A model generated the notes under the pieces. That model searched no databases, was not told where the DNA came from, and worked only from the letters and a program-made list of their open reading frames with translations. This document shows positions 1 to 64,000 of a DNA stretch of 64,000 nt, in pieces (positions within the stretch are counted from its first letter, which is position 1; each line of letters begins with the position of its first letter). Both the position numbers and the translations under genes were made by a program. This stretch comes from an uncultured Clostridia bacterium (GTDB taxonomy: Bacteria; Bacillota; Clostridia; Christensenellales; CAG-917). Where the stretch lies: positions 17,228-81,227 of the forward strand of contig CALVQW010000008.1 in NCBI GenBank assembly GCA_944358385.1, in the 5' to 3' direction.

Positions 1-1720
1 AGCCCTCTCTGCACGAGCGCGTGGTCACGCCTTCATAGGCGAGAGCGCGCTGTGCGAGCAGATAACGCTTGGACACTCCCGCGTCTATGAAATCCCACGG
101 GAGTTCCTCCTCGGTGTCGCGTGTGCCCGTATATTCCTCCATATCCAGCCCGCAGTCCGCAAACGCGCGCTGCCATGCCTCCCAATCGAATTTCTCCGAC
201 CAGCTGTCGAATTTCGCGCCGAGGACGTAGGCACGTTCTATCACCTGCGAGAGCCGTCTGTCCCCGCGCGCGAGAGCGGCTTCCAGCACGGAGGATTCCG
301 CCCCGTGCCAGGAGAAGGACACTCCCTTGATGCGGCGGAGCAACCCGCGCAGATAGTTCTGCTTGCGCAACATCTCGTCGAAGGAGATCTGCGCCTCCCA
401 TTGGAAGGGAGTGCAGGGCTTGGGGATGAACACGGCGCAGGACACGGAGATGTTCGGACCGCGCTTCCCTCTCGTCTTGAAATACAACTCTCTGAGCCTC
501 GCGCATATGGCGGCGATGCCGGCGATGTCCTCGTCCGTCTCGGTGGGCAGCCCAAGCATGAAGTAGAGCTTGACGCTGTCATATCCCGCCTCGAACGCCT
601 TGGCGATGTTGTCTATCTCCGCGTCCGTGACGTTCTTGTTGATGACGTCCCTCAGCCTTTGCGTACCCGCCTCCGGAGCGAAAGTGAGGGAACTGCGCCT
701 GGACTCCTGCGCGATGTCCCCGGAAAAGCTCGAAAGTCTGAGGCTGGGCAGAGAGAGATTCACCCTCTTCTCATGCACGAAATCCCTGAGACCGTCCATG
801 AGCGCGTGCAGCCCGGAATAGTCCCCCGTGGAGAGGGAACACATGGCGATCTCGCCGTAGCCGGTGTTGCGGACTATCGCCTTTGCCTGCTCCGTGCACT
901 TTTCGGGCGAACGCTCGCGTATGGGGCGGTAATAATAGCCCGCCTGACAGAACCTGCACCCGCTCGCGCACCCGCGGTAAAGCTCGATGACCGCCCTGTC
1001 ATGCACCGCCTCGGTGTTGGCGACGACGGGACGGAGAGGATAGGGCGCGTTCTCGAAATCCGCAAACACCGCCTTGGTCACTTTTTCGCCCTTCTTGTGC
1101 AGGGCGGGGACGTACACCCCCGTGATCTCCTTAGCGCGGGCGAGGATCTCCCTCTTGCTCCACCCCTTCTCTTTGCCCTCCGCCGCGAGCGCGAGGACGG
1201 CGGAATCCACCCCCTCACCCTCTCCTATCACTATGCAATCGAAAAAGTCCGCGAAAGGCTCGGGATCGACGGCGCAGGGACCACCCGCAAGCAGGATGGG
1301 GAACTCCTCTCCCCTCTCTTCCGCGCGAAAGGGTATGCCCGCAAGGTCGAGCATGTAAAGTATGCCCGTGTAGAGCAGCTCGAACTGCACGGAAAAGCCC
1401 ACGATGTCAAAATCTTTGAGGGGGATGCCTGATTCCAGCGAGGAGAGCCGCCTCCCCTCGGAGCGGAGCAGAGCCGCCATGTCCTCTGCGGGAGCGTAAC
1501 ACCTCTCGCAGGCGAATCCGTCAATGGAATTGATCTCGGAATACAATATCTGCATCCCGAGATTGCTCATGCCTATCTCGTAAAGATCGGGAAAACAAAG
1601 GCAGAAACGCGCGCGGACGTTCTCCGTCTTTCTCACCGCGTTCCACTCACCGCCCGTATACCTGGCGGGTTTTTCCGCCCGCGAAAGCAGGGGAAAAGAT
1701 CTATTCTCAAAATTTTTCAT
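1..1720 (-). CDS. radical SAM protein (TIGR03960-like), C-terminal end outside window
   Basis: Not closed in the ORF track because the stop lies beyond position 1. Hand translation from ATG 1720..1718 gives MKNFENRSFPLLSRAEKPARYTGGEWNAVRKTE. The same frame gives IELYRGCASGCRFCQA (CxxxCxxC) around 940-990. The + ORF 305..1432 is its antisense shadow. Confidence 0.8.
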   Translation of the reverse strand, partial: MKNFENRSFPLLSRAEKPARYTGGEWNAVRKTENVRARFCLCFPDLYEIGMSNLGMQILYSEINSIDGFACERCYAPAEDMAALLRSEGRRLSSLESGIPLKDFDIVGFSVQFELLYTGILYMLDLAGIPFRAEERGEEFPILLAGGPCAVDPEPFADFFDCIVIGEGEGVDSAVLALAAEGKEKGWSKREILARAKEITGVYVPALHKKGEKVTKAVFADFENAPYPLRPVVANTEAVHDRAVIELYRGCASGCRFCQAGYYYRPIRERSPEKCTEQAKAIVRNTGYGEIAMCSLSTGDYSGLHALMDGLRDFVHEKRVNLSLPSLRLSSFSGDIAQESRRSSLTFAPEAGTQRLRDVINKNVTDAEIDNIAKAFEAGYDSVKLYFMLGLPTETDEDIAGIAAICARLRELYFKTRGKRGPNISVSCAVFIPKPCTPFQWEAQISFDEMLRKQNYLRGLLRRIKGVSFSWHGAESSVLEAALARGDRRLSQVIERAYVLGAKFDSWSEKFDWEAWQRAFADCGLDMEEYTGTRDTEEELPWDFIDAGVSKRYLLAQRALAYEGVTTRSCREG

Positions 1721-1736
1721 CCGATGAAAGGCGGGT

Positions 1737-2687
1737 TCAGTCACCCATGGCGAGTGCCGCCGCGCCTATGATGCCCGCGTCGTTGCCGAGGCTTGCCGCC
1801 ACCACGTCGATGGGGGGATTGAACTCCGCGCCGTATGCGTTCCTGCGCACGAAGTCCCTGAGCGGAAGGATGAGCGCGTCCCCCTCCTTGGAGATGCCGC
1901 CGCCTATGATGAACACCTCGGGATAAAAGACGTTGGCGAACCCGACGAGACCTATGCCGACATAGCGTATATATTCCGCAACCACGCGTTTCGCGGTTTT
2001 ATCTCCCGCTTTTGCGGCGATAAACGCCGTTTTGCCGTCAATGCCGCGCTCCGCGACCAGCCTTGCGAGCAGACTTTCCGGGTGACGCACGGAGGCTCTC
2101 GCCGTCCTTCTTATGAGCGCGGTCGCGGAGGCGTACGCCTCGAAACATCCGCGTTTGCCGCAGCCGCACTTCTCGCCGCCCGCCTTGATGATGACGTGTC
2201 CGCCCTCCGCGCCCGCGGACCTGTTGCCCGTGAGCAGCCTGCCGTCCACGACGATGCCCGTGCCCACCCCCGTGCCGAGGGTGACTGTGACGCTGTTTTT
2301 CGCTCCCCGTCCCGCGCCGAACACCGTCTCGCCGAGAGCGGCGCAGTTGGCGTCGTTGCTTATCCTGACGCGCCCGACGCCGAGAGCCTCCGCGAGCATC
2401 CCCGCGACGGGAGTTTTCACGAAATTGATGTTGCAGCTGTAACGCACCACGCCCGCCGCATCGTCCACGGAACCGGGCGAACCCACGCCCACGCCTCCGA
2501 TGTCGGAGAGGCTCACCCCGCCGCGCTCGGCGACCGAACGCACGAGTTCCGCGATGTCGGAGACTATCTTCTCCGCAGGGGCTTTCGCGTCCGTGACGGC
2601 GGTGTCCTTGAAAAGGATGTTCCCCTTCTCGTCCACGATCCCCGCCTTCACGCTCATTCCGCCGATGTCCACGCCGATGTACAACAT
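1737..2687 (-). CDS. glcK: ROK-family glucokinase
   Basis: ORF 1737..3194 trimmed to the internal ATG at 2687 (MLYIGVDIGGMSVKAG). It has the ROK motif ISNDANCAALGE and the Cys cluster CGCGKRGCFEAY. The 5' part of the long ORF overlaps the S2P gene. Confidence 0.9.
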   Translation of the reverse strand: MLYIGVDIGGMSVKAGIVDEKGNILFKDTAVTDAKAPAEKIVSDIAELVRSVAERGGVSLSDIGGVGVGSPGSVDDAAGVVRYSCNINFVKTPVAGMLAEALGVGRVRISNDANCAALGETVFGAGRGAKNSVTVTLGTGVGTGIVVDGRLLTGNRSAGAEGGHVIIKAGGEKCGCGKRGCFEAYASATALIRRTARASVRHPESLLARLVAERGIDGKTAFIAAKAGDKTAKRVVAEYIRYVGIGLVGFANVFYPEVFIIGGGISKEGDALILPLRDFVRRNAYGAEFNPPIDVVAASLGNDAGIIGAAALAMGD

Positions 2688-2730
2688 TGTCCGCCTCCCG
2701 TGCGCGCGCACGTTTTTTTCGTGTGCTATT

Positions 2731-3717
2731 TTAATGCAATTTTCGGGATATGTCAACTCCGTGCCGCCCGCGGCGGAAGGGGGAAGGCATCCTCCTTCTC
2801 TTTTCTCTTTTTCTTCTCTCCTCGATGTAGGACGGCTCTCCCTCTCCTCGCGCGGGCGGGAGAGGATGCGCGCGCTCTCCCGCGCGCTCCGATAGACACT
2901 CTCCGACCGTGCGGCAGAGCCTTCCTCTCCCCGCCGCGGCGCGCACATCCTCCTCGCCCAGAACCGCACATTCCCGCACTCCGTCCTCTCCTCTCTCCAC
3001 CACCTTGAACGTGGTGACGCTGCGCCCGTCCACATAATGGAAAAGGCGCACGAGGGGCGCGTCGCGGGAGACCAGCACCGTCCTTTCACGCACTCCCGCG
3101 AGATAGTTCTTGCCCTTGGCGGCAAGCACGCTGACGTAAGCCTGTTCTCTGCCGCCGAACGCCGCGCCCGCAAATAGGAACACTGCGGTGACACCGAGGG
3201 TGAAACTCACCGCGCCCAACACCGCCGAAAGCACGAACAGCAGGAAAAGCAGTATGCCGAGCATCACTCCCGCCTTCTGCATCCCTTTGACGGCGGCGAG
3301 CTTGCGGGACGCCATTCCCGCCACCACGCGCGAACCGTCCAACGGATAGACGGGAAGGAGATTGAAAAGAGCGATGCCGACATTGGCGTACAAGAATGCC
3401 CGCGTGAAGGGATAGACGGCGGGAAAAAGCCACCACAGCGCGAGCAGCGCGGCGGCGGCGAGCAGATTTGCGGCGGGACCTGCCAGCCCCACTATTATGC
3501 CGGAGACGGGATCCATCTCCTCGTTGAGGCTCATCGCCGCACCGTAGGGATAGAGCGTGAGCGACCTGACGGCATAGCCGCGCAGACGGGCGGCGGCGGC
3601 ATGTCCCGCCTCGTGCACCGCCACGGCGGCGAATGCCCAGAGCAACGCCCTCGCCTGCCCGAAAAGCAGGAGCAGGAGCGTCAGAAGGTAAAAGAGGGGA
3701 TGTATCCTGAAACGCAT
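2731..3717 (-). CDS. M50 site-2 protease family protein (SpoIVFB-like)
   Basis: Multi-TM 328-aa ORF with the HEAGH zinc motif and NLLPVYPLDG. It lies downstream of minDE, as spoIVFB does in Bacillus. TGATG start/stop overlap at 3717. Confidence 0.8.
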   Translation of the reverse strand: MRFRIHPLFYLLTLLLLLFGQARALLWAFAAVAVHEAGHAAAARLRGYAVRSLTLYPYGAAMSLNEEMDPVSGIIVGLAGPAANLLAAAALLALWWLFPAVYPFTRAFLYANVGIALFNLLPVYPLDGSRVVAGMASRKLAAVKGMQKAGVMLGILLFLLFVLSAVLGAVSFTLGVTAVFLFAGAAFGGREQAYVSVLAAKGKNYLAGVRERTVLVSRDAPLVRLFHYVDGRSVTTFKVVERGEDGVRECAVLGEEDVRAAAGRGRLCRTVGECLSERAGERAHPLPPARGEGEPSYIEERRKREKRRRMPSPFRRGRHGVDISRKLH

Positions 3718-3974
3718 CAGATCACTGACGCCACCGCTTTCCCTATCTCGGACACCGTGGCGATCTCCGCCGTGCCTCCGAACAGCCCCGCAAAGAGGAA
3801 ACCGAGGGAGACGAACACCCCTATGACCACGGGAAGCAGGGCGATGTCGAGAGGATCTATCCCTTTCAGGAAATTCCCTCTCCTTCTCGGAGCGGGACGC
3901 TCATCCGTCCTCTTTTCGGCAATGACGTTCTCGCTGACTTCGACTTGGATCTTTTTGGTTTGGTCAAAATCCAT
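3717..3974 (-). CDS. small membrane protein, unknown function
   Basis: 85-aa ORF with one hydrophobic helix (LLPVVIGVFVSLGFLFAGLF). It is translationally coupled (TGATG) to the S2P gene. No recognisable family. Confidence 0.5.
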   Translation of the reverse strand: MDFDQTKKIQVEVSENVIAEKRTDERPAPRRRGNFLKGIDPLDIALLPVVIGVFVSLGFLFAGLFGGTAEIATVSEIGKAVASVI

Positions 3975-4024
3975 AATTCACCTCGCCTTAAAGCCTATTC
4001 CGCGCCCGTCGGGATTATGACGCA

Positions 4025-4294
4025 TCAGGAGGGAATGACGGGAGAGGGCAGCTCCTCGGTGGTGCGGAACCGCTTTACGGCGGAGGCGCGCGCGGTCACG
4101 GTCACCTCGTATGCCCCGTCCTCTCCCCTCGCCACTTTGACAGCGGGACGGGAGACCAGCTCGAAATAGTCCCCCAACACCCTGCCCACATCCCCGGAAA
4201 GCGCGGCGGAAAAGCCTTCCCCCACACCCGCCTTGTCTCTGATGAGCATCTCTTTCATCCTCTCTTCCATCAGCTTTGCGGGTTTCAGAACCAT
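4025..4294 (-). CDS. minE: cell division topological specificity factor MinE
   Basis: ORF 4025..4333 trimmed to MVLKPAKLMEERMKEMLIRDKAG. The pattern ER.K..LI.D(R/K) followed by GD...VL..Y.E matches clostridial MinE. It sits immediately after minD. Confidence 0.7.
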   Translation of the reverse strand: MVLKPAKLMEERMKEMLIRDKAGVGEGFSAALSGDVGRVLGDYFELVSRPAVKVARGEDGAYEVTVTARASAVKRFRTTEELPSPVIPS

Positions 4295-5037
4295 CTTCTT
4301 CTCCTCCTCAGGGGCATCCTGATCTCCGCACATTTCTTGGTGCGGTCGGCGATGTTTTTGGCAAGCAGCGCGAACGCCTTTTCCGAGAGTGCGAAATCAG
4401 GCACTCTGCCCAACTGCTGATATAAAGTCACGCAGTCGTCCTCCGGGATCACCCCCACCGCGGGAGTGCCGAGCAGACGCGCGATGTCATCCGCCCTCAT
4501 CATCTCTCCCCGCGCCGTCATATCCGGACGTATGCGGTTGACCACAAGGGAGATGTCCTCCAACCGATAAGCGGAGAGCAGCGTCAGCACCTTGTCCGCA
4601 TCGCGTATCGCCGAAGCGGAGGGCGTGGTGACCACGATGGCTTCCGTCGCCGCCGACACCGCGCGGTGAAAGCCGTTCTCTATGCCGGCGGGACAGTCGA
4701 TGAACACGAAGTCGCAGTCCGTGAGGGAGTCTATCACCCCTCTGAACGCCTGCGCCGACATCTCCTCTCCCCCGCCCGCAGAGGGAAGTATGCGCGCGGT
4801 GCTCTCGTTGTCCGCGACGAGTGCCTGAAAGATGCGGCAGCGTCCCGCCGCCACGTCGCCGATGTCATAGACCACTCTGCTGTCCGCGCCCGTCACCACA
4901 TCGAGGTTGTTGAGTCCCACGTCCGCATCCGCAAGCACGACGCGGTAGCCCATGTCCGCAAGTTTTCTGCCCAGCGAGGCGGTGACGGTGGTCTTGCCCA
5001 CCCCGCCCTTGCCGGAAGTCACAACGATCTTTCTCAT
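4285..5037 (-). CDS. minD: septum site-determining ATPase MinD
   Basis: MRKIVVTSGKGGVGKTT deviant Walker A and a 250-aa ParA/MinD fold pattern. Confidence 0.9.
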   Translation of the reverse strand: MRKIVVTSGKGGVGKTTVTASLGRKLADMGYRVVLADADVGLNNLDVVTGADSRVVYDIGDVAAGRCRIFQALVADNESTARILPSAGGGEEMSAQAFRGVIDSLTDCDFVFIDCPAGIENGFHRAVSAATEAIVVTTPSASAIRDADKVLTLLSAYRLEDISLVVNRIRPDMTARGEMMRADDIARLLGTPAVGVIPEDDCVTLYQQLGRVPDFALSEKAFALLAKNIADRTKKCAEIRMPLRRRRRWF

Positions 5038-5121
5038 ACGGGCAGTTTAACGCACGGCACGCGCGCCCGCACGTCGGAATGTGAAAGATGCGGTCTGTTT
5101 TTGTCAAATGCAAAGCAAATG

Positions 5122-5150
5122 TTGAAAAGTGCCGCCCGCGGTGGTATCAT
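5122..5150 (+). promoter_or_regulatory. sigma-A type promoter for degV (TTGAAA-17-TATCAT)
   Basis: TTGAAA 5122-5127, a 17-nt spacer, then TATCAT 5145-5150. The SD AAAGGAG follows at 5155-5161 and the ATG at 5168. Confidence 0.5.
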
Positions 5151-5167
5151 ATCCGAAAGGAGTTCTT

Positions 5168-6076
5168 ATGAAAAAGATCGCTATCACAACGGATATGGCG
5201 GCGGATATGCCGCAGGGGTTCTTCTCCTCCAACGGCGTCACCGTCCTGCCCATGCCCTTCTCCCTCGGCGGGAAGGACTACTTTGACGGCGCGCTCCCCT
5301 CTCCCTCCGAGTTTTACGGCGCGCTCCGCGCGGGGGCTGCCGTGAGCACCTCACAGACTTCGGCTTATGCCGCGATCCACGCCTTCGAAGGGCTGTTGAA
5401 GGAGGGCTATGACATCCTGCACATCTCCTTCTCTTCCGGCATGAGCGGCAGCTATGACAACGTGTGCGGCGCGGCGAAGGAACTGCTGGTCAAATACCGC
5501 GACGGCAACATCCGCGTGGTGGACAGCCTCTCCGGCTGCGGCGGGCAGGGACTTATGGTGAAAAACGCCCTCGAAATGCGGGAGCGCGGGATGTCCCTCG
5601 ACGCCATCGCGGACAAGCTGGAAGCGGACAGGATGAACTATCACCACTTCTTCATCGTGGAGGACCTCAACACCCTCTACCGCGGCGGCAGGCTGAGCAA
5701 GCTGGAGGCGGCGGTGGGGACGATGCTGGGCATAAAACCTTTGCTCGAACTCAACCACTACGGCAAGATCATGCCCCTCCTCAAAGTGATGGGCAAAAAG
5801 AAAGCCCTCTCCGCCATCACGGAACAGGTGGTCAAGTTCTTCAAGCCCGAACTCAACGACTATATCATCGTGGAACACGGCGACGACCTCGCGGGCGCGC
5901 AGGCACTCGCGGACAAGATCACCGCCGCGCTTCCCGGCGTAAAGACGGAGTTCTGCAACGTCGGCTACCTCGTCGGCGCGCACGCGGGACCGGGCGCACT
6001 CGCCGTTTTCTTCGTCGGTGCGGAACGTCCCCGCTTCATCAACGTGCCCATACCGGGGCTGAAAACCGCAAAATGA
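5168..6076 (+). CDS. DegV family fatty-acid-binding protein
   Basis: ORF 5129..6076 trimmed to MKKIAITTDMAADMP behind the SD AAAGGAG. DegV-like pattern throughout (SSGMSGSY, FFIVEDLNTLYRGGRLS). Confidence 0.85.
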   Translation: MKKIAITTDMAADMPQGFFSSNGVTVLPMPFSLGGKDYFDGALPSPSEFYGALRAGAAVSTSQTSAYAAIHAFEGLLKEGYDILHISFSSGMSGSYDNVCGAAKELLVKYRDGNIRVVDSLSGCGGQGLMVKNALEMRERGMSLDAIADKLEADRMNYHHFFIVEDLNTLYRGGRLSKLEAAVGTMLGIKPLLELNHYGKIMPLLKVMGKKKALSAITEQVVKFFKPELNDYIIVEHGDDLAGAQALADKITAALPGVKTEFCNVGYLVGAHAGPGALAVFFVGAERPRFINVPIPGLKTAK

Positions 6077-6942
6077 CCGCTATGTACACATCTCTTTCCG
6101 ACACATTCACTTTGTCCGACAGCGTCAAGATCCCCTGCGTGGGCTTCGGCACTTATAAGACGCCGGACGGCGACATCTGCACCGAGAGCGTCCTCACCGC
6201 CCTCGACGCGGGCTACCGCCACATCGACACCGCGGAGTTCTACTTCAACGAGGAGGGCGTGGGACAAGCCCTCAAAACGACTTCCGTCCCGAGGAGCGAC
6301 ATCTTCCTCACCACCAAGGTCTGGAACACCCACCAGGGCTATGACGCCACTCTCGCCGCCTTCGACGCCTCCGAGAAACGGCTGGGGACGGCACCCGATC
6401 TCTACCTCATCCACTGGCCCATCACCAAGGACTACAAGGACGACTACCCCGCCCGTTTCATCGACACCTGGCGCGCGCTGGAACACCTCTACGAGGAAGG
6501 ACGCGTCCGCGCCATCGGTGTGTGCAACTGCCTGAAACAACACTTGAACGTGCTGTTTGATGTATGTAAAGTGCCGCCTATGGTGAATCAGATCGAATAC
6601 CACTTCGGCTTCACCGACGCCGACCAGCTGGAAGCAGCCGCCTTCTCGCGCGCTCACGGCATCGTCGTCGAGGGGTGGGCACCCCTCTGCCGCGGCAGGG
6701 CTTTCGGACATCCCGTCCTCGCCGCCGTCGCACAAAAGCACGGCAAAACCGAAGCGCAGGTGCTGGTGCGCTACTGCCTGGAACACGACATCCTTCCCCT
6801 GCCCAAATCCGCCACCCCCGCCCGCATCGTCGAGAATGCGGACGTGTTCTCTTTCGCCCTTGATACGGAGGATCTCGCCGCCCTCGACGCCGTCTCCTCG
6901 ATAGGCCGTCTCGGCCCGCACCCCGACGAAGCGAGGCACTGA
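6073..6942 (+). CDS. aldo/keto reductase
   Basis: C-terminal 289 aa of ORF 5464..6942, starting MTAMYTSLSD with an ATGA overlap onto the degV stop. AKR motifs GYRHIDTAEFY, LYLIHWP and IGVCN. Confidence 0.9.
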   Translation: MTAMYTSLSDTFTLSDSVKIPCVGFGTYKTPDGDICTESVLTALDAGYRHIDTAEFYFNEEGVGQALKTTSVPRSDIFLTTKVWNTHQGYDATLAAFDASEKRLGTAPDLYLIHWPITKDYKDDYPARFIDTWRALEHLYEEGRVRAIGVCNCLKQHLNVLFDVCKVPPMVNQIEYHFGFTDADQLEAAAFSRAHGIVVEGWAPLCRGRAFGHPVLAAVAQKHGKTEAQVLVRYCLEHDILPLPKSATPARIVENADVFSFALDTEDLAALDAVSSIGRLGPHPDEARH

Positions 6943-6977
6943 CACACCAACACAAACTTTCTGAAAAAGATAACACG

Positions 6978-7006
6978 AAAAAGCGGGCATACGCCCGCTT
7001 TCTTTT
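6978..7006 (+). terminator. rho-independent terminator of the AKR gene
   Basis: AAGCGGGC(6981-6988) atac GCCCGCTT(6993-7000) followed by TCTTTT. Confidence 0.8.
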
Positions 7007-7068
7007 ATGCTCCGCACTTTTGGCGGTCCATTTAAATGCGCCTTGCACTTTCCCGGAGGCAGTCTGAT

Positions 7069-7435
7069 GCGAACTTTGAGGCGTGCTTGAACATGACGTA
7101 CACTCCTTCGGAGACGGGACTACGCGCCGCAAAGCCAAACTTTCATCGCGGGCGTCTTGCGCCCGCGTTTGAAAGTCGCGGCGCGGATCTGCGACCTCGC
7201 AAGCTAGATGAATACCTAAATAGAGGCGTCGCTCGTGCGCGTCGAGTCGCCCTCCTCGCCCCACGAGCGACGCTCAATTAGTACCGGCATCCGCTTGGTT
7301 ATGTGAGTGCGATTACCAAAATTTTTGGTAAAATCAGAAAGTTAGTCCCGCATTTTGGGAGGAGCGAACTCTATTCCGAGTGGGGGAGGAGTCCCGTAGG
7401 GGAGGTGGGGGACAATAACTCCCCTGTCAGAGGAC
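7069..7435 (+). repeat. unclassified multi-helix element, copy 1 (candidate structured RNA or MITE/PATE-like)
   Basis: Reverse-complement homolog at 26304-26709. Hand alignment gives 23 mismatches in 203 ungapped nt and 5 mismatches in 88 nt. It consists of a chain of 7-12 bp GC helices with no credible ORF. Confidence 0.75.
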
Positions 7436-7506
7436 AAGACTTTATCCCGAAGGGAAGGAGGGGGTATCTGACTCCCCCGCGAGACGTACAGCTTGTCAGC
7501 AGTATG

Positions 7507-7540
7507 TTTTAAAACGAAAACCCCCGTCTCACGACGGGGG
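7507..7540 (-). terminator. rho-independent terminator downstream of the mreB-like gene
   Basis: On the minus strand: CCCCCGTC gtga GACGGGGG followed by TTTTCGTTTT (plus-strand stems at 7521-7528 and 7533-7540). Confidence 0.8.
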
Positions 7541-7576
7541 CTCTGACACAGCAATTCGCCGAACAAACGCTAATAC

Positions 7577-7702
7577 ACTGAGCGCGATATTTGGATGCAG
7601 AACGCGAAAGCACCCCTTTTTCGGTGAGGCGCGTACTTGGACGTACGTAACGAGCCGAAAAAGGGGTGCTGACAAAGTTCTGCGCCAAATAGCGCGCTCA
7701 GT
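7577..7702 (-). repeat. long-hairpin module H1 (126 nt) overlapping the mreB-like stop codon
   Basis: Arms ACTGAGCGCGATATTTGG (7577-7594) and CCAAATAGCGCGCTCAGT (7685-7702) with one mismatch. Inner helices are GCAGAAC/GTTCTGC and GCACCCCTTTTTCGG/CCGAAAAAGGGGTGC. The apex is GCGTAC(7631-7636)..CGTACGT(7642-7648). Confidence 0.8.
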
Positions 7703-8696
7703 CTAGTTTGATGCCGATAAGATCGCTCAGGAAGCGCTTATCCTCCAAAAACTTCATGCCGCCTATGGCTACGCTGCTGGGACCGTCGCTGAGGTGGGTG
7801 AGGGGGAGTTCGAAGGCTTGTTCGAGGTACTCTTTGAGTCCGGGGATGCGGGCGGAGCCGCCGGTGAGGAAGATGCCTTTGCGGAGGATCTCGGCGGAGA
7901 GTTCCGGGGGTGTCCTGTCGAGGACGTTCATGACCACTTCGATGATGTCGTCCACGAGGGGAAGGACGGCGTCACGCATATCCGCGGCGGTGATGGCTAC
8001 ACTCTTGGGCGCACCGTCCCTTCCGCCGCCCGAAACGGCATAGCTACCCTCGTCGTTGAGGTAGAAGGAGAGAGCGGAGGTCTTGATCTTCTCCACGGTG
8101 TAGTCGCCGAGTTTGACGCCGTAATTCATATAGATGTCGTCGATGATGGCGGCATTGAAGGCGTCTCCCGCGATGTTGACGGTCACGCCGCACGCGATGC
8201 CTCGGTTGGTGACCGCAGCCACCTCCGTCTTGCCGCCGCCGATGTCGAGGAAAAGCCCGCCGATGCTGCCCGTGTAGGCGAGAAGGGAAAGCGGAGCTTC
8301 CACGAGAGTGACCTCTTTGACGCCCGCCTTGACAAAGCATTTCTCCACCGCCCTGCGGTCGCCGCTCGTCATGGAGCAAGCCACGCTGACCACGGCATTG
8401 ACCTTGGGGGCGAACACCCCGGAAGGCAGGATCTTTTTCAGGAAATGTTTGAGCAGCATGACGAACATCTCGTCATCCGCGATCATGCCCTCTTTGACGG
8501 GAGCGATGACGCGCGCGCCGCCGAGGGAGGAGGACATGATGCTCTCCGCACGGTAGCCCGCCTCGCGTATGACATACTTGTCGCCGTTCTTTTCGGCGAG
8601 AGCGATGGCAGGCTCGCGCAACACGGGACCTATCCCCTTCTGGCATATGGTGATGAACTTGCTGCCGAGGTCAACCGACAATTCTATCTGCGCCAC
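7698..8696 (-). CDS. MreB/Mbl-like actin-fold protein (divergent paralog)
   Basis: 332-aa ORF. VDLGSKF, LDIGGGKTEVA and FLTGGSARIPGL match the actin/MreB phosphate and adenosine motifs. The N-terminal region differs from the canonical MreB GIDLGTANT. Confidence 0.75.
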   Translation of the reverse strand: MAQIELSVDLGSKFITICQKGIGPVLREPAIALAEKNGDKYVIREAGYRAESIMSSSLGGARVIAPVKEGMIADDEMFVMLLKHFLKKILPSGVFAPKVNAVVSVACSMTSGDRRAVEKCFVKAGVKEVTLVEAPLSLLAYTGSIGGLFLDIGGGKTEVAAVTNRGIACGVTVNIAGDAFNAAIIDDIYMNYGVKLGDYTVEKIKTSALSFYLNDEGSYAVSGGGRDGAPKSVAITAADMRDAVLPLVDDIIEVVMNVLDRTPPELSAEILRKGIFLTGGSARIPGLKEYLEQAFELPLTHLSDGPSSVAIGGMKFLEDKRFLSDLIGIKLD

Positions 8697-9270
8697 TTTG
8701 CACCTCTTTGAGTACCTTCACGAGTTTTTCCGTAGGCAGCCCGATGATGTTGGTGAGGCTGCCCTTATAAGCCCTTACGACCACCCCTTCCTGTATGGCG
8801 TAACCGCCCGCCTTGTCGTAGGGGTGATGTGTATCCACATAGTCCGCGATCTCCTCCTCGCTCATATCGCGGAAGGTCACTTCGGAGCGCACCGAAAACG
8901 TCCTCACCTCTCCCCGCGCGATCACCGTCACCCCCGTATATACGGCGTGCGTGCGCCCGTTGAGTTCGCCGAGCATTTTCAGCGCATCCGCGCGATCGCG
9001 GGGTTTACCGTACAATTTATCGAGATAAACCACCGTATCCGCGCCTATCACCACGCTCCCCTCGTTCTCCGCCCTGCCCGCGACGGCAGACGCTTTGAGC
9101 AAGGAGAGCTTGCGCACCAGCGCACGCGGCGAGGGTGCGCGCACCGCGCTCTCGTCGATGTCGGCGGGCGCGACCACGATGTCGTCCGCGATGTCGGAAA
9201 GCAGTTGCAACCTTCTCGGCGACGCGGAGGCGAGGACTATCCTCTCACAGAATTTCCAGGTTCTTGCCAT
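8671..9270 (-). CDS. maf: Maf-like nucleoside triphosphate pyrophosphatase
   Basis: IVLASASPRRLQLL and the KAGGYAIQ motifs. Confidence 0.9.
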   Translation of the reverse strand: MARTWKFCERIVLASASPRRLQLLSDIADDIVVAPADIDESAVRAPSPRALVRKLSLLKASAVAGRAENEGSVVIGADTVVYLDKLYGKPRDRADALKMLGELNGRTHAVYTGVTVIARGEVRTFSVRSEVTFRDMSEEEIADYVDTHHPYDKAGGYAIQEGVVVRAYKGSLTNIIGLPTEKLVKVLKEVQSGADRIVG

Positions 9271-10759
9271 ATGCGGCTTTGAACTCCTGCGACGCGGAGA
9301 GCGCGTCTTTGACTTCCAGCGAGCAATCCCCTTCCGTCTCCGTCTTGATGATGACGCTGTCGCCGAGGACGTCGCAGGTGATGCCCGTGATGACGCCGCT
9401 CTGACTGCGGTCGAAACTCTCGGCTATGCGGAGGATGACGCTGAGTTTGCGCATGGCGTCCACGTCCTCGACGGTGAGCATATCCTTATAGCGCATGAGA
9501 TCCTCTTTGACGATCTCGTTCTTTCTGTGTCCCGCCGCCACGAACGCCGCGAGCACGAGGTCCTTGTGCGGCACGCCGTAGAGGTTGCTGTTGAGGATGA
9601 TGTAGCAGGAATGCTGCTCGTGGTGATAATACTTGATGCGCATCCCCGTGTCGTGCATGAGGGCGGCGATCTTCAACACTCTGACGTACATCCTGGGCAT
9701 CTTGTGCAGCACTTTGAGCTGTTTGAAGAGCTGGATGCAGAGGTTGTAGACGTGTTCCGCATGAGGGATGTTGACGTCGTAGTATTTCATCTGAGTGTGC
9801 AGGGAGTGACCGAGGACGTCGGTGAGAGGTCTCTCGCCCACGCCGGGGACGGCGTAGCGGAACATCGCGCCCTCTCTAAGACCGCAGCCGCTGATGGTGA
9901 TCTTGGGGAAATCGAAGCGGGAAAGCACCGCCTTGATGACCGCGAGCGAGCTGGGGAAGATGTCCGCTCTGCCGCTGGAAAGACCTTTGATCTTCATGGT
10001 GGAATCCAGATCCAGCTTTCTTATGGTGGAATACAGCCCGTCGAACTCGCTCATCGGAATCTCGTAGCCGTGAGTCATGTTGAAGGGATATTTCCTCACC
10101 ATGCGGCTTATCCTGCCCAGGTTCCTGAACGCGCCGCCCACACCCACGAAAGCGGTGTCAGGCTCGATGCTGTCCAGCCAGCCTATCTTGTCCAGCTGTT
10201 CGCCGATGAACGCCTCGATCTTGTCCGCGCGCGTCTCCGGCTCCGTGCTGTAACTCTTGAAAAGATCGGTGAGAGTCACCGTGCCGAAGGGGAGCGTCTC
10301 ATAGTGTATGAGGTTGCGGCGGTTGTAGTAGATGAGGTTGGTGGAACCTCCGCCCATCTCCATGATAAGCCCCTTGGGAATGTCCATGGAGTTGATGACG
10401 CCCTGATAGATGAGCAGAGCCTGCTCCTCGACGGTGAGCACCTTGATCTTGATGCCGCAGGTCATCGCCACCTCGTCGAGAAAACTCTTCTGATTTTTGG
10501 CGCGGCGGACGGCGGCGGTGGCGTAGGCAAAGATCTTGTCCACGTGGTTGGCGTCGCACAGTTTGCGGAACATGCTCAGCGTCTTTATGGTCTGCGCCAC
10601 GCGCTGAGGCTTTATTATGCCGTCCCAATCCATATCCTGCCCCAGACGAACGGTCTCTTTCAGCTCGTCGAACACGACGAAATAGCCACCCTCCAAAATG
10701 TTGACCAGCACGAGTCTTGCGGAGTTTGATCCGAGGTCGATGACAGCGATTTTTTCCAT
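9245..10759 (-). CDS. Ppx/GppA family phosphatase with C-terminal HD domain
   Basis: ORF 9245..10822 trimmed to MEKIAVIDLGSNSARLV behind the SD AAAGGAG. An HD region (LMHDTGM) lies in the C-terminal half. Confidence 0.85.
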   Translation of the reverse strand: MEKIAVIDLGSNSARLVLVNILEGGYFVVFDELKETVRLGQDMDWDGIIKPQRVAQTIKTLSMFRKLCDANHVDKIFAYATAAVRRAKNQKSFLDEVAMTCGIKIKVLTVEEQALLIYQGVINSMDIPKGLIMEMGGGSTNLIYYNRRNLIHYETLPFGTVTLTDLFKSYSTEPETRADKIEAFIGEQLDKIGWLDSIEPDTAFVGVGGAFRNLGRISRMVRKYPFNMTHGYEIPMSEFDGLYSTIRKLDLDSTMKIKGLSSGRADIFPSSLAVIKAVLSRFDFPKITISGCGLREGAMFRYAVPGVGERPLTDVLGHSLHTQMKYYDVNIPHAEHVYNLCIQLFKQLKVLHKMPRMYVRVLKIAALMHDTGMRIKYYHHEQHSCYIILNSNLYGVPHKDLVLAAFVAAGHRKNEIVKEDLMRYKDMLTVEDVDAMRKLSVILRIAESFDRSQSGVITGITCDVLGDSVIIKTETEGDCSLEVKDALSASQEFKAAYGKNLEIL

Positions 10760-10814
10760 AATATCTCCTTTCGGCGCGGCGCGCCGCCGTTCGCGTCCGA
10801 GGACGGGAACGGTC

Positions 10815-11636
10815 TCAGTCACATGATTTTATACATTTCGCGGGGCATTTGGACGCGCAAAGTCCGCACCCCACGCACTTGCCGTAGTCGATGACGGGCA
10901 GATTGTCTTTGAGTTCGATGGCGTGTTCGGGACACACCTTGGCGCAAAGCCCGCACCCCACGCAGCCTTTGGAGCACATGGCGCGCACTTCCTTGCCCCC
11001 TCTGAGGCAGTTTGAGCAGGCGATGTACACCTTCGCGCTTGCGGGAACACGCTTGACCAGCCCCTTGGGACAGGCGGTGATGCACTTGCCGCAGGTGATG
11101 CACTTTGTCCTGTCCACCTCCGCATAGCCCGCATCGCGCACGTCTATGGCGTGGGTGGGACAGGCGTCCGTGCACGAACCCATGCCCAGACATCCCCACG
11201 GACACACTTTGCGCCCGCCGCCCAGCAGTTCCATGCTGCGGCAGTTGCCGTAGCCCATATACTCATACTTGTCGTTGGCGGAGTTGCCGCCGTTACAGGC
11301 GATGACGATCTTGGTCTCCTCCGCATCCACCGCGACGCCGAGGATCTCGCCTATGATCTTCTTCTCTGAGGCGGCAGTCGCCGAGCAGGAATTCACATCC
11401 GCCTTACCCTCTGCGAGAGCTTTTGCGAAGGCGTCACAGCCCGCATACCCGCACGCGCCGCAATTCGCACCCGAAAGATGCTTGCGGATCTCCTCCTCCT
11501 TCTCGTCCTTTTGGACGGCGAACTTCTTGCCCAGCACCGCGAGCAGCACGCCGAACACCGCAGCAAGGGCGAGCAGCACCAGCGCGGACCACAACACGGT
11601 CATGGGATCTACCGCACACAAAACATTCACGCTCAT
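10815..11636 (-). CDS. rnfB: Rnf electron transport complex subunit B
   Basis: N-terminal TM helix, the CGACGYAGCDAFA cluster and several CxxCxxCxxxCP ferredoxin motifs. Confidence 0.9.
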   Translation of the reverse strand: MSVNVLCAVDPMTVLWSALVLLALAAVFGVLLAVLGKKFAVQKDEKEEEIRKHLSGANCGACGYAGCDAFAKALAEGKADVNSCSATAASEKKIIGEILGVAVDAEETKIVIACNGGNSANDKYEYMGYGNCRSMELLGGGRKVCPWGCLGMGSCTDACPTHAIDVRDAGYAEVDRTKCITCGKCITACPKGLVKRVPASAKVYIACSNCLRGGKEVRAMCSKGCVGCGLCAKVCPEHAIELKDNLPVIDYGKCVGCGLCASKCPAKCIKSCD

Positions 11637-11646
11637 ACCGCCCTCC

Positions 11647-12234
11647 TCATGCTATCATGCCCGAAAACGCCGTGAACGCGAGGCTCATTATGGACGCCGC
11701 CACCAGCGTGATGGGGAAGCCTCTGAAAGGCTTGGGAACGGCGTCGATGTGCATGCGTTCGCGTATGCCCGCGAGCAGTAGGATCGCTATGGTGAAGCCC
11801 GCGCCGCTGAACACTCCGTTGAGGAAGGACATGAGCAGGCTCTCCGCCGACGCGATCCCGTAAGACTGGATGTTGAGTATCGCCACGCCCAGGACGGCGC
11901 AGTTGGTGGTGATGAGGGGGAGATAGACTCCCAGCGCGCTGTACAGCGCGGGCATGAACTTTTTGAGCACCAGCTCCACGAGCTGCACGAGCGCAGCTAT
12001 GACGAGTATGAACGCTATCGTCTGCAAATACTCTATCCCCGCCGCCACCAGCAGCTTCTGCACCAGCCAGGTGAACACCGACGCTATGCCCATGACGAAG
12101 ATGACCGCAAGCCCCATGCCGAGAGCGGTGTCCGTCTTTTTGGACACGCCGAGGAAGGGACAGCATCCGAGGAACTGACAGAGGACGAAGTTGTTGACGA
12201 ACATCGCGCCTATGATGAGCAGGAAGTATGTCAT
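11647..12234 (-). CDS. rnfA: Rnf complex subunit A
   Basis: FVNNFVLCQFLGCCPFLGVS signature in a 195-aa polytopic protein. Confidence 0.9.
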   Translation of the reverse strand: MTYFLLIIGAMFVNNFVLCQFLGCCPFLGVSKKTDTALGMGLAVIFVMGIASVFTWLVQKLLVAAGIEYLQTIAFILVIAALVQLVELVLKKFMPALYSALGVYLPLITTNCAVLGVAILNIQSYGIASAESLLMSFLNGVFSGAGFTIAILLLAGIRERMHIDAVPKPFRGFPITLVAASIMSLAFTAFSGMIA

Positions 12235-13040
12235 TTCTCCTCCTCCTTTCCGTCACCCACACGGACGGCATCGGCGGACGGCGCGTCCGCACCCGCAGAG
12301 GCAAGCTCCGCCTCGACGTGTTCGCGCACCATTTCGTCTATCACTTTGCCCTCTTCGGCATGTTTCGCATCCCGTTTCGCCGCAGTCTTGTCCGAGATGG
12401 CGTTGATCGCCGCCATGACAAGTCCGAGGGTGAGGAAGCCGCCCGCCGGCATCACGAACACCGACATCGCGTAATCGGGCAAATTGCCCAGCGTCACGCC
12501 GAACTCCGCCTCCCCGAAAGAGCCGACAAAGAAGGTGCCGGATCCGAGAAACTCGCGGATGACGCCGAGAAGGAGCAGCGCGAGCGTAAAGCCCAAGCCC
12601 ATGCCCAGACCGTCCAGCACGGAGTCCCCCACCTTATTAGTGCTTGCGAACGCCTCCGCGCGCGCAAGTATGATGCAGTTGACGACGATGAGGGGCAGAT
12701 AGATGCCCAATGCGTCGTAGAGCGCGGGGACGAACTTTCTCAACAGCATCTCGACCAACGTGACGAAGGTAGCGATGATGAGGACGTACGCGGGGATGCG
12801 CACCTTGTCCGGGATCACCTTCCTCAACAGGGACACAAGCGCATTGGAGCACACCAGCACCACCGTGGCGGCGATGCCCATGCCCAGCCCGTTGAACGCG
12901 CTTGTGGAGATGGCGAGCGTGGGACACATCCCCAGCACCAGCCTGAACACGGGATTGGACGCAAGGATGCCGCCCCCGACGATCTTGCTCTTCCCGCGCA
13001 TATTCATTCTGAGTTCCTGCGGCATGGCGGACTTTTTCAT
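12231..13040 (-). CDS. rnfE: Rnf complex subunit E (acidic C-terminal tail)
   Basis: NPVFRLVLGMCPTLAIS signature. It carries about 60 extra acidic C-terminal residues. Confidence 0.85.
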   Translation of the reverse strand: MKKSAMPQELRMNMRGKSKIVGGGILASNPVFRLVLGMCPTLAISTSAFNGLGMGIAATVVLVCSNALVSLLRKVIPDKVRIPAYVLIIATFVTLVEMLLRKFVPALYDALGIYLPLIVVNCIILARAEAFASTNKVGDSVLDGLGMGLGFTLALLLLGVIREFLGSGTFFVGSFGEAEFGVTLGNLPDYAMSVFVMPAGGFLTLGLVMAAINAISDKTAAKRDAKHAEEGKVIDEMVREHVEAELASAGADAPSADAVRVGDGKEEEK

Positions 13041-13705
13041 ACGTTCACCTCCGCAGCGTAGTATTTTTCAAAGGAAGCGACCGCCGCATTCACCGCGTTG
13101 TTCACTCCGCGCGAAGTGAAAGTCGCCTGCGAGACGGCGTCCACGTCTCCGTCATCCGTCACCGCGCTCTCACCTTTGACCAGATCGAACGCGCCGGTCT
13201 TAAGGACGTTTTTGCCGACGTACTTGCCCTTGTTTGCTTTCATCACTTTGTCCATATATCCCGCGGTCTCGGACTGCGAATAGACCTCGATGTCCTTTAT
13301 CGTCCCGTCCTCGGAGAAGTGGACGAGCAGTTCCAGAGTGCCGCCCTTCGCGCCGCTGCCCACCGCGCGGCAGACATACATCCTGCCCTCCGCGGTCTCG
13401 ACGGTGTAAGCCGCAGCAGCGTAGCTGTCGCCTTCCGTCACGCCGTTGTCGTAAGCCGCCACAACGTCCGCCCCCACTCCGTAATAGCCGGCGAGCTGTT
13501 CCCTGATCGCCTGATCGGGATCGACGTAGGTGAGCCAGTTGACCAGCCCCAGCAGCACGCCCGCCACGAGCGCGATCGCCGCAAGCACGACGATGCACAT
13601 CCAGACGTCCTTGCCGAAAAAGGCGTTCTTTTTGAGAGCCGCGCCGCCCTGCGAGCCGCCTTCGGAGATGATGATGTCACGTTCCTTTTCAGCCAACGCT
13701 CTCAC
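13037..13705 (-). CDS. rnfG: Rnf complex subunit G (FMN-binding)
   Basis: Single N-terminal TM helix, a C-terminal VDAVSQATFTSRGV FMN-attachment motif, and its position in the operon. Confidence 0.85.
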   Translation of the reverse strand: MRALAEKERDIIISEGGSQGGAALKKNAFFGKDVWMCIVVLAAIALVAGVLLGLVNWLTYVDPDQAIREQLAGYYGVGADVVAAYDNGVTEGDSYAAAAYTVETAEGRMYVCRAVGSGAKGGTLELLVHFSEDGTIKDIEVYSQSETAGYMDKVMKANKGKYVGKNVLKTGAFDLVKGESAVTDDGDVDAVSQATFTSRGVNNAVNAAVASFEKYYAAEVNV

Positions 13706-14789
13706 CTCCTTCTTCCGCCGCGGCGTGCTTGCGCGAGAATTTCGCTTTCACGCTCTCCGCCACTTCCTTCACGCTCTTTCTCGGCGTGCCGAAGGGCTTG
13801 CGCTTTATCTTTTCCAGGAGAGGAGTGACGATGTTCATGAGCAATATCGCAAAGGACACGCCCTCGTTCATCGTCCCGAACTTTCGGATGATCACGGTGA
13901 GGAAGCCCAGCCCCAGACCGTAGATGACCACCGCAACGGGCGTCTTGGGAGAGGTGGCGTAATCCGTAGCCATGAAGAACGCGCCGAACATCAGACCGCC
14001 GCCGAGCAGATAGGTCCACACATACTCGCCCACATAGCCCGTATCCGCAAAGAATATGGCGGTGAAGAGCGCGGTGGAGCCGATGTACAACACGGGGATC
14101 TTGATGTCGATGACGCGGCGGACGGCGAGATAGATGCCGCCGATGAGCACCGCGAGGGTGCTGACTTCACCCGCACTGCCGCCTATCCTGCCAAGGAACA
14201 TATCAAGCGCATTCAACCCTTCCGCGGGGTTGCCGCCGGAGGAGAGAGCCTCCTTGACGGACTGCAAAGGCGTCGCCGTGGTGATGGCGTCGGGGAGATT
14301 TATCTCCACGCCCTGTTTGAAATAGGCAAAGAGGTTCGCGCCGTCCGAGAGGTCCACGGGCAGGACGAACTTGGTCATGACGCCCGTCCACGCGAGCATG
14401 AGGAATATGCGCGCGGTGATGGCGGGGTTGGCAAAGTTCCTGCCTATGCCGCCGAAGAGCATCTTGACGATGATGATTGCGAACGCCGCGCCCACTATGG
14501 GGACATAGAAGGGGACGACGGGCGGCAAATTGAGCGCGAGGATCACGCCCGTGACCACCGCCGAAAGGTCTCTCACCGTCTGCTCGCGCTTGGTGATCAC
14601 GTTGAACACCCACTCGCAGAAAACGGCGGAAGCGACACTTAACACCGTCAAAAACAGCGGATAAAACCCGTAAAGCAGCACCATCGCTATGACCGCAGGG
14701 CTGAGGGCTATGAGGACGTCCAGCATTATGCGCGTGGTGTTCGTGCGTGCCGTCAAGTGGGGGGATGAGGATACTCTGAGATTCTTCAT
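13689..14789 (-). CDS. rnfD: Rnf complex subunit D
   Basis: SSPHL start motif, a polytopic protein, and a MATDYATSP FMN site. Confidence 0.9.
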   Translation of the reverse strand: MKNLRVSSSPHLTARTNTTRIMLDVLIALSPAVIAMVLLYGFYPLFLTVLSVASAVFCEWVFNVITKREQTVRDLSAVVTGVILALNLPPVVPFYVPIVGAAFAIIIVKMLFGGIGRNFANPAITARIFLMLAWTGVMTKFVLPVDLSDGANLFAYFKQGVEINLPDAITTATPLQSVKEALSSGGNPAEGLNALDMFLGRIGGSAGEVSTLAVLIGGIYLAVRRVIDIKIPVLYIGSTALFTAIFFADTGYVGEYVWTYLLGGGLMFGAFFMATDYATSPKTPVAVVIYGLGLGFLTVIIRKFGTMNEGVSFAILLMNIVTPLLEKIKRKPFGTPRKSVKEVAESVKAKFSRKHAAAEEGGESVG

Positions 14790-14790
14790 A

Positions 14791-16098
14791 TCACTTCCTC
14801 CCCTCTTTCAGGCTCTTTTTGGCAAGGCGTATCGCCTGCACCAAAGGACGCTTGGCGGGACAGACGTAGGAACACACTCCGCACTCCATACAGCTCGTCA
14901 CGAAAAGCTCCTCCGTCCTTGCGAAATTTTCCGAGATGACGGCGCGTTCGATGTCCCTGGGCGAGAGCTTCATGGGACACTGACGTATGCATCTGCCGCA
15001 GTTGATGCACTGCGTGGGCGACTGAGCCGCCGCCTCCTTCTCCCCGAAAAAGAGGAGGGAGGACGTGGTCTTGCCCACACACGCGGAAAGGTCGGACTGC
15101 GCCACTCCCATCATGGGACCGCCGGAGACGATCTTCACTATGTCGTCGTCCGATCTCTCCCCTCTCGTCTGCTCGCGCAGGAAGGAGAAAGGCGTGCCGA
15201 AGCGCACTCTGAAATTGCCCTTCACCCCCGTCTCGCCGCCGCTCACCGTGAGCACGCGGGAGATGAGAGGCTCGCCGTTGTCCACCGCTTTCGCGGCGGC
15301 GTAGGCGGTGTGCGCGTTGTCCACCACGCACCCCACATCCGAGGGCAGCCCGCCGGGCGGGACTCGCCTGCCCGTCATGGCAAAGACGAGCTGTTTCTCC
15401 GCGCCCTGCGGATATTTCACTCTGAGCAGCATCACGCCGACGTCGGACGCGCCTTCGCACGCCGCCGAAAGCGCGGCGAACGCATCCTTCTTGTTGGCTT
15501 CTATGCCTATGATGGCGCGCCCCGCACCCGCCGCCTTTGCGAGCAGCCGCGCACCTCTGACGATCTCCTCCGCATGTTCCAGCGCGAGCCTGTGATCGCA
15601 GGTTATGTAAGGTTCGCATTCCGCGCAGTTGACGAGGAAAAACTCCGGCGCGGTCTTGGGCGCGAGTTTGACGTGCGTGGGGAACCCCGCACCGCCCATA
15701 CCGACGATGCCGCACTCCTTCACTCTCTCCCTGATCTCCTCCGCGGTGGGATCGGAGAGCGGGGGCAGCGTGACGGTGTTATACGCAAAGTCGTTGACGA
15801 TCTCGATGTGAGCGCATTTGCCTCCCGACGCGGTGGGACGAGTGACTATGCCCGCCACCTTGCCCGACACGGGCGAGTGCACGCGCGCGGAAACAAAACC
15901 GCCGCACTCCGCGATGACCTCACCCGCCTTCACCTCGTCGCCCGCCCCGACCACGGGGACAGCGGGCGCGCCGATATGCTGAACGAGTGGGACGAAAAGA
16001 CGTTCCGGCGCGTCGAGGTCGACGATCGGAACATCGGATGTGATCTTGCGGGCGGGAGGATGAGTCCCCCTGCCGAACGTCCTGAACGCTAATTGCAA
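14791..16098 (-). CDS. rnfC: Rnf complex subunit C (TTG start)
   Basis: N-terminus FGRGTHPPARK, GMGGAGFPTHVK, and two CxxCxxCxxxCP clusters. TTG at 16098 lies 6 nt after GGGAGA. Confidence 0.9.
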   Translation of the reverse strand: MQLAFRTFGRGTHPPARKITSDVPIVDLDAPERLFVPLVQHIGAPAVPVVGAGDEVKAGEVIAECGGFVSARVHSPVSGKVAGIVTRPTASGGKCAHIEIVNDFAYNTVTLPPLSDPTAEEIRERVKECGIVGMGGAGFPTHVKLAPKTAPEFFLVNCAECEPYITCDHRLALEHAEEIVRGARLLAKAAGAGRAIIGIEANKKDAFAALSAACEGASDVGVMLLRVKYPQGAEKQLVFAMTGRRVPPGGLPSDVGCVVDNAHTAYAAAKAVDNGEPLISRVLTVSGGETGVKGNFRVRFGTPFSFLREQTRGERSDDDIVKIVSGGPMMGVAQSDLSACVGKTTSSLLFFGEKEAAAQSPTQCINCGRCIRQCPMKLSPRDIERAVISENFARTEELFVTSCMECGVCSYVCPAKRPLVQAIRLAKKSLKEGRK

Positions 16099-16161
16099 AT
16101 CGTATTCTCCCGGTTTGAAATTACCCCCGAATCATGAGCGCAAAGTCTTACACTCGCGTTA

Positions 16162-16190
16162 ATTATAAAACAAATCGCGCGCAATGTAAA
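16162..16190 (-). promoter_or_regulatory. sigma-A type promoter for the rnf operon (TTTACA-17-TATAAT)
   Basis: Minus strand: TTTACA (16190..16185), a 17-nt spacer, then TATAAT (16167..16162). Confidence 0.55.
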
Positions 16191-16249
16191 TACCGAAAAT
16201 TCCTCTAATGCGCCCCGAAGGCAAAAAATCCCCCTTTTTCTCCCCGCGC

Positions 16250-16624
16250 TCAGTCTCCCGCAAAGTTTTTTGCGACGCCGCTCCCCAGCCCCGCAAGCGC
16301 GATGAGCACCAAAAATCCGCCGTACAGTTTCCCCAGCAGCTCCCCGCCCTCTCTTGCGAAAAAGGACGCCGCCGCCGTACACACCAGCGCGGGCAGCAGC
16401 ACATACGGCAGAGGGGCAGGCTCCACGAGTCTGTTTTTCAGATGCATGGCGAGTGCCGCCGCCCCCGTCGGAAGAAAGGCGACCAGATTGACGAACTGCG
16501 CCGTGATCTGCCCCGCCGAAAGCAAGAGCACCAGCAGGGGTATGGTGAGCGTCCCGCCGCCCATACCCATGCCCGCAAGCACTCCTCCGCACACCCCCGC
16601 CAGCGCGTACCACAACATCTTCAT
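16250..16624 (-). CDS. TauE/SafE (TSUP) family half-size membrane protein
   Basis: 124 aa, with GMGMGGGTLTIPLLVLL and about four hydrophobic helices. Confidence 0.7.
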   Translation of the reverse strand: MKMLWYALAGVCGGVLAGMGMGGGTLTIPLLVLLLSAGQITAQFVNLVAFLPTGAAALAMHLKNRLVEPAPLPYVLLPALVCTAAASFFAREGGELLGKLYGGFLVLIALAGLGSGVAKNFAGD

Positions 16625-16754
16625 TTTTTCCTGTCATCTCCTTTTCTGCGGTTTTATCGCATTGTTTTCGCACATAAACACCGTTTTCGCGCGACATCTC
16701 TTCCCGCGCTCCGCAGCTTTTCCGCGCCTTGCGCGAGGCGTCGCGCCCTCCCCG

Positions 16755-17192
16755 TCACAGCATCATTTTCAAACCCGCGAGCAGCATCAGACCGTAAAAG
16801 AGGAAGTTGATGACGGGGGCGGAGAGCTTTTTCAAAAGTGCCGCTCCCGCCACTCCTCCCGCGAAAACTCCCGCCGCCGTGGGGAGAAGCACGCTCCCCT
16901 CCCATCCCCCTCCCGCGGCATAGACCGCGGTGCCTATCGCGCACAGCGGGAGGATGACGGCGATGGCGGTGGCGTGCGCCTTTTTCTCGTTCAGTCCCGC
17001 GGCGAAGGTGAGCACGGGGACGGCGAGCATCCCTCCGCCCGCGCCGAAAAGCCCGTTCACCGCGCCCACCGCTCCCCCGCACGCCGCGAGCAGCACCCTC
17101 GCCTTTTTCCTGCGGGAGGGGGCGGGGATGTCGAATTTCGCCGTACTCTTCTTGACATATCCGAAAGCCTGCAATTTTTCATCTCCTTTCAA
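16755..17192 (-). CDS. TauE/SafE (TSUP) family half-size membrane protein
   Basis: 145 aa, with GLFGAGGGMLAVPVLTF and about four hydrophobic helices. Confidence 0.7.
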   Translation of the reverse strand: MKGDEKLQAFGYVKKSTAKFDIPAPSRRKKARVLLAACGGAVGAVNGLFGAGGGMLAVPVLTFAAGLNEKKAHATAIAVILPLCAIGTAVYAAGGGWEGSVLLPTAAGVFAGGVAGAALLKKLSAPVINFLFYGLMLLAGLKMML

Positions 17193-17256
17193 TGCGCGTG
17201 TGATGGGATTAGCGTGTCATATTTCGGTGAAAATATGAAATGCACGCCCAAAACGT

Positions 17257-17285
17257 TTGCAATATGTATGGAATTGATTTAGAAT
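17257..17285 (+). promoter_or_regulatory. sigma-A type promoter for the giant surface-protein gene (TTGCAA-17-TAGAAT)
   Basis: TTGCAA 17257-17262, a 17-nt spacer, then TAGAAT 17280-17285. Confidence 0.5.
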
Positions 17286-17360
17286 ACATAAGCCTGTAAT
17301 TTACGGGCAACGCGCGTTGCGCGCATTAGCAATGACAACCAAACTTTTATAAAGGACGCT

Positions 17361-20300
17361 ATGAAAAGAAAGAAATTTTCCATTCTGATCCTGTTCCTGA
17401 TCCTCACCGTCGTTTTCGTCTCGGCGGCGTTCGTTGCGTGCAACAACACCACCGAGGAAGACACAGCCGAGGCTCTCGAACCCACGGAAGGACTGCTCAT
17501 CAGCAACTCCGACTTCAAGGTCATCGGCACTTCGGGGAGCTATCCCCACACCATCACGGACTGGACGGGCGGCAAGCTCTACTCCTCCTCGTCCGTTCCC
17601 GGCGACGTGATAGCGGGTGCGATCAGCCTCGAAGAAGCTCTCTATGCCGCGGACCGCGCATTGTGGAACGATGACGGCAGTGCGGACGAGAGCGGCAAGA
17701 CGCTCTACGAACGTCTCGTGGCGGGCGGACATTTCTCGGACGCCGAGGATGCGGTGAACAACATCCTCATGATCCACATGCCCACCTCCGACATGGCGGA
17801 GGACGACGATGACGACTACGGTCCCACCGCGTACGGCTACTCTTCCAAGTCCTTCTCTCTGGACGCCGGCTCCTACTACAAGCTGAGCGTGGACGTGCTC
17901 ACCTATGACATCGCGGGCACGGACGACGAGGACAACGTCCCGGGAGCCAGGATCTATCTCTCCTCCGCGGGCTATGCCGAGATCTCCGGCATCGACACCA
18001 AGGGCGAGTGGAAGGAATACACCATCTACATCGAGAGCGCGGCGACTTCCTCCACCTCTCTCACCCTCAATCTGGGGCTTGGCAAATACAGCTCCTACTA
18101 CCGTGACGGTCTCACTTCCGGCTACGCCTTCTTCGACAACGTGACTCTCGAAAAGATCAATGACGGCGAGGTCACCGAGGCGGAAGCCGAGGCTGTGTTC
18201 ACCGAGAAGGTGAATGAAGAAAGGATGGCATACGAAACCATCCTCGCCGACTACCGCAACGAGACCGCGACTGCGGATGACGAGACGGATGTGACTCCTC
18301 TCGCCGTACGTTACGCCGCGATGACGACGCGCACGATGACTCTCAAAGCGTCCAACGGCAGGTTCGACTTCGGTTCCACCACCATAGGCACTTCCGCTCC
18401 CTCCGGCTGGTCGCTGGTGACGGGAGAGGACGCGCCCACTTCCTACCGCTTCAACGGCGTGATCTCGGCGTCCCTCTTCGGCGACAACTACACCTCTTAC
18501 GCCGGCACCTACTACATCGACAGGACGCCCTCCACTCCCGCGACCAACCTCGTCAACGTGACGGGATATATGGACTCCCACCTGGACGGCAGCATGGGTG
18601 ACAGCGTGTATATGCTCTCCCAGCAGATGATGACGGCGCAGGGCATCCGCTCCTCCCGTAAGCTCGTCATTGAAAAGAACGGGCTTTACGCCCTCAGCGT
18701 GAGCGTGCTCACCTACAACGTGTACGGCGGCGGCGTCTCCCTCATCCTCTCCGGCGACGGCGAGGACATCGTCATCGAGGGCATCTCCGAGAATCCCTAC
18801 GACGGCACCGTCCTCTTCGGCGAGGAAAAGACGGGCAACACCCCCCACGACGACGGCTGGCGCACCTACACCTTCTACATCCGCGGCAACGAGTATAAGG
18901 ACATGTCCTACAACCTCACTCTGTGGCTGGGCACGGGCGACGCCGAGGACAACGTCGAGGAAGAATACACCTACTACTCCTCTTCCTCCTCTTCCTCTTC
19001 GGGCAGCACCCGCACCACCTACCGCGCCAACGGCAGTTTCGCTTCGGGCTGGGCGTTCTTTGACGACGTGGATCTCGTCAAATGCACGACGGAAGATTTC
19101 GACAAAGCCGTCGAAGGCATCTCTCCCTCCTACAAGCTGGATGTGGCGGGCGGCGACGAGACCGTCCTTTACACCGAACTCTCCTCCGAGAGCCATTTCG
19201 AGACCGCATCCGAACTTTACGGCAACATTTCCCGCGATTTCGCTTACGGCGGCAGTGACGACTACTCCGCAGGCACCCTCGGCAAGACCGCGGGCTGGAG
19301 CAACGTCGCCACCGACGAGGACGCTCCTCCCGTCATCAACGCGGACATCGTGACCGCGGGCACCATGCCCCTCGCCGAGAGCGAGAGCAGCAAAGCCCTC
19401 TATGACGCGCTCGGACTTGCCGCGCCCGGACTCCCCTACGACGGTGTCCCCGACTCCGGCATGATGATCAGCATCTCCGAGAACGCAGCCTATGCGTTGC
19501 GCTCCGGCGACATCACCCTGCGCGCGAACAGCACCTACGCCGTCTCCGTCTGGGTAAAGACGGTGGACGTTGAGTCCGGCAAGGGCGCGTATCTCTACCT
19601 CAAAGGTCTTGACGACAAGGATGAGGAGACCACCCTCGCCTCCTTCACCGCCATCAACACTTCCGACGAGGAAGGCAACAGCGAATGGACGGAATACACC
19701 TTCTACATCAAAGGCTCCGATGAAGGCGCGGAGAAAGTCTGGCTGGAATTCTCGCTGGGCACGGGCAACAAGTGGAGCGCGTCCACTCTGACCTCCGGCA
19801 CGGCGTTCTTTGCCAACATCAGCATGATGGACGTGACGTATGCGGACTTCTCCTCCGCATCCTCCGGCACCTACATCAAGAAGGCGGATCTCTCCACCGG
19901 CACGGTGGACGGCTCCTTCCCCAACGGCTCCTTCGGCAACATCGACTACGATGAACTCGAGGAGGCCCTCACCGCGTCCGAGGACGAGACGGACGGCACT
20001 TTGCAGAACGGCAACGCAGCCGGCGTCCCCGAGGATTGGACGCTGAGCGACCGCACCTTCACCGAGAACGAGGACGGCAGCCACAACTCCGACTTCGTGG
20101 CAGGCGTCGTCAAGCTGGAGGAATCCGAAACCGAACCCGGCGTCTGGGGCAAGAGCAAGCAGATCTCCAACCTCTTCGGCGCGGATGACGTGTTCTTCGA
20201 CACCGTCTACTCCGAGGGAGATCCCGACCTTGCAAAGGGCGCGCCTTACCTGCTCACCATAGCGGGACTCAATGACAAAGCTTACTCCGTGGGTTATCTC

Positions 20301-21869
20301 TCGGACAAGTTCACCCTTGACTCTTCCACCAACTACTCCATCAGCGTGTGGGCAAAGGCGGAGCAAGGCACCAAGGGCATGATCTTCCTCACCGGCGAGG
20401 CGTCCGGCACCGTCAAGGGCGAGGCGGACACCGACCTCTGGTACACCGTCGAGGGCGACGGGATGTGGCACAAGTACACCTTCAACATCGAGGTGGGACT
20501 CACCGACATCTCCCTGCAACTCGGTCTGTGGCTGGGCGAGAACACCGACATCACGGGCGGTGACAAGGATGCGGCGGCAAGCTCCGGCATCATCCTCTTC
20601 GACTCCGTCACCATGCACGAAGGTCTCACGGATAAGGAGATCGACGACTACACTCCCGCAGGCGAGTACGAACAGACCAAACACATCACCTTCTTCACCG
20701 ACTCCTTCGACACCCTCGAAGGCAGCAGCGAGACCACGGACGAGGAGGGCAACAACATCCTCACCGATCCCAACGGCTGGACGGGCACCCGCGGCACCGA
20801 GCAGGAAGAAGAGGACATCAACCACGGCGTCTTTAACACCAAGGATCCCAATCCCGTGTTCATCGGGCGCGATCCCGACAAGGACGAAAACGAGGACGAG
20901 AATGAGGGCAGACACTACGTCAAAGGTCTCGGTCCCGAACTCGATGTGGACGACTTCACCGCAAGCACGCAGGAGATCAATGACTGGCTCACCGAGGAAG
21001 GCATCACCTCTCCCACCCAAGAGGACGAGGACAGAGCGCGCGAGGCGATAAAGTTGGATAAATACTATCGCGCGGTCGCGGACAGGATGCTCCCCTCCGA
21101 CATCGCGGAGAAGGTGCGTGCGGGCGCGGACGGTGACAACGTCCTTCTCATCAACAACATCAACGACAGCGCGTACCGCTACGGTTCGACGGGCTACACC
21201 CTCACCGCGGAGACCGCGTACAGGATCACCGTGCGCGTGTTCACCTACGGCATAGGTCACATCGGCGATGACGGGCTGTGGACCGCCGCCGACGACAGGG
21301 GCGCGTACATCGAGCTTTACCTCGGCTCTGCGGACGGCGACGACGATCCTCTCTACTTCGAGCACGTCAACACGGCGGGCGAGTGGAAGGAATACACCTT
21401 CCTGGTGCTCGCTCCCTCCGACGACGTCACCGAGGTCTCCCTCCGTCTCGGACTCGGACGCTATGACGCGGACGACGAGTCTCAGCTGGTCAGCGGCTAC
21501 GCATTCTTCGACGCGGTCACCATCGAGGAGATCGGCGGCGAGAACGAATACGACGCGGCTGTCGAGGCTGCTCCCGAGGACGGCTCCCACGCCGACTACA
21601 TCATCCCCGAAGAGGCGGAGCGCGGCGCGACGGACGACGGTGAGGACGACGGTACGGATGTTCCTTCCGGCGGCTTCAACCTCGATGCTCTGTGGTGGAT
21701 GATCCCGACCATCGTCATCGGTCTCGCCATCATCGCGGTCGTGATCGTCTACTTCGTCAAGAAGTACCGCAAGAAGTTCGCCAAGAAGACTCCCGACGAG
21801 CCGACCGACAGCATCTCCTCCTCCAACGTCAAGAGGAAGAAGGACGACTACGACTCCTTCTCCGAGTGA
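17361..21869 (+). CDS. 1502-aa acidic cell-surface protein with five divergent beta-sandwich-like modules, an N-terminal signal/lipobox-like peptide and a C-terminal TM anchor
   Basis: MKRKKFSILILFLILTVVFVSAAFVAC signal. Each module ends with a recurring core of type Y.LSV.V.T..........Y........(E/G)W.(E/K)YTF.I......L.L.LG........SG.AFFD. TM helix WWMIPTIVIGLAIIAVVIVYFV followed by a basic tail. Flanked by the promoter above and a strong terminator. Confidence 0.85.
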   Translation: MKRKKFSILILFLILTVVFVSAAFVACNNTTEEDTAEALEPTEGLLISNSDFKVIGTSGSYPHTITDWTGGKLYSSSSVPGDVIAGAISLEEALYAADRALWNDDGSADESGKTLYERLVAGGHFSDAEDAVNNILMIHMPTSDMAEDDDDDYGPTAYGYSSKSFSLDAGSYYKLSVDVLTYDIAGTDDEDNVPGARIYLSSAGYAEISGIDTKGEWKEYTIYIESAATSSTSLTLNLGLGKYSSYYRDGLTSGYAFFDNVTLEKINDGEVTEAEAEAVFTEKVNEERMAYETILADYRNETATADDETDVTPLAVRYAAMTTRTMTLKASNGRFDFGSTTIGTSAPSGWSLVTGEDAPTSYRFNGVISASLFGDNYTSYAGTYYIDRTPSTPATNLVNVTGYMDSHLDGSMGDSVYMLSQQMMTAQGIRSSRKLVIEKNGLYALSVSVLTYNVYGGGVSLILSGDGEDIVIEGISENPYDGTVLFGEEKTGNTPHDDGWRTYTFYIRGNEYKDMSYNLTLWLGTGDAEDNVEEEYTYYSSSSSSSSGSTRTTYRANGSFASGWAFFDDVDLVKCTTEDFDKAVEGISPSYKLDVAGGDETVLYTELSSESHFETASELYGNISRDFAYGGSDDYSAGTLGKTAGWSNVATDEDAPPVINADIVTAGTMPLAESESSKALYDALGLAAPGLPYDGVPDSGMMISISENAAYALRSGDITLRANSTYAVSVWVKTVDVESGKGAYLYLKGLDDKDEETTLASFTAINTSDEEGNSEWTEYTFYIKGSDEGAEKVWLEFSLGTGNKWSASTLTSGTAFFANISMMDVTYADFSSASSGTYIKKADLSTGTVDGSFPNGSFGNIDYDELEEALTASEDETDGTLQNGNAAGVPEDWTLSDRTFTENEDGSHNSDFVAGVVKLEESETEPGVWGKSKQISNLFGADDVFFDTVYSEGDPDLAKGAPYLLTIAGLNDKAYSVGYLSDKFTLDSSTNYSISVWAKAEQGTKGMIFLTGEASGTVKGEADTDLWYTVEGDGMWHKYTFNIEVGLTDISLQLGLWLGENTDITGGDKDAAASSGIILFDSVTMHEGLTDKEIDDYTPAGEYEQTKHITFFTDSFDTLEGSSETTDEEGNNILTDPNGWTGTRGTEQEEEDINHGVFNTKDPNPVFIGRDPDKDENEDENEGRHYVKGLGPELDVDDFTASTQEINDWLTEEGITSPTQEDEDRAREAIKLDKYYRAVADRMLPSDIAEKVRAGADGDNVLLINNINDSAYRYGSTGYTLTAETAYRITVRVFTYGIGHIGDDGLWTAADDRGAYIELYLGSADGDDDPLYFEHVNTAGEWKEYTFLVLAPSDDVTEVSLRLGLGRYDADDESQLVSGYAFFDAVTIEEIGGENEYDAAVEAAPEDGSHADYIIPEEAERGATDDGEDDGTDVPSGGFNLDALWWMIPTIVIGLAIIAVVIVYFVKKYRKKFAKKTPDEPTDSISSSNVKRKKDDYDSFSE

Positions 21870-21890
21870 TGACACTCGGTGATGCACCCT

Positions 21891-21924
21891 AAAGCCCTCT
21901 CCCCGTGAGAGGGCTTTTTGTTTT
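21891..21924 (+). terminator. rho-independent terminator of the giant gene
   Basis: AAAGCCCTCTC cccgt GAGAGGGCTTT followed by TTGTTTT. Confidence 0.85.
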
Positions 21925-22178
21925 GCGCCGCACTTCTCGCCCTCCCGTTTTTCTGCCGCCGGCACTCCCCGCTTCCCCGCCCGATCCCCTTCTGCTTTCG
22001 CACAGCGTTCCGCAGTTTCATCGACACGCCCTTACACGCCGACACTCTCTTTCCGCCCTCTCCCCGCCCGCGCACTCCGCGCCGACCTGCTCACTCCCTT
22101 CCGAACAGCCTGCCGCAGCCCTTCCTCTTGCAGAATGTTTTTCCTGCGGCACGCATATTGTGGATTTGAGGCGAAAAA

Positions 22179-23678
22179 TTGAACGGAACGGTGAGATCTT
22201 TTTCGATAGTGACGATTTTTTCGGTGGCGACGCGGCTGCTCTCTTTCCTTTTCAAGATCTGGATGTCGCGCACCCTTGGCGCGGAGGCGGTGGGGCTTTA
22301 TCAGATAGCGTTCAGCGTCCTCATCCTCCTCTTTTCCTTCACTGCGGGCGCGCCCACCGTTCTGTCGAGAAAGGTCGCCGAATGCGCCGCGTCCGGGGAT
22401 GTAAAAAGGCAGAACGCTCTGACTACGGCATCCCTCCTCATTGGGCTTGCGTCCTCCGTGACCGTCTCCGTCCTCTTCCTCATCCTCAAAGACCATCTGG
22501 GCGGGCTTTTCTCGGACGAGAGATGCGTGCCCATCTTCCTCGTCATGCTCCCGGCTCTCATCACCTCCTCCCTCTACGCACCTTTGAGGAGCTGGTTCTG
22601 GGGGCGCAAACGCTTCCTCGCCTTCTCTTCGCTGGAACTGGTGGACGAGGGCTTGAAGATAGGCTTCTCCATGCTCTTTGCGGGCGGGCTTTTCGCCACT
22701 CTCACGGGAGCGACGGGCGTCGCGCTGGGACTCGTCGTCTCGGATGCGGTCTCCGTCCTGCTGCTCTTTCTCCTCTTTCTGCGCGCGGGCGGCAGGCTCG
22801 CCAAACCCGCAGGCGGCAAGGAACTCGTCTCCTCAATGCTCCCTCTCTCCGCCGTGAGGGTGCTCACCTCCCTCTCCGCCTCCCTCTCCGCCCTCGTCAT
22901 CCCCCGCAGACTCGTGGCGGGCGGGATGTCCTCCGCCCTCGCCACGGCGGGATACGGCAGAGTGGCGGGCATGGCACTCCCCCTCATCATGGCACCCGTC
23001 ACCATCGTCTCCGCGCTCTCTGTGGTGCTCATCCCCGATCTTGCGGAACTCGCCTCCGCGGGCAAATACGACGAGATACGCGCCAAGCTGCGCACCGCGC
23101 TCCTCTTCGCCGCCCTCGTCGCGTCCGCGTTCTTCGCCGCTTACGTCCCTTTGGGACGGGAACTCGGTGCGTTCTTCTTCGGGGACGAGGAGGCGGGCAG
23201 GCTGGTCTCGTATGCCGCCGTCATCATCTTCCCCCTCGCGCTGGGCAGCGTCACCACCCCCGTCCTCAACTCCCTCGGCATGGAAAAATGCTCCTTCCTC
23301 TCCTACGTCTGCGGGCTGGCTTGCTCCCTCCCCTGCATCTTCTTCCTGCCCGCGCACATCGGCATCTACTCGGCGGCGGTGGCGAGCGGAGTGGGATTTG
23401 CCGTCACGGCGACGGTCAATTCCCTCTTTCTCATGCACAGGCTGGGCAAACCCGACGGCTTGGGACGCGCGGCGGGAGTGTGCCTTTTCGCCCTTCCCCT
23501 CTCGGTGCTGGGAGTCTTTCTGGAAAGGCTGATCTCCCCCGCCCTCAACGACATCCTCACCATGGTCGCGGTAGCCCTGCCCGTCATGGGCATATTCGTC
23601 GCGTTCGTCACGGTGTTCGGCATAGTGGATGTGCGCGCCGCGATAGCCCTCGTGCTGCCCTCCCGCCGCCGCGCATAA
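22179..23678 (+). CDS. MOP-superfamily flippase (SpoVB / polysaccharide-biosynthesis / MurJ-like), TTG start
   Basis: 499-aa polytopic ORF. The N-terminus (ATRLLSFLFKIWMSRTLGAEAVGLYQIAF) follows the SpoVB/Wzx pattern. Confidence 0.75.
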   Translation: MNGTVRSFSIVTIFSVATRLLSFLFKIWMSRTLGAEAVGLYQIAFSVLILLFSFTAGAPTVLSRKVAECAASGDVKRQNALTTASLLIGLASSVTVSVLFLILKDHLGGLFSDERCVPIFLVMLPALITSSLYAPLRSWFWGRKRFLAFSSLELVDEGLKIGFSMLFAGGLFATLTGATGVALGLVVSDAVSVLLLFLLFLRAGGRLAKPAGGKELVSSMLPLSAVRVLTSLSASLSALVIPRRLVAGGMSSALATAGYGRVAGMALPLIMAPVTIVSALSVVLIPDLAELASAGKYDEIRAKLRTALLFAALVASAFFAAYVPLGRELGAFFFGDEEAGRLVSYAAVIIFPLALGSVTTPVLNSLGMEKCSFLSYVCGLACSLPCIFFLPAHIGIYSAAVASGVGFAVTATVNSLFLMHRLGKPDGLGRAAGVCLFALPLSVLGVFLERLISPALNDILTMVAVALPVMGIFVAFVTVFGIVDVRAAIALVLPSRRRA

Positions 23679-23706
23679 AAGCCACCCCCGGCAACAAAAT
23701 AGAGCT

Positions 23707-24414
23707 ATGCTCAACCTCTTTGTCAGGTGCATAGTCATCTACTTTTTCCTGCTCGTCGCAATGCGGCTGATGGGCAAACGCCAGCTGGGCGAATTGCAGC
23801 CCTTCGAATTCGCCATCACGTTGGTGGCGAGCGACCTCGCGTGCATCCCGATGAGCGACCACACCATCCCGATAATCTACGGCATAATCCCCGTTTTTAC
23901 CCTGTTCGTGGTGCACATCATCATCACCAAACTCGCGTCGGGCAGCCTGCGTTTCCGCAAGCTCCTCAACGGCAAACCCATCGTGGTCATAGAGCGCGGC
24001 AATCTGCTCCCGAATGTCCTCAAAGAACTGAACATGAACATAGACGACCTTCTCGAAGCCCTGCGGTCGGGCGGGTGTTTCGATCCCGGCGAAGTGGAAT
24101 ATGCCATCATCGAGACCAACGGCACCATGACCGTTCTCCCCAAGGCGCAGTTCAAGCCCCTCACCCCCGCGGATATGGACATAAACCCGCAGCCCGCGGA
24201 AATGCCCGTCACCGTCGTCATGGAAGGGTGCTTCATGGGCGCGAATATGAAAGGATTGCAGGACGTGGACAAAAAGCGCGTGATGCGTCTGCTGGACACT
24301 CTGGGCATGAGTCAGTCCGACGTCCTTCTCCTGCTCGTCACGGGCAACAGAGTGTTCCTGCAACCGTATGAGGGGGACAGTATGACGCTCTCCTTCCCGG
24401 AGGAGGAGAGATGA
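23707..24414 (+). CDS. DUF421 (YetF-like) membrane protein
   Basis: LMGKRQLGELQPFEFAITLV signature plus a C-terminal soluble domain. Confidence 0.8.
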   Translation: MLNLFVRCIVIYFFLLVAMRLMGKRQLGELQPFEFAITLVASDLACIPMSDHTIPIIYGIIPVFTLFVVHIIITKLASGSLRFRKLLNGKPIVVIERGNLLPNVLKELNMNIDDLLEALRSGGCFDPGEVEYAIIETNGTMTVLPKAQFKPLTPADMDINPQPAEMPVTVVMEGCFMGANMKGLQDVDKKRVMRLLDTLGMSQSDVLLLLVTGNRVFLQPYEGDSMTLSFPEEER

Positions 24415-24788
24415 AACGCTTTGTCATCGCCCTCATCATACTTGCTCTCATCATCACCGCGGGCGTGCTGGAAAGCGTGCATGTGGAAAGGACGTTCGGC
24501 GAGCTTGACAAGCGCATCGCCGCCTTGGAGGACGCCATCAAAAGCCCGACGGACGACGCCCTCGACGAGGTGAAGGCACTCTCCGCATGGTGGGAAAAGA
24601 GGCGGGCGGAGCTTGAACTTTTCACCTGGTCGCCCGATCTCAGAGCCTTCTCCGTCGCCCTCGCGGAGACGGAAGGATCGCTGGAATGCGGGGACGACAA
24701 AAACGCGCTGAGCAAATGTCAGTCGCTGCTCACCATGTCCCGCAACCTCAAAATGCTGTTGGATTTCTCACCCTCCGACATCATCTAG
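24411..24788 (+). CDS. DUF4363-like small membrane-anchored protein
   Basis: 125 aa with an N-terminal TM helix, ATGA-coupled to the DUF421 gene. This is the usual DUF421/DUF4363 pairing in Clostridia. Confidence 0.6.
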   Translation: MKRFVIALIILALIITAGVLESVHVERTFGELDKRIAALEDAIKSPTDDALDEVKALSAWWEKRRAELELFTWSPDLRAFSVALAETEGSLECGDDKNALSKCQSLLTMSRNLKMLLDFSPSDII

Positions 24789-26147
24789 CCCCTGCACTTC
24801 GGCTTTGAGGTCATAGATGTCGCCCGCGCCGAGGAAAAACACCTTGTCATACTCCCCCGCCCGCGAAAGCGCAATATTCCATGCATCATCAAGCGAAACT
24901 GCAAGATGAACCTTGCATTCGGGGAATAAACGCTCAATGGCAAAAGCGAGATCCCGCGATGTACCGCCCGCTTTTGCCCTCTCCCGCGCGGCATAGACGG
25001 GGAGCAGGATCACCTCTTCCCTTGCCCCCAGCACCTCCGCGAACGCGTCGAGATAACTAGCCGTGCGGGTGTAGGTGTGCGGCTGAAAGACGGGCAGCAC
25101 ACGGCTCCCGTCCGACTCTGCGGCATCGAGGGTGCAGGCAAGTTCCGTGGGATGGTGGGCGTAGTCGAAGATGACTTCCGCACCGCACATCCTCCCCGCC
25201 CTTTCGCAGCGTCTGGTCACCCCCTTGAAACGGGAGAGCGCGGCACAGGCTCGGTGCATATCCGCGCCGAGAGCGACAGCCAAAGCGACGGCGAACGTCC
25301 CGTCCTCCGCGTAGTGCGCGCCTGCATACGACAGGGTGAAAGTGTCCGTGCAGTCCGCGGAGGAGACCGTCACCGTCTGTCCGCCTCCGCATTTCGGAAC
25401 ACTCGAAAAGAGGTATGCGCACTCCTTCATATGAGAACACTTCTCTCCTATGGTGATGTGCGCACCCGTGCATATGATCTCATCTCCCTCCCTCACTATG
25501 ACATAGGGACAATTTTCGACAAATTTCGCAAAAGTCTCATGCACCTCGCCGATGTCTCGGTAACAGTCGGGATGGTCGCATTCCATGTTGACGACGACGG
25601 CAATGTCCGGGGAAAGCGCGGTGAGATGCCGCCCGAATTCACAGGCTTCGGTGAGGAAAAGCTCGCGGGGAAGCTCGCCGCTCCCTCCGCACACGGTGAG
25701 GTTGCCCATGCCCACGGGCGTGCCGCCGATGTGCGCGACAAAAGACATCCCGCACTCTTTGAGGATATGCGCGGTCATCGCGGTCACGGTGGTCTTGCCG
25801 TGCGTGCCCGCCACCGCCGCCACCGTGCGGAAATCTTCCGCCACCGCGGCGAGGAACTCGTGCCTCTCCGTCACACGCTTGCCCAACGCGAGAGCGAGAG
25901 CCACCTCCTCATCCGTGAGCGGCACGGCGGAGGATCGCACCACCAGCCCCGCCCTTGCGATTATGTCCCTGCGCACGCCGCGATATACCTGCGCGCCAAG
26001 CGCGGCAAGCCTCTCGGTCGCGGCACTCAACACCCTGTCGCTGCCGCTCACTTCCGCCCCCGCCAGCAGACAATACTCCGCCAGCGCGCACATGCTCGCC
26101 CCGCCCACGCCCACAAAATGCACTCTTTCCCCTCTCAGATCAGGCAT
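24768..26147 (-). CDS. murC: UDP-N-acetylmuramate--L-alanine ligase
   Basis: HFVGVGGASMCALAEY and GTHGKTTVTAM. The ATG at 26147 is preferred over the TTG at 26153 used by the ORF track. Confidence 0.9.
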   Translation of the reverse strand: MPDLRGERVHFVGVGGASMCALAEYCLLAGAEVSGSDRVLSAATERLAALGAQVYRGVRRDIIARAGLVVRSSAVPLTDEEVALALALGKRVTERHEFLAAVAEDFRTVAAVAGTHGKTTVTAMTAHILKECGMSFVAHIGGTPVGMGNLTVCGGSGELPRELFLTEACEFGRHLTALSPDIAVVVNMECDHPDCYRDIGEVHETFAKFVENCPYVIVREGDEIICTGAHITIGEKCSHMKECAYLFSSVPKCGGGQTVTVSSADCTDTFTLSYAGAHYAEDGTFAVALAVALGADMHRACAALSRFKGVTRRCERAGRMCGAEVIFDYAHHPTELACTLDAAESDGSRVLPVFQPHTYTRTASYLDAFAEVLGAREEVILLPVYAARERAKAGGTSRDLAFAIERLFPECKVHLAVSLDDAWNIALSRAGEYDKVFFLGAGDIYDLKAEVQGLDDVGG

Positions 26148-26211
26148 ACTCAATTATATGCCGCCCCCGCCCGAACCGGAACGCACAAATGCCCGCACCA
26201 AAAAACCTACG

Positions 26212-26295
26212 GGGTTCAGGCGCGCTTGCTCGGAGTGTTCGTCGGGTTCAGGCGCGCTCGCTCAAAGTGTGCGTCGTGCTCAAAGAGTGTAAAAC
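26212..26295. repeat. 32-nt tandem direct repeat, about 2.6 copies
   Basis: GGGTTCAGGCGCGCTTGCTCGGAGTGTTCGTC (26212-26243), GGGTTCAGGCGCGCTCGCTCAAAGTGTGCGTC (26244-26275), and a partial copy GTGCTCAAAGAGTGTAAAAC. Confidence 0.8.
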
Positions 26296-26303
26296 GGGCT
26301 GAC

Positions 26304-26709
26304 GTCCTCTGACAGGGGAGTGAAAGTCCCCCTCCTCCCCTACGGGACTCCTCCCCCACTCGGAATAGAGTTCACTCCTCCCAAAATGCGGTACTGACTT
26401 TTTCATAAAGGCGCAAACCGCGTCTTTATGAAAACACCTCTTGAAAAAAGTTTGAGCCTCGCACTCACATAACCAAGCGGCGAACAGTACTCACTAAACG
26501 TCGCTCGTGGGGCGAGGAGGGCAACTCGACGCGCACGAGCGACGTTTCTACTTAATTTCTCATCTAGCTTGCGAGATCGCAGATTCGCGCCGCGACTTTC
26601 AAGCGCGAGCGCAAGACGCCCGCGGTGAAAGTTTGGCTTTGCGGCGCGTAGTTCCGTCTCCGAAAAAGAGACGTCATACTCAAATACGCCCGCTCAACCG
26701 CAAGTTCGC
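26304..26709 (-). repeat. unclassified multi-helix element, copy 2 (inverted relative to copy 1)
   Basis: rc(26459-26661) aligns ungapped to 7110-7312, and rc(26304-26391) aligns to 7348-7435. A different hairpin (26402-26432) replaces the copy-1 hairpin (7313-7331). Confidence 0.75.
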
Positions 26710-26819
26710 TGAACGCCGCCATTTGGATGAGCTGCGCGAAAAAGCCCCTTTCACAAAAGGGAGCGTACCAAATCGTACGTGACCGCATTGCGGAAGGGGC
26801 TTTGACAAAGCAGATCGCT
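26704..26819 (-). repeat. hairpin module H2 (lacks the outer 3' arm), terminator-like on the minus strand
   Basis: Its 5' arm TTCGCTGAACGCCGCCATTT is identical to the H3 arm. Helix AAAGCCCCTT (26741-26750) pairs with AAGGGGCTTT (26794-26803), and a minus-strand T-run follows. The apex is GCGTAC(26763-26768)..CGTACGT(26774-26780). Confidence 0.65.
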
Positions 26820-26835
26820 GGACTAACGCTAATTC

Positions 26836-26961
26836 GCTGAACGCCGCCATTTTGCGTCAGACAAGGAAGATGCCCTGCCGCGGGTGCGTGGCGTACTTTC
26901 CGTACGTGAGCAATCGCGGCAGGGCGTCTGACGCAGTATCACACAAAATGGTGGCGTTCAG
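26836..26961 (-). repeat. long-hairpin module H3 (126 nt) overlapping the stop codon of the AGPS-like gene
   Basis: Arms GCTGAACGCCGCCATTTTG and CAAAATGGTGGCGTTCAG with one G-T pair. Inner helices are CGTCAGAC/GTCTGACG and GCCCTGCCGCG/CGCGGCAGGGC. The apex is GCGTAC(26891-26896)..CGTACGT(26901-26907). Confidence 0.8.
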
Positions 26962-28757
26962 TCGAGTTCGGTGTGAACCACACCGGCCTTCTGCTGTTTC
27001 TCCTTCTCCTGTTCTCCGCCTTTCTCGTTCGCACCGAAGATACCGTTTTCGGTGAGGGTGCCGTCGAGGGCGAGGGTGCCGCCGGGGTTCATGAGACCTT
27101 CGGGATCGAAGTAGTGTTTGAGGGCTTTGTAGACGTTGTATTGCGAAGTGCCGATGGACTCTTCGAGGAAGGGGGCGAAGAGTTTGCCCACGCCGTGATG
27201 GTGGGAGAGCGCGGCACCCGACTTGGTGATGGCGTCGAGGATGCTGTAATGATACTTCTTGAAGGCTTCGAGATCGGTGGTCTTGATGACGAAGATGAAG
27301 TAGAGGTTGGCACCCTGCGGATAGCTGTGAGAAATGTGGGTGGTGCACATGGCGTCCGGCCATGCTTTGACCGCCTTTCTGACATCGAGATGCACCTGCG
27401 CCATATTGTCCCAGTTGACGGCGCACTCCAAGGTGTCGATGATGATGCCGTAGTCCTGGATGGTGTCCCTGAGATAAGGATCGGAGAATCTGCCGTGTTC
27501 CCACGCGGTGGTGACGTAGCCGGTGAGGGATATCGCGTTGTACTTGTGGGCGATCTTTCTCACGTTCTTTACGATGTTGCGCTGCAAGCCGTCCTCGCCG
27601 TCCGCGAAGCCGAGGAGGAGGCAACGCTTGTTGGGCTTGAAGCCCTTTGCCGCGAGCAGGGTGTTCAAGGGAGACTCCGCGATGCCGTACATATGCATCA
27701 TCATATCCGTCTCCTCCGCGTCCGAAAGGCGGAACACGGAAGGATAGCCGAACTCGCCCTGCATGACCTCGCGCATCGCCGCCATGCCATCCTCCCAAGT
27801 GGGGAACATATAGGAGAATTTGCGGTGTTTAGCGGACTTTTTGAACACTTTAAGTGTCACTTGCGTCAAAATGCCGAACGTCCCCTCGCTGCCCATCATG
27901 ATCTGGTCGATGTTGGGACCGGTGGCTTTGCGGGGCGCGGAATCCGTGCGGATCCTGCCCACGGGGGTGACATATTCCTGGCAGAGGACGAGGTCCGCCG
28001 CGCAGCCGTAGTAGGTGGAGTTCTGCCCGCTGCCGCGAGTCACCACCCAGCCGCCGACGCAGCTGTACTCGAAAGACTGCGGGAAATGTCCGCAGGTGAG
28101 GCGGTGTTTCGCGCCGAAGTTTTCGGGCGCGTGGTTGAGGATGTCCTCAAGGTCGGGACCGCTGATGCCGGGCTGGACGGTGATGGTCTGATTGACCTCG
28201 TTGAACGCCAGCACCTTGTTGAAATTCTTTCTGAGGTCGAGGAGCATGTTGGGAGAACACATACACTCCGTGCCTCTCGTCACGCTGGATCCGCCCGCAT
28301 AGACGTAGATGTAGATCTTGTGCTTTTTCGCAAACGCGACCAGCTTCTCGATGTCCTCGGTGGTGGAGGGATAAATGACGACGTCGGGGAGGTTCTCGAT
28401 GATGCCCTTTCTCAGGCGCATGATGTCCACCATGGTCTTGCCGTAGCAGACCTTGGCGCGAGTCAGCTCGTCCACTTCGACGTTGTCCGCGCCCAACATG
28501 TTGTTAAGCTCCTCGATCTGCTCCGCGGTGAGGCGGCTGGGGGCGTGGATGTCCACCACCTCGTTGCCGACGTCCACCATCTCTTTGAAGTCGTCGTCGG
28601 TGAGGTGGAATTTCTCCTTCACCAGCTTGTAAAGCCCCTCTTTGGGACGCTTGTAGGCGGCGGGATCTCCCCACTTCATTATGGAGCGGTAGCTGTCTTT
28701 GACGGGGGGATCGGTGATCCACTTGGGTTCGAACTCTTTGTAAGGTTTGTTGGACAT
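26958..28757 (-). CDS. FAD-linked oxidase, alkyl-dihydroxyacetonephosphate synthase (AGPS)-like
   Basis: ORF 26958..28841 trimmed to MSNKPYKEF behind the SD AAGGAGAAG. N-terminal extension with MKWGDP, FAD motif YAGGSSVTRG, and SHHHGVGK (the HHH loop typical of AGPS rather than GlcD-type SGEHGIG). Confidence 0.7.
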   Translation of the reverse strand: MSNKPYKEFEPKWITDPPVKDSYRSIMKWGDPAAYKRPKEGLYKLVKEKFHLTDDDFKEMVDVGNEVVDIHAPSRLTAEQIEELNNMLGADNVEVDELTRAKVCYGKTMVDIMRLRKGIIENLPDVVIYPSTTEDIEKLVAFAKKHKIYIYVYAGGSSVTRGTECMCSPNMLLDLRKNFNKVLAFNEVNQTITVQPGISGPDLEDILNHAPENFGAKHRLTCGHFPQSFEYSCVGGWVVTRGSGQNSTYYGCAADLVLCQEYVTPVGRIRTDSAPRKATGPNIDQIMMGSEGTFGILTQVTLKVFKKSAKHRKFSYMFPTWEDGMAAMREVMQGEFGYPSVFRLSDAEETDMMMHMYGIAESPLNTLLAAKGFKPNKRCLLLGFADGEDGLQRNIVKNVRKIAHKYNAISLTGYVTTAWEHGRFSDPYLRDTIQDYGIIIDTLECAVNWDNMAQVHLDVRKAVKAWPDAMCTTHISHSYPQGANLYFIFVIKTTDLEAFKKYHYSILDAITKSGAALSHHHGVGKLFAPFLEESIGTSQYNVYKALKHYFDPEGLMNPGGTLALDGTLTENGIFGANEKGGEQEKEKQQKAGVVHTELD

Positions 28758-28776
28758 GATCTTCTCCTTTTTGCGC

Positions 28777-29112
28777 TCAATATATGGTCGCCGTGGCGAT
28801 GAGATCGACATCCGTCCCCACGACGGACTTTGCGACCACATCTCCGCGGTGCAGTTTCTCGGTGACTCTGATGCCGTTGATGAAACGCATCAGTTCGGCT
28901 ATCTTGCTCTTGGGGATCTCGCCGTCCGTGCGGACGGGAAGCACGGGCATGCTCTCGAACGCGGTCGCCACGGTGGAACACACCGTACGCATGGGACAGG
29001 TCGCCTCCGCCTTGGCGAAAGCCTCCCCTTTCTTGCAGGTGTTGCCGGTGACGACTCCGTTCTCCACGGTCATGCGGCAGCCCTTTGGACACACTATGCA
29101 GACAAGTTCCAT
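28777..29112 (-). CDS. DUF1667 domain protein
   Basis: C-terminal 111 aa of ORF 28777..29433: MELVCIVCPKGCRMTVENGVVTGNTCKKGEAF. TGATG overlap with the upstream gene. Confidence 0.8.
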   Translation of the reverse strand: MELVCIVCPKGCRMTVENGVVTGNTCKKGEAFAKAEATCPMRTVCSTVATAFESMPVLPVRTDGEIPKSKIAELMRFINGIRVTEKLHRGDVVAKSVVGTDVDLIATATIY

Positions 29113-30359
29113 CAGTTCTCCTCCAATTCCACGCTGAGTTTGCTCCCCGCATTCAGCCCGAACGCGGAGAAATCCATCTCCACCCTCTGCATTTCGGGGG
29201 GACGCAGGAAGGCAAATTTCTTCTTGTACACCTCTTTGCCGTCCGCGAGGATGCGGAGAGTGGCGCGGTCCATGTCCTTCGCCGAACGGAAGAAGAACAC
29301 CACCCTGTCCTGCGGCTTGCCGAGATCTATGCGGTGAGGCACATATGAGAGTATCCCCTTGCCGCGCTCCAACCTCACGCACTTGCCGGAGGGAGCGGGA
29401 TGCGCCGCGTTCCTGCCCGCGTCGGCTGCGCACTCCGACACGTAGTCCACAAGGTCGAACACGTTGAGTGCGTTGCCCGCAGAGAACACTCCGTCCACAG
29501 ATGTCATATAAGTTTGGTCACAGTCCGGACCTTTGGTGAAAGCGTTTATCTTCACGCCCATGCTTTCTGCAAGCTCGTTTTCGGGGATGAGACCGACGGA
29601 AAGTATGAGCGCGTCGCACTCCACGATGCGTTCCGTGCCTTTAACGGGTTTCATCCTGTCGTCCACCTCGGCGACTTCCACGGCGGTGAGCCTGTCCACG
29701 CCGAATACGCGCGTGACGGTGTGGGAGAGGTGGAGCGGGATGCCGAAATCGTGCAGGCACTGGTGTATGTTGCGGGTGAGTCCGCTGGGTTCGGGCTTCA
29801 CCTCATAGACGCCCTCCACCTCCGCGCCTTCGAGGGTGAGGCGGCGCGCCATGATGAGACCGATGTCGCCGCTGCCGAGGATGACGCACTTTTTGGCGGG
29901 CATCTTGCCCATCAGGTTGACGAAGTTCTGCGCCGTACCCGCCGTGAACACGCCCGCGGGACGGGTGCCTTGGATGAGCACCTGTTTCGCCGTCCTCTCA
30001 CGGCAGCCCGTGGCGAGGACGATGGACTTTGCCTTGAAATCCAGCATCCCCTCCCTGCTCACGCAGGTGACGGCGAATCCCTCCCCTTCCTTCACCAGCC
30101 GGGTGACGAAAGTGAGGGCGTAGCAGTCCACGGGAAGGGCTTTCACGAAGTCGATGTATCTCTCGGCGTACTCCGGTCCCGCCAGCTTCTCGCCGAAACG
30201 TATGAGACCGAAGCCGTCGTGGACGCACTGTTTGAGGATGCCGCCCAGCCTCGCCTCGCGCTCAATGACCGCCGTCTTTGCGCCTGCCTTGCACGCGCTC
30301 TCGGCAGCCGCCAGCCCCGCCGGACCGCCGCCTATGACTATGACGTCGTACTCTTTCAT
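29112..30359 (-). CDS. NAD(P)/FAD-dependent (pyridine nucleotide-disulfide type) oxidoreductase
   Basis: YDVIVIGGGPAGLAAA and a second dinucleotide motif, VILGSGDIGL. Confidence 0.85.
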   Translation of the reverse strand: MKEYDVIVIGGGPAGLAAAESACKAGAKTAVIEREARLGGILKQCVHDGFGLIRFGEKLAGPEYAERYIDFVKALPVDCYALTFVTRLVKEGEGFAVTCVSREGMLDFKAKSIVLATGCRERTAKQVLIQGTRPAGVFTAGTAQNFVNLMGKMPAKKCVILGSGDIGLIMARRLTLEGAEVEGVYEVKPEPSGLTRNIHQCLHDFGIPLHLSHTVTRVFGVDRLTAVEVAEVDDRMKPVKGTERIVECDALILSVGLIPENELAESMGVKINAFTKGPDCDQTYMTSVDGVFSAGNALNVFDLVDYVSECAADAGRNAAHPAPSGKCVRLERGKGILSYVPHRIDLGKPQDRVVFFFRSAKDMDRATLRILADGKEVYKKKFAFLRPPEMQRVEMDFSAFGLNAGSKLSVELEEN

Positions 30360-32092
30360 TCACTCACCTCCGCCGCTTTCTTGCTGTCTCCGTATAGAAT
30401 GACGCTGCCCTCGTCCCCTTTCAGGACGTCCTCGGGCTTTATCCCCTCGTGTTCGGCGATGATCTTCACCACCAAGGGGGAGCAGAACCCGCCCTGACAT
30501 CTCCCCATGCCGGGACGCACGCGGCGTTTGATGCCGTCCACCGTGCACACCTTGAGGGGGGAATCGAGAGCGTCGATGATCTCTCCTTTGCTCACTTCCT
30601 CACATCTGCATACGATCTCGCCGTAGGCGGGATTGCGCCTGATGTACTCCGCGCGCTCCTCATCCGACAGCCCCGCGAGCTTGGGGGTGTGTCTGCGCAC
30701 GGGATCGAAGCCCGTTCTCTCCTTCGCGCCGAGCATCTCCTTCACCCAATCTCGCACGTCGCAGGCGATGGCGGGAGCGGCGGTGATGCCTGGGGACTGT
30801 ATGCCCGCGGTCTCTATGACATTCTCCGTGAAAATGCCCTTGCGCACCACGAAATCCTCCTCATAGGTCGCCGCGCGCACCCCCGCGAAATAGGTGATGA
30901 TGTCTGCTGCGGAAAGTTCGTCCGCCGCCACCTTCTGCTTGCGTATGATGGCGTTGACGTCGTCGAGCGAAGTGGACGTATCCTCGCGGTAAGGCTGTTC
31001 CACGGCGTTGGGGCCTACAAGTATGTTGCCGTCCACGGTGCGCATCACACCGCCGCCCTTGGTGTGTCCCACCGCCGCGTGCGTCTGCTCCTGCGCCTCC
31101 TTGGGCAGGGGCGCGAAATAGCTGCGCGCGAATGAGGACAGCGCGTAATAAGCCTTCTTCTTGTCAAGGATGAGATCGGTGCCCTTGCGGGGATGTATGG
31201 TGAAAGTCCTGTCTCCCGCCATCTCCGCGATGACGTCGCTGTACGCGCCCGCCGCGTTGACCACGATGCGGGGACGCACCCTGCCGCGGTTGGTGGAGAC
31301 GGAAACTATCCTGCCGTCCTTGACTTCCATGCCCTCCACCATGGTGTTGAGGGAGATCTTCGCACCGTTCTCGACGGCGTTCTCGGCAAGAGCCACGGTC
31401 ACCTTGTAGGGGGACACCACACCCGCGGACGCCATATACACCGCACCCGTCAGCCACTTGGGGGGATGCGGCTCTATCTTCTTCATCTCGGCGGGAGACT
31501 TGAAGCTCATGTCCGGCACGCCGAGGATCTTGCCCTTCAACAGCATGAGAGGAGCGATGATGTATCTCTCCCACTTGGTGCTGAACATGAAGGTCTGCGC
31601 CCACCTCTCGAAGTCGCAGCCAAGCTCCTTGCACAGCCCCTCGTACATCGCGTTGCCGCGCAGGACGTAATGCAGCTTGAGCTGACCGAGATGCAGGTCT
31701 ATGCCGGGATGTATGCACCCGTCATTGCGGGAGGACGCGCCCGTGGCGACGTCGTTCGCCTTCTCGACGAGCAGCACCTCGATGTCCAGACGCGAGAGTT
31801 CGCGCGCGAGAGCGCACCCCATGATTCCGCCGCCCACGATGAGGACGTCGGGAGTGCTGCCTTCGAGGGCGTCGTCACGAAGGGAAGGCTTCTTGGGCTG
31901 TTCGCCGAAACCTTTGAGCTTTATGTCGTTGAGCACGCCCAGCGACTTCTTGCTCACCGCCGCCACGCCGCAGCGGTAGATGAGATCCCAGCTTTCCAGC
32001 TCACCCGAAAGACGCACGCATCCGCGGTATTCCTCCACCTTGACGGAAGGCGCGATCTTATGAACTCTTTTTGCGATAGCTTTCAAATTCAT
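30356..32092 (-). CDS. FAD-dependent glycerol-3-phosphate dehydrogenase/oxidase-like protein with a BFD-like [2Fe-2S] domain and an N-terminal extension
   Basis: DVLIVGGGIMGCALAREL begins only about 90 aa into the ORF. The C-terminal part has CRCEEVSKGEI....GMGRCQGGFC. Confidence 0.8.
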   Translation of the reverse strand: MNLKAIAKRVHKIAPSVKVEEYRGCVRLSGELESWDLIYRCGVAAVSKKSLGVLNDIKLKGFGEQPKKPSLRDDALEGSTPDVLIVGGGIMGCALARELSRLDIEVLLVEKANDVATGASSRNDGCIHPGIDLHLGQLKLHYVLRGNAMYEGLCKELGCDFERWAQTFMFSTKWERYIIAPLMLLKGKILGVPDMSFKSPAEMKKIEPHPPKWLTGAVYMASAGVVSPYKVTVALAENAVENGAKISLNTMVEGMEVKDGRIVSVSTNRGRVRPRIVVNAAGAYSDVIAEMAGDRTFTIHPRKGTDLILDKKKAYYALSSFARSYFAPLPKEAQEQTHAAVGHTKGGGVMRTVDGNILVGPNAVEQPYREDTSTSLDDVNAIIRKQKVAADELSAADIITYFAGVRAATYEEDFVVRKGIFTENVIETAGIQSPGITAAPAIACDVRDWVKEMLGAKERTGFDPVRRHTPKLAGLSDEERAEYIRRNPAYGEIVCRCEEVSKGEIIDALDSPLKVCTVDGIKRRVRPGMGRCQGGFCSPLVVKIIAEHEGIKPEDVLKGDEGSVILYGDSKKAAEVSE

Positions 32093-33599
32093 CGCTCAAC
32101 CTCACATGATCCGTTTTCCCCACCTGAGTACGCGGCAGCGCGTCCAGCGGGATCACATATCTCGGCTCGTGCCACTTGGAAAGTTGGTCCACGATGTGCC
32201 GTTTTAATTGCTTTATCTGCTCATCGGAAGGTTTACCCGTCACAAACAGCGCGATGAAAGGCTTGTTCTGCTCTCTCACCTCGATCGCCGCGCACTGTCC
32301 CACGAAGGGCAGCTCCACCGCCGCACGCTCTATCTCGGCGGGAAACACGTTCACTCCCGATATCTTTATCAGCCTCTTTTTCCTGCCCATGAAGTAGAGC
32401 GAGCCATCCTCGGTGGCGCGGAACATATCCCCCGTCCTCAGCCACTTTTCGCCGCCGACGTCAAGATAGGTCGCCGCCGTCGCTTCCTCGTCGTCGAGAT
32501 AGCCGAGCATGAGCTGGTTGCCCGCGAGCAGCAGCTCGCCCGTCTCTCCCGCGGGGACCTCTCTCCCCTCCTCGTCCACTATGAGCGCGCGCATATTTAC
32601 GAGGGGTTTGCCCAGCACCGCGCCGCCCGCCTTTTCGGGAGAAAGCACGCACACGCTGCCCGTCTCCGTCAACCCATAGCCCGGGCAAAGCACGCAGTCG
32701 CTGCCCGCCTCCCGCATACGCTTGTCGAAACGCTTTTCAAGCTCCGCATCCACGGTGTCGCCGCCCACGTACACCCTGTGCAGGGAACGCACGTTCTCCC
32801 CGCGAAACTCCGGCTCGGCGAGCAGTTTGTTCACCATGCCCGGCACAGCGATCATGAGGGTGACTAAGTTGCGCGCAATGGCGCGCACCGCCTTGTCCGG
32901 CTTGAACACGGGCATGAGCACGGGTGCGGCGGCGATGCAGATGACGGTGTGCAGCCCCACGAACAGCCCGAAACCGTGAAACATCGGGAGAGCGGTCAGC
33001 ATCCTGTCCTTCTCGCCGTAATGCTCTTCTTCCAAAGTGGCGAGCAGGTTGCCCGTGAGCGCGTTGACCGCCGATGCGGAAAGCACCACCGTCTTGGCGT
33101 CGCCGGAAGTCCCGCCCGAACGCATATACACCGCAGGCTCGCTCCCGTCCCCTTCATATGGCGTGAACGCGGCGGGACGCGGGAGACCGAGATAGCCGTA
33201 AGCGAGGAAGGGGCAGACCACCCTCTTCACTCCTTTCAGCCCTCTGCCCAGACGCTTGAAATTGATGTCGGAAAGAAAAACCACTTTGGGATGCTGCTCG
33301 GCGCAAGCCCTCTCGAACTCCCCTCTCGCCATGAGCGGATGGATCATGGACGCCACCGCACCGAGGCGGGAGACCGCATAAAACGCGACGATGCCCTGCT
33401 CAATGGTGGGCAGCGCGAGCATCACGACGTCCCCCTTTCTCACTCCGAGCGCGGCGAGACCTCCCGCCACTCTCTCCACTTCCCCGCAAAGCCTTCGGAA
33501 AGTCATGTGTCTGCCCCCTCTGATCAACGCCGTCCACTCCTCATTTTTGGGACGATAGGCGCGCATATAATCGTATAGGGACATTCTCTCCGTTATCAT
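32058..33599 (-). CDS. AMP-dependent synthetase/ligase (acyl-CoA synthetase-like)
   Basis: ORF 32058..33866 trimmed to MITERMSLYDY; an alternative ATG lies at 33584. AMP-binding motifs YMRSGGTSGDAKTV, GYGLTETG and the C-terminal GK. Confidence 0.8.
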   Translation of the reverse strand: MITERMSLYDYMRAYRPKNEEWTALIRGGRHMTFRRLCGEVERVAGGLAALGVRKGDVVMLALPTIEQGIVAFYAVSRLGAVASMIHPLMARGEFERACAEQHPKVVFLSDINFKRLGRGLKGVKRVVCPFLAYGYLGLPRPAAFTPYEGDGSEPAVYMRSGGTSGDAKTVVLSASAVNALTGNLLATLEEEHYGEKDRMLTALPMFHGFGLFVGLHTVICIAAAPVLMPVFKPDKAVRAIARNLVTLMIAVPGMVNKLLAEPEFRGENVRSLHRVYVGGDTVDAELEKRFDKRMREAGSDCVLCPGYGLTETGSVCVLSPEKAGGAVLGKPLVNMRALIVDEEGREVPAGETGELLLAGNQLMLGYLDDEEATAATYLDVGGEKWLRTGDMFRATEDGSLYFMGRKKRLIKISGVNVFPAEIERAAVELPFVGQCAAIEVREQNKPFIALFVTGKPSDEQIKQLKRHIVDQLSKWHEPRYVIPLDALPRTQVGKTDHVRLSDEFESYRKKSS

Positions 33600-33605
33600 G
33601 TTTCG

Positions 33606-33635
33606 ATTATAATGCGTACACGCGCGCACAGTCAA
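33606..33635 (-). promoter_or_regulatory. strong sigma-A type promoter (TTGACT-18-TATAAT) abutting the acyl-CoA ligase start
   Basis: Minus strand: TTGACT (33635..33630), an 18-nt spacer, TATAAT (33611..33606), then cgaaac and the ATG at 33599. Confidence 0.55.
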
Positions 33636-33819
33636 TATGCAAATCCCCGTTCGGGCAGGATAAAAATACAAAAAAAACAATTTGTCCGCACTTGCGGGAG
33701 AGGGGGGCGTCCCTCTCCTTCCGCGATCCTCTTCGCTGCATCTCCCGAAAAATTTTCCGACAAGGCAGGTATATATCCCGCGCACGGTGTCGATAATCCC
33801 GTCAAACGGAGGTAACACC

Positions 33820-34482
33820 ATGAGCAAAATATCGGTTGCCGCAAAGAAAGTCGGCGATTTCATCAAGAAAAATGCGTTCTATCTTCTCATCCTGCTCTGC
33901 ATCGCGTCCGTAGCGACCATCATCGCGCTTGCAGCCAGCGGCGATTTCGGAGGAGAAACCGATCCGGGTGCGGAAGTCGTGCTGCCCGATCCCGACGACG
34001 GCGGCAACGATGAAAAACCCGACGAACCCGACAAGCCCGATCAGCCCGATCAGCCCGAAAAGCCCGTCCTCTCCTTCGTCTCGCCCGTGAGCGGCACGGT
34101 GTCCCAGAGTTACAGCGATTCCGCTCTGGTCTGGAACTCCACCCTCGGACAGTACGAAGTGCATCTCGGCGTCGATTTCACGGGTGAGGATCTTTCCGTC
34201 CTCGCCTCGGAAGCGGGCACCGTGAGCGACATCATCAACGACCCTCTGGACGGGGTGTGCGTAGTCATCGACCACGCCGACGGCTATCAGACGCGCTACT
34301 GCTCTCTGGACGAGAACGTGCAGGTGGCAAAGGGCGACACCGTGGAAAAGGGACAGATCATCGGCAACATGGCAGCCACACGCGGCTCGGAGAGCCTTGC
34401 CGGCAACCATCTCCACTTCGAGATGTTGAAGGACGGCGAACTCATCGATCCCCTCGACGTGCTCGTCCTTGAAGAAAAATAA
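33820..34482 (+). CDS. M23/LytM family metallopeptidase, membrane-anchored
   Basis: ORF 33682..34482 trimmed to MSKISVAAKK behind the SD ACGGAGG. TM helix, acidic P/D/E linker, HLGVDF and GNHLHFEM motifs. Confidence 0.85.
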   Translation: MSKISVAAKKVGDFIKKNAFYLLILLCIASVATIIALAASGDFGGETDPGAEVVLPDPDDGGNDEKPDEPDKPDQPDQPEKPVLSFVSPVSGTVSQSYSDSALVWNSTLGQYEVHLGVDFTGEDLSVLASEAGTVSDIINDPLDGVCVVIDHADGYQTRYCSLDENVQVAKGDTVEKGQIIGNMAATRGSESLAGNHLHFEMLKDGELIDPLDVLVLEEK

Positions 34483-34662
34483 AGATTTCCCACTTATGAG
34501 GAAATAATCTCCCCCCTTATGCGGGAAGAGCGCGGTAACTGCCGCGCTCTTCCTTTTCTTGCCGCGGCGGACAACGCCCGCCGGACATTTTTCCTTCTTT
34601 TGTTGCCTGCACGATCGGGGTGGACATGCAGGGCATCGCCCGCCCTTTCCCGCTCTCGCCGC

Positions 34663-36276
34663 TCACTTGACAGAGGCTCTGACATACACCTCGTTGACGG
34701 GGAGTTTGGCGGGAAAGACTGCGTCCAGCAGCTCCTTGCTCACGGCGCACTTCTTTGCAAAGATGAGGTTGACCACGGGAGTCACCACCATGCTCGCCGC
34801 CATGGTCACAACGCCTATGAAGGGAGACTGCCCTATGCCCGCCTTGAACGCCTCGCCGAATGTGGGATCGCCGCCGTCCGCGCGCAGCACGAAGTAGCCA
34901 AGCCCCACTATGAGCGAGAAGGTGAGCAGCAGCGACGTGATGATGGAGGCATACGCTCCCGCTTTGTTCGCCTTCCTGCTGTACAGCCCGTAGACGTACG
35001 GTCCCATAAAGCATCCCGCGATCGCGCCCCAGCTCAGGCTCATCATGCTGACTATGGCGTCCACTTCCACAATGGCAAGCACCGCGGACACCGCGACGAA
35101 CACCAGACACAACACGCGGATCATGATGTTGAGGTCGCTTTCGGGGGCTTTCTTCCTGATGTATCCCTTGTAAAAGTCCACCGTGACAGTGGAGCTTGAG
35201 GACAGCGACAGCGCGGCGAGCGTGGACATGGACGCCGAGAAGAGAAGCACGATGATGAGTCCGAGCAATGCGGAAGGCAGATTCTCCACTATCATGGTGG
35301 GGACGAGCCTGTCGAAGTTGCCGTCCGGCACCTCGCTGACAAAGCGGGTGATCATGCTGCCCATGAAATACGCGCCGCAGCCGACTATGGCGGAGAACAC
35401 CGTGGAGATGACCGCTCCCCTTCTTATCGCCGCCTTGTCCTTTATGGCATAGAACTTGTGTATGGACTGCGGCATCCCCCACATCCCGAAGGAGGTGAGA
35501 CAGATGAGGATGATGATGTTAAAGAGCTGATTGTCCAGGAACGTCCCGCCCTCCGGGGTGGTGGCGTTGGGGATGAGGGTGAGGTCGGGATCGGCAAACA
35601 GCGCGCCCAATCCCTCTCCCCAATTCATCTCCGGGGTGCCGAGGAGCATTAACACCGTGACTATGATGCCCACGATCATGATCATGCCCTGTATGAAATC
35701 CGTGATGGTGGTGGCGAAATAGCCGCCCAGGAAGAGATAGACTGCGGTGAGAGCGGCGAGTATGAGTATGCACCACATCGCGTCTATGCCGAGTGCCGCC
35801 TCGAAGATGTAGCCCATGCCCTGATAGACGGAGGCGGAATAAGGCAGCAGGAAGATGAAGATGGTGAGTGCGGAGACCAGCTTTATATACTTGCTCTCAT
35901 ACCTTTTCTCGAAAAATTCCGGCATCGTGCGCGCGCCGAGCGCGGTGGTCATATTCTTGGTGCGGGAGGCGAGCACCAGCCACGCGGCAAGCGTGCCGAT
36001 GAACATATTGCCCACGCCGATCCACACCGCGGACAGCCCGAAATTCCACCCGAACTTGCCCGCATATCCCACAAAGACGACGGCGGAAAAATAAGTCGCG
36101 CCGTAGGCGAACGCGCTCAGCCACCCTCCCACGCCCTTGTTGGCGAACATAAAGCCTTCCACGCTGGTGCTTTTGCGGCGCGTGATGAGAGCCACGGCGA
36201 GTATGACCGCCATGTAGATGCCGAAGATGAGCCATTGCGGCCAGACCTCTGTCGTTGCAGAGATGAGCGAGAGCAT
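34663..36276 (-). CDS. sodium:solute symporter (SSS) family transporter
   Basis: ORF 34663..36381 trimmed to MLSLISATTEVWPQW behind the SD GGAGGAAGGA. About 13 hydrophobic helices, with FANKGVGGWLSAFAYGATYFSA. Confidence 0.85.
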   Translation of the reverse strand: MLSLISATTEVWPQWLIFGIYMAVILAVALITRRKSTSVEGFMFANKGVGGWLSAFAYGATYFSAVVFVGYAGKFGWNFGLSAVWIGVGNMFIGTLAAWLVLASRTKNMTTALGARTMPEFFEKRYESKYIKLVSALTIFIFLLPYSASVYQGMGYIFEAALGIDAMWCILILAALTAVYLFLGGYFATTITDFIQGMIMIVGIIVTVLMLLGTPEMNWGEGLGALFADPDLTLIPNATTPEGGTFLDNQLFNIIILICLTSFGMWGMPQSIHKFYAIKDKAAIRRGAVISTVFSAIVGCGAYFMGSMITRFVSEVPDGNFDRLVPTMIVENLPSALLGLIIVLLFSASMSTLAALSLSSSSTVTVDFYKGYIRKKAPESDLNIMIRVLCLVFVAVSAVLAIVEVDAIVSMMSLSWGAIAGCFMGPYVYGLYSRKANKAGAYASIITSLLLTFSLIVGLGYFVLRADGGDPTFGEAFKAGIGQSPFIGVVTMAASMVVTPVVNLIFAKKCAVSKELLDAVFPAKLPVNEVYVRASVK

Positions 36277-36437
36277 TCCTTCCTCCCCGCACGTTCGGAC
36301 ATATGTCGAGACGTGCATCCCGTCCGCCGTCCTTTCTGCGCATATGTCCACTCCTTCACGAGTGAAATTGCACATATGCACATTTCAGCAGACGAAAACG
36401 TATGTTTAAATGCGCATTTCTGCGCATCGTCATTTGC

Positions 36438-37226
36438 TCACATGAGCATATCGGGTATGTCGCGCACCGCTTCCAGGACGTAATCGGGCTTCACTCTGCT
36501 CCGCTTCGCGTCCTCTGCGGACGTCTCGCCGGAAAGCACCAGCACCGAAACGAAACCGCAGTTCTTGCCGAAGGCGATGTCCGTATATAGCCTGTCCCCC
36601 ACCATGGCGATCTTGCGCGGCGGGAGATTGTATTTGAGCGCGATCCTCTGCCCCGCCGTCCTGTGCGGTTTGCCCATGACGAGGTCAGGCTCTCTGCCCA
36701 CGGTGAGTCTGATCGCCGAGAGCATCGCGCCCACATCGGGCATGGGACACCCTTCCGCGGGACAGAAGTTGTCGGGATGGGTGGCGATGAAGGGCAGACC
36801 GTCGTGTACGAAACGGCAGAATTTGTACAGCCTGTCATAGGTGAGCGAAGTGTCGAAGCCGATGACAGCAAGGTCGGGGGACTCCTCGACAAGCTCTATG
36901 CCGTACATCTCGAACTCCGCGCGCAAACGGTCGTTGCCGAGCAGAAACACCTTCTTGCCGCGGTAGTTGTCCAAAAGATATTCGCAGGTCACCTGCCCGC
37001 TGGTGTATATCTCGTCGGAATAGACGCGCAGCCCCAAGTTGTTGAGGCGGGCGATGTAGTCGGTGTGCATACGGGAGCTGTTGTTGGTGAAAAAACATAT
37101 GCGCTTGCCCATCTCGCGCAGGCGGTTGACCGCGGCGAAAGAACCCTCGATCTCCCTGTCCCCTATGTAGACAGTGCCGTCGAGGTCGAACAAAAACAAT
37201 TCCACGTCTCTTATGTTCTTTGCCAT
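36438..37226 (-). CDS. HAD-IIA family hydrolase (NagD/AraL-like sugar phosphatase)
   Basis: ORF trimmed to MAKNIRDVELFLFDLDGTVY. It has FFTNNSS and the GDRLYTDI motifs. Confidence 0.85.
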   Translation of the reverse strand: MAKNIRDVELFLFDLDGTVYIGDREIEGSFAAVNRLREMGKRICFFTNNSSRMHTDYIARLNNLGLRVYSDEIYTSGQVTCEYLLDNYRGKKVFLLGNDRLRAEFEMYGIELVEESPDLAVIGFDTSLTYDRLYKFCRFVHDGLPFIATHPDNFCPAEGCPMPDVGAMLSAIRLTVGREPDLVMGKPHRTAGQRIALKYNLPPRKIAMVGDRLYTDIAFGKNCGFVSVLVLSGETSAEDAKRSRVKPDYVLEAVRDIPDMLM

Positions 37227-37251
37227 TCCGTCCTCTGTGAAAGTCAAGCCC

Positions 37252-38400
37252 TCAGGCGACCGCATCCTCCCGTCTCTCTGCCCTGTTCCCTCCCGCGCGC
37301 ATGGCGGCTAGGAAACCCGTTCCCGCGGCAAACCCGAGCAGACCGCCTGTCTTTTCGCCCGCGAGAGCCATGGCGTGCATCACGTCCTCGGAAGTGAACG
37401 CGCTCTTCATCCAGAAACCCGCGTCATCGTACATCCTCCGCCACCGTCTCCCCGCCCCTCCGAGGTCGCAGGAAGCAAGCTCGGCGATGAGATCCATACG
37501 ATATTCTCCGAGAATATAATTTATTCTAAAATAACCGCTCGCGCCGAAAATGTCAAACGCTTGCAGGATGTTCCCTCTTTCCCCGCCCGTCAGCCGCGCG
37601 AATTCGTCCAGAGCGGCGTCGTGATCGGCGGGCAGAAGGGTGTCTATGGCGGGAGAGGAAAGATAGGCTTTGTAAAACGCCGCAAGCGCGCACGCCGCCA
37701 CAAAGACATACTCTCCTCTGCGCCTGGGACGCTTCCCCGCAGATAGCGCGAGCAGACGCAGCACCTCCGCGGTGACGTCGGGAGCGTACGTCCTTCCGTC
37801 CGCGCCCGACCGCAGTACGTTGACGGCAAGTTCCGTGGCAGAAGAGCCGCAGTCAAGAAGAGTCGTCTCCCTTCTCTCGCCTTCCGGCGCAAACACCTTC
37901 TCGGCGCACACGTCCTCGAATCTCTTGACGGGCAGTGCGAAAAGAAGTCCCGCCGCCGCAGCCTTCGCATCCTTGGGCGCACGGGAAAGCACGTTCTCGT
38001 CCAGACACACCGCTTTCACGCCCCCTTCCGCGAGCAGCCCGTCCTCGCAGGGTACGGAGGGGAAAAGTACGCACTCCGCCCTGCGGCTCCGCGCCGCAGC
38101 CACCGCGGCAGCCGCCGCTTCCGCTCCGCCCGCGCCCACCACCGCAAGGCAGTTCTCCTCCGCGTCGCAAACCTCCGCCGCCCCCTTCACGGTCATGCGC
38201 AGCCCCGCACGCTTCCCCTCCTCGCCGAGGGTGCGCGCAAGGTCGATGCCGTCTCCGTCCGCAACGAGCAGCACCCTGCCTCCGCCCGTAAGTTCGTCAA
38301 CAAAGCGGGGGAACGCCCCGCACAATCCTTTGCCCGTGAATATCTGCGCTCCGCCCGTCTCGAAGGCGGCTTTGGGAAAACACTCGATCTCGCGCCGCAT
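37252..38400 (-). CDS. hypothetical protein with a degenerate DHQS/glycerol-1-phosphate-dehydrogenase-like pattern
   Basis: ORF trimmed to MRREIECF behind the SD GGAGGT. VLLVADGDG...LAVVGAGGAEAAAAAV...FPSVPCEDG follows the spacing of the G1PDH/AraM nucleotide and metal motifs, but the usual residues are replaced. Confidence 0.4.
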   Translation of the reverse strand: MRREIECFPKAAFETGGAQIFTGKGLCGAFPRFVDELTGGGRVLLVADGDGIDLARTLGEEGKRAGLRMTVKGAAEVCDAEENCLAVVGAGGAEAAAAAVAAARSRRAECVLFPSVPCEDGLLAEGGVKAVCLDENVLSRAPKDAKAAAAGLLFALPVKRFEDVCAEKVFAPEGERRETTLLDCGSSATELAVNVLRSGADGRTYAPDVTAEVLRLLALSAGKRPRRRGEYVFVAACALAAFYKAYLSSPAIDTLLPADHDAALDEFARLTGGERGNILQAFDIFGASGYFRINYILGEYRMDLIAELASCDLGGAGRRWRRMYDDAGFWMKSAFTSEDVMHAMALAGEKTGGLLGFAAGTGFLAAMRAGGNRAERREDAVA

Positions 38401-38540
38401 ACGCACCTCCGCGACCATCCTAACGCTTCTCCCCGCGCGGAAAACGACGTATGAGCGCGAAAAGAGGGAGAGAAGCGGAAAACATGACAAAACGCGCCCG
38501 CGTTGTCATCCTCCACTGTTGAAAGATCGCGGCAGGGCGG

Positions 38541-38582
38541 GAAAAATGACAAAACGCGCCCGCGTAATCGACGCAGGGCGCG
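38541..38582 (-). terminator. rho-independent terminator after rsmI
   Basis: Minus strand: CGCGCCC...GGGCGCG interrupted stem (plus strand 38555-38582), followed by TTTTGTCATTTTT. Confidence 0.65.
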
Positions 38583-38663
38583 CTTCTTCTTTGCCCGTAA
38601 ATGCCGTGTCTTTCGCTCTGTCCGCCCGCATACTCCCGAACGGAGCGAGCCGCGACGGACGGA

Positions 38664-39461
38664 TCACAATGTCAGCCTGTATATCTCGTTGCGGGGGACG
38701 CCGCGTTCCGCCGCGACGCGCTTGACCGCCTCTTTCTTGTCCATACCCTCCGCAAGATAGCGGGCGAGATGCTCCTCCGGCGAGAGCGCGGCGTACTCGC
38801 TCTCCTCCTCCGCCCCCTCGATGACGAGGACTATCTCCCCCCTCTCCTCACACTCGAAGGAGAGCAGGGTGCTGCGCGTGACGCACTCGTGGAGTTTGGT
38901 CATCTCCCGCACGGCATACACCGTCCTGTCGCCGAGCAGTTCTCCGAGTTCGGCGGCGAGCTTTTTCACATCGTGGGGCGCGGCGTACACCACGATGGGA
39001 AGGCAGGCGGCTTTGGCTCTCTCCACCGCACGCCTCCTCTCCCCCGCCTTCTCGGGCAAAAAACCCAAAAAGACGAATCCCCTCCCCTTCACTCCGGAGA
39101 GGGCGACCGCAGTGGTGACCGCGCTGGGACCGGGGACGCTTTCGACCGCGATCCCCTCCCTCCGACAAAGTGCGACCACTTCCGCACCTGGATCGGAAAC
39201 AGAGGGCATCCCCGCATCCGTGATGAGAGCGACGTTTTTGCCCTCATGCACCATATCCGCTATTTTACGCGCACATTCCGTCTCATTAAACTTGTGATAT
39301 GCGACAGTCCGCCCCTTTGCGCCGATGTGTTCCAGCAGAGGACGGGAGTGGCGCGTATCCTCGCACGCGATGACGTCCGCCATGCGCAGAGTCTCTGCCG
39401 CGCGCGGCGATATGTCTCCCAGATTGCCTATCGGCGTACCAACAACGAACAATTTTGCCAT
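38664..39461 (-). CDS. rsmI: 16S rRNA (cytidine1402-2'-O)-methyltransferase
   Basis: ORF trimmed to [21 protein letters not shown]. It has CEDTRHS. TGATG overlap at 39461. Confidence 0.9.
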   Translation of the reverse strand: MAKLFVVGTPIGNLGDISPRAAETLRMADVIACEDTRHSRPLLEHIGAKGRTVAYHKFNETECARKIADMVHEGKNVALITDAGMPSVSDPGAEVVALCRREGIAVESVPGPSAVTTAVALSGVKGRGFVFLGFLPEKAGERRRAVERAKAACLPIVVYAAPHDVKKLAAELGELLGDRTVYAVREMTKLHECVTRSTLLSFECEERGEIVLVIEGAEEESEYAALSPEEHLARYLAEGMDKKEAVKRVAAERGVPRNEIYRLTL

Positions 39462-40165
39462 CAGCCGTAAAGCTCCTTCATCCTCTCGCTCTGCTCTCCG
39501 TCCGCGTCCAGGACATACAGCGCGTCGGTGATCACACCCGGTTTCCCTCCCTTGCGCGCCGTCATCACGAACACCGAAGCCTTCGCAGCCGGACGGGGAA
39601 AGACGAGAGTGAGTTTTTTGGGTTCCAGCGCGTGCGCCCTCGCCGTCGTCATGGCGTCGCACAGCCTCTCCGCCCTCATCACGAGGGTGAAGTCTCCGCC
39701 GAACCTCAGACACGCGGACGCCGCCGCAACGAAATCCGCAAGCGTCGCCCCGCCCTCGCGCTTTGCGGAGGCGTTCCTGCCCCCGTCCGTGCCGTCGGGA
39801 AAATCGAAATAGGGCGGATTGCACACGACTTTGTCAAAGCTCTCCCGCCCCACTTCCTTCTCTATGCCCCGCACATCGCGGCACAACACTTTCATCCTCT
39901 TTTCAAGCCCGCACCTCTCTGCATTGCGCACGGCAAGCGAGACGGCGCGAGGATCGACATCCACGCCCACCGCCTCCTTCACTCCCTTTTTGAGGAGCGC
40001 GAGGACGGACATCACGCCCGTGCCGCAGCCGAGGTCGAGCAGCCTGTCACGGCTGCCCGCCGGGAGCAGATTGGCGCATATCACCGAATCCTGCGTGAAG
40101 AGATAGCCCTCCGTGTCCTGCAACACGGAGAACCCTCGCCCCAGGTCCACGACGTATTCCGTCAT
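39461..40165 (-). CDS. SAM-dependent methyltransferase, tRNA (adenine-N6)-methyltransferase-like
   Basis: [14 protein letters not shown] motif and the NPPY catalytic motif. Confidence 0.75.
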
Positions 40166-40608
40166 GCGCGTTCGACGCGGATCTTGACGCGCGTGCTTAT
40201 CTCCGGATACACCCTCACCGTCACCTCGAAGTCGCCGAAATCACGGATGCTCTCCTTGATGTCGATCTTCTTCTTGTCGATGTCATATCCGAGTGCGGCA
40301 AGAGCCTCCGAGATGTTCTCGCCCGTGACGGAGCCGAACATCTTGCCCCCGTTGTCCCCGCCTCTCATCTTTACGACGACGGTGACGGAACGCAATTTCT
40401 CCACCGTTTCGAGGGCGGCGGCACGTTCCGCCGCGTCCTTGGCTTCCTTGGCTTTTCTGCGCTGTTCGGCAACATAGAGGTTCTGCGTGGTCCCCTCTGT
40501 GGCAAGCCCTTTTTTCAAGAGGAAATTGCGGGCGTAGCCGTCGTTGACTTCGACGATCTCGCCCTTTTTGCCCGTGCCTTTGACATCCTGATTGAGTATG
40601 ACTTTCAT
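40162..40608 (-). CDS. rplI: 50S ribosomal protein L9
   Basis: [30 protein letters not shown]. Confidence 0.95.
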
Positions 40609-40625
40609 AACCGTCTCCTTTTTTT

Positions 40626-40654
40626 GATTATATCACACTCCGCGCCCCATTACA
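40626..40654 (-). promoter_or_regulatory. sigma-A type promoter for rplI operon (TTGTAA-17-TGaTATAAT)
   Basis: Minus strand: TTGTAA (40654..40649), a 17-nt spacer ending in TGa, then TATAAT (40631..40626). Confidence 0.6.
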
Positions 40655-40816
40655 AGCCGCAGTCTCGGACGGACGCACTTTGTGCGGCGGAAATAAGAGC
40701 CACCCTTCCCGCCCGCGCCGCCCCTTCCCGTCCGCGCGGCGTCGTGCGCCCCGCAGAGCGTGCAAAGCGGAATAAAAATAAGAAGAATGGGAGAAACTAT
40801 CCGCGGAGGCAAAAAA

Positions 40817-41131
40817 ATGAAAGAGATCATCTGCGAAACTTCCAACTGCGAACATAACCTCAAATGCCGCTGTCTTGCCGGCATAGTCTCGGTGGGGGAC
40901 AATGCGAAGTGCCTCAGCCGCATCAAACGCGAAGGCGGCGCGCTGGCGCAATCCTTTGCGGACGTGGAGGCGGGAGAGGAATTCCGCGGGGCGGAACAGG
41001 ACAGCATAGTGCAATGCTCGGCGGAGTGCGCCCTCAACACGGGAGGCATCTGCTCCGCCGACAAGATCACCGTCAAAGATAAGCTTTTCGCCGCGCGGTG
41101 CAAATCGCGCATATCCTCCTCCGAGAAGTAA
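40817..41131 (+). CDS. DUF1540 domain protein
   Basis: ORF trimmed to MKEIICETSNCEHNLKCRCLAG behind the SD GGAGG. A second Cys-rich repeat follows (VQCSAECALNTGGICSA). Confidence 0.75.
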   Translation: MKEIICETSNCEHNLKCRCLAGIVSVGDNAKCLSRIKREGGALAQSFADVEAGEEFRGAEQDSIVQCSAECALNTGGICSADKITVKDKLFAARCKSRISSSEK

Positions 41132-41148
41132 AAACGGGGGTTAAAATG

Positions 41149-41177
41149 TAAAAACGCCGCTTTAAACGGCGTTTTTT
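41149..41177. terminator. bidirectional rho-independent terminator between convergent genes
   Basis: AAACGCCG ctttaaa CGGCGTTT with an A-run upstream and a T-run downstream. Confidence 0.8.
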
Positions 41178-41195
41178 GTCATATCGTGCGTTTTC

Positions 41196-42656
41196 TCATT
41201 TTCCCGCCGCCACGGCAGTCCCCTGCCCCGCAATGCGGACGTAGGCGGGCGTGAAGGCGTCATATCTCCGCGCCAGAGCGGGGACGCCCGTGCGGGAGAA
41301 GGTGCGGTTGTAGGCGTCCGCCTCTCCCCTGAACTCGGGGCGGGAGGAGACGATCTCCGCTATTCCCGCAGTGACCAGCACCAGCGTCATGGTCGGGAAT
41401 GGGACGAATGTGCCGGTGTCCATCATGGAGTAGCCTTCAAAGCCCAGCCACGCCACGAGGGTGAAAAGGTTGAAGGGGTTGCGGAGACGGCGTATCGTGC
41501 GGAAGCGCGCGATGTAATAGAACGCGTATGCCGCAAGCCCCACCACGCCCATATTGGCAAGCACCTGAAAGAGGGTGGAATGGAACCAATAGAACTGCAT
41601 GGTGTTGATGGCGAAATTGTCGCCGTAGTAGCCCAAGCCCACTCCGAGAAAGGGACGGGAGAGGAAGAGCTGCCACGCCTCGGCGTAGAGGATGTCGCGG
41701 CTGGACGGTCCGAAACCCTGGTCGAAAAGGCTGTCCACGGCGGCTTTAAGCTCGTCATAACAGACCGCGACGCACAGGACGATGACCGCCGCGATGACCG
41801 CGTAGCATATCCCCATCCGCTTTTTGTCCAACGCTTTCACCATCGCCAACACCAGACACACGGGCGCGGTGACCGCCGCCATGAGTATGCCGCCGCGGGA
41901 ATAGGTGAGCACTATGCCCACATACTGCGCCAAGCCGCAAAGGACGTATATCCCTCCCGTGCGGTATCTCACCGCGAGATAGAAGCACATGGGTGCGGAG
42001 AGGCTCAATATGGTGGCGGCATTGTTCTCTATGCCCCAGCCGAAGTCCCTTGCGACAGTCCCCCACTGCGCGGGCGGGAGATCGGCGCGGATGTACCATA
42101 CGGCGATCTCGGCAAGCACTGCGAACCCCAGCCACATCAGCATCTTGGAAAAGTAAAGCCCCACGTCCCGTCTGTCGTCCCTGCCCGCGTAGCAGTAGAC
42201 GAGAAGGTAGACCGCAAGCACGCCCACGCCGAGGAAAAGGGTGTTGGGCAGGGCTTTGAGATAGTCCGCCGCACTCACCGTCCCCGCACCGCCGAGCAGA
42301 AGGGCGAGGGACACCGCGATCTGCGGCACGGTCATGCTCCCGGGACGGCGGGCGCGGGAGGTGTTGCGCACCAAAAAGATCACCACCGCGATCCCCAGCG
42401 GGATGAAGGTGGGCCACATGAAAAGGAAATCCTCCACCTTGTCGGTGAAGATCATGCACATGGCATAAAAGAGAGGCGCGGTGAGAGGAAGGATGTCATC
42501 GAGAGTGACCAGCGCGAAACATGTGAGCACGATGAGCGCGACAAAGCCGAACTCCGCGCTCTCCGTCGTCCAGGCAATGAACACGATGGCGGCGAACGCC
42601 GCGAGGTAGAAGTCCGTATACGCGAATTTTCGGAATTTTCCGAGGATATCTTTCAT
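41196..42656 (-). CDS. O-antigen ligase/polymerase (Wzy_C)-like membrane protein
   Basis: ORF trimmed to MKDILGKF behind GGAGAA. Polytopic protein with TYSRGGILMAA and RPFLGVGLGYYG...FHSTLFQVLANMGVVG. Confidence 0.75.
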   Translation of the reverse strand: MKDILGKFRKFAYTDFYLAAFAAIVFIAWTTESAEFGFVALIVLTCFALVTLDDILPLTAPLFYAMCMIFTDKVEDFLFMWPTFIPLGIAVVIFLVRNTSRARRPGSMTVPQIAVSLALLLGGAGTVSAADYLKALPNTLFLGVGVLAVYLLVYCYAGRDDRRDVGLYFSKMLMWLGFAVLAEIAVWYIRADLPPAQWGTVARDFGWGIENNAATILSLSAPMCFYLAVRYRTGGIYVLCGLAQYVGIVLTYSRGGILMAAVTAPVCLVLAMVKALDKKRMGICYAVIAAVIVLCVAVCYDELKAAVDSLFDQGFGPSSRDILYAEAWQLFLSRPFLGVGLGYYGDNFAINTMQFYWFHSTLFQVLANMGVVGLAAYAFYYIARFRTIRRLRNPFNLFTLVAWLGFEGYSMMDTGTFVPFPTMTLVLVTAGIAEIVSSRPEFRGEADAYNRTFSRTGVPALARRYDAFTPAYVRIAGQGTAVAAGK

Positions 42657-42815
42657 TCTGTTCTCCGCTGCCACCTCCCTTTACGGCATTAACGTGATTA
42701 TATCACCTTTGTTTCGGCGATGCAAGGAGAGCGACGTCAAAGCCCGCACGCAAGCATTTCCTTCTCTCTCCGTCCGACGATTGACAAAACCCGCCGTCCG
42801 CGCTAACATTTCGTC

Positions 42816-43340
42816 ATGGACACCGTTTCCGTCACCCCCGCAGCCAACGCTTCCTCCGCCGGGATAACGGGCTTCCTCCCCTTTTTCGCGGAAGGATGCG
42901 ACACTCTTATTCTTGGCAGTTTCCCCAGCGTCAAATCACGGGAGACCGCTTTTTATTACGGACACCCGCGCAACCGTTTCTGGGCGACGCTGGCGGAATA
43001 CTACTCCTCTCCCCTGCCCGTCACCGTGGAGGAGAAGAAGGCGTTGCTGGCAGCACACGGCATCGCCCTGTGGGACGTGGTGACGGAGTGCGAGATCAAA
43101 GGCTCTGCGGACGCGAGCATACGCGACTACACGGTGGCGGACGTCCCGGCATTTATTGCGGCGCACGGCATCTCGCGCGTGTTCGTCAACGGCAAACGCG
43201 CCCTCTCCATACTCCTCGCCGCCCACCCCGACCTCGCGCCCGTGATAAAACTCCTGCCCTCCACCAGCCCCGCGAATCCGCGCTTTGACAAGAAGGAATG
43301 GTTCGACGCGCTGGACACCTTCCGTCCTCTGCCGCTCTGA
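42816..43340 (+). CDS. uracil-DNA glycosylase superfamily protein, hypoxanthine-DNA glycosylase-like
   Basis: LILGSFPSVKSRETAFYYGHPRNRFW and LPSTSPAN. Confidence 0.75.
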   Translation: MDTVSVTPAANASSAGITGFLPFFAEGCDTLILGSFPSVKSRETAFYYGHPRNRFWATLAEYYSSPLPVTVEEKKALLAAHGIALWDVVTECEIKGSADASIRDYTVADVPAFIAAHGISRVFVNGKRALSILLAAHPDLAPVIKLLPSTSPANPRFDKKEWFDALDTFRPLPL

Positions 43341-43381
43341 AAGAGCGCACCCTGCTTTGCGGGACATCCTAATAATATGAC

Positions 43382-43409
43382 AAAAACCGCGGTTTAAACC
43401 GCGGTTTTC
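43382..43409. terminator. bidirectional rho-independent terminator
   Basis: AAAACCGCGGT ttaa ACCGCGGTTTT. Confidence 0.8.
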
Positions 43410-43433
43410 TCATTTCAACTCATTATTCTGCGA

Positions 43434-44003
43434 TCATGACGCATCTCCGCCTCCCGCATCGCGCCTTTCGCGCACATACGCTTCCGCCTGCGGCAGTCTC
43501 TGCATCGCTATGCCCACGGCAAGGGACGTCCCTGCCGACGCCGCCGCGAACAGACCTAACACCATCCCCGCCGTGTCGAAACGCGCGAATGCGCCCAGCA
43601 CCTTTCCGAGGGCGGGATAATGCTTCACCGCGCGTCCCAGCAATGCGGCAAAGGGGACGGAAAGCAGCCGTTCGCCCGCTTGGACTATCAGCCTTTCCTC
43701 CGTCCGTCTCAGCATCCTGCCCGTGCCTATGCCGCGCGCGAGACGGAACACGGCGAAATCGTTTTCGTCCAATTCCTCCGCCCCGCATCTTTCAAAGAGG
43801 ACGAGCGTGCCGCCGGGAAGTTCGCTCTCCCCGTCCGAGGAAAAGAGAAAACAGCCTTTGCCGAACACGACGGGATAGCCCGCGTCCAGCGTGGACGCGA
43901 GAATGACGGCGAAACACGCCACGATGGCGACAACGCATGCGACGGCGACGACGGCAAACAATGTCTGCCGCCTGCGCTCCGCTCTTCCTCCCGCTTCGGA
44001 CAT
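43434..44003 (-). CDS. bitopic membrane protein in the SipW position; possible degenerate signal-peptidase-like protein
   Basis: ORF trimmed to MSEAGGRAERRRQTLFAVV (TGATG overlap at 44003). It has N- and C-terminal TM helices and is 189 aa, comparable to SipW. It contains only one His and no SGSMxP-type box. Confidence 0.35.
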   Translation of the reverse strand: MSEAGGRAERRRQTLFAVVAVACVVAIVACFAVILASTLDAGYPVVFGKGCFLFSSDGESELPGGTLVLFERCGAEELDENDFAVFRLARGIGTGRMLRRTEERLIVQAGERLLSVPFAALLGRAVKHYPALGKVLGAFARFDTAGMVLGLFAAASAGTSLAVGIAMQRLPQAEAYVRERRDAGGGDAS

Positions 44004-45055
44004 CAGAATGCCACGACCGCGCTCACCGTCACGGTGACTGCGGCGCGCACGCCCGTCTCGACGGGCGGGAGTTTGACCAGCCACCTGTTCCCGCTCTCGG
44101 AGGGGATCCAAGCCGCGCTGCCTTCTTCGGCTGCATAGTCCGTGTCTGCGGTATAGCTGCCCGCCACCACCGCTCCGACGGCGGCAAGCTCCGCCCGCGC
44201 CGTTTCATCCACACCGGCGGCAACCACCAGCAGCCACGCCGCGGTGTCCGCACTAAGAGCCGTGATGTCGGACACGGCATCGAACCTTCCCGCGCGCTCC
44301 ACGGCGACATACATGCCGTCCATCTTCAACAACCCGTTCTCTGTTTCGAGCGGGAAAATGCCCGCGTCTGTCGCGATGAGCCGCTCGCCCTCCCTCTCGA
44401 TGACATAGCCCGCGACACTCACGCCGTTATCCTCGAATGCGGCGGCTTGCGCTGGCGTAAAGGAGTAGCTCACATCGCACACTTCGGCGCAATCTGCCTG
44501 ATAGTCGGCGAGTGCGCCCTCGGCGACGGTCTCTCCCGCAGCGTCGGAATAGATGGCATCCGGCCACGCCCAGCACACGCTCTTACCCGTGTCCAGCGCG
44601 GCGGTGAAGGCATCGGGCGAGACGGAGATGTCCTCCGTGGAAACGACATCCTCTCCCACTCTCACGAAACCCTCATGTTGCGAGAAATCGTAAGCGGAAT
44701 AGTAAGTTGTGATGTCGGCAGTGCCGTCCTGCGCGAGGTAAAAGACTATGGGGATGATCCTGTCCCCGCCCGCGTTTACTTCAAAACTCCACACTACGGG
44801 AGTGTCCTTGAAGTCCACACCCGTGATCGGAGCGTCCCCGCTGCCGCCGGGCAGCAGATAGCCCTCTCCGAAGAGATCCAGACTGAACTCCGCGTCCGCA
44901 TACGACATCTCTCCCGCCTCTCCCGTCTGCGAATTCCAGGTGTAAGTCGCGCTGAACGCGGCAAGCGTGCCGGACAGCGCGCAGACGGAGGCTATGGCGA
45001 GCGCGATGACGATGACGGCAAGTTTAAGGTAGTTACCAGTCAGCTTCCTTTTCAT
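44003..45055 (-). CDS. TasA/camelysin-like secreted protein with SipW-dependent-type signal peptide
   Basis: MKRKLTGNYLKLAVIVIALAIASVCALSGTLAAFSATYTW resembles the GT.A.FS(D/T) motif, and is followed by AEFSLDL....LLPGGSG. Confidence 0.6.
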   Translation of the reverse strand: MKRKLTGNYLKLAVIVIALAIASVCALSGTLAAFSATYTWNSQTGEAGEMSYADAEFSLDLFGEGYLLPGGSGDAPITGVDFKDTPVVWSFEVNAGGDRIIPIVFYLAQDGTADITTYYSAYDFSQHEGFVRVGEDVVSTEDISVSPDAFTAALDTGKSVCWAWPDAIYSDAAGETVAEGALADYQADCAEVCDVSYSFTPAQAAAFEDNGVSVAGYVIEREGERLIATDAGIFPLETENGLLKMDGMYVAVERAGRFDAVSDITALSADTAAWLLVVAAGVDETARAELAAVGAVVAGSYTADTDYAAEEGSAAWIPSESGNRWLVKLPPVETGVRAAVTVTVSAVVAF

Positions 45056-45101
45056 ATGTACACTCTCAGCGTTTTATCTTTGGTGAAATTTGACGGGGAT
45101 A

Positions 45102-45151
45102 TTTCCCCCTAAAAACATCAAAAGGGACACTCTTGCGAACTCTTTGCAAGA
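45102..45151 (-). terminator. rho-independent terminator after rplL
   Basis: Minus strand: AAGGGAtatTCTTGC-loop-GCAAGAgtgTCCCTT followed by TTGATGTTTTT. Confidence 0.75.
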
Positions 45152-45195
45152 ATATCCCTTGACTTGATGCTAAGCCGTCAGGCTCTCATCGGAAA

Positions 45196-45570
45196 TTACT
45201 TGATCTCCGCGACAGCACCGACTTCCTTGAACTTGGCGACGAGAGCTTCCGCGGCGTCCTTCGGGATGCCTTCCTTGACCGCCTTGGGTGCGCCGTCGAC
45301 AACGCCCTTCGCCTCGACGAGACCGAGACCGGTCGCGTCCTTGACGACCTTGATGACCTGGACCTTGTTGGGGCCGACTTCTTTGAGGATGACGTCGAAT
45401 TCCGTCTTCTCTTCCTCTGCGGGAGCAGCCTCAGCCGCGCCGCCCGCGACGACTGCGACGGGAGCCGCAGCACTCACACCGAACTCCTCTTCAAGCTCTT
45501 TGACGAACTTGGAAAGCTCGAGAACGGTCATGCTCTTGATTTCTTCCATAAGTTTCTGAAGATCTGCCAT
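45196..45570 (-). CDS. rplL: 50S ribosomal protein L7/L12
   Basis: The sequence from [32 protein letters not shown] to [18 protein letters not shown]. Confidence 0.95.
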
Positions 45571-45626
45571 TTTTTTATTCTCCGTAATTTTTTATTATTT
45601 TGTTGCCGCCCTGCGGCGTGGTGTGG

Positions 45627-46130
45627 TTACGCTTGCTGCTCCAGCTTTTCCGCGATCTTGTTCAGGCAGACCGCAAGTCCGGTGATGGGAGACTGCATGC
45701 TGCCGAGCATCTTTGCGATGAGGACCTCTCTGGGAGGGATCGCCGCGATGGTCTTGACGCCGTTTTCGTCCATATACTCGCCTTCGACCAGACCGCATTT
45801 TGCCTTCATCTTGTTGAGCTTCTTGATGTTTTCGACGATGATCTTGGCGGGCGTGACCGCGTCTTTGTCCGAGAACGCGACGGCAGTGGGACCGTTGAGA
45901 GCATCATCGAACTGCGTGTAGCCCAGATCGTCGAAGGCACGCTTGACCAGACGGTTTTTGAGCACCTGATAGTCAACGCCTGCTTCGCGGAGCTGCTTTC
46001 TGAAAGCGGTGTCCTCGGCGACGTTCAATCCCATATAGTCGATGATGACGAGGGATTTGGCGGAGGAGATCTTCGCCTTGATCGCTTCGACCTGCTGTTG
46101 TTTCAGTTCGAGAACTTCCTTGGATGCCAT
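45627..46130 (-). CDS. rplJ: 50S ribosomal protein L10
   Basis: 167-aa ORF upstream of rplL, with the L10 pattern (LVIIDYMGLNVAEDTAFRKQLREAG). Confidence 0.95.
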   Translation of the reverse strand: MASKEVLELKQQQVEAIKAKISSAKSLVIIDYMGLNVAEDTAFRKQLREAGVDYQVLKNRLVKRAFDDLGYTQFDDALNGPTAVAFSDKDAVTPAKIIVENIKKLNKMKAKCGLVEGEYMDENGVKTIAAIPPREVLIAKMLGSMQSPITGLAVCLNKIAEKLEQQA

Positions 46131-46250
46131 ATTACCTCCTTATAAAATAAATCGTCACTCCCGAGACAAAGGAATGACGAATACACGAGCGGTATTAACA
46201 CTCCTCGGCAAGCATACATTGAGGCTTTCGCCGCTTGCTGTCTCAGGAAC
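46131..46250 (-). promoter_or_regulatory. putative L10 (rplJ) autoregulatory leader
   Basis: About 120-nt 5' UTR between the promoter below and the rplJ SD AAGGAGG. Called from position and length only; I did not verify the L10-leader fold. Confidence 0.4.
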
Positions 46251-46255
46251 GCGCT

Positions 46256-46284
46256 TATTGTAGCAAAGCGCGGGCTTTTTGTCA
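46256..46284 (-). promoter_or_regulatory. sigma-A type promoter for rplJ-rplL (TTGACA-17-TACAAT)
   Basis: Minus strand: TTGACA (46284..46279), a 17-nt spacer, then TACAAT (46261..46256). Confidence 0.65.
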
Positions 46285-46352
46285 AACGATCGGACGCAAT
46301 TTTCCGGATGCATCCCGCACCCCGCGCGGCGATGCCGCGCGGGAGCAGTGTG

Positions 46353-47042
46353 TCAGACGGTCTTGTAGAGGATCTTCACGCTGGGACCCATCGTGGAGGC
46401 GATGTAGACGCTCTTCAGATACTGTCCCTTCGCCGCCGCGGGCTTGGCTTTGACCAGAGCTTCCATGACGGTGTTGAAGTTGTCCATGAGCTTTTCAAGC
46501 CCGAAGGACTTCTTGCCGATGGGGACGTGCACGATTGCGGTCTTGTCCACGCGGTACTCAACCTTACCGGCTTTGATGTCGTGGATGGCGCGGGTGACGT
46601 CCATCGTGACGGTGCCGGACTTGGGGTTGGGCATGAGTCCCTTAGGACCGAGGATCTTACCCAGCCTGCCCACCAAACCCATCATATCGGGAGTGGTGAC
46701 GACGGCGTCGAACTCAAACCAGTTCTCGGAGGTGATCTTCTGGATCATGTCCTCCGCACCGACGTAATCCGCGCCTGCGGCTGCGGCTTCGTCCGCTTTC
46801 GCGCCCTTGGCGATGACGAGGACGCGCACCGTTCTGCCCGTGCCGTGGGGGAGGACGACGACGCCTCTGACCTGCTGATCGGCGTGACGGGGATCGACGC
46901 CCAGCTTGACGTGAAGTTCTATCGTTTCGTCAAACTTGGACTTTGCGGTCTCGATGGCGAGAGCCATGGCTTCCGCGCTGTCGTAAAGTTTGTTGCTTTC
47001 GATGAGTTTCTTGGAATCGATATAGTTCTTTCCGCGTTTCAT
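46353..47042 (-). CDS. rplA: 50S ribosomal protein L1
   Basis: 229-aa ORF with [25 protein letters not shown]. Confidence 0.95.
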
Positions 47043-47052
47043 ACTGCCCTCC

Positions 47053-47478
47053 TTACTCCTCGACGACGATGCCCATGCTGCGGGCGGTGCCGGCGATCAT
47101 GCTCATTGCAGCCTCCAAAGAACCCGCATTGAGGTCGGGCATTTTCAGCTCCGCGATCTCCTTGACCTGCGCCTTGGTGATGGTGGCGACTTTGTCACGG
47201 TTGGGACGGGCGGACGCGCTCTCTATGCCGCACGCCTTCTTGATGAGGACGGGGGCGGGAGGAGTCTTGAGAATGAAGGTGAAGGAACGGTCCTGATAGA
47301 TGGTGATGACCACGGGGATGATGAGACCTGCCTGCTTGGAGGTCTTTTCATTGAATTCCTTCGTGAAAGCGGGGATGTTGATGCCGTGGGGACCGAGGGA
47401 AGAACCGACGGGGGGACCGGGGGTGGCTTTCCCTGCGGGGAGTTGCAGTTTCACGACTGCGGTGATCTTTTTAGCCAT
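47053..47478 (-). CDS. rplK: 50S ribosomal protein L11
   Basis: [25 protein letters not shown]. Confidence 0.95.
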
Positions 47479-47559
47479 AATACCTCCTGACTAACGTGGT
47501 TTGACGAAGGCTTGGTTGGATTTGCCTTCTCCCACACGCGCGGTACGCCGCACGAACGC

Positions 47560-48087
47560 TCACAGTTTTTCGACCTGCGAGAAATCGAGTTCGACGGGAG
47601 TGTCCCTGCCGAACATGGAAATGATGACTTTGACTTTCTGTCTTTCCGCGCTGATGGAATCGATGACTCCGTCGAAGTTTTCCAGCGCGCCGCTGATGAC
47701 GCGGACGTTGTCGCCGGGCTTGATGTCCAGATCCTCGAAATCGATGACTTCCAGCCCCAGACGCTTGACTTCGTCGTCACGCAGAGGCAGAGGACGACCG
47801 GCAGGACCGACGAAACCCGTCACTCCGCGGGTGTTGGTGACCATAAACCAAATGTGATTGGAATAGATCATCTTGATAAAGACGTAGCTGGGGAATTTCT
47901 TCCTCTGCACCACCTTTCTCTTGCCGTTCTTCTCGACGACGTCATCCTCGACGGGAACTTTCACCTCGAAGATCCAATCCTGCAAACTGTTGTTTTCCAC
48001 CATGTTGTGCAGGTTGTTTTCCACCATCGTCTCATAGCCTGAGTAGGTGTGGATGACATACCACTGAGGAGATTCCTTGTTTTCCAT
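47560..48087 (-). CDS. nusG: transcription termination/antitermination factor NusG
   Basis: WYVIHTYSGYE NGN start and a C-terminal KOW region (GDNVRVISGALENFDG). Confidence 0.95.
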   Translation of the reverse strand: MENKESPQWYVIHTYSGYETMVENNLHNMVENNSLQDWIFEVKVPVEDDVVEKNGKRKVVQRKKFPSYVFIKMIYSNHIWFMVTNTRGVTGFVGPAGRPLPLRDDEVKRLGLEVIDFEDLDIKPGDNVRVISGALENFDGVIDSISAERQKVKVIISMFGRDTPVELDFSQVEKL

Positions 48088-48102
48088 AATTCACCTCTCG
48101 GT

Positions 48103-48495
48103 TTACACGATGGACGTCCATGTCCCGTCGACGACCAAGTGAGACAGTCCCGACAGCACATAGTCGATGCCGAACAACACCACGAAAAACACGACGACCA
48201 CCACCAGCACGACAGCGGTGGATTTGACGACGTCCTTCCCCTTGGGCCAAGTGACCTTCTTCAGCTCCGAGATCACGCCTTTCAGCCCCTTCCACATCCT
48301 CTTGAAGATGTTGGGCTTGTCGGATTTTGAAGCCTTTGCGGTCTTTTTGACCTGCTTATCCTGAGCGGCATTCTGCTGAGACGCGTTGGTTTCCTCGTAT
48401 GCCACGGGCTTGTCAAGCTCGCCCGGCACGCGTCCGCGCATCTTGCCTTCGGAAGAGAGGGACTTAGAGTCGTTTTCCGGCGTTTTTTTTGCCAT
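48103..48495 (-). CDS. secE: preprotein translocase subunit SecE (long hydrophilic N-terminal extension)
   Basis: ELKKVTWPKGKDVVKSTAVVLVVVVVFFVVLFGID, positioned between rpmG and nusG. Confidence 0.85.
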   Translation of the reverse strand: MAKKTPENDSKSLSSEGKMRGRVPGELDKPVAYEETNASQQNAAQDKQVKKTAKASKSDKPNIFKRMWKGLKGVISELKKVTWPKGKDVVKSTAVVLVVVVVFFVVLFGIDYVLSGLSHLVVDGTWTSIV

Positions 48496-48510
48496 ATTGC
48501 CTCCCGGACC

Positions 48511-48675
48511 TTACTTGGTCTCTCTGTGCAAGGTGTGTTTTTTGCAGAATCTGCAATACTTCTGAAGCTCCATCCTGTCGGGATGCTTCTGCTTATTCTT
48601 TTTGAGGTTATAGTTGCGCTGTTTGCACTCGGTGCAAGCGAGCGTGATCCTCACTCGTGCTCCTTTCTGAGCCAT
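48511..48675 (-). CDS. rpmG: 50S ribosomal protein L33
   Basis: ORF trimmed to [22 protein letters not shown]. Confidence 0.9.
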
Positions 48676-48766
48676 TTTTGTGCCTCCTTTCGTGTTCGGA
48701 CTCACAGGCATACCCTGCACGGCCGCTCACGCAGCCGTGCAGAGTAACGCGTGTTTGAAAGAACAC

Positions 48767-49972
<1,206 letters not shown>

Positions 49973-50059
49973 TTTGAATTCCTCCAATTGGTTTGTTTTT
50001 GAGTTTGTGTTTTATAGAGAATATATAAGGATATCAGTCGTAAACAAACACCTTATATA

Positions 50060-52144
50060 TTATCTTTGGAATTTTTTGCCCGTCACCTTCTCCGCTATGC
50101 TTGCGGGCACTTCGGCATAGTGGTCGAAGAGCATCGTGAACGTCGCTCTTCCCTGGGTGATGCTTCTGAGCGTCGTCGCATATCCGAACATCTCGGAAAG
50201 CGGGACATCGCTCTCGATGGCTTGGATGCCGTTTTTCATCTCCATACCGCGCACACTGCCGCGGCGGGAGTTGAGGTTGCTCATGACGTCGCCGACATAC
50301 TCGTCCGGGACGTCGATCTCCACCTTCATGATGGGTTCGAGCAGGATGGGCTTCGCTTTCTCCGCGGCATTCCTGAATGCCATGGAACCCGCGACGCGGA
50401 ACGCCATCTCCGAGCTGTCCACCTCGTGCGTGGAGCCGTCCACCAGCCTGACCTTGAAGTCCACGACTTCGTAGCCCGCCATGATGCCCGCCTTCGCCGC
50501 CTCCTTGATGCCTTCGCTGACCGCGTTGGCAAACTCCTTGGGGACGACGCCGCCCACGGTCTCGTTGGAGAACTCGTAGCCGCCGCCGGGATTGGGTTCA
50601 AGCTCGATGACGCAGTGACCGTACTGACCGTGACCGCCCGTCTGACGGACGAACTTGCCCTCCGCCTTGGCGGGACGGGTGACCGTCTCGCGGTAGCTGA
50701 CCTGCGGTTTGCCCACATTCGCCTCCACCTTGAACTCGCGGAACATCCTGTCCACGATGATCTCCAGGTGAAGCTCGCCCATGCCTGCGATGATGATCTG
50801 TCCCGTATCCTTGTCGGTGTACGCCTTGAAGGTGGGATCCTCCTCCTGCAGTTTCATGATTGCGGTGTTCATGCGCTCCTGGCTCGCCTTGGTCTTAGGC
50901 TCGATCGCCACTTTGATGACGGGTTCGGGGAACACCATGTTCTCCAACACGATCTGATGCGACCTGTCGCACAGAGTGTCGCCCGTCGTGCTCTTTTTGA
51001 GACCGACGAGAGCAACGATGTCTCCCGCGCCCGCCTCGGTCAGATCCTCTCTGTCGTCGGCGTTCATGCGCAGGATCCTGCCTATGCGCTCGTTCTCGTT
51101 CTTGCCGGGGTTGTAGACCATGGTGCCCGTCTTGATGGTGCCGCTGTAAATGCGGATGAAGGCGAGCTTGCCCACATACTCGTCGGTGAGGATCTTGAAC
51201 ACCAGCGCGGCGAAAGGCTCGTCGTCGCCGGGGTGGCGCACTTCCTCGCGGTCCACCTTGGGGTTCTTGCCCGTGATGGACGCCACGTCCGTGGGGGCGG
51301 GAAGGAAATCCACTATGGCGTCCAAGAGACGCTGGATGCCCTTGTTGCGGTAGGAACTGCCGCACAAAACGGGCGTCATCGCCATCTCGATCGTACCTTT
51401 GCGGATCGCCTTTTTCAGCTCCTCTTCGGTGACGGACGCACTGTCGTCCATGATGCACTTCTCGAAGATGGCGTCATCGAAGTTCGCCGCTTCCTCGACG
51501 AGTTTCCTGCGCGCTTCCTCCGCCCTCTCCGTCATATCCGCGGGGATCTCCCCTTCCGTGACGGTGATGCCGTTGTCCTCGCCGGAATAGTACAGAGCTT
51601 TCATGGAGATGAGATCCACGATCCCTTTGAAATCTCCTTCGCTGCCTATGGGGAGGACGACGGGGACGGCGTTGGTGCGCAGTCTCTCGTGCATCATCCT
51701 GACCACGTTGTCAAAGTTCGCTCCGTTGATGTCCATTTTGTTGACGAAGGCGATGCGCGGCACTTTGTAGGTGTTGGCTTGACGCCACACGTTCTCGGAC
51801 TGAGGCTCCACGCCGCCCTTGGCGCAGAACACCGCGACCGCTCCGTCCAACACTCTCAGGCTGCGTTCGACTTCAACGGAAAAGTCGACGTGTCCGGGAG
51901 TGTCGATGATGTTGATCTGATGACCTTTCCACACGGTGGTAGTGGCGGCGGAGGTGATGGTAATCCCCCTTTCTCGCTCCTGCACCATGTAATCCATTAC
52001 CGCTGCGCCGTCGTGCACCTCACCGAGCTTGCGCGTCATGCCCGTATAGAACAGGATGCGCTCGGTGGTCGTGGTCTTGCCGGCGTCGATGTGAGCCATG
52101 ATGCCGATGTTTCTGACCTTGTCAAGTGCAAAATTGCGCTGCAT
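50060..52144 (-). CDS. fusA: elongation factor G
   Basis: ORF trimmed to [25 protein letters not shown]. The SD AGGTGG lies in the rpsG 3' end. Confidence 0.97.
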
Positions 52145-52149
52145 AAAGA

Positions 52150-52620
52150 CTACCACCTGTAATGAGCGAACGCCTTGTTCGCCTCAGCCATGCGGTGCAT
52201 CTCGTCCTTCTTCTTGACCGCGCCGCCTGCGAGGTTGTAAGCGTCCATAAGCTCGCCCGCGAGTCTCTCCTTCATGGTCTTTTCGCCGCGTTTTCTGGCG
52301 AACTGAACGATCCAGCGGATGGCAAGCGTCTGCCTGCGCTCCGGACGGATCTCCATGGGGACCTGATAGGTCGAGCCGCCGACTCTTCTCGCTTTGACTT
52401 CGAGAAGGGGCATTGCGTTTTCGAGAGCTTTGGTGAAGATGTCCATCGCCTCCGCTCCGAGTTTCTTTGATGCGATATCGAAAGCCTCGTAGACTATGGT
52501 CTGCGCAGTCCCTTTCTTGCCGTCCAGCATGATCTGGTTGATGAGCTTGGTCACCACCTTGCTGCCGTAAACGGGATCGGGCAGAACGTCTCTTTTAGGC
52601 ACGCCGCTTCTTCTGGGCAT
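52150..52620 (-). CDS. rpsG: 30S ribosomal protein S7
   Basis: [20 protein letters not shown]. Confidence 0.97.
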
Positions 52621-52655
52621 ATTGTCCTCCTTGGGTAATTACATTCGAAAAATTC

Positions 52656-53027
52656 TTATTTGGGGCGTTTTGCGCCGTACTTGGATCTGGCTTGCTTGCG
52701 TTTTGCGACGCCTGCCGTATCCAGAGTGCCGCGAATGATGTGATAACGCACGCCGGGCAGGTCACGGACTCTTCCGCCTCTGATGAGCACCACGCTGTGC
52801 TCTTGCAGATTGTGTCCGATGCCGGGGATGTAGATCGTACCTTCCTGACCGTTGACGAGACGCACTCTTGCGATCTTACGCAGAGCGGAGTTCGGCTTCT
52901 TGGGAGAAGTCGTCGTCACGGAAAGGCAGATGCCGCGCTTCTGCGGGCACTGTCCCATGATAGGAGTCATGGATTTCTTGGTCTGACGTTCCCTGCCCTT
53001 TCTGACAAGCTGGTTAATTGTTGGCAT
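52656..53027 (-). CDS. rpsL: 30S ribosomal protein S12
   Basis: [12 protein letters not shown]...[10 protein letters not shown]. Confidence 0.97.
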
Positions 53028-53087
53028 TCTTGTTCCTCCTGTGTTATTTCCGAATGTACCTGCTCAACCCATGCAAGTGCAATCAAT

Positions 53088-53339
53088 CTAGTCCTCGCGC
53101 ACCCTTATTCCCACGGCAGCCGCGCCCACTTCGATGCCGCAGGCTCTGCCCAGCCACGCCATTGACGGCGCGGACTTTACGGGCAACCCCGCGTTCTCTG
53201 CGGCGGCGACCACCCTTTCTTTCAAGGCGCGGTCGGCATCCTCGGCGACGATCACACACCCGACCGTCCCTTCGGATATACCCCTCAAAACCTGCTTTGT
53301 TCCCACAAATTTCGAGGAGCTTTCTAGCATAGCTTTCAT
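53088..53339 (-). CDS. ribosomal L7Ae-family protein (YbxF/RplGB-like)
   Basis: ORF 53088..53372 trimmed to MKAMLESSSKFVGTKQ behind the SD GGAGAA. LGRACGIEVGAAAVGI matches the YbxF C-terminus. It takes the usual position upstream of rpsL. Confidence 0.8.
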   Translation of the reverse strand: MKAMLESSSKFVGTKQVLRGISEGTVGCVIVAEDADRALKERVVAAAENAGLPVKSAPSMAWLGRACGIEVGAAAVGIRVRED

Positions 53340-53407
53340 TTCGTTTTCTCCGCTCATGACATGTTTTTCCATAAGCTAAAAACAGCCCGCATTACGCAAG
53401 CCTAATC

Positions 53408-53436
53408 ATATTACCAACTAAAAATGGCGATGTCAA
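53408..53436 (-). promoter_or_regulatory. sigma-A type promoter for ybxF-rpsL-rpsG-fusA-tuf (TTGACA-17-TAATAT)
   Basis: Minus strand: TTGACA (53436..53431), a 17-nt spacer, then TAATAT (53413..53408). It sits in the only AT-rich patch of the tsaD-ybxF gap. Confidence 0.7.
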
Positions 53437-53527
53437 ACGAAATGGCGGGACTTTCGCCAAAAAAATAAATATTTTATTTATAGTGCAAGATGTAGTATCC
53501 CGTGCGCCCGCACAGGCACAAGCGCGC

Positions 53528-54529
53528 TCAAAGAGCCACCGTCGCCTTGGCGTCCAGCCCGAACCCCGCGCTCTCCGCGCCCGAACGGATGAGGAAATAT
53601 GCCGCCGCGCCGATCATGGCAGCGTTGTCCGTGCAATAGCGCAGTTTGGGATAGCATATGCGTCTGCCCGTGCTCTCTCCCCACTCGTCCAGCCTCGCGC
53701 GCAGACGCTCGTTCGCGCTCACGCCTCCCGCTATTGCAACGGTGCGCGCCCCCGTGCTCTCCGCCGCGTGGCGCGTGCCGAGAAAAAGCTGCTCCACCGC
53801 GCACTCCTGGAAGGACGCCGCGATGTCCGCGCGGGGGATGGTCTCTCCGCGCTGTTCCATGCCGTGTACAAGATTGATGACAAAGGTTTTCAGCCCGCTG
53901 TACGAGAAACGCGCCGTCTCCCCGCTCTTGAACACGGGGATGGGCATCTTGTACACCGCCTTGCCCTCCTTTGCGAGTTTCTGTATCTCCGGACCTCCCG
54001 GATAAGGCAGCCCCAACACTCTCGCCACCTTGTCGAACGCCTCGCCCGCCGCATCGTCGCCGGACTTCCCCAGCGGAACGACGTCCTCATAGTCCCGCAC
54101 CTGCAAGAGCGCGGTGTGTCCCCCGCTCGCCAACAGACACAGATAGGGCGGTTCCAGGTCGGAGTCGATGTAATTCGCCGCCAGATGCCCGCGCACATGT
54201 GACACGGCATAGAGCGGCTTTTTCCACGCGTATGCGAGAGCTTTGGCGTAATTCACGCCCACGAGCAGCGCGCCGAGCAGTCCCGCACCGTAGGTGACGG
54301 CAACGGCGTCTATCTCCGCCTTCCCGCACCCGCTCTCTTCGAGAGCCTGCGCCACCACGTTATCTATGGCGAGGGTGTGGTTGCGGCTGGCGATCTCCGG
54401 CACCACTCCGCCGAACCTGCGGTGTATCTCTATCTGCGACGCAACGACGTTGGACAAAACCCGCCTGCCGTCCTCGACGACGGCGGCGGCGGTCTCGTCG
54501 CAGCTGGATTCTATCGCAAGTATCTTCAT
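53528..54529 (-). CDS. tsaD: tRNA N6-adenosine threonylcarbamoyltransferase
   Basis: MKILAIESSCDETAAAVV and GGVSAN. Confidence 0.95.
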   Translation of the reverse strand: MKILAIESSCDETAAAVVEDGRRVLSNVVASQIEIHRRFGGVVPEIASRNHTLAIDNVVAQALEESGCGKAEIDAVAVTYGAGLLGALLVGVNYAKALAYAWKKPLYAVSHVRGHLAANYIDSDLEPPYLCLLASGGHTALLQVRDYEDVVPLGKSGDDAAGEAFDKVARVLGLPYPGGPEIQKLAKEGKAVYKMPIPVFKSGETARFSYSGLKTFVINLVHGMEQRGETIPRADIAASFQECAVEQLFLGTRHAAESTGARTVAIAGGVSANERLRARLDEWGESTGRRICYPKLRYCTDNAAMIGAAAYFLIRSGAESAGFGLDAKATVAL

Positions 54530-54587
54530 TGTTTCTACTCTTGCTTTCCGCTATATTTTCCGCTATCTAAACGGGTGTTTTTGTGGA

Positions 54588-55694
54588 TCACTCTGCCACG
54601 GACATCTTGAGATACTCGTTGATGAAGCCTTCCAGATCCCCGTCCATAACGGCTTGGACGTTGCCCGTCTCGTAGCCCGTGCGGTGGTCCTTGACCATGG
54701 TGTAGGGACAGAAAACGTAGCTGCGGATCTGACTGCCCCACTCTATCTTTTTCAGCTTGCCGGAGATGGCTGCCGCCTCCTCCTCGCGCTCGCGTTCGCG
54801 GCGTTCGATGAGCTTGCTCCTCAGCATCTGCATGGCGACCTCGCGGTTCTGGATCTGGCTGCGCTCGTTCTGACACGCGACGATGATGCCCGTGGGGATG
54901 TGCGTGATCCTGACCGCGGACTCCGTCTTGTTGACGTGCTGACCGCCCGCGCCGCTACTGCGATAGGTGTCCACCTTGAGGTCCTCCTGACGGATCTCTA
55001 TCTCGGAAGTGTCCACGATCTCCGGCATGACTTCGAGGGAGGCAAAGGAGGTGTGCCTGCGCGCCTGGCTGTCAAAGGGAGAGATGCGCACCAGACGATG
55101 CACTCCCTTTTCCGCTTTGAGGTAGCCGTAGGCGTTGTCCCCTTCCACGCGGAAAGTGACGCTCTTCAAGCCCGCCTCGTCCCCCGCGAGTACGTCGAGT
55201 TCGGTGCAGGACCAGCCCTCTCTCTCCACAAAACGGGTGTACATGCGGTAGAGCATCTCGCACCAATCCTGCGCCTCGGTGCCGCCCGCGCCGGCGTGCA
55301 GAGTGAGTATGGCGTTGAGCGCGTCATACTTGCCGGAAAGCAGGGTGGAAAGGGTGAGATGTTCCACCTCCTCGGCAAGGTGCGCCACGCGCTGCACGAG
55401 CGCGTTGTCCTCCTCCTCGCTGGCTTCAAGCTCCACGATGTCCACCGTCTCGATGGCGTCGTCAAGCTCCGCAAGCAGCTTCTCGAAGCGTTCCAGCTTG
55501 CTCGTGAGCTGACTCAGCTCCTTGGACACCTTCTGCGCGTTTTCCACGTCGTTCCAGAAGCCCTCCGCGTTCTGCAAGCCTTCGAGTTCGGCGATGCGTG
55601 CGCGCAGTTTTTCGGGGTTTATCCCCTGATATGCGGTGTTCAACTCCGCTTTCAGCGATTTAAGCTCGTTTTTCTTGTCCTGATAGTTCAGCAT
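54588..55694 (-). CDS. prfB: peptide chain release factor 2 (single frame, no programmed frameshift)
   Basis: ORF 54588..55769 trimmed to [14 protein letters not shown]. It has the SPF and GGQ motifs ([16 protein letters not shown]). Confidence 0.9.
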
Positions 55695-55707
55695 ACATCC
55701 TTCCCTG

Positions 55708-58515
55708 TCACGCGTTCTTGCCGCAGCAGTTCTTATACTTTTTTCCGCTCCCGCAGGGGCATTTTTCATTCCTGCCCACCTGGGGCGCGGTGTTGACGTA
55801 GGTGGTGGGTTTCTTGGGCAGCGGCTTCTTTGCGGGGACGGGACGTTTGCCCGGGAAGGGCTGCTTGCCGCCCGCCTGCCGTTGCGTCTCGTTCTCTGCG
55901 TTTATCTTCAAGCGCAGCAGGAACTCCGCCGTCGCGGTGTGGATGCGCTCCACCATGTCGTCGAACATCTCCCAGCCCTCCTGACGGTAGGACATGACGG
56001 GATCGCGCTGACCGTAGCCTCTGAGTCCTATGCCTCGGCGCAGAGAGTCCATGGCGTCGATGTGATCCATCCACTTCGCATCCACTGTCTTGAGAAGCAC
56101 CTTCCTCTCGAAGTCGGCGGGATCTACGCCCATCTCCTTCCACTCTTTGAGTTTCTCCTCATACTTTTCCAAGGCGATCTTCATCACCGCGTCCTTCAGC
56201 TTGTAGACGTCGTAGCAGGAGCAGAGTTCGGGAGTCATGAGGTTGGTGCCCGCGGGGAGCAGCGCGCGCTCCAAAGCTATGTTGAAGCTCTCGTAATCCC
56301 ATGTGTTGTAGTCCGTCTTGTAGTCCGCATAGTCGCCGATCACCTTCTCGGCAAGCTCCCCTATCATGTCCAGGATCTGATCGTGGACGTCCAAGCCGTC
56401 CAACACCTTGCCGCGCTCCTTATAGATGATCTCGCGCTGGGCGTTCATCACGTCGTCGTAGCTCAGCACCTGCTTTCTCGCGGAGAAGTTGCGGCTCTCC
56501 ATCATGCGCTGAGCGCGCTCTATCTGTTTGGTGAAGAAGGAGGACGCCATGGGCGCATCGTCGTCGGGGTTGAGCCTGTCCGTCACGGCTTTCAGCTTGT
56601 CGCCGCCGAAGATCCTCGCCATATCGTCGTCCAGACCGATGTAGAACACCGTGCTGCCGGGATCTCCCTGACGCCCGCTTCTGCCTCGGAGCTGGTTGTC
56701 TATGCGCCTGCTCTCGTGGCGTTCGGTGCCGATGACGCGCAGACCGCCCGCGGCGATGACTCTCTCCTTATCCTCCTCGCACGCCTTCTGCTCTCTCTCG
56801 TAGCTTATCTCGTACGCCGTGTCCGCCTCTTTGCAGCGCGCGGCGAACTCCTCCGGCGTATACTTGTCCTTATACTTCTCAATGGCGTAGTGCATCACCC
56901 TTTCGTCGTAGGCGTGCCGGGACGTCGCCATCTCAATGATCTCCGGCTCATATTTCCCCGCCAGCTCCTCGCGCGCCTTGTATTCGGGGTTGCCACCGAG
57001 CATGATGTCCGTGCCTCGTCCCGCCATATTGGTGGCGATGGTCACCGCGCAGTACTTGCCCGCCTGTGCGACGATCTTCGCCTCCTCGGCGTGGTGCTTG
57101 GCGTTGAGCAGCTGTATGACGGGAGGTCTGCCGTCCGCGCCCTTTATCCTCTTTGCTCTGATGTCGTTGACCAGCGCGTCCTTCAATTTCTGCGACTTCT
57201 CCACGCTCACCGTACCCACCAGCACTGGCTGACCGCGGGAGATGCAGTCCTCGATGTCTTGCAGGATGGCTTTGATCTTGAAATCCTTTTTGGTGTAGAT
57301 CTTGTCGTTCTCGTCGCGGCGGCGGGAGGGAAGATTGGGAGGTATGGTCACGACGTCGAGAGAGTAGATGCTCTTGAACTCCTCCTCTTCCGTCTTTGCC
57401 GTACCCGTCATGCCCGAGAGCTTGCGGTACATCCTGAAAAAGTTTTGGAAGGTGATGGTGGCGAGAGTCTTATTCTCCGACCTGATGGTCACGCCGTGTT
57501 CCTCTTCCTTCGCCTCGATGGCTTGATGCAGTCCGTCGCTGTACCGTCTGCCCACCAGCACTCTGCCCGTGAACTCGTCCACGATGAGCACTTCGCCGCC
57601 CTCGACGATGTAGTCGCGGTCCTTCTGCATGATGAAGCGCGCTTTCAATGCGTTCACGATGTGGCTGTACGTCTCGGCGTTCTCCATATCCGTGATGTTC
57701 TCGACGCCGAAATATCTCTCCGCCTTGCTTATGCCGCTGTCCGTCAGGACGACGGTCTTTTCCTTTTCCTCGATGTGGATGTCGCTCTCGGCGTCCAGCG
57801 TCCGGACGAACGCACACGCGTGCCTGTAAAGGTCGCCGGAGTCCCCTCCCTTGCCCGAAATGATGAGCGGGGTGCGCGCCTCGTCGATGAGGATGGAGTC
57901 CACCTCGTCCACTATGGCGAAGTCAAGCCCGCGCTGCACTTTGCTCGATTTGGAGACCACCATGTTGTCACGCAGGAAATCGAAGCCAAGCTCGTTGTTG
58001 GTGCAGTAGGTGATGTCGCAGTTGTATGCCCGCACCTTTTCCTCGAACTTCATATCATGGGTGATGACGCCCACTGTGAGTCCCAGATAGCGGAACACCT
58101 TGCCCATCCACGCCGCGTCACGACGGGCGAGATACTCGTTGACGGTGACGATGTGCACGCCCTTCCCCGCCAGCGCGTTGAGGTAGGCGGGCATGGTGGC
58201 GACCAGCGTCTTGCCTTCGCCCGTGCCCATCTCGGCTATCCTGCCCTGATGCAGTGCGATGCCGCCCATGATCTGCACGAAGAAGGGGTAGAGCTGGATC
58301 ATCCTCCTCGCCGCCTCACGCACGGTGGCGAAGGCTTCCGGAAGGATGTCATCCAAAGTCTTGCCCTCGGCAAGCTCCTTCTTGAACCTCTCCGTCTCGG
58401 CGATGAGATCCTTCTCATCCATAGTCTTATACTTGGTGGCAAGCATATCGACCTGAGTTGCTATCTTTCTCAGCCTGCGCAGCTTTCTTTCGTTTTCGTT
58501 GAAAATGGATGCCAT
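55708..58515 (-). CDS. secA: preprotein translocase ATPase SecA
   Basis: 935-aa ORF with [11 protein letters not shown] and the C-terminal zinc motif [14 protein letters not shown]. Confidence 0.97.
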
Positions 58516-58635
58516 TGTCCGTCCTTTCCCTGCATTCCGGGGAGAGCGCGCCGCCTTGACGTGCGCGCCCGCGCGTTGCCCTTGCGGGCATTATCTTAAA
58601 TGATAAAGCCATTTGCTTAAAATGGCAATAATTTT

Positions 58636-59433
58636 TCAGGTGCGATGTTCGGAGGCGTCCTCCCCTCTCTCCACCCTGTTTTTGGGCACGGTCACCGCTG
58701 CGGTCAGCACCGTGACGCTGCGCGCGCCCGCTTTCAACAGCACGCGTGCGCACTCGTTGGCGGTGGAACCCGTGGTGAACACGTCGTCCACCAGCAATAT
58801 CTTCCGCCTGCGGATGTAGTCCGCAAAGCGCGCTTCGAAACACCCTTTGAGGTTCTCCGCCCTCTCCTTGCCCGTCAGATCCTTCTGCGGACGGGTGTCC
58901 CGCACCTTGCCCAGCGCGGGCAGGACGGGCATCCCCAGCCTGCCGCCGACATCCTCGGCGAGCAGTTCGGACTGATTGAACCCTCTCTTCTTCCTCTCCC
59001 TCTCGGACATGGGGACGGGGACGACGATCTCCCCTTCCTCGCCGGACTCGATGAAAGCGTCCGACATCATCGCGCCGAGCAGCCGCGCGATATACTTCTT
59101 CCCGCCGAATTTGAGGGCGTGGACGAGTTCCTTCCCCTCACCGTCGTAGGTGAGCGGAGAGATGTTTTTCCTGAACACGCTCTCGGTGTACTGACACCTG
59201 AGGCAGTAGTCCGCCTCGTCGTTGATCGGCACACCGCAGCCGAGGCACTTGTGTCCCTCGATCAACGGGAGCTTGCCCGTGCATTCCGCGCAGAGGGTGT
59301 AGCGCGTGTCGGCGACGAGTTCCGCCCCGCACAGATCGCAGGTGATGCCCTCGGGATAGAGCGCGGCGCAAAGACCTCGCGCCGCTTTCGCCGCCGCGTC
59401 CTTCAACCTCTCGCGCAAACCCGCGGCAGACAT
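58636..59433 (-). CDS. comFC: ComF family protein (phosphoribosyltransferase domain)
   Basis: ORF trimmed to MSAAGLRERL (TGATG overlap with recD2). N-terminal Cys pairs CDLCG / CAEC / CLGCG / CLRC and the PRT motif LLVDDVFTTGST. Confidence 0.8.
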   Translation of the reverse strand: MSAAGLRERLKDAAAKAARGLCAALYPEGITCDLCGAELVADTRYTLCAECTGKLPLIEGHKCLGCGVPINDEADYCLRCQYTESVFRKNISPLTYDGEGKELVHALKFGGKKYIARLLGAMMSDAFIESGEEGEIVVPVPMSERERKKRGFNQSELLAEDVGGRLGMPVLPALGKVRDTRPQKDLTGKERAENLKGCFEARFADYIRRRKILLVDDVFTTGSTANECARVLLKAGARSVTVLTAAVTVPKNRVERGEDASEHRT

Positions 59434-61649
59434 CAGAACACCTCTTTCGCGCACTCGTCCTCTATGAGGTTGAGGAGGAGGGAATATCTCCTTGCGGTCT
59501 CGTTGTTGCGGATCATCTTAGCCACCGTCTTTTTCGCGCCCACTATGACGACGATCTTCTTCGCCCGCGTGACTGCGGTGTAAAGGAGATTGCGCGTTTG
59601 CAGCATATAGTTCGCGTCCAGCGCGATGACCACCGCATCGAACTCGCAACCCTGCGATTTATGTATGGTCACGGCATATGCGGGAGCAAGCTGCTCGATG
59701 TCGGAATATTGATAAACAGCCACTTTATCGTCATCAAACCGCACGGTAAACTGCATCTTTTGCGGATCTATGCTCTGGATGATGCCGATGTCGCCGTTGA
59801 ACACTCCCGTCCCCGCTTCCATCACCGCGCCGGATGTCTGCACCCATTCCTGCTGATAGTTGTTCTGCGTCTGCATCACCTTGTCCCCCTCTCTGAAGAG
59901 GACGTCCCCCTGCTTCGCTTCCTTCTTGTCGCGGGAGGGAGGGTTGAGCTTGTCCTGCAGGATGCGGTTGAGATTGATGGTCCCCGCGCTCCCCCGTTTC
60001 ATCGGGCAAAGCACCTGGATCTCCATGGGCGGAACTTTGAGGAAATTGGGCAGACGGCGGGTGACCAGATCCGCCGTAGTGCGCGCGATGGACTCCGCGT
60101 CCTCCTTCTCCTCAAAGAAGAAATCGCTGCTGCGGTTGTCGAGGTCGGGCATCTCGCCGCGGTTGATGCGGTGAGCATTGACGACGATCTTGCTGTCCTC
60201 GGACTGTCGATAGATCTGCGTGAGTTCGCTCACGGGGAATTTGCCGCACTTGATGAGGTCGCTCAGCACGTTGCCCGCGCCCACGGACGCCAGCTGATCC
60301 TTGTCGCCGACCAGCACCAGCCTGCTCCCCCTCTCCAAAGCACAGAGGAGAGCGTTGAATACATACTCGTCCACCATGCTCACCTCGTCCACGATGAGGA
60401 CGTCCAGCGGCAGTTTCCTCTCGCTGTTGAAGCCGAATCTCCCGCCGCCGTCCCTCCAATTGAGGTCCAAAAGGCGGTGGATGGTCTTTGCCTCCTCCCC
60501 CGTCGCGGCGGAGAGCCTCTTTGCCGCTCTCCCCGTGGGAGCGCACAGCGCGACGCGCTGACCGAGGTTGCGGAAAACGTGCAGTATGCACTTGACTATG
60601 GTGGTCTTGCCCGTGCCGGGACCTCCCGTCACGATCTGCAAGCCGTTCTCCACCGCGGCGCGCACCGCCTCCCGCTGATTGGGATGCAGCGCGAATCCCG
60701 CCTCCTTTTCAAAGCGCGCGACTTCTCCGTCCACATCAACTCTGAAATCCGCCGCCTCCGCCTGCAAGGCGATGAGCCTTCTTGCGATGCTCTTCTCGGT
60801 GTTGTAGTTCTGTCTGGTGAGCAGCGCGACGCACTCGCCCGTGTCGTATCTGACGAGGTCGCCGAGCAGTAGCATATCCTCGATGTTGTCCCGCACTCTG
60901 CGGTCTGTTTCGTCACTATCCGACCTTAACAGTGCCACAACGGCGGGTACAAGTTCGTTTTCGGGCAAAAAGTTGTGTCCGCTCTTCAAGGACGCTTCTT
61001 TGAGGATGTAGGTGACCGCGGCGCATATGCGGTAGTCGCTGTCCCGCGCGACACCCAGCTCCCCCGCTATCCTGTCCGCGGTGTGAAAGCCGATCCCGTC
61101 CACGTCGTCCACGAGGGAATAGGGATTGCGCCGCACCCTCTCCTCGGCAGAGTCGCCGTAGACGCGGTAGATCTTGAGCGAAAGCCCTATCGTGATGCCC
61201 AGCTTTTGCAGGAACATCACCGCCGCCTGCATCTTCTGCAATTTGGAAAAACCCAGGCAGAATTCCGTCGCGCGTTTTAATGAGATGCCCTTGACTTTGG
61301 CTATCTCCACGGGATATTTCATCTTTTCCAGAGTGTCCACGCCGTAGCGGTCGGTGATGGCTTGCGCGGTGACGGGACCAAGCCCTTTGATAAGCCCGCT
61401 GGAAAGGAACTTGACTATGCCGTCCAGCCTGGACGGCGAGCCGATGAACACATTTTCCGCCGTGAACTGTCTGCCGTACATACTGCGCGTCTTGAAATCC
61501 CCTTCCACGCGCAGCATCTGCCCTTCGCTGACGGGGGGCATGGTGCCGACCACGGTGAAAACACCGTCCTCGCATTTGAGGTCGATGACGGTGTAGCCCG
61601 TTTCTTCACTGCGGAAGATGACATTCCTTATCTCGCCTTTAAGCTCCAT
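59433..61649 (-). CDS. recD2: SF1B ATP-dependent DNA helicase RecD2
   Basis: 738 aa, with VTGGPGTGKTT Walker A, LIVDEVSMVD, and the C-terminal YAVTIHKSQGCEF. Confidence 0.9.
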   Translation of the reverse strand: MELKGEIRNVIFRSEETGYTVIDLKCEDGVFTVVGTMPPVSEGQMLRVEGDFKTRSMYGRQFTAENVFIGSPSRLDGIVKFLSSGLIKGLGPVTAQAITDRYGVDTLEKMKYPVEIAKVKGISLKRATEFCLGFSKLQKMQAAVMFLQKLGITIGLSLKIYRVYGDSAEERVRRNPYSLVDDVDGIGFHTADRIAGELGVARDSDYRICAAVTYILKEASLKSGHNFLPENELVPAVVALLRSDSDETDRRVRDNIEDMLLLGDLVRYDTGECVALLTRQNYNTEKSIARRLIALQAEAADFRVDVDGEVARFEKEAGFALHPNQREAVRAAVENGLQIVTGGPGTGKTTIVKCILHVFRNLGQRVALCAPTGRAAKRLSAATGEEAKTIHRLLDLNWRDGGGRFGFNSERKLPLDVLIVDEVSMVDEYVFNALLCALERGSRLVLVGDKDQLASVGAGNVLSDLIKCGKFPVSELTQIYRQSEDSKIVVNAHRINRGEMPDLDNRSSDFFFEEKEDAESIARTTADLVTRRLPNFLKVPPMEIQVLCPMKRGSAGTINLNRILQDKLNPPSRDKKEAKQGDVLFREGDKVMQTQNNYQQEWVQTSGAVMEAGTGVFNGDIGIIQSIDPQKMQFTVRFDDDKVAVYQYSDIEQLAPAYAVTIHKSQGCEFDAVVIALDANYMLQTRNLLYTAVTRAKKIVVIVGAKKTVAKMIRNNETARRYSLLLNLIEDECAKEVF

Positions 61650-61696
61650 TTTTTCTCCTGAAAGCGCGGGCGCACTCTGCCGACGCCGCGTCCGGG

Positions 61697-61730
61697 GAAA
61701 GAAAAAGCAAGGATATCCCCTTGCTTTTCT
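61697..61730 (-). terminator. rho-independent terminator after metK
   Basis: Minus strand: GAAAAGCAAGG ggatat CCTTGCTTTTTCTTT. Confidence 0.8.
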
Positions 61731-61742
61731 TACGTAACGTAT

Positions 61743-62936
61743 TCACAGCGTATACTTTGCGAGTTCGGCTTTGATCTCGTCCACCTTGTCCGTCTTTTCC
61801 CAGCTGAACTCCGCCCTGCCGAAGTGTCCGTAGTTGGCGGTCTCGCGGTAGATGGGGCGGTTGAGCTTGAGCCTGCGTATGATGGCGCGGGGACGCAGAT
61901 CGAACACCTTGGAGACGATCTCGGCAACGATGTCGTCACCGACCACGCCCGTGCCGAAGGTGTCCACATACACCGAGACGGGACGCGCTCTGCCTATGGC
62001 GTAAGCCACTTGCAGCTCTACCCTGCGGCACACTCCCGCCGCCACGAGGTTCTTGCAGACATATCTTGCCATATAGTTCCCGCTGCGGTCCACTTTGGTG
62101 GGATCCTTGCCCGAAAGCGCGCCGCCGCCGTGGGGACAGTAGCCGCCGTAGGTGTCCACGATGATCTTCCTGCCCGTCACACCGCTGTCGCCCGCAGGCC
62201 CGCCGATGACGAATCTGCCCGTGGGATTGACGTAGAACTTGGTGTCTTTGTCCAGCCATTTCGCGGGGATGGCTTGCCTTATCACCTTTTCTATCACGGT
62301 GTTTTCCAGCTCCTGACGCTCCACGTCCTCGCTGTGCTGAGCGGAGACCACCACGACGTCCACGCGCTTGGGTTCGCCGCCGACATATTCGACGGTGACC
62401 TGCGCCTTGCCGTCCGGACGCAGCCACGCGATCTCCCCGGACTTTCTCGCCTCGGTGAGCCTGCGCGTGAGCGCGTGAGCGAGCATTATGGGCAGGGGCA
62501 TAAGCTCCGGAGTCTCGTCCGTCGCACAGCCGAACATCATGCCCTGATCGCCCGCGCCGAGCTTGTCTATCTCGTCGCATCCGACATAATCCGACGCCTC
62601 GTCCACTCCTCTTGCGATGTCCGGGGACTGCTCGTCCAAAGATGAGAGGACGGCGCAGGTCTTATAGTCAAAGCCGAGGGAGCTGTCGTCGTAGCCGATG
62701 TCCTTGACCACGCCGCGCACGATGCCGGGGATGTCACAGTAATGCGAGGTGCTCACCTCGCCGAACACCATCACCATGCCCGTGGTGGCGCACACTTCCA
62801 CCGCGACGCGGGCGGAGGGATCCTCGGTGAAGATGTCGTCCAGGATCGCGTCCGCGATCTGATCGCACACCTTGTCGGGATGCCCTTCCGTCACGCTCTC
62901 GGAAGTGAAGAATCTTTTCTCTTTATCCTTGCTCAT
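61743..62936 (-). CDS. metK: S-adenosylmethionine synthase
   Basis: [24 protein letters not shown] and [16 protein letters not shown]. Confidence 0.97.
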
Positions 62937-62937
62937 A

Positions 62938-64000
62938 TCAAATCATTTCGTTGGCTGCGCCGCTTTCCGCACTGCCCGTCTCCGCGGGGGCGGTGGAGAT
63001 GTTCTTGTAGATCTTCATGCCCGTGCCTGCGGGGATAAGCTTGCCGATGATGACGTTCTCTTTAAGCCCGATGAGCGGATCGATCTTGTTCTTGATCGCA
63101 GCCTCGGTGAGCACGCGCGCGGTCTCCTGGAAGGAGGCTGCGGAGAGGAAGGACTCCGTGGAAAGCGCGGCTTTGGTGATGCCGAGCAGGGTGCGTTTCG
63201 CACTCGCGGGCACGCCGCCGTTTTCGAGAGCCTTCTCGTTCTCGTCCTCGTAGGTGAAGATGTCAACGAAGGAGCCGGGAAGCATCTCGGTGTCGCCCTG
63301 ATTCTCCACCTTGACCTTGCGCAGCATCTGACGCACGATGACCTCGATGTGCTTGTCGTTGATCTCGACGCCGGAGAGACGGTAGGCGGACTGCACTTCC
63401 TTGGTGAGGTAGTCCTGCACGCCCTTCACGCCCTTTGCTCGGAGCATATCCTGCGGATAGATGGAGCCTGCGGTGAGCGGATCGCCCGCTTCCACGATGT
63501 CGCCCGTCTCCACTTTGAGCTTGGCACCGAAGGGGATGGCGTAGCTTCTCGCGTCGCCGTCCTCGCCCGTGACCGTGATCTCGCGATTGTCGTCGCTGAC
63601 CACCACGGCACCGGAATTCTCGGTGATGACCGCCTGACCTTTCGGCCTTCTCGCCTCGAAGAGTTCCTCAACGCGCGGGAGACCTTGGGTGATGTCGTCG
63701 CCCGTCGCAACGCCGCCGGAGTGGAATGTTCTCATCGTGAGCTGAGTGCCGGGTTCGCCGATGGACTGCGCCGCGATGATGCCGACCGCTTCGCCCAGCT
63801 TGACGGGCTGACCGCTCGCCATATTCTTGCCGTAGCACTTGGCGCAAACGCCGTTCCTGGTCTTGCAGGAGAGGACGGAGCGGATGAGCACCTTCTCGAT
63901 GCCCGCCGCCTCGATCTCCTTGGCTTGATCGTCGGTGATCATGCTGTCCGCCTCGACGATGACCTCGCCCGTGACGGGATGCACGATGGGTTCGATGGTG
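62938..64000 (-). CDS. rpoC: DNA-directed RNA polymerase subunit beta' (C-terminal part; 5' end outside window)
   Basis: [30 protein letters not shown]. The frame stays open to the window edge. Confidence 0.95.

Follow-up and report, generated by a model that had tools for sequence, protein, structure and literature searches.

A 64,000-nt stretch of DNA from an uncultured Clostridia bacterium (referred to as a whole as the window) contains two intergenic gaps that carry the same few hundred nucleotides in opposite orientations, and the question that this raises is what kind of element occupies such sites and how it came to be there. The initial annotation had described copy 1 as a multi-helix element at 7069-7435, and on recount its mismatch figures for the two copies were all reproduced, namely 23 in 203 nt, ungapped, between 7110-7312 and the reverse complement of 26459-26661, and 5 in 88 nt between 7348-7435 and the reverse complement of 26304-26391. 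The only long repeats that a search of the 64-kb window returned are the arm pairs 7107-7326/26445-26664 (87%) and 7333-7435/26304-26406 (91%), and by blastn the two copies match with E = 4e-103. The copy pair is therefore real, but the start at 7069 did not stand, because homology begins near 7092 by nhmmer; compared ungapped, 7069-7109 and the reverse complement of 26662-26702 differ at 28 of 41 positions, and a gapped alignment places an indel in this stretch. Between the two matching blocks, copy 1 has the hairpin TTACCAAAATTTTTGGTAA, and copy 2 has a different short stem and an extra 32-nt hairpin. The two gaps contain the following features.

6980-7001, + strand: intrinsic terminator of the upstream aldo-keto reductase gene, from a terminator scan; copy 1 starts ~90 nt beyond it
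7073-7101, + strand: single degenerate 32-nt flanking unit (ACTTTGAG.GCGTGCTTGAACATGACG), of the kind that most copies have ahead of the 5' leader, from a comparison of the 5' flanks of 35 copies
7092-7439, + strand: copy 1, subfamily A short form (nhmmer with the A2 profile, E = 1e-93; alignment A2)
7445-7499, + strand: remnant of a second B-type 3' end (CCCGAAGGGAAGGAGGGGG...CCCCCGCGAGACGTACAGC; nhmmer profile positions 298-347, E = 3e-7)
26212-26275, - strand: pair of tandem 32-nt units adjoining the 3' end of copy 2 (88% repeat; pattern search and 3' flank comparison)
26303-26677, - strand: copy 2, subfamily A long form (nhmmer E = 3e-93; alignments A1 and A2), with the extra 32-nt hairpin at ~26398-26435, the core at 26459-26480 and the leader at 26654-26664
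26745-26762, - strand: terminator of the upstream FAD-linked oxidase gene, from a terminator scan; copy 2 lies ~55 nt beyond it

The aldo-keto reductase gene is called as PF00248 in strains L001-L009, and the FAD-linked oxidase gene upstream of copy 2 as PF01565/PF02913. The tandem units behind copy 2, within which a pattern search of the window finds a clean match of the 32-nt unit at 26240-26268, belong to the same unit family as those that precede 5' leaders. Behind copy 1, a partial nhmmer match at 7445-7494, the third in the window, falls in the remnant, whose layout is identical to that of the 3' end in strains L001 and L009. The succession of copy 1 and a B-type 3' stump (7445-7499) shows that an older occupant of this gap was overwritten.

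The picture of two copies proved to be incomplete. Both are members of an undescribed dispersed repeat family of ~300-460 nt that occurs in a narrow clade of uncultured gut Clostridia; the ~45 copies or fragments sampled come from gut metagenomes and from uncultured Clostridia MAGs of at least five related species (Ca. Limadaptatus and its relatives), and a literature search found no description of the family. A search beyond the window, as the initial annotation had proposed, was run with nhmmer and with the 22-nt stretch CCGCTTNGTTATGTNAGTGCGA, which is common to all versions in the gap between the aldo-keto reductase and mreB-like genes (the AKR/mreB gap), and it found copies in other species. 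Among genomes, the 22-nt pattern gave 13 true loci in four species-representative MAGs (five in Ca. Limadaptatus stercoravium, five in uncultured Clostridia MAG SI.A15, one in BRZ_ET bin92 and two in HGM11451) and one chance match; among gut metagenomes it gave 15 true loci and two chance matches. The chance matches (L021, L032 and L036) have nothing but the 22-mer in common with the family and were set aside. A fifth species, GCA_017886755.1, has one decayed copy, and with the nhmmer family profile 57 matches were obtained, spread across 45 loci.

Copies occur roughly every 30-70 kb, with two in this 64-kb window and at least seven on 475 kb in one sample. By identity the copies fall into four subfamilies (A, 82-98%; B, 86-93%; C, 73-98%; D, 86-90%), between which identity drops to 58-78%, and several subfamilies lie side by side in one MAG, as they also do in the species of the window. 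Phage and plasmid collections gave no blastn match, and neither the core nor the G-rich motif (both located below) was found in IMG/VR.

In the coordinates of copy 1, the element is built as follows.

7100-7117, + strand: 5' leader ACACTCCTTCGGAGACGG, kept in all copies at unrelated loci, with TTCG invariant
7123-7185, + strand: 5' domain, with helices P2 (7123-7130/7178-7185), P3 (7139-7145/7170-7176) and P4 (7147-7154/7160-7167)
7190-7201, + strand: small hairpin, with the conserved TAARTAG after it
7226-7273, + strand: hairpin with a 12-bp stem (7226-7237/7262-7273) and CCCTCCTCGCCCC in its loop
7252-7264, + strand: 5' strand of a long-range helix (CTCCTC g CCCCAC), partner 7380-7391, from RNAalifold
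7291-7312, + strand: invariant core of 22 nt, CCGCTTGGTTATGTGAGTGCGA, from the 25-copy alignment
7313-7331, + strand: variable hairpin (TTACCAAAATTTTTGGTAA), from the alignment of 3' halves and helix pair counts
7357-7401, + strand: G-rich 3' domain, GGGAGGAG, with the 3' strand of the long-range helix at 7380-7391 and a CCC-GNA-GGG hairpin at 7393-7401
7407-7435, + strand: terminal hairpin GGGGG...CTCCCC and 3' end motif TGTCAGAGGAC, kept at unrelated loci

The helices that the initial annotation had named lie where it placed them, and for three of them other species show compensatory changes; it had overlooked the long-range helix and the invariant core, as well as the B-type remnant at 7445-7499 and the turnover between strains. 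P3 and P4 have seven pairs with double changes across species and P2 is invariant; in subfamily B the entire P3-P4 arm is absent, with P2 kept and capped by a tetraloop. The 12-bp stem shows a compensatory change of G-C to A-U between copy 1 and copy 2, and in the other subfamilies its place is taken by a different stem, CACGGGC/GCCCGUG. The core varies at three positions only in the 25 aligned copies, which cover all subfamilies. The variable hairpin, closed by invariant GUGCG (7307-7311) and CGCAU (7349-7353), has its own sequence in each subfamily and is itself never missing. In the G-rich domain, GGGGGAGGA and CCCG.AGG are invariant and the pair 7358/7377 covaries as GC, CG and GU. The terminal hairpin spans 7407-7424, and the motif TGTCAGAGGAC ends the element, with tails of two types, GCGAGACG.. 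or TGTCAGRGGACGTCAG...

This multi-domain fold is conserved and strand-specific. Unprompted, RNAalifold paired the loop 7252-7264 with 7380-7391 as a 12-bp long-range helix with one bulge (CUCCUC.CCCAC with GUGGGGGAGGAG), in which the CCUCC loop of the hairpin meets a GGAGG tract across ~120 nt; the helix has three covarying pairs (C-G to U-A, A-U to G-C and C-G to U-A), and 99-100% of its cells are paired. In the 25-copy alignment A2, from which the pairing and covariation figures were taken, 97.2% of the cells of the 49-pair structure are paired, compared with 44-55% when the partners are slid by 1-3 columns, and the covariation score of 0.172 falls to 0.004-0.034 after sliding. Double-sided changes occur in 11 pairs (78 cells), compared with 0-2 pairs after sliding, although the independent covariation events behind them are few because most of the double changes separate the four subfamilies. 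A scan of all column pairs recovered P3, P4 and the long-range helix as covarying helices, with P3 occurring as ACUUUCA/UGAAAGU, ACUUGCA/UGCAAGU and GCGUUCA/UGAACGC. Part of the long-range 5' strand is also able to pair locally, and both pairings covary, which may mean that the strand has a second fold or may simply follow from differences between subfamilies. The 49 pairs contain 68 G·U/U·G cells against 3 A·C/C·A cells, and hence the folded strand is the one that runs in the same sense as the upstream gene. Thermodynamics alone picks no strand, since both fold better than shuffles (z of -5.0 to -5.9).

The initial annotation could fit the element to no known RNA architecture, and neither the window copies nor those of other species have a match in Rfam. 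In the whole window, Rfam 15 at the gathering score gave only an L10 leader (46137-46265), and at E ≤ 5-10 both gaps and six other-species loci gave only chance matches of 12-23 bits to unrelated sRNAs. The HEARO and IS605-orfB models had no match at E ≤ 10, nor had Intron_gpI, Intron_gpII and group-II-D1D4, and ARAGORN called neither a tRNA nor a tmRNA in the window. Likenesses seen by eye to RNase P P4 (GGAGGAAAGCCCG) and to 16S (GGAAGGUGGGGA..GACGUCA) were rejected, with no model match and the wrong order of motifs, and a riboswitch or 5' leader was rejected on the grounds that the downstream gene is often convergent and of no consistent function. Both gaps contain stop-free stretches of 40-107 codons. 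Among 31 copies, however, no reading frame is conserved (the longest shifts in strand, frame and position), and copies differ by indels that are not multiples of three, so the earlier view that the gaps hold no credible ORF is upheld.

The orientation of the element follows its surroundings. Outside L001-L010 and L025 the gene calls are our own, made by codon-position GC, and only those with a Pfam match are counted as validated. With the strand of the 5' neighbour validated in this way, 16 of 17 copies are co-directional with it (binomial P ~1e-4 against random orientation), and the co-direction reported for the two window loci thus generalizes. None of the 11-12 tandem-gene contexts has an antisense copy; ~9 copies are flanked by convergent genes, and two or three by divergent genes. 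The downstream gene is co-directional in about half of the copies and convergent in ~9/20. Upstream neighbours include Spo0A, SSB, PBP, L17, PNPase, GAPDH and rubrerythrin, and downstream neighbours include murE, PFK, FTHFS, SpoIIE, IspDF and TilS, with no function in common on either side; an all-against-all blastp of flanking ORFs found no recurrent neighbour protein other than synteny between species. Both window copies start 55-95 nt past the terminator of the upstream gene, and neither window gap has a sigma-70-like promoter. Five pairs of copies that lie 5-20 kb apart (in the window, L026, L028, L038 and L042) are opposite in orientation, so that the direction of a copy is tied to the adjoining gene rather than to the strand of replication.

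Between close relatives, copies are replaced, inverted, gained, lost and eroded. Strains L001-L010 all have some version of the element in the AKR/mreB gap, around which all ten encode an identical MreB-like protein; in nine strains the gap is 629-1034 nt long, and in L010 it is incomplete. It holds a copy of subfamily A or B, a chimera of A body and B tail, or an A-long copy in inverted orientation, and the inverted copies, in L005, L008 and L010, are 94-97% identical to the copy at the murC locus (copy 2). Identity between strains is 87-90% in the element and 96-98.5% in the flanking genes. L018 and L020 have the downstream gene in common and the element in opposite orientations. In L013 a copy lies between a resolvase gene and the next gene, and in eight strains with a 99% identical resolvase (L045-L052) the gap is 96 nt and the element is absent, making this an empty site. 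L044 has a decayed copy, the mini forms in L030 and L040 retain the leader and terminal hairpin alone, and small GGGGWCCCC hairpins are inserted into copies, mostly in predicted loops. We found no clean filled/empty pair with exact junctions. Given that the whole intergenic segment differs at both polymorphic loci, homologous exchange of the flanks could explain the turnover without transposition. At the murC locus a same-species contig breaks 16 nt before murC, and a sister species has spoVG in the murC-side gap, so that this locus offers no clean empty site; in the syntenic pair L012/L017 the intergenic sequences cannot be aligned.

Across copies, the two ends make up an imperfect direct repeat, ~17 nt long and centred on GAGACG, with CTCnnnnCG-GAGACG-G at the 5' terminus and CTCCCCGC-GAGACG-T at the 3' terminus. 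Many copies are preceded on the 5' side by leader-plus-tail 'solo' units in tandem, 32-nt units in varying number flank both sides, and the same intergenic regions hold palindromes of ~120-150 nt, GGGGWCCCC mini-hairpins and 32-nt and 44-nt tandem units. The MITE/PATE-like reading put forward in the initial annotation did not survive comparison of the ends of ~30 copies, which have no consistent TIR and no TSD. Pairing of ACGTCTC with GAGACGT is possible in some subfamily-A copies only, and most leaders (ACACTC..) cannot form it. The GAGACG motifs were rejected as a TSD, being conserved between loci with two ends that do not covary within copies; in L031 the end motifs differ (GAAGATG and GAGACG).

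That the window has no transposase or reverse transcriptase had already been remarked, and this extends to the neighbours of other copies: the 38 neighbouring genes, in ~400 kb around copies, include no transposase, RT, TnpB/IscB, IS110 or other nuclease. The serine recombinase (resolvase) that abuts the copy in L013 was rejected as a partner, since it belongs to a very large and broad family and strains with a 99% identical gene do not have the element. Neither end carries a locus-specific guide segment, both flanks being conserved in the family (32-nt units and tails). The tie of orientation to the replication strand that was looked for as a mark of PATE or omega-RNA elements is contradicted by the five opposite pairs. 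An inverton would not have flanking units that are direct repeats, and the inverted copies in L005 and L008 are of a different subfamily copied from another locus, not the resident copy flipped. Nor is this a REP/BIME, as the body of 300-460 nt is non-palindromic with long-range pairing, and separate palindromic repeats flank it. The family is a member of none of the MITEs, IS200/IS605 RNA elements, group I/II introns, riboswitches or invertons, at least one defining feature of each being absent. The closest kind is a structured interspersed repeat or mobile RNA element, and there is a minority chance of something more unusual.

We tentatively favour, at somewhat under even confidence, a non-autonomous mobile element that acts via a folded single-stranded form, probably RNA. 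This reading draws on the many copies, the subfamilies, the replacement and loss at strain level and the conservation of the termini in deletion derivatives. The single-stranded form would most likely be RNA produced by read-through of the upstream gene, transcription being an assumption here because the copies lie past terminators and have no promoter-like site. A trans factor encoded elsewhere in the genome would have to recognize or use both the fold and the core, which would account for their being kept, and would copy the element into new sites near terminators, with the two termini as cis-acting ends. If the fold is needed for spread, it would point to an RNA or single-strand mobilization route to terminator-proximal sites, by an enzyme unnamed in these organisms.

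The fold and the orientation would be explained just as well by a multicopy ncRNA that serves the host, either as a 3'-UTR appendix protecting or regulating the upstream message or as an sRNA gene family. Selection would then act on the role of the RNA, with SD-like GGAGG tracts and the CCUCC loop contacting ribosomes or mRNAs, for example, and strain differences would stem from recombination among copies. A complex fold that combines a long-range helix, unpaired nucleotides that do not vary and a peripheral arm that can be lost is the typical pattern of a functional RNA; the strong strand asymmetry with sense orientation behind genes, the small hairpin insertions mostly within predicted loops and the retention of some version in the AKR/mreB gap by 10/10 strains all fit. 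We hold it to be the main rival, though rather unlikely, as the copies lie past terminators and not before them with no promoter-like site found, the neighbours have no common theme, the decayed, truncated and mini copies together with the empty site show that single copies are dispensable, and sRNA genes do not usually show so high a copy density or replacement within a locus. OLE, raiA, ROOL and GOLLD resemble the family in size class, complexity of fold, occurrence in Clostridia or gut organisms and a biochemical role that is unknown, but each of them is found once or a few times per genome, at characteristic loci, and has an Rfam entry, whereas the family, for which Rfam gives no match, runs to tens of copies per genome and turns over between strains. 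Should the fold serve the host, the family would add a new class of large ncRNA to those of common gut Clostridia. Distinctly less probable is a repeat that works at the DNA level, as a large REP/BIME- or BOX-like mosaic module or as an ORF-less cassette moved by site-specific recombination between the GAGACG-core direct repeats, the hairpins mattering as cruciform or single-stranded DNA. Such a repeat would agree with the modular build and variable numbers of flanking units, the other repeat families in the same intergenic regions, the direct-repeat termini with their tandem leader-plus-tail 'solo' units 5' of many copies, and the enrichment between convergent genes that BOX, RUP and SPRITE repeats also show (PMC3049150). 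It is at odds with pairing on one strand (68 G·U to 3 A·C), with a long-range helix and conserved unpaired tracts that are not expected of duplex-DNA sites, with end motifs that mismatch within a copy, unlike a duplication, and with the absence of a linked recombinase. Nearby copies in opposite orientations also speak against a transposition of single-stranded DNA that is tied to one replication strand.

Against the favoured mobile element we also weighed orphan guide or scaffold RNAs of a transposon enzyme, like the HEARO/omega RNA of IscB, the omega RNA of TnpB or the bridge RNA of IS110, in which the scattered protein-less copies would be served in trans by a master element elsewhere. HEARO copies without an ORF are known, which provides a precedent, and a multicopy, RNA-like structured element of 300-400 nt that lacks TIR and TSD and has a long-range helix resembling a pseudoknot matches the general pattern of IS200/IS605-associated RNAs. 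We judge this improbable, because neither HEARO nor any other Rfam model matches at E ≤ 10, none of the ~25 copies examined has an IscB, TnpB or IS110 gene beside it, and both flanks are conserved between loci, leaving no locus-specific guide. Class C group II introns live past intrinsic terminators, in sense to the upstream gene, and a self-splicing intron in a reduced form with no ORF (class C-like group II, or group I) that homes behind terminators would share this position with the family, the 'solo' units resembling intron-less target sites. The element does lie in sense past terminators, but at a distance that is not fixed (10 to ~95 nt, often with other repeats between); six domains would not fit into ~350 nt, a GUGYG start and a domain V are both absent, the boundaries are ACACTC... 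and ...GAGACG, and none of Intron_gpI, Intron_gpII and group-II-D1D4 matches at E ≤ 10, so that the intron is largely refuted and has only a very slight probability. We would also give a small chance, in the doubtful range, to a new class, a large complex-folded RNA spreading as a genomic parasite without a linked protein gene, with the core and the SD/anti-SD-like helix as its functional centre. It could be a terminator-seeking ORF-less retroelement or ribozyme, or else a guide or scaffold RNA that is served in trans by an enzyme so far not linked to it.

Set beside described elements, the family resembles in its lifestyle the pneumococcal BOX/RUP/SPRITE and enterobacterial ERIC/BIME repeats, which are likewise multicopy, non-coding, exclusively intergenic and without a gene of their own, are enriched behind genes and between convergent genes, fold strongly when transcribed, and are modular and strain-variable with differing numbers of sub-units (PMC3049150). 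It differs from them in being two to three times larger with no TIR or target duplication, in having a multi-domain fold with a long-range helix and an invariant unpaired core in place of one long hairpin, and in pairing on one strand only with near-absolute sense orientation. Bacterial interspersed repeats are usually simple hairpins, and the family joins the evolutionary signature of a functional RNA with the population behaviour of a mobile element. HEARO/omega RNAs (IscB, TnpB) are similarly structured mobile units of a few hundred nucleotides in many copies with no TIR or TSD, some of them without a protein gene, but the family has no Rfam HEARO match, no adjoining nuclease gene and no variable guide at either end. 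With class C group II introns, whose RNA fold is needed for spread, it shares the post-terminator sense placement and not the group II signatures, the size (a third to half of the minimum) or a constant distance from the terminator.

Whichever of these readings applies, the element breaks assemblies of these MAGs, many contigs ending inside it, and it creates strain-variable intergenic regions. Inverted repeats 5-20 kb apart could also drive rearrangements.

Beside the multicopy structured intergenic repeat of 300-460 nt (hereafter the big element), the window carries a second repeat family made up of palindromic elements of ~110-150 nt each, which occur there both singly and as a tandem pair.

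Window 7582-7705: palindromic element, single copy
Window 26745-26960: palindromic elements, two in tandem

The centre of these elements is a CACGTACG...GTACG hairpin and their ends are inverted repeats, for example CTGAGCGCGATATTTGG...CCAAATAGCGCGCTCAG in the single copy, with AAATGGCGGCGTTCAGCGAA forming the end of each copy in the tandem pair. Palindromic elements also flank numerous copies of the big element at unrelated loci of other strains, related species or gut metagenomes (L011, L014, L016, L023, L031 and L040), and they may have a double role as terminators.

Tandem units are also found around the big element. One type is 32 nt long (ACACTYYGAGCGNGCGNGCCTGAACNCGACG), each unit being composed of two 16-nt half-units, and is found on both sides of the big element and kept across species. 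A further tandem repeat of ~44 nt (TTTATGGTAGGCAGCGNNACGCCCC...) lies in the gap between the aldo-keto reductase and mreB-like genes of other strains, where it is limited to those with an inverted element copy.

Window 26212-26275, and the 5' and 3' flanks of most element copies: 32-nt tandem units
L002:4000-4300 and L008:4000-4250: ~44-nt tandem repeat

Nested within copies of the big element itself are mini hairpin inserts of ~35-45 nt with GGGG(A/T)CCCCGC... ends (L006, L007, L012, L013, L014, L018, L038, L039, L042 and L044). About six different sites take these inserts, nearly all of them predicted loops or junctions, and the inserts look like tiny MITEs.

The genes next to copies at other loci are varied. 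One copy has its 3' end directly against the stop codon of a gene for a serine recombinase of the resolvase family (L013:2306-2962, 201 aa); many contigs from other samples carry a near-identical gene without the element. At L024:3755-7781, one sense-orientation copy lies within a cell-wall (dcw) cluster, between PBP transpeptidase and Mur ligase genes, where it is probably co-transcribed. Between murC and the gene for the FAD-linked oxidase, a sister species has spoVG on the opposite strand (L044:2063-2383); in the window's species this gap holds element copy 2 and lacks spoVG.

The sole Rfam match in the whole window is a ribosomal protein leader, and two further repetitive features were recorded elsewhere in it.

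Window 46137-46265 (-): ribosomal protein L10 leader (RF00557, 55.8 bits)
Window 38475-38503 and 38537-38565: 29-nt direct repeat GCGGAAAACATGACAAAACGCGCCCGCGT, 93% identical, 62 nt apart
Window 17301-21965: very long ORF, ~1500 aa

A repeat search found internal repeats of 26-44 nt in this ORF, at spacings of 849 to ~1,700 nt, and it probably encodes a repetitive surface protein.

Follow-up and report, generated by a model that had tools for sequence, protein, structure and literature searches.

Dispersed repeats in bacterial chromosomes are usually simple palindromes. The ERIC (IRU) and REP/BIME sequences of enterobacteria are intergenic, lie often between convergent genes and near terminators, keep their hairpins by compensatory changes and occur in size variants that arise via internal insertions and deletions. 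ERIC is a single imperfect palindrome of 127 bp, and REP is a palindrome of 20–40 nt. The BOX elements of Streptococcus pneumoniae are modular and consist of variable numbers of short sub-units, in which they are like the element described here. In IS200/IS605-type elements the two ends share their hairpin. Passages of PMC3049150 present BOX elements as thought to be parasitic and slow-moving and to affect co-transcribed genes, and passages of PMC10055086 describe non-autonomous IS200/IS605 derivatives that carry guide RNAs. The repeat family described here, which is about 350–390 nt long, non-coding and dispersed in the chromosomes of uncultured sporulating gut Clostridia, resembles several of these systems and differs from each of them.

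Two inverted copies of a dispersed repeat

The window, that is the whole stretch of 64,000 nt that was analysed (G+C 59.7%), contains two copies of the repeat. They are about 80% identical to each other, and the main difference between them is a stretch of 32 extra, hairpin-forming bases in copy 2.

7086–7440, plus strand: copy 1, short class, 355 nt (nhmmer E 2.4e-118; inverted repeat pairs I1 and I2)
26297–26684, minus strand: copy 2, long class, 388 nt (nhmmer E 1e-135; alignments A3 and A6)
26212–26276, minus strand: two units of 32 nt in tandem, directly adjoining copy 2 at its 3′ end (TRF period 32, 2.0 copies, 87% matches)

The copies are mutually inverted and lie 19 kb apart, with arms at 7107–7326/26445–26664 (87% complementary) and at 7333–7435/26304–26406 (91% complementary). 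All strings and features that the earlier note had quoted from the two copies were found where it had placed them; as the copies are inverted, its copy-2 strings are the antisense of its copy-1 strings.

Copy 1 is situated between an aldo/keto-reductase gene (plus strand, ending at 6942) and an mreB-like gene (minus strand, 7698–8696), and between convergent terminators. The neighbours of copy 2 are an FAD-oxidase gene (minus strand, 26958–28841) and murC (minus strand, 24768–26147). Ahead of each copy stands a hairpin that resembles a terminator and belongs to the upstream gene (6980–7001 for copy 1, 26762–26745 for copy 2), and the terminator or promoter of the next gene follows on the other side. 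No promoter-like site was found in or upstream of the element at either window copy, and no intrinsic terminator at its 3′ end, though the alpha copies defined below carry a U-run. The murC gene has its own TATAAT six bases ahead of the ATG, and copy 2 is therefore not the murC leader. A riboswitch or 5′ leader was also rejected for the element as a whole, given the position of copy 1 between convergent terminators, the occurrence of many copies beside unrelated genes and the missing 3′ terminator. ARAGORN reported no tRNA or tmRNA gene in the whole window.

Beyond the window pair, 12 full or partial copies were collected. The full copies number nine, besides several partial ones, and come from the window, one metagenome-assembled genome (MAG) and six metagenome contigs. 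The genome collection was scanned with the purine-only pattern GGGAGGAG-N12-18-GTGGGGGAGGAG, which gives chance matches in high-GC genomes; an uncultured Clostridia MAG (L090) was the sole true relative among the matches listed, and the taxonomic range obtained in this way is a rough one. The metagenome scan with TATTCCGAGTGGGGGAGGAGTCCC yielded the six contigs, at least one of them from human gut, with six full and several partial copies. BLAST against phages and plasmids gave no true copy, and neither did pattern scans of viral contigs, in which the only matches (four, to a 16-mer) were chance hits.

The copies form a short class (copy 1, L118, L119, L115a, L115b, L129) and, distinguished by the 32-nt insert, a long class (copy 2, L090, L114, L116, L117). 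By sequence, three alpha subtypes can be told apart from a beta class that is diverged (L115b, L129, L114p, L119p), and copy 1 and L117 are mosaics of subtypes. Inverted pairs of copies are also present in L114 and L115. No flanking genes are common to the different loci: the neighbours recognized by Pfam include genes for a histidine kinase, an aldose epimerase, an ABC transporter, a beta-galactosidase, MurB, phosphofructokinase, aspartate carbamoyltransferase and an acyltransferase. The majority of copies follow shortly after a gene end, in most cases with convergent genes on the two sides, and L115b begins at the stop codon of a histidine-kinase gene. Near the copies with readable neighbours, no transposase, tnpB, iscB or other nuclease gene was found.

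The view that the element does not code for protein, which had been put forward from the window pair, holds for the family. Insertions and deletions of 1, 4 and 32 nt separate the copies, and the overlying short ORFs are in different frames or cut. Since none of these lengths is divisible by three, the copies do not have their reading frames in common, and a protein-coding gene was rejected because no frame is present in all of them. A small ORF that is conserved in the 3′ domain (VPHFGRSELYSEWGRSPVGE) was likewise rejected as an effect of DNA identity, its frame being broken in the beta class.

The copies are embedded in tandem arrays of 32 to ~58-nt units of the form TTGAGCACGACGNACAC + TCCGAGCGAGCGCGCC, the number of which varies on both sides. 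The units at 26212–26276 flank other copies as well, again on both sides, and the 5′ hairpin of the element is itself one such short unit. A repeated TTGAGCACGACG motif belongs to these arrays. In copy 2, L090, L118 and L119 the element is preceded, in fixed orientation, by a 'B' repeat, a long hairpin that resembles a terminator, with CGTACG as its core and CTTTCGCGTTCTGCATCCAAATGGCG as its tail. TTGA(A/G)C is constant at the 5′ edge and belongs to a short repeat unit, which is found without the core too. The two ends of copies of the copy 2 type read TGACGTCTCT and, in reverse complement, TGACGTCCTCT; this possible terminal inverted repeat is weak or absent in the copy 1, L119 and beta types. 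A search for a target-site duplication, such as a MITE would have, revealed no direct repeat of flanking host sequence.

Predicted fold and its variable tip

The following structural parts were assigned to the element. Strands are given for copy 2; copy 1 is read on the plus strand.

26655–26673 in copy 2 (minus), 7097–7116 in copy 1: 5′ hairpin CGUCUC-loop-GAGACG, homologous to the short flanking repeat units
26586–26648 in copy 2 (minus), 7123–7185 in copy 1: long 5′ hairpin made up of helix H2 (CGCGCCGC/GCGGCGCG, invariant), the internal loop AAAGCCAA, and helices H3 and H4
26507–26519 in copy 2 (minus), 7252–7264 in copy 1: C-rich strand of the long-range helix, CUCCUCGCCCCAC, pairing in copy 2 with 26348–26359
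26348–26359 in copy 2 (minus), 7380–7391 in copy 1: purine strand of the long-range helix, GUGGGGGAGGAG
26460–26465 with 26385–26390 in copy 2 (minus), 7306–7311 with 7349–7354 in copy 1: arms of helix H8, AGUGCG/CGCAUU
26391–26459 in copy 2 (minus): variable apical segment, with a decayed AU hairpin and an inserted hairpin (26400–26434), from folds of 11 copies
7312–7348 in copy 1 (plus): variable segment with an AU hairpin at 7313–7331, from folds of 11 copies
26337–26347 in copy 2 (minus; within 26314–26347), 7392–7402 in copy 1: 3′ hairpin UCCC-GUA-GGGG
26314–26332 in copy 2 (minus), 7407–7425 in copy 1: 3′ hairpin GGGGGA-loop-UCCCCU

Each window copy folds 5–6.5 standard deviations better than dinucleotide shuffles on either strand. 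RNAalifold on ten copies gave −72.65 kcal/mol with 74 pairs, 14 of them covarying, for the sense strand and −64.52 kcal/mol with 63 pairs, 9 of them covarying, for the antisense strand. A curated structure was fixed on copy 1 and then counted over 14 sequences. Paired bases occupy 86.5% of its cells, compared to 41–55% if the partners are slid by 1–3 columns, and none of 500 shuffles matched the observed pairing or covariation score; the pairing counts, like the G-U counts given below, are inflated because structure and alignment come from the same sequences. Thirteen pairs are changed on both sides, of which few are independent events, since the copies recombine and go back to some four lineages (the beta class and three alpha subtypes). 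In H3, H4, the long-range helix and H8 taken together 18 G-U pairs and no A-C oppositions were counted, and in all helices 76 G-U against 20 A-C. This excess favours as folded strand the plus strand at copy 1 and the minus strand at copy 2, which is also the strand on which the curated structure was derived.

The strongest evidence for the fold is provided by the long 5′ hairpin and the long-range helix. H3 reads ACUUUC/GAAAGU, GCGUUC/GAACGC or ACUUGC/GCAAGU in different copies; it is 100% paired and three of its six pairs covary. H4 is CGCGGGCG/CGCUCGCG in copy 2, CGCGGGCG/CGCCCGCG in copy 1 and GGCGGU/ACCGCC elsewhere, with four of eight pairs covarying and 92.5% paired. A diverged relative (L137), an independent example found with covariance model R1, has preserved the 5′ hairpin with yet another, third sequence in the inner helix (GGGGC/GCCCC in H4); a search of the relatives' loci with a covariance model of this hairpin gave no copies beyond L137. 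The long-range helix, in copy 1 formed by CUCCUC-G-CCCCAC with GUGGGGGAGGAG, comprises 12 pairs, is 98.5% paired and makes a pseudoknot with a local hairpin. Its purine tract follows the C-rich loop ~115 nt downstream in short copies and 147 nt downstream in long ones. In the beta class UUCCUCC-G-CCCGU pairs with ACGGGGGAGGAA, so that three pairs are compensatory, with a G-U intermediate.

Other parts of the structure are kept to a varying degree. H8 is 93% paired, with a conserved G-U and an A-U/G-U alternation. The 3′ GGGGGA/TCCCC stem is present in both window copies with different loops (caataac in copy 1, ctttcac in copy 2), as had been noticed from the pair; elsewhere it persists in a shifted register (L090, L117, L119) or in the form GGGGG/CCCCC (beta class). 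For the central 12-bp hairpin CGUCGCUCGUG/CACGAGCGACG the paired fraction in the family is 74.5%: the L119 type contains an internal loop rich in G, the hairpin is broken in the mosaic L117, and it is not conserved in L119 and the beta types, which counts against conservation of the fold there. Unpaired motifs are conserved as well, namely AGCCAA in the internal loop of the 5′ hairpin (invariant), GGUUAUGU and UAA(A/G)UAG, and copy 1, copy 2 and L090 are identical over a run of 35 nt in the 3′ domain. A tertiary pairing of AGCCAA with UUGGUU was rejected because changes in UUGGUU are never compensated. A closing helix between the 5′ end and the 3′ G-run (alignment columns 17–21/357–361) was omitted, as it competes with the 3′ hairpin and has two states only.

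The comparison of the two window copies alone points in the same direction. Six of 152 paired columns differ (3.9%) versus 39 of 186 unpaired columns (21%; Fisher p = 2e-6), and among the five altered pairs none is broken and four are changed to G-U. The only fully compensatory pair is a G-C to A-U change at the base of the central hairpin. The earlier note had seen there an extension of the CGTCGCTCGTG/CACGAGCGACG helix by GAG(G)/CTC in copy 1 and by AAA/TTT in copy 2; these extensions are present. The two-copy signal is real and, in a comparison of two sequences, comes down to a single double change. Judged from the alignment, the element has a strand-asymmetric predicted fold maintained by compensatory change, and selection on a fold, as proposed earlier, is supported by the way in which a one-strand fold is kept while the sequence changes.

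The site that had been singled out as the place where homology is lost, each copy carrying its own hairpin instead, is not where the best evidence for the fold lies. The sequences themselves are as described: TTACCAAAATTTTTGGTAA at 7313–7331 in copy 1, and in copy 2 TTCATAAAGGCG/CGTCTTTATGAA at 26402–26413 and 26421–26432, with 12 pairs including one G-T on the plus strand. The conserved flanks on both sides, GGTTATGTGAGTGCGA and CCGCATTTTGGGAGGAG, were confirmed, and they are the two arms of H8, which closes the variable tip. The extra length in copy 2 is real and measures 32 nt, compared to the ~28 nt claimed. The loss of homology is incomplete, since copy 2 retains a decayed AU hairpin (GGCTCAAACTTTTTTCAAGAG) just 5′ of the insert. 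One helix was not replaced by another; next to the remains of the AU hairpin, on the end of a conserved helix, sits a single insertion of 32 nt.

The sequence enclosed by the two arms of H8 was folded in 11 copies. The AU hairpin is good in copy 1 (−6.0 kcal/mol) and L118 (−5.1 kcal/mol), L115a, L115b and L129 have weak, differing hairpins, and the tip of L119 forms no stable hairpin (−0.7 kcal/mol, z +0.4). These folds go part of the way to what the earlier note had named as a refutation, a variable segment that is often unstructured in further homologues, and the position need not hold a helix. The insert is common to all five long-class copies, in which the decayed remnant of the AU hairpin persists beside it, and is confined to them among the sequences compared. 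On the sense strand four of the five contain an A-C mismatch in the inserted hairpin, and L117 has a G-C pair there; the G-T pair of this hairpin is formed on the strand opposite to the one favoured by the other helices. The flagged site is an expansion tip on a conserved helix and tolerates both the decay of the AU hairpin and the 32-nt insertion. What looks like a helix swapped for a helix in two sequences can be an insertion into a tolerant loop, and the real evidence for the fold came from more copies.

Turnover at an orthologous site and possible explanations of the family

The site between mreB and the aldo/keto-reductase gene could be followed in related genomes. In the window it holds an alpha-class copy followed by a beta-class 3′ remnant.

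7445–7490, plus strand: remnant of a beta-class 3′ module directly after copy 1, CCCGAAGGGAAGGAGGGGGTATCTGACTCCCCCGCGAGACG (nhmmer 7445–7484)

In alignments the remnant matches the 3′ end of the copies found at the orthologous place in L129 and L134, and the module of L134 is nearly identical to it. The MreB proteins of the closest relatives are at least 90% identical to P0001, which is itself 94% identical to the MreB of the window. Of these, L129 has a full-length beta copy at the mreB site. The beta copy of L134 lacks two internal stretches, the inner part of the 5′ hairpin and the sequence from GUGCGA to the second purine tract; both copies have the same place and orientation as the window copy. 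The element is absent from the mreB site of relatives with 78–80% MreB identity, where the spacer measures 166–242 nt, and of one relative with 86% MreB identity, which has an AT-rich ORF of 213 aa instead. Filled and empty sites have spacers too diverged for alignment at the level of single bases. After murC, a relative with 69% MurC identity (L137, GCA_017886755.1) carries a ~500-nt relative of the element that shares the 5′ hairpin and the 3′ module and differs in the middle.

Three forms at one orthologous site point to replacement by recombination and decay by deletion, and the persistence of the deleted copy in L134 indicates that the constraint on any given site is weak. Contigs of relatives with 89% MreB identity end ~220 nt past mreB, and a contig with 98% MurC identity begins 16 nt before murC. 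Such breaks beside the element are the effect that a multi-copy repeat is expected to have on assemblies, and as contigs of close relatives end at or beside it at both sites examined, it probably limits assembly contiguity.

In these comparisons the family behaves like a fast-turning-over selfish repeat. We propose, with a probability of roughly one half, that it is a non-autonomous element whose fold would be required in cis for its own propagation by a trans factor. The fold would be that of the transcript or, less likely, that of one DNA strand. It may be needed for copying or insertion by a factor encoded elsewhere, such that only well-folded copies would leave descendants; copies would additionally exchange segments through recombination, and effects on neighbouring genes would be secondary. 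Selection that acts on the element itself is favoured, since loss, deletion and replacement of copies are tolerated at single sites. Against propagation speaks that no mobilising enzyme, no clear terminal inverted repeat and no target duplication was found. The lack of promoter- and terminator-like sites in the element and the position of both window copies behind a terminator count against a transcript.

The copies could instead serve the host as cis-acting RNA modules of the REP/BIME, ERIC or BOX kind, for example as a 3′ stabiliser of read-through transcripts, a processing site or a transcriptional insulator. We regard this as unlikely, if with a real chance of being right. The position of most copies just past gene ends and usually between convergent genes, the start of L115b at a stop codon, the terminator-like 'B' hairpin in fixed orientation before four copies and the strand-specific fold would all suit such a role. 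However, both window copies come after the terminator-like hairpins of their upstream genes, and absence from the mreB site of relatives together with the internal deletions in L134 shows that the module is dispensable there. Furthermore, the 12-bp long-range helix and the invariant loops exceed the needs of a stabiliser.

Quite improbable in our view are stand-alone genes for trans-acting RNAs, which would function as a scaffold or guide (an orphan omega-RNA of the kind used by TnpB/IscB type nucleases) or as a protein sponge. Size and complexity are like those of large structured RNAs, three single-stranded motifs (AGCCAA, GGUUAUGU and UAA(A/G)UAG) are invariant, as is the 35-nt stretch of the 3′ domain in three copies, and the guide-carrying IS200/IS605 derivatives in the cited passages of PMC10055086 offer a precedent. 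The missing promoter and terminator at the element argue against it, and so does the lack of a match to the HEARO and IS605-orfB RNA models. An omega-RNA of TnpB/IscB was rejected because no nuclease or transposase gene lies near any copy with readable neighbours and because the sequence beyond the 3′ boundary consists of shared repeat units and is not unique and guide-like.

The earlier note had also considered a single-stranded DNA fold as in IS200/IS605-type ends. In this form, with the copies as ends or derivatives of elements that use an HUH transposase, or of a REP/RAYT-type element, we think the explanation very unlikely. Strand-specific pairing with tolerated G-T, hairpins near both ends, the constant TTGA(A/G)C at the 5′ edge and contigs that break at the repeats are compatible with it. 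It fails on three testable features, namely related end hairpins, a nearby partner gene and an orientation bias: the 5′ (CGTCTC...GAGACG) and 3′ (GGGGGA...TCCCC) hairpins are unrelated, no Y1 transposase was seen near the copies, and copies face in opposite directions in the window, L114 and L115 (a small sample), and the two window copies do so within one GC-skew domain, the cumulative skew declining over nearly all of the window and also between them. Neither a conserved 12-bp helix over more than 100 nt nor a set of at least eight helices is a known feature of such ends.

Hardly credible is an origin without selection on the fold, by which hairpins would arise in one step through template switching (which can create them, according to passages of PMC8794818) or palindromic insertion, and common descent together with recombination of blocks among a few subfamilies would account for the apparent covariation. 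In its favour, all long copies owe the 32-nt insert to one event, local hairpin arms are inherited together and mosaic copies (copy 1, L117) exist, but covarying arms more than 100 nt apart with three pairs changed on both sides are hard to reconcile with it, and against it also count the three different complementary sequences that the inner helix takes in the 5′ hairpin and the fivefold avoidance of paired columns by the differences between the window copies.

Comparison with known RNAs and repeats

The element has no relation to any catalogued RNA. At the gathering threshold, Rfam 15 identified only an L10 leader in the whole window, and at E up to 10 the search of copy 1, copy 2 and L115b gave scattered chance matches, none of them common between copies. 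No motif of the element matched in the 200 of 408 supplementary files covered from the human-microbiome structured-RNA catalogue (PMC8040213). A group I or II intron was rejected, as no intron model matched at E up to 10 and the element is not inside a gene.

Among the large structured RNAs, OLE, ROOL, GOLLD and raiA are similar in length (300–400 nt), in their many covarying helices and conserved unpaired motifs and in their Firmicutes/Clostridia hosts. Those RNAs as a rule come from single-copy genes that have expression signals of their own, and Rfam contains them, whereas the element is multi-copy, decaying and recombining, has no visible promoter or terminator and matches no Rfam model. 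PATEs, which are non-autonomous IS200/IS605 derivatives, and the omega-RNAs of TnpB/IscB are, in part according to passages of PMC10055086, likewise non-coding, multi-copy and a few hundred nt long, with a strand-specific fold and a pseudoknot. In contrast to them, no tnpA, tnpB or iscB was found here, the end hairpins are mutually unrelated and an orientation bias is lacking. ERIC and REP are not known to have a multi-helix pseudoknotted fold or strong strand asymmetry, unlike this element.

The BOX elements, together with RUP and SPRITE, are similar in being small non-coding intergenic repeats with extensive secondary structure that are confined to one species group. BOX-like modularity was found here in the variable number of 32–58-nt units, the 32-nt insert, the loss of two modules in L134 and the duplicated 3′ module at copy 1. 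There is no sequence relation, the host in the present case being a high-GC clostridial lineage, and the core is far larger (~300 nt), with a long-range helix and invariant loops instead of simple extended hairpins. It is unusual for a repeat of ~350 nt to maintain at least eight helices, among them a long-range one of 12 bp, and invariant loops by compensatory change, and the family would add a new class of large structured RNA or a new kind of non-autonomous element in gut Clostridia that are abundant yet uncultured. A speculative and decidedly unlikely reading is that the family is a new class of mobile, large pseudoknotted functional RNAs with ribozyme-like self-processing, or with a guide or scaffold function by which an enzyme of the host or of a transposon would be recruited to copy the element into sites just past gene ends. 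If true, such a mobile pseudoknotted RNA would be a bacterial, SINE-like, RNA-structured non-autonomous element.

Repeats and tandem units flanking the main element

Two further kinds of repeated sequence accompany the main element in the window:

26212-26276: two tandem 32-nt units abutting copy 2 (unit GGGTTCAGGCGCGCTCGCTCAAAGTGTGCGTC on the + strand)
7556-7690, 26700-26800 and about 26810-26900: repeats of a second family, 'B'

Arrays of related units, ranging from 32 to about 58 nt, are found on both sides of other copies of the main element, and the 5′ hairpin of the element itself looks like one such flanking unit. In the 'B' repeat, a long hairpin with CGTACG...GTACG as its internal core precedes the tail CTTTCGCG(T/C)TCTGCATCCAAAT(G/A)(G/T)CG. 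'B' hairpins lie directly past stop codons, in a terminator-like position. The family also occurs in the flanks of the main element at loci L090, L118, L119, L129 and L135, and in four loci it is placed immediately 5′ of the element in a fixed orientation.

Related sites in other genomes

L120 11106-11747: AT-rich ORF of 213 aa in the mreB / reductase spacer of a relative with 86% MreB identity
L134 9040-9219 and 8988-9043: main-element copy with deletions at the orthologous site of a close relative
L137 7500-8010: diverged relative of the main element, about 500 nt, 3′ of murC in GCA_017886755.1

The ORF of L120, for which no Pfam domain was found, takes the place of the main element, and the mreB / reductase spacer seems to be an insertion hotspot. 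The copy in L134 has undergone two clean internal deletions that take out entire sub-structures, and GCCGC-AGG-GCGGC is all that is left of its 5′ hairpin.

The L137 relative shares with the main element the 5′ hairpin (AGCCAA loop, ACUUGC/GCAAGU, GGGGC/GCCCC) as well as the 3′ module. Its middle part is different and expanded, with local pairing of C-rich with G-rich tracts.

murC start region and further features of the window

26145-26163 (- strand): murC upstream region, TATAAT six bases ahead of the ATG
41140-41184 and 43375-43419: paired 45-nt inverted terminator-like palindromes, 82% complementary
46137-46265 (- strand): ribosomal protein L10 leader (RF00557, 55.8 bits)

The murC start lacks a Shine-Dalgarno sequence, and the motif GGCATATAATT(G/C)AGTATGCC is conserved there in L137 and in a further locus, L136. 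Together with the short distance between TATAAT and ATG, this suggests that the murC mRNA is leaderless in this lineage. The two palindromes enclose a 2.2-kb stretch with two genes. The L10 leader is the sole match to Rfam at gathering score in the window.

Follow-up and report, generated by a model that had tools for sequence, protein, structure and literature searches.

An AGPS-like flavoenzyme encoded with a specialised FngABC-type dehydrogenase in anaerobic bacteria

What reaction is carried out by a flavoenzyme related to alkylglycerone-phosphate synthase (AGPS) when an anaerobe encodes it directly after a glycerol-phosphate-oxidising dehydrogenase? The question is raised by an operon in a 64,000-nt stretch of DNA (the window) from an uncultured Clostridia bacterium, which an earlier note had read as a possible alkyl ether-lipid branch.

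The operon and its AGPS-like flavoenzyme

Five co-directional genes on the minus strand (33599-26958) encode an ANL ligase, an FngABC-type triad and a 599-aa flavoprotein. The tight packing and overlaps described earlier were borne out, and domain matches agree with the gene calls.

33606..33635, minus strand: sigma-70-type promoter-like site (TTGACT-18-TATAAT, 11/12 matches) just 5' of the ligase start
32058..33599, minus strand: ANL-family adenylate-forming ligase, first operon gene, 513 aa (AMP-binding, 216 bits, and AMP-binding_C)
30356..32092, minus strand: FngA', long-form glycerol-phosphate-type FAD dehydrogenase, 578 aa (DAO and Fer2_BFD)
29112..30359, minus strand: FngB', flavoprotein partner with a QCVH motif, 415 aa (Pyr_redox_2; reads GGILKQCVHDG)
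28777..29112, minus strand: FngC', cysteine-rich small subunit, 111 aa (DUF1667, 95 bits)
26958..28757, minus strand: AGPS-like flavoenzyme, 599 aa (FAD_binding_4 and FAD-oxidase_C, with an N-terminal AGPS-type extension of ~120 aa)
26745..26762, minus strand: terminator-like hairpin followed by a T-run, ~200 nt past the last stop codon (a weak pattern match; the region holds as many such sites as shuffled sequence)

The ligase and FngA' genes overlap by 35 nt, provided the ATG at 32092 is the start. FngA' and FngB' overlap by 4 nt, FngB' and FngC' by 1 nt, and a 19-nt gap precedes the AGPS-like gene. The promoter-like site is the sole strong one on the minus strand within 26200-34000. The AGPS-like gene correctly starts with the ATG at 28757, since homologues already show conservation over residues 4-13; the alignment leaves only the C-terminal ~34 residues as lineage-specific.

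The best solved relatives of the 599-aa protein are AGPS enzymes (E 4e-69), with glycolate oxidase at 2.5e-21. The protein scores 237 bits against Dictyostelium AGPS (2uuu) and 207 bits against 4bby, compared to 79 bits for glycolate oxidase and 58 bits for D-LDH, which upholds its earlier assignment to the AGPS branch rather than to GlcD/D-lactate dehydrogenases. Fold and domain order are common to the window protein and AGPS/ADPS (EC 2.5.1.26; Dictyostelium 2uuu, guinea pig 4bby, M. xanthus MXAN_1676). The alignment is near full length (residues 44-559; with 2uuu it begins at residue 44), and ~120 residues precede the FAD domain. The AGPS-like N-terminal extension with MKWGDP is present as had been claimed, and W29, G30, P32 and H519-H521 are invariant across 11 homologues.

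Arg352, Arg447, Tyr508 and His544-546 (Dictyostelium numbering) are named as the catalytic residues of AGPS (PMC3509576). R343, R430, Y486 and H519-521 of the window protein align to them and are invariant in 11 clade members, whereas a GlcD-like outgroup reads RTHFEN at these positions. Because fold, extension and the R352/R447/Y508/HHH set are conserved, the AGPS-like protein very probably works on a DHAP derivative through the covalent flavin-N5 chemistry of AGPS. The set is also kept in 117 of 123 superfamily representatives, so on these alignments it is a superfamily feature and no mark of orthology. SHHHGVGK is thus present, but its HHH loop is not the hallmark of true AGPS that it had been taken for.

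Phylogenetic trees were built with FastTree (123 rows) and IQ-TREE (49 rows). Support reaches 100 both for the window-side clade (12-15 rows) and for the true-AGPS side (16 rows), with SH-aLRT 100 for each in IQ-TREE, and the two are not sisters. The true-AGPS clade contains P0260, the single sequence labelled eukaryotic in the trees, together with the acyltransferase-fused P0177 and P0148, which has acyltransferase and SDR neighbours. The proposed placement within the AGPS superfamily, away from lactate/glycolate oxidases, was therefore recovered, but in a clade separate from the eukaryotic and acyltransferase-linked enzymes. An assignment as AGPS ortholog was rejected on this grouping. With representatives from beyond its own clade the window protein shares ~31-36% identity. 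Partners differ as well: true AGPS is accompanied by acyltransferase, reductase or SDR functions (the P0177 fusion, the P0148 neighbours), and the window clade by a dehydrogenase and a kinase. Hosts of the window clade are strict anaerobes without reported alkyl lipids.

Triad, kinase and ligase across genomes

Membership of the triad in the FngABC family follows from adjacent DAO+BFD, Pyr_redox_2 and DUF1667 subunits and from QCVH in the B subunit, where the FngABC description (PMC13689815) reports a QC(I/V)H motif. The genes are translationally coupled, as in FngABC, and FngC' has cysteines at positions 5, 8, 12, 26 and 39. The best solved relative of FngA' is L-alpha-glycerophosphate oxidase 4x9m (E 5.9e-30); against the glycerol-3-phosphate oxidase model NF033460 it reaches 194 bits, with a cut-off of 460. 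FngA' shares 54% identity with a second long-form paralogue; with the canonical 479-aa FngA of the same genome, which lacks the N-terminal extension, it shares 35%. Since the genome also holds this canonical FngABC, the window triad is, by sequence comparison, a specialised paralogue. The same source proposes non-glycerol polyols as substrates for roughly one in three FngABC homologues, reads paralogues with sugar kinases as polyol enzymes, and notes that Clostridia often carry several; the available text mentions no AGPS-like partner of the kind that follows the window triad (PMC13689815).

FngA' consists of an N-terminal region (residues ~1-60, nt ~31910-32092), a DAO domain (82-443) and a BFD [2Fe-2S] domain (493-547). 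About 85 residues are extra at the N-terminus, and the top Pfam match there is BON (PF04972) in 8 of 10 members, at 13-27 bits against the Pfam cut-off of 27. The structural model predicts an alpha-beta-beta-alpha-beta order (H-E-E-H-E) with pLDDT ~95 over residues 1-60. Top Foldseek matches are OsmY, DolP, BonA and Kbp, with weak E values (4e-3 to 0.1) and probabilities of 0.99-1.0. The model thus suggests a BON-like (phospholipid-binding-type) domain, new here and an addition to FngABC as described.

The module was found in at least 598 species-level genomes of anaerobes. The AGPS-like gene adjoins FngA'B'C' in 5/5 distant genomes and in ~60 of 80 species-level genomes from several phyla, and because the same adjacency recurs so widely the clustering is far beyond chance. 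Partners conserved across the 80 species are a glycerol-phosphate-type dehydrogenase and a non-GlpK FGGY kinase. FngABC is missing in Chloroflexota, Thermodesulfobacteriota and the sister subclade represented by P0126, where a GlpD-type dehydrogenase stands beside the same kinase instead. Fusions of the AGPS-like protein to GlpD occur in four independent 50%-identity representatives. The link between oxidase and glycerol-phosphate oxidation that had been claimed for this locus is therefore real and deeply conserved, to the point of fusion of both proteins in other phyla.

Gene families were clustered from the 80 loci, and besides the module genes and regulators none occurs in more than 10 loci. 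A GntR-family regulator is present in 10 loci; the single member scanned carries a ligand domain of FadR_C/FCD type, its FadR_C score barely exceeding the generic FCD score. Another regulator is present in 17 loci, and its scanned member is a TetR protein. Some loci have GntR/UTRA regulators and glycoside hydrolases in their vicinity, and a 4HBT thioesterase (a weak Pfam match) adjoins one fusion protein. No transporter, lipid-synthesis gene, acyltransferase, reductase, aldolase or isomerase recurs in the 80 loci, and the lack of a recurring transporter fits a membrane-soluble or endogenous substrate. The FGGY kinase and the TetR/GntR regulators are more suggestive of salvage, remodelling or catabolism than of ether lipids being made de novo.

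In this genome the module-type kinase is unlinked to the operon (G000:C18:27019-28662). It is 44-51% identical to in-cluster kinases and 26% identical to the genome's other FGGY kinase. Identification of the kinase as GlpK was rejected, as in-cluster members score 130-148 bits on TIGR01311 (cut-off 590). Their best match is XylB at 238-240 bits (cut-off 380); among solved structures, xylulokinase, AI-2 kinase and gluconate kinase are equally near to the kinase.

The ligase gives its best NCBIfam matches to long-chain fatty-acid-CoA ligase subfamilies, with 244 bits against cut-offs of at least 476. FadD was rejected on this basis (244 vs 476 bits), leaving a generic ANL enzyme; solved relatives include NRPS A-domains and 4-coumarate, malonyl and fatty-acyl ligases, all near 1e-35 to 1e-44. 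It stands beside the module in only 5 of 80 loci (L033-L036 and L083), all Christensenellales, and is kept there across several genera at ligase identities down to 46-50%. The acyl ligase, earlier counted as part of the route, is thus a lineage-specific add-on.

By annotation, the closest published analogue of the module appears to be PA3026-PA3025-PA3024 (+PA3023) of the P. aeruginosa GliR regulon, in which a FAD-binding oxidoreductase, a GlpD homologue and an FGGY kinase share one operon. KEGG maps its oxidoreductase to the alkylglycerone-phosphate synthase step, and a route from glycerol to alkylglycerone phosphate has been proposed; the operon is co-induced with a lipid kinase and phospholipase C, and a deletion mutant has no phenotype (Kotecka et al. 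2021, PMC8151288). Its host differs in being an aerobe, with a GlpD-type rather than FngABC-type dehydrogenase and an AraC-type activator.

Proposed function and alternatives

Our preferred reading, held tentatively and at somewhat under an even chance, is that the module acts by a kinase, then a dehydrogenase and then an AGPS-type enzyme that exchanges or cleaves the substituent at C1 of a glycerol phosphate bearing a lipid, and is not a copy of the animal route. Here we infer substrate, step order and direction, starting from the observed domain families, catalytic residues, synteny, fusions and tree placement. The dedicated non-GlpK FGGY kinase would phosphorylate a 1-O-substituted glycerol at sn-3. 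Specialised FngA'B'C' would oxidise C2 to a DHAP-type ketone, with the BON-like head of FngA' holding the complex at the membrane or on the lipid and electrons passing to NAD/ferredoxin as in FngABC. The AGPS-like enzyme would break the C1-O bond and install a fatty alcohol, fatty acid or water, by Tyr-assisted enolisation, a covalent flavin-N5 adduct and acid/base catalysis by the HHH loop. DHAP, or acyl-/alkyl-DHAP, would go back into metabolism, and the Christensenellales-only ANL ligase would activate the fatty acid released or consumed. Overall, glycerolipid backbones with ester or ether links would be interconverted or cleaved anaerobically.

The group on C1 is most probably a lipid chain. 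Features that hint at such a substrate are the BON-like domain, the FadR_C/FCD and TetR regulators, the 4HBT protein, and the lipid kinase and phospholipase C of P. aeruginosa. Counted against the preferred reading are the position of the kinase outside the operon in this genome, the known specificity of FGGY kinases for soluble sugars and polyols, the published view of FngABC paralogues with sugar kinases as polyol enzymes (PMC13689815), the sub-cut-off BON score and weak Foldseek E values, the narrow FadR_C margin over FCD, the P. aeruginosa mutant without phenotype, and the chemically demanding ether-cleaving direction, an alkoxide being a poor leaving group. A more specific scheme, anaerobic ether-lipid use or remodelling in which alkylglycerol would pass through alkyl-G3P and alkyl-DHAP to DHAP or acyl-DHAP plus fatty alcohol, we consider unlikely.

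The biosynthetic branch suggested at the outset is likewise improbable as it stands. The ligase would make acyl-CoA, acyl-DHAP would come from an acyltransferase encoded elsewhere or from LPA oxidised by FngA'B'C', and the AGPS-like enzyme would form alkyl-DHAP by putting a fatty alcohol in place of the acyl group, the ligase recycling the released fatty acid. Such a reaction needs no oxygen, the AGPS catalytic set is intact, and the ligase is retained over several Christensenellales genera. The family moreover has a lineage-specific 426-aa PF01553 acyltransferase and no PlsY, which makes its first acylation step unusual; a genome of the same family (G016) lacks both module and PlsY, so the module does not fill the PlsY gap. 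The genome search for the missing partners returned, as acyltransferases, a Cmk-PlsC fusion and the one 426-aa PF01553 protein of putative acyltransferase type, and no convincing fatty-acyl reductase (best PF07993 match 40 bits, in a generic 520-aa epimerase-type SDR). The branch also has to contend with a protein outside the clade of eukaryotic and acyltransferase-/SDR-linked bacterial AGPS, with the want of recurring acyltransferases or reductases, with a ligase missing from 75 of 80 loci, with a kinase that has no role in de novo synthesis, and with TetR and GntR control typical of substrate-induced operons. Of the branch as first drawn, the AGPS relationship and the link to the triad stand; the HHH loop as a mark of true AGPS and the ligase as a conserved partner do not, and ether-lipid formation may still occur.

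Soluble polyol catabolism dispenses with lipid altogether, and we give it a similarly low probability. The kinase would phosphorylate a small polyol or ketose, FngA'B'C' would oxidise the polyol phosphate, and the AGPS-like enzyme would be an isomerase, epimerase or lyase on an alpha-hydroxy-ketone phosphate. The XylB-like kinase (238 bits, cut-off 380), its equal closeness to xylulokinase, AI-2 and gluconate kinases, the non-glycerol polyols proposed for about a third of FngABC homologues, and the GntR/UTRA regulators and glycoside hydrolases agree with this scheme. It sits poorly with 80 loci in which no transporter, aldolase or isomerase recurs, with catalytic residues that fit displacement of an O-linked C1 substituent of a DHAP derivative, with the BON-like domain, and with the closeness of FngA' to glycerophosphate oxidases. 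Least probable, and very unlikely in our view, is a true redox dehydrogenase like GlcD/D-lactate dehydrogenase that feeds FngB'C' or oxidises a second substrate parallel to G3P. The VAO/PCMH fold is common to dehydrogenases and the protein always adjoins an electron-bifurcating module, but R/R/Y/HHH is the set of the non-redox AGPS and differs from the outgroup RTHFEN, the module works equally with GlpD-type dehydrogenases without FngBC, and the fusions are straight to GlpD, not to Fe-S or Etf partners.

Implications

Around one fifth of mammalian phospholipids are ether glycerolipids, which also abound in anoxic sediments. By joining AGPS-type chemistry to an electron-bifurcating dehydrogenase, the module becomes a candidate for oxygen-free making, swapping or breaking of ether bonds. 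Should the module run in the cleavage direction, its target would be the bond class attacked by alkylglycerol monooxygenase (AGMO), 1-O-alkyl glycerol ethers. AGMO is a sequence-unrelated membrane enzyme dependent on O2 and tetrahydrobiopterin, whereas the module needs no oxygen; the available parts of two sources describe AGMO as the sole known enzyme cleaving the 1-O-alkyl glycerol ether bond (PMC7911779, PMC9192799). Ether lipids from host, diet and microbes would then be open to use or remodelling by gut and sediment anaerobes. Even with a non-ether substrate, a function would follow for a large orphan branch of the AGPS superfamily, for a specialised class of the newly described FngABC and for an orphan FGGY kinase family, and the P. 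aeruginosa PA3026-PA3024 operon would be explained too.

Operon layout and distribution of the module

Gene coordinates and domain search show that the five-gene minus-strand cluster described in the earlier note is right in every particular. The dehydrogenase triad encoded in the operon is termed FngA'B'C' here, and FngABC denotes the canonical glycerol-3-phosphate (G3P) enzyme.

Features of the operon and the upstream region (window positions; the five operon genes assigned by domain search)
37252-38490, minus, 412-aa ORF, no Pfam match at 1e-5
36438-37265, minus, HAD-IIA phosphatase, upstream of the operon
34663-36381, minus, SSF sodium:solute symporter, upstream of the operon
33635-33606, minus, promoter-like site, 11/12 matches
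33599-26958, minus, operon of the following five genes
First gene, minus, ANL adenylate-forming ligase, 513 aa
Second gene, minus, DAO + BFD [2Fe-2S] flavoprotein (FngA'), 578 aa
Third gene, minus, Pyr_redox_2 flavoprotein (FngB'), 415 aa
Fourth gene, minus, DUF1667 protein (FngC'), 111 aa
Fifth gene, minus, FAD_binding_4 + FAD-oxidase_C protein (the oxidase), 599 aa
26762-26745, minus, terminator-like hairpin, pattern match

The first two genes overlap by 35 nt, the second and third by 4 nt and the third and fourth by 1 nt, and 19 nt separate the fourth gene from the fifth. Upstream, the operon borders on a divergent M23 peptidase gene; downstream, past an intergenic repeat, lies murC. Two terminator-like hairpins lie side by side at 26745-26779 (minus), just outside this structured repeat, and the peptidase gene stands between the operon and the symporter/HAD-IIA/412-aa ORF group (34663-38490). 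The source genome is a 1.77-Mb gut Clostridia MAG that is 96.5% complete. Its closest genome record is Candidatus Limadaptatus stercoravium, where the oxidase is 91% identical to that of the window.

The long-form DAO+BFD / Pyr_redox_2 / DUF1667 triad directly precedes the oxidase in 5/5 distant genomes, and an FGGY kinase of 513-520 aa is present in four of the five. The neighbourhood was then compared across 80 species-level loci from Clostridia, Spirochaetota, Thermotogae, Mollicutes-like Bacilli, Chloroflexota, Thermodesulfobacteriota and others, with the triad found in ~60 and the kinase in ~45. In Chloroflexota, Thermodesulfobacteriota and a sister subclade (representative P0126), a GlpD-type dehydrogenase stands in place of the triad beside the same kinase. 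Besides these genes, only two regulator clusters recur, TetR (17 loci) and GntR with FadR_C/FCD (10 loci), each named from a scanned member, and no transporter, aldolase, acyltransferase or reductase is recurrent among the 80 loci. The ligase adjoins the module in just five of them, all Christensenellales (L033-L036 and L083), which rules it out as a defining component. The gene order at these loci is ligase-FngA'B'C'-kinase-oxidase, with the kinase missing from L033 and L034, the two closest to the window.

Relationship of the oxidase to AGPS

Among solved structures, Dictyostelium AGPS (E = 4e-69, residues 44-559) and guinea-pig AGPS (3.5e-60) match the oxidase far better than the next in rank, glycolate oxidase and D-lactate dehydrogenases (1e-21 to 1e-15). 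The SHHHGVGK and MKWGDP motifs reported in the earlier note are both found in the 599-aa protein. Residues were mapped using a +3 numbering offset for chain 2uuu, derived from the oxidase-2uuu alignment. R352, R447 and Y508, which are important for AGPS catalysis (PMC3509576), correspond in this alignment to R343, R430 and Y486 of the oxidase, and H519-H521 align with the His-His-His of 2uuu (His544-546 after the offset). All of these positions are invariant within the oxidase's clade, and the GlcD-like outgroup has RTHFEN at the catalytic positions. Because the catalytic set is kept in 117/123 representatives of the whole AGPS-like superfamily, it indicates shared chemistry rather than orthology.

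The tree input comprised 120 of 150 representatives (50% identity level), together with the window protein and two further distant homologues. The source genome yielded no GlcD-like paralogue, so a distant GlcD-like homologue from another genome (G040) was used as the outgroup. FastTree places the window protein in a 15-row clade (support 100), set apart from another of 99 rows (support 98). Within the latter fall P0260 (the one eukaryotic-source sequence), P0177 (an acyltransferase::AGPS fusion) and P0148, which is encoded next to an acyltransferase and an SDR. IQ-TREE analysis of 49 rows under a mixture model gives SH-aLRT values of 100 on each side, and the window side and the true-AGPS side are not sisters. 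Phylogeny, the test named in the earlier note itself, thus bears out its view that the oxidase lies outside the lactate/glycolate oxidases, and both trees speak against a true AGPS orthologue.

Three kinds of fusion occur in the superfamily: NUDIX::AGPS-like (P0127 and P0135), acyltransferase::AGPS (P0177) and AGPS-like::GlpD (P0139, P0150, P0183 and P0196; four independent representatives of ~1100 aa). The NUDIX fusions, which belong to the subclade sister to that of the window protein, are a hint of a precursor linked to a nucleotide diphosphate. The gene after the P0139 fusion has a weak 4HBT thioesterase match.

Dehydrogenase and kinase paralogues

The source genome encodes three FngA homologues. 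The canonical FngA (479 aa, contig C26) has its own B and C subunits alongside; no GlpK-like kinase was seen adjoining this set. Window FngA' is 35% identical to the canonical protein and 54% identical to a second long FngA-like protein (590 aa) that has the same N-terminal extension.

Related genes elsewhere in the source genome (G000; C, contig; L, locus)
G000:C14:5218-6990 (= L114:5218-6990), minus, second long FngA-like protein, lacking adjacent B or C subunits
L114:6987-7826, APH-family kinase/phosphotransferase, upstream of the C14 long FngA-like gene
G000:C18:27019-28662 (= L021:10020-11663), plus, sole module-type FGGY kinase, isolated, with spo0A and ypeB/sleB either side
G000:C16, L118:4527-7306, minus, other FGGY kinase (511 aa); its partner is a class II aldolase-domain protein of 415 aa
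G000:C10:270-1547 (locus L116/L122), minus, 426-aa PF01553 acyltransferase with an unassigned 250-aa C-terminal part

By its sequence, the window triad is a specialised paralogue and not the housekeeping G3P enzyme, because the genome has both a complete canonical FngABC set and a second long copy. The C14 pair may be another kinase and dehydrogenase couple acting on a different substrate. Schut, Poole and Adams (October 2026, PMC13689815) describe purification of the Pyrococcus homologue of the three-subunit enzyme, and state that Clostridia often have several FngABC paralogues beside sugar kinases. FngB' shares the QC(I/V)H motif given there for FngABC, in the form QCVH, and the cysteines of FngC' are present as in FngABC.

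All AGPS-linked FngA' proteins carry ~85 additional N-terminal residues that canonical FngA lacks. When the extensions were scanned alone, BON was the top Pfam match in 8/10, with E-values of 7.6e-6 to 0.12 and scores just short of the cut-off. An AlphaFold model (18 sequences) has a confident helix-strand-strand-helix-strand unit with pLDDT ~95 over residues 1-60, and the highest-ranked hits of a Foldseek search with this model include OsmY, two DolP structures, Kbp and BonA, although their E-values are weak. These results are suggestive of a BON-like domain, a new detail for FngA'. DolP is tied to phospholipid binding by the title of entry 7a2d, and the predicted domain is consistent with a membrane-associated dehydrogenase whose substrate bears a lipid. 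A complex prediction for oxidase residues 1-565 with FngA' residues 1-430 scored 0.00 and is neutral on binding.

The module kinase scores 130-148 bits against TIGR01311 (GlpK), which has a cut-off of 590; XylB is its top match, yet under its own cut-off. The kinase is about equidistant from solved xylulokinase, AI-2 kinase, gluconate kinase and glycerol kinase. By these profile scores, the module kinase is not GlpK. This result and the separate canonical FngABC led to the rejection of plain glycerol catabolism. The C18 kinase is ~50% identical to the in-cluster kinases of related genera, which are 69-88% identical among themselves. The C16 kinase and its aldolase-domain partner are a rhamnulose/fuculose-type pair.

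Lipid synthesis and candidate reactions

The genome search proposed in the earlier note gave no convincing fatty-acyl reductase in the source genome, where the best PF07993 match (40 bits) is a 520-aa epimerase-type SDR. The acyltransferase search did return candidates, a Cmk-PlsC fusion and the 426-aa PF01553 protein; PlsX is present too. A PF06050 search recognised no PlsA-like plasmalogen synthase, its sole match being a 284-aa reading frame. PlsY (PF02660) was unexpectedly found in 0/19 genomes of the family CAG-917, the source genome included, and searches of three other ligase-bearing relatives, among them a complete chromosome, also failed to find it. It is present in 12/12 other families of the order. 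The 426-aa acyltransferase tracks the family (16/18 genomes) and may be a better candidate for the first acylation step than the module. The module is ruled out as a general PlsY substitute because 25/40 module-bearing genomes elsewhere have PlsY and G016, a genome of the same family, has neither. The first acylation step of the lineage appears unusual, since PlsY was not found in the family and the 426-aa acyltransferase is family-specific, and a DHAP or acyl-CoA route is conceivable.

The gene make-up of the module fits a three-step path. The kinase would add an sn-3 phosphate to a glycerol carrying a group on O1, the specialised dehydrogenase would yield the 2-keto (DHAP-type) compound, and the AGPS-like enzyme would displace the O1 substituent via a flavin-N5 adduct. 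Beta-elimination of the substituent is not possible in an alpha-alkoxy ketone, which provides a rationale for retaining the unusual flavin chemistry. Sequence does not tell apart ether making (acyl out, alcohol in), ether unmaking (alkyl out, water or acid in) and ester trimming. The ligase is compatible with either direction because it could recycle a displaced acid or supply one. The ether-lipid synthesis proposed in the earlier note is one among a number of viable readings and does not have the strongest support. A soluble polyol substrate, favoured for FngABC paralogues in PMC13689815, is a serious rival to a lipid-bearing one.

A literature search found no assay of any enzyme in the oxidase's clade. 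The nearest published case, likened by description, is the P. aeruginosa PA3026-PA3024 operon of an FAD oxidoreductase, a GlpD homologue and an FGGY kinase (PMC8151288). GliR induces it >100-fold together with a lipid kinase and phospholipase C, deleting it had no phenotypic effect, and the study likewise guessed at an alkylglycerone-phosphate route from KEGG (PMC8151288). Two papers describe AGMO as the sole known enzyme that cleaves 1-O-alkyl glycerol ethers (PMC7911779, PMC9192799). The window operon is a real, tightly organised and lineage-specific variant, with a ligase gained and the kinase relocated, of a widespread orphan module.
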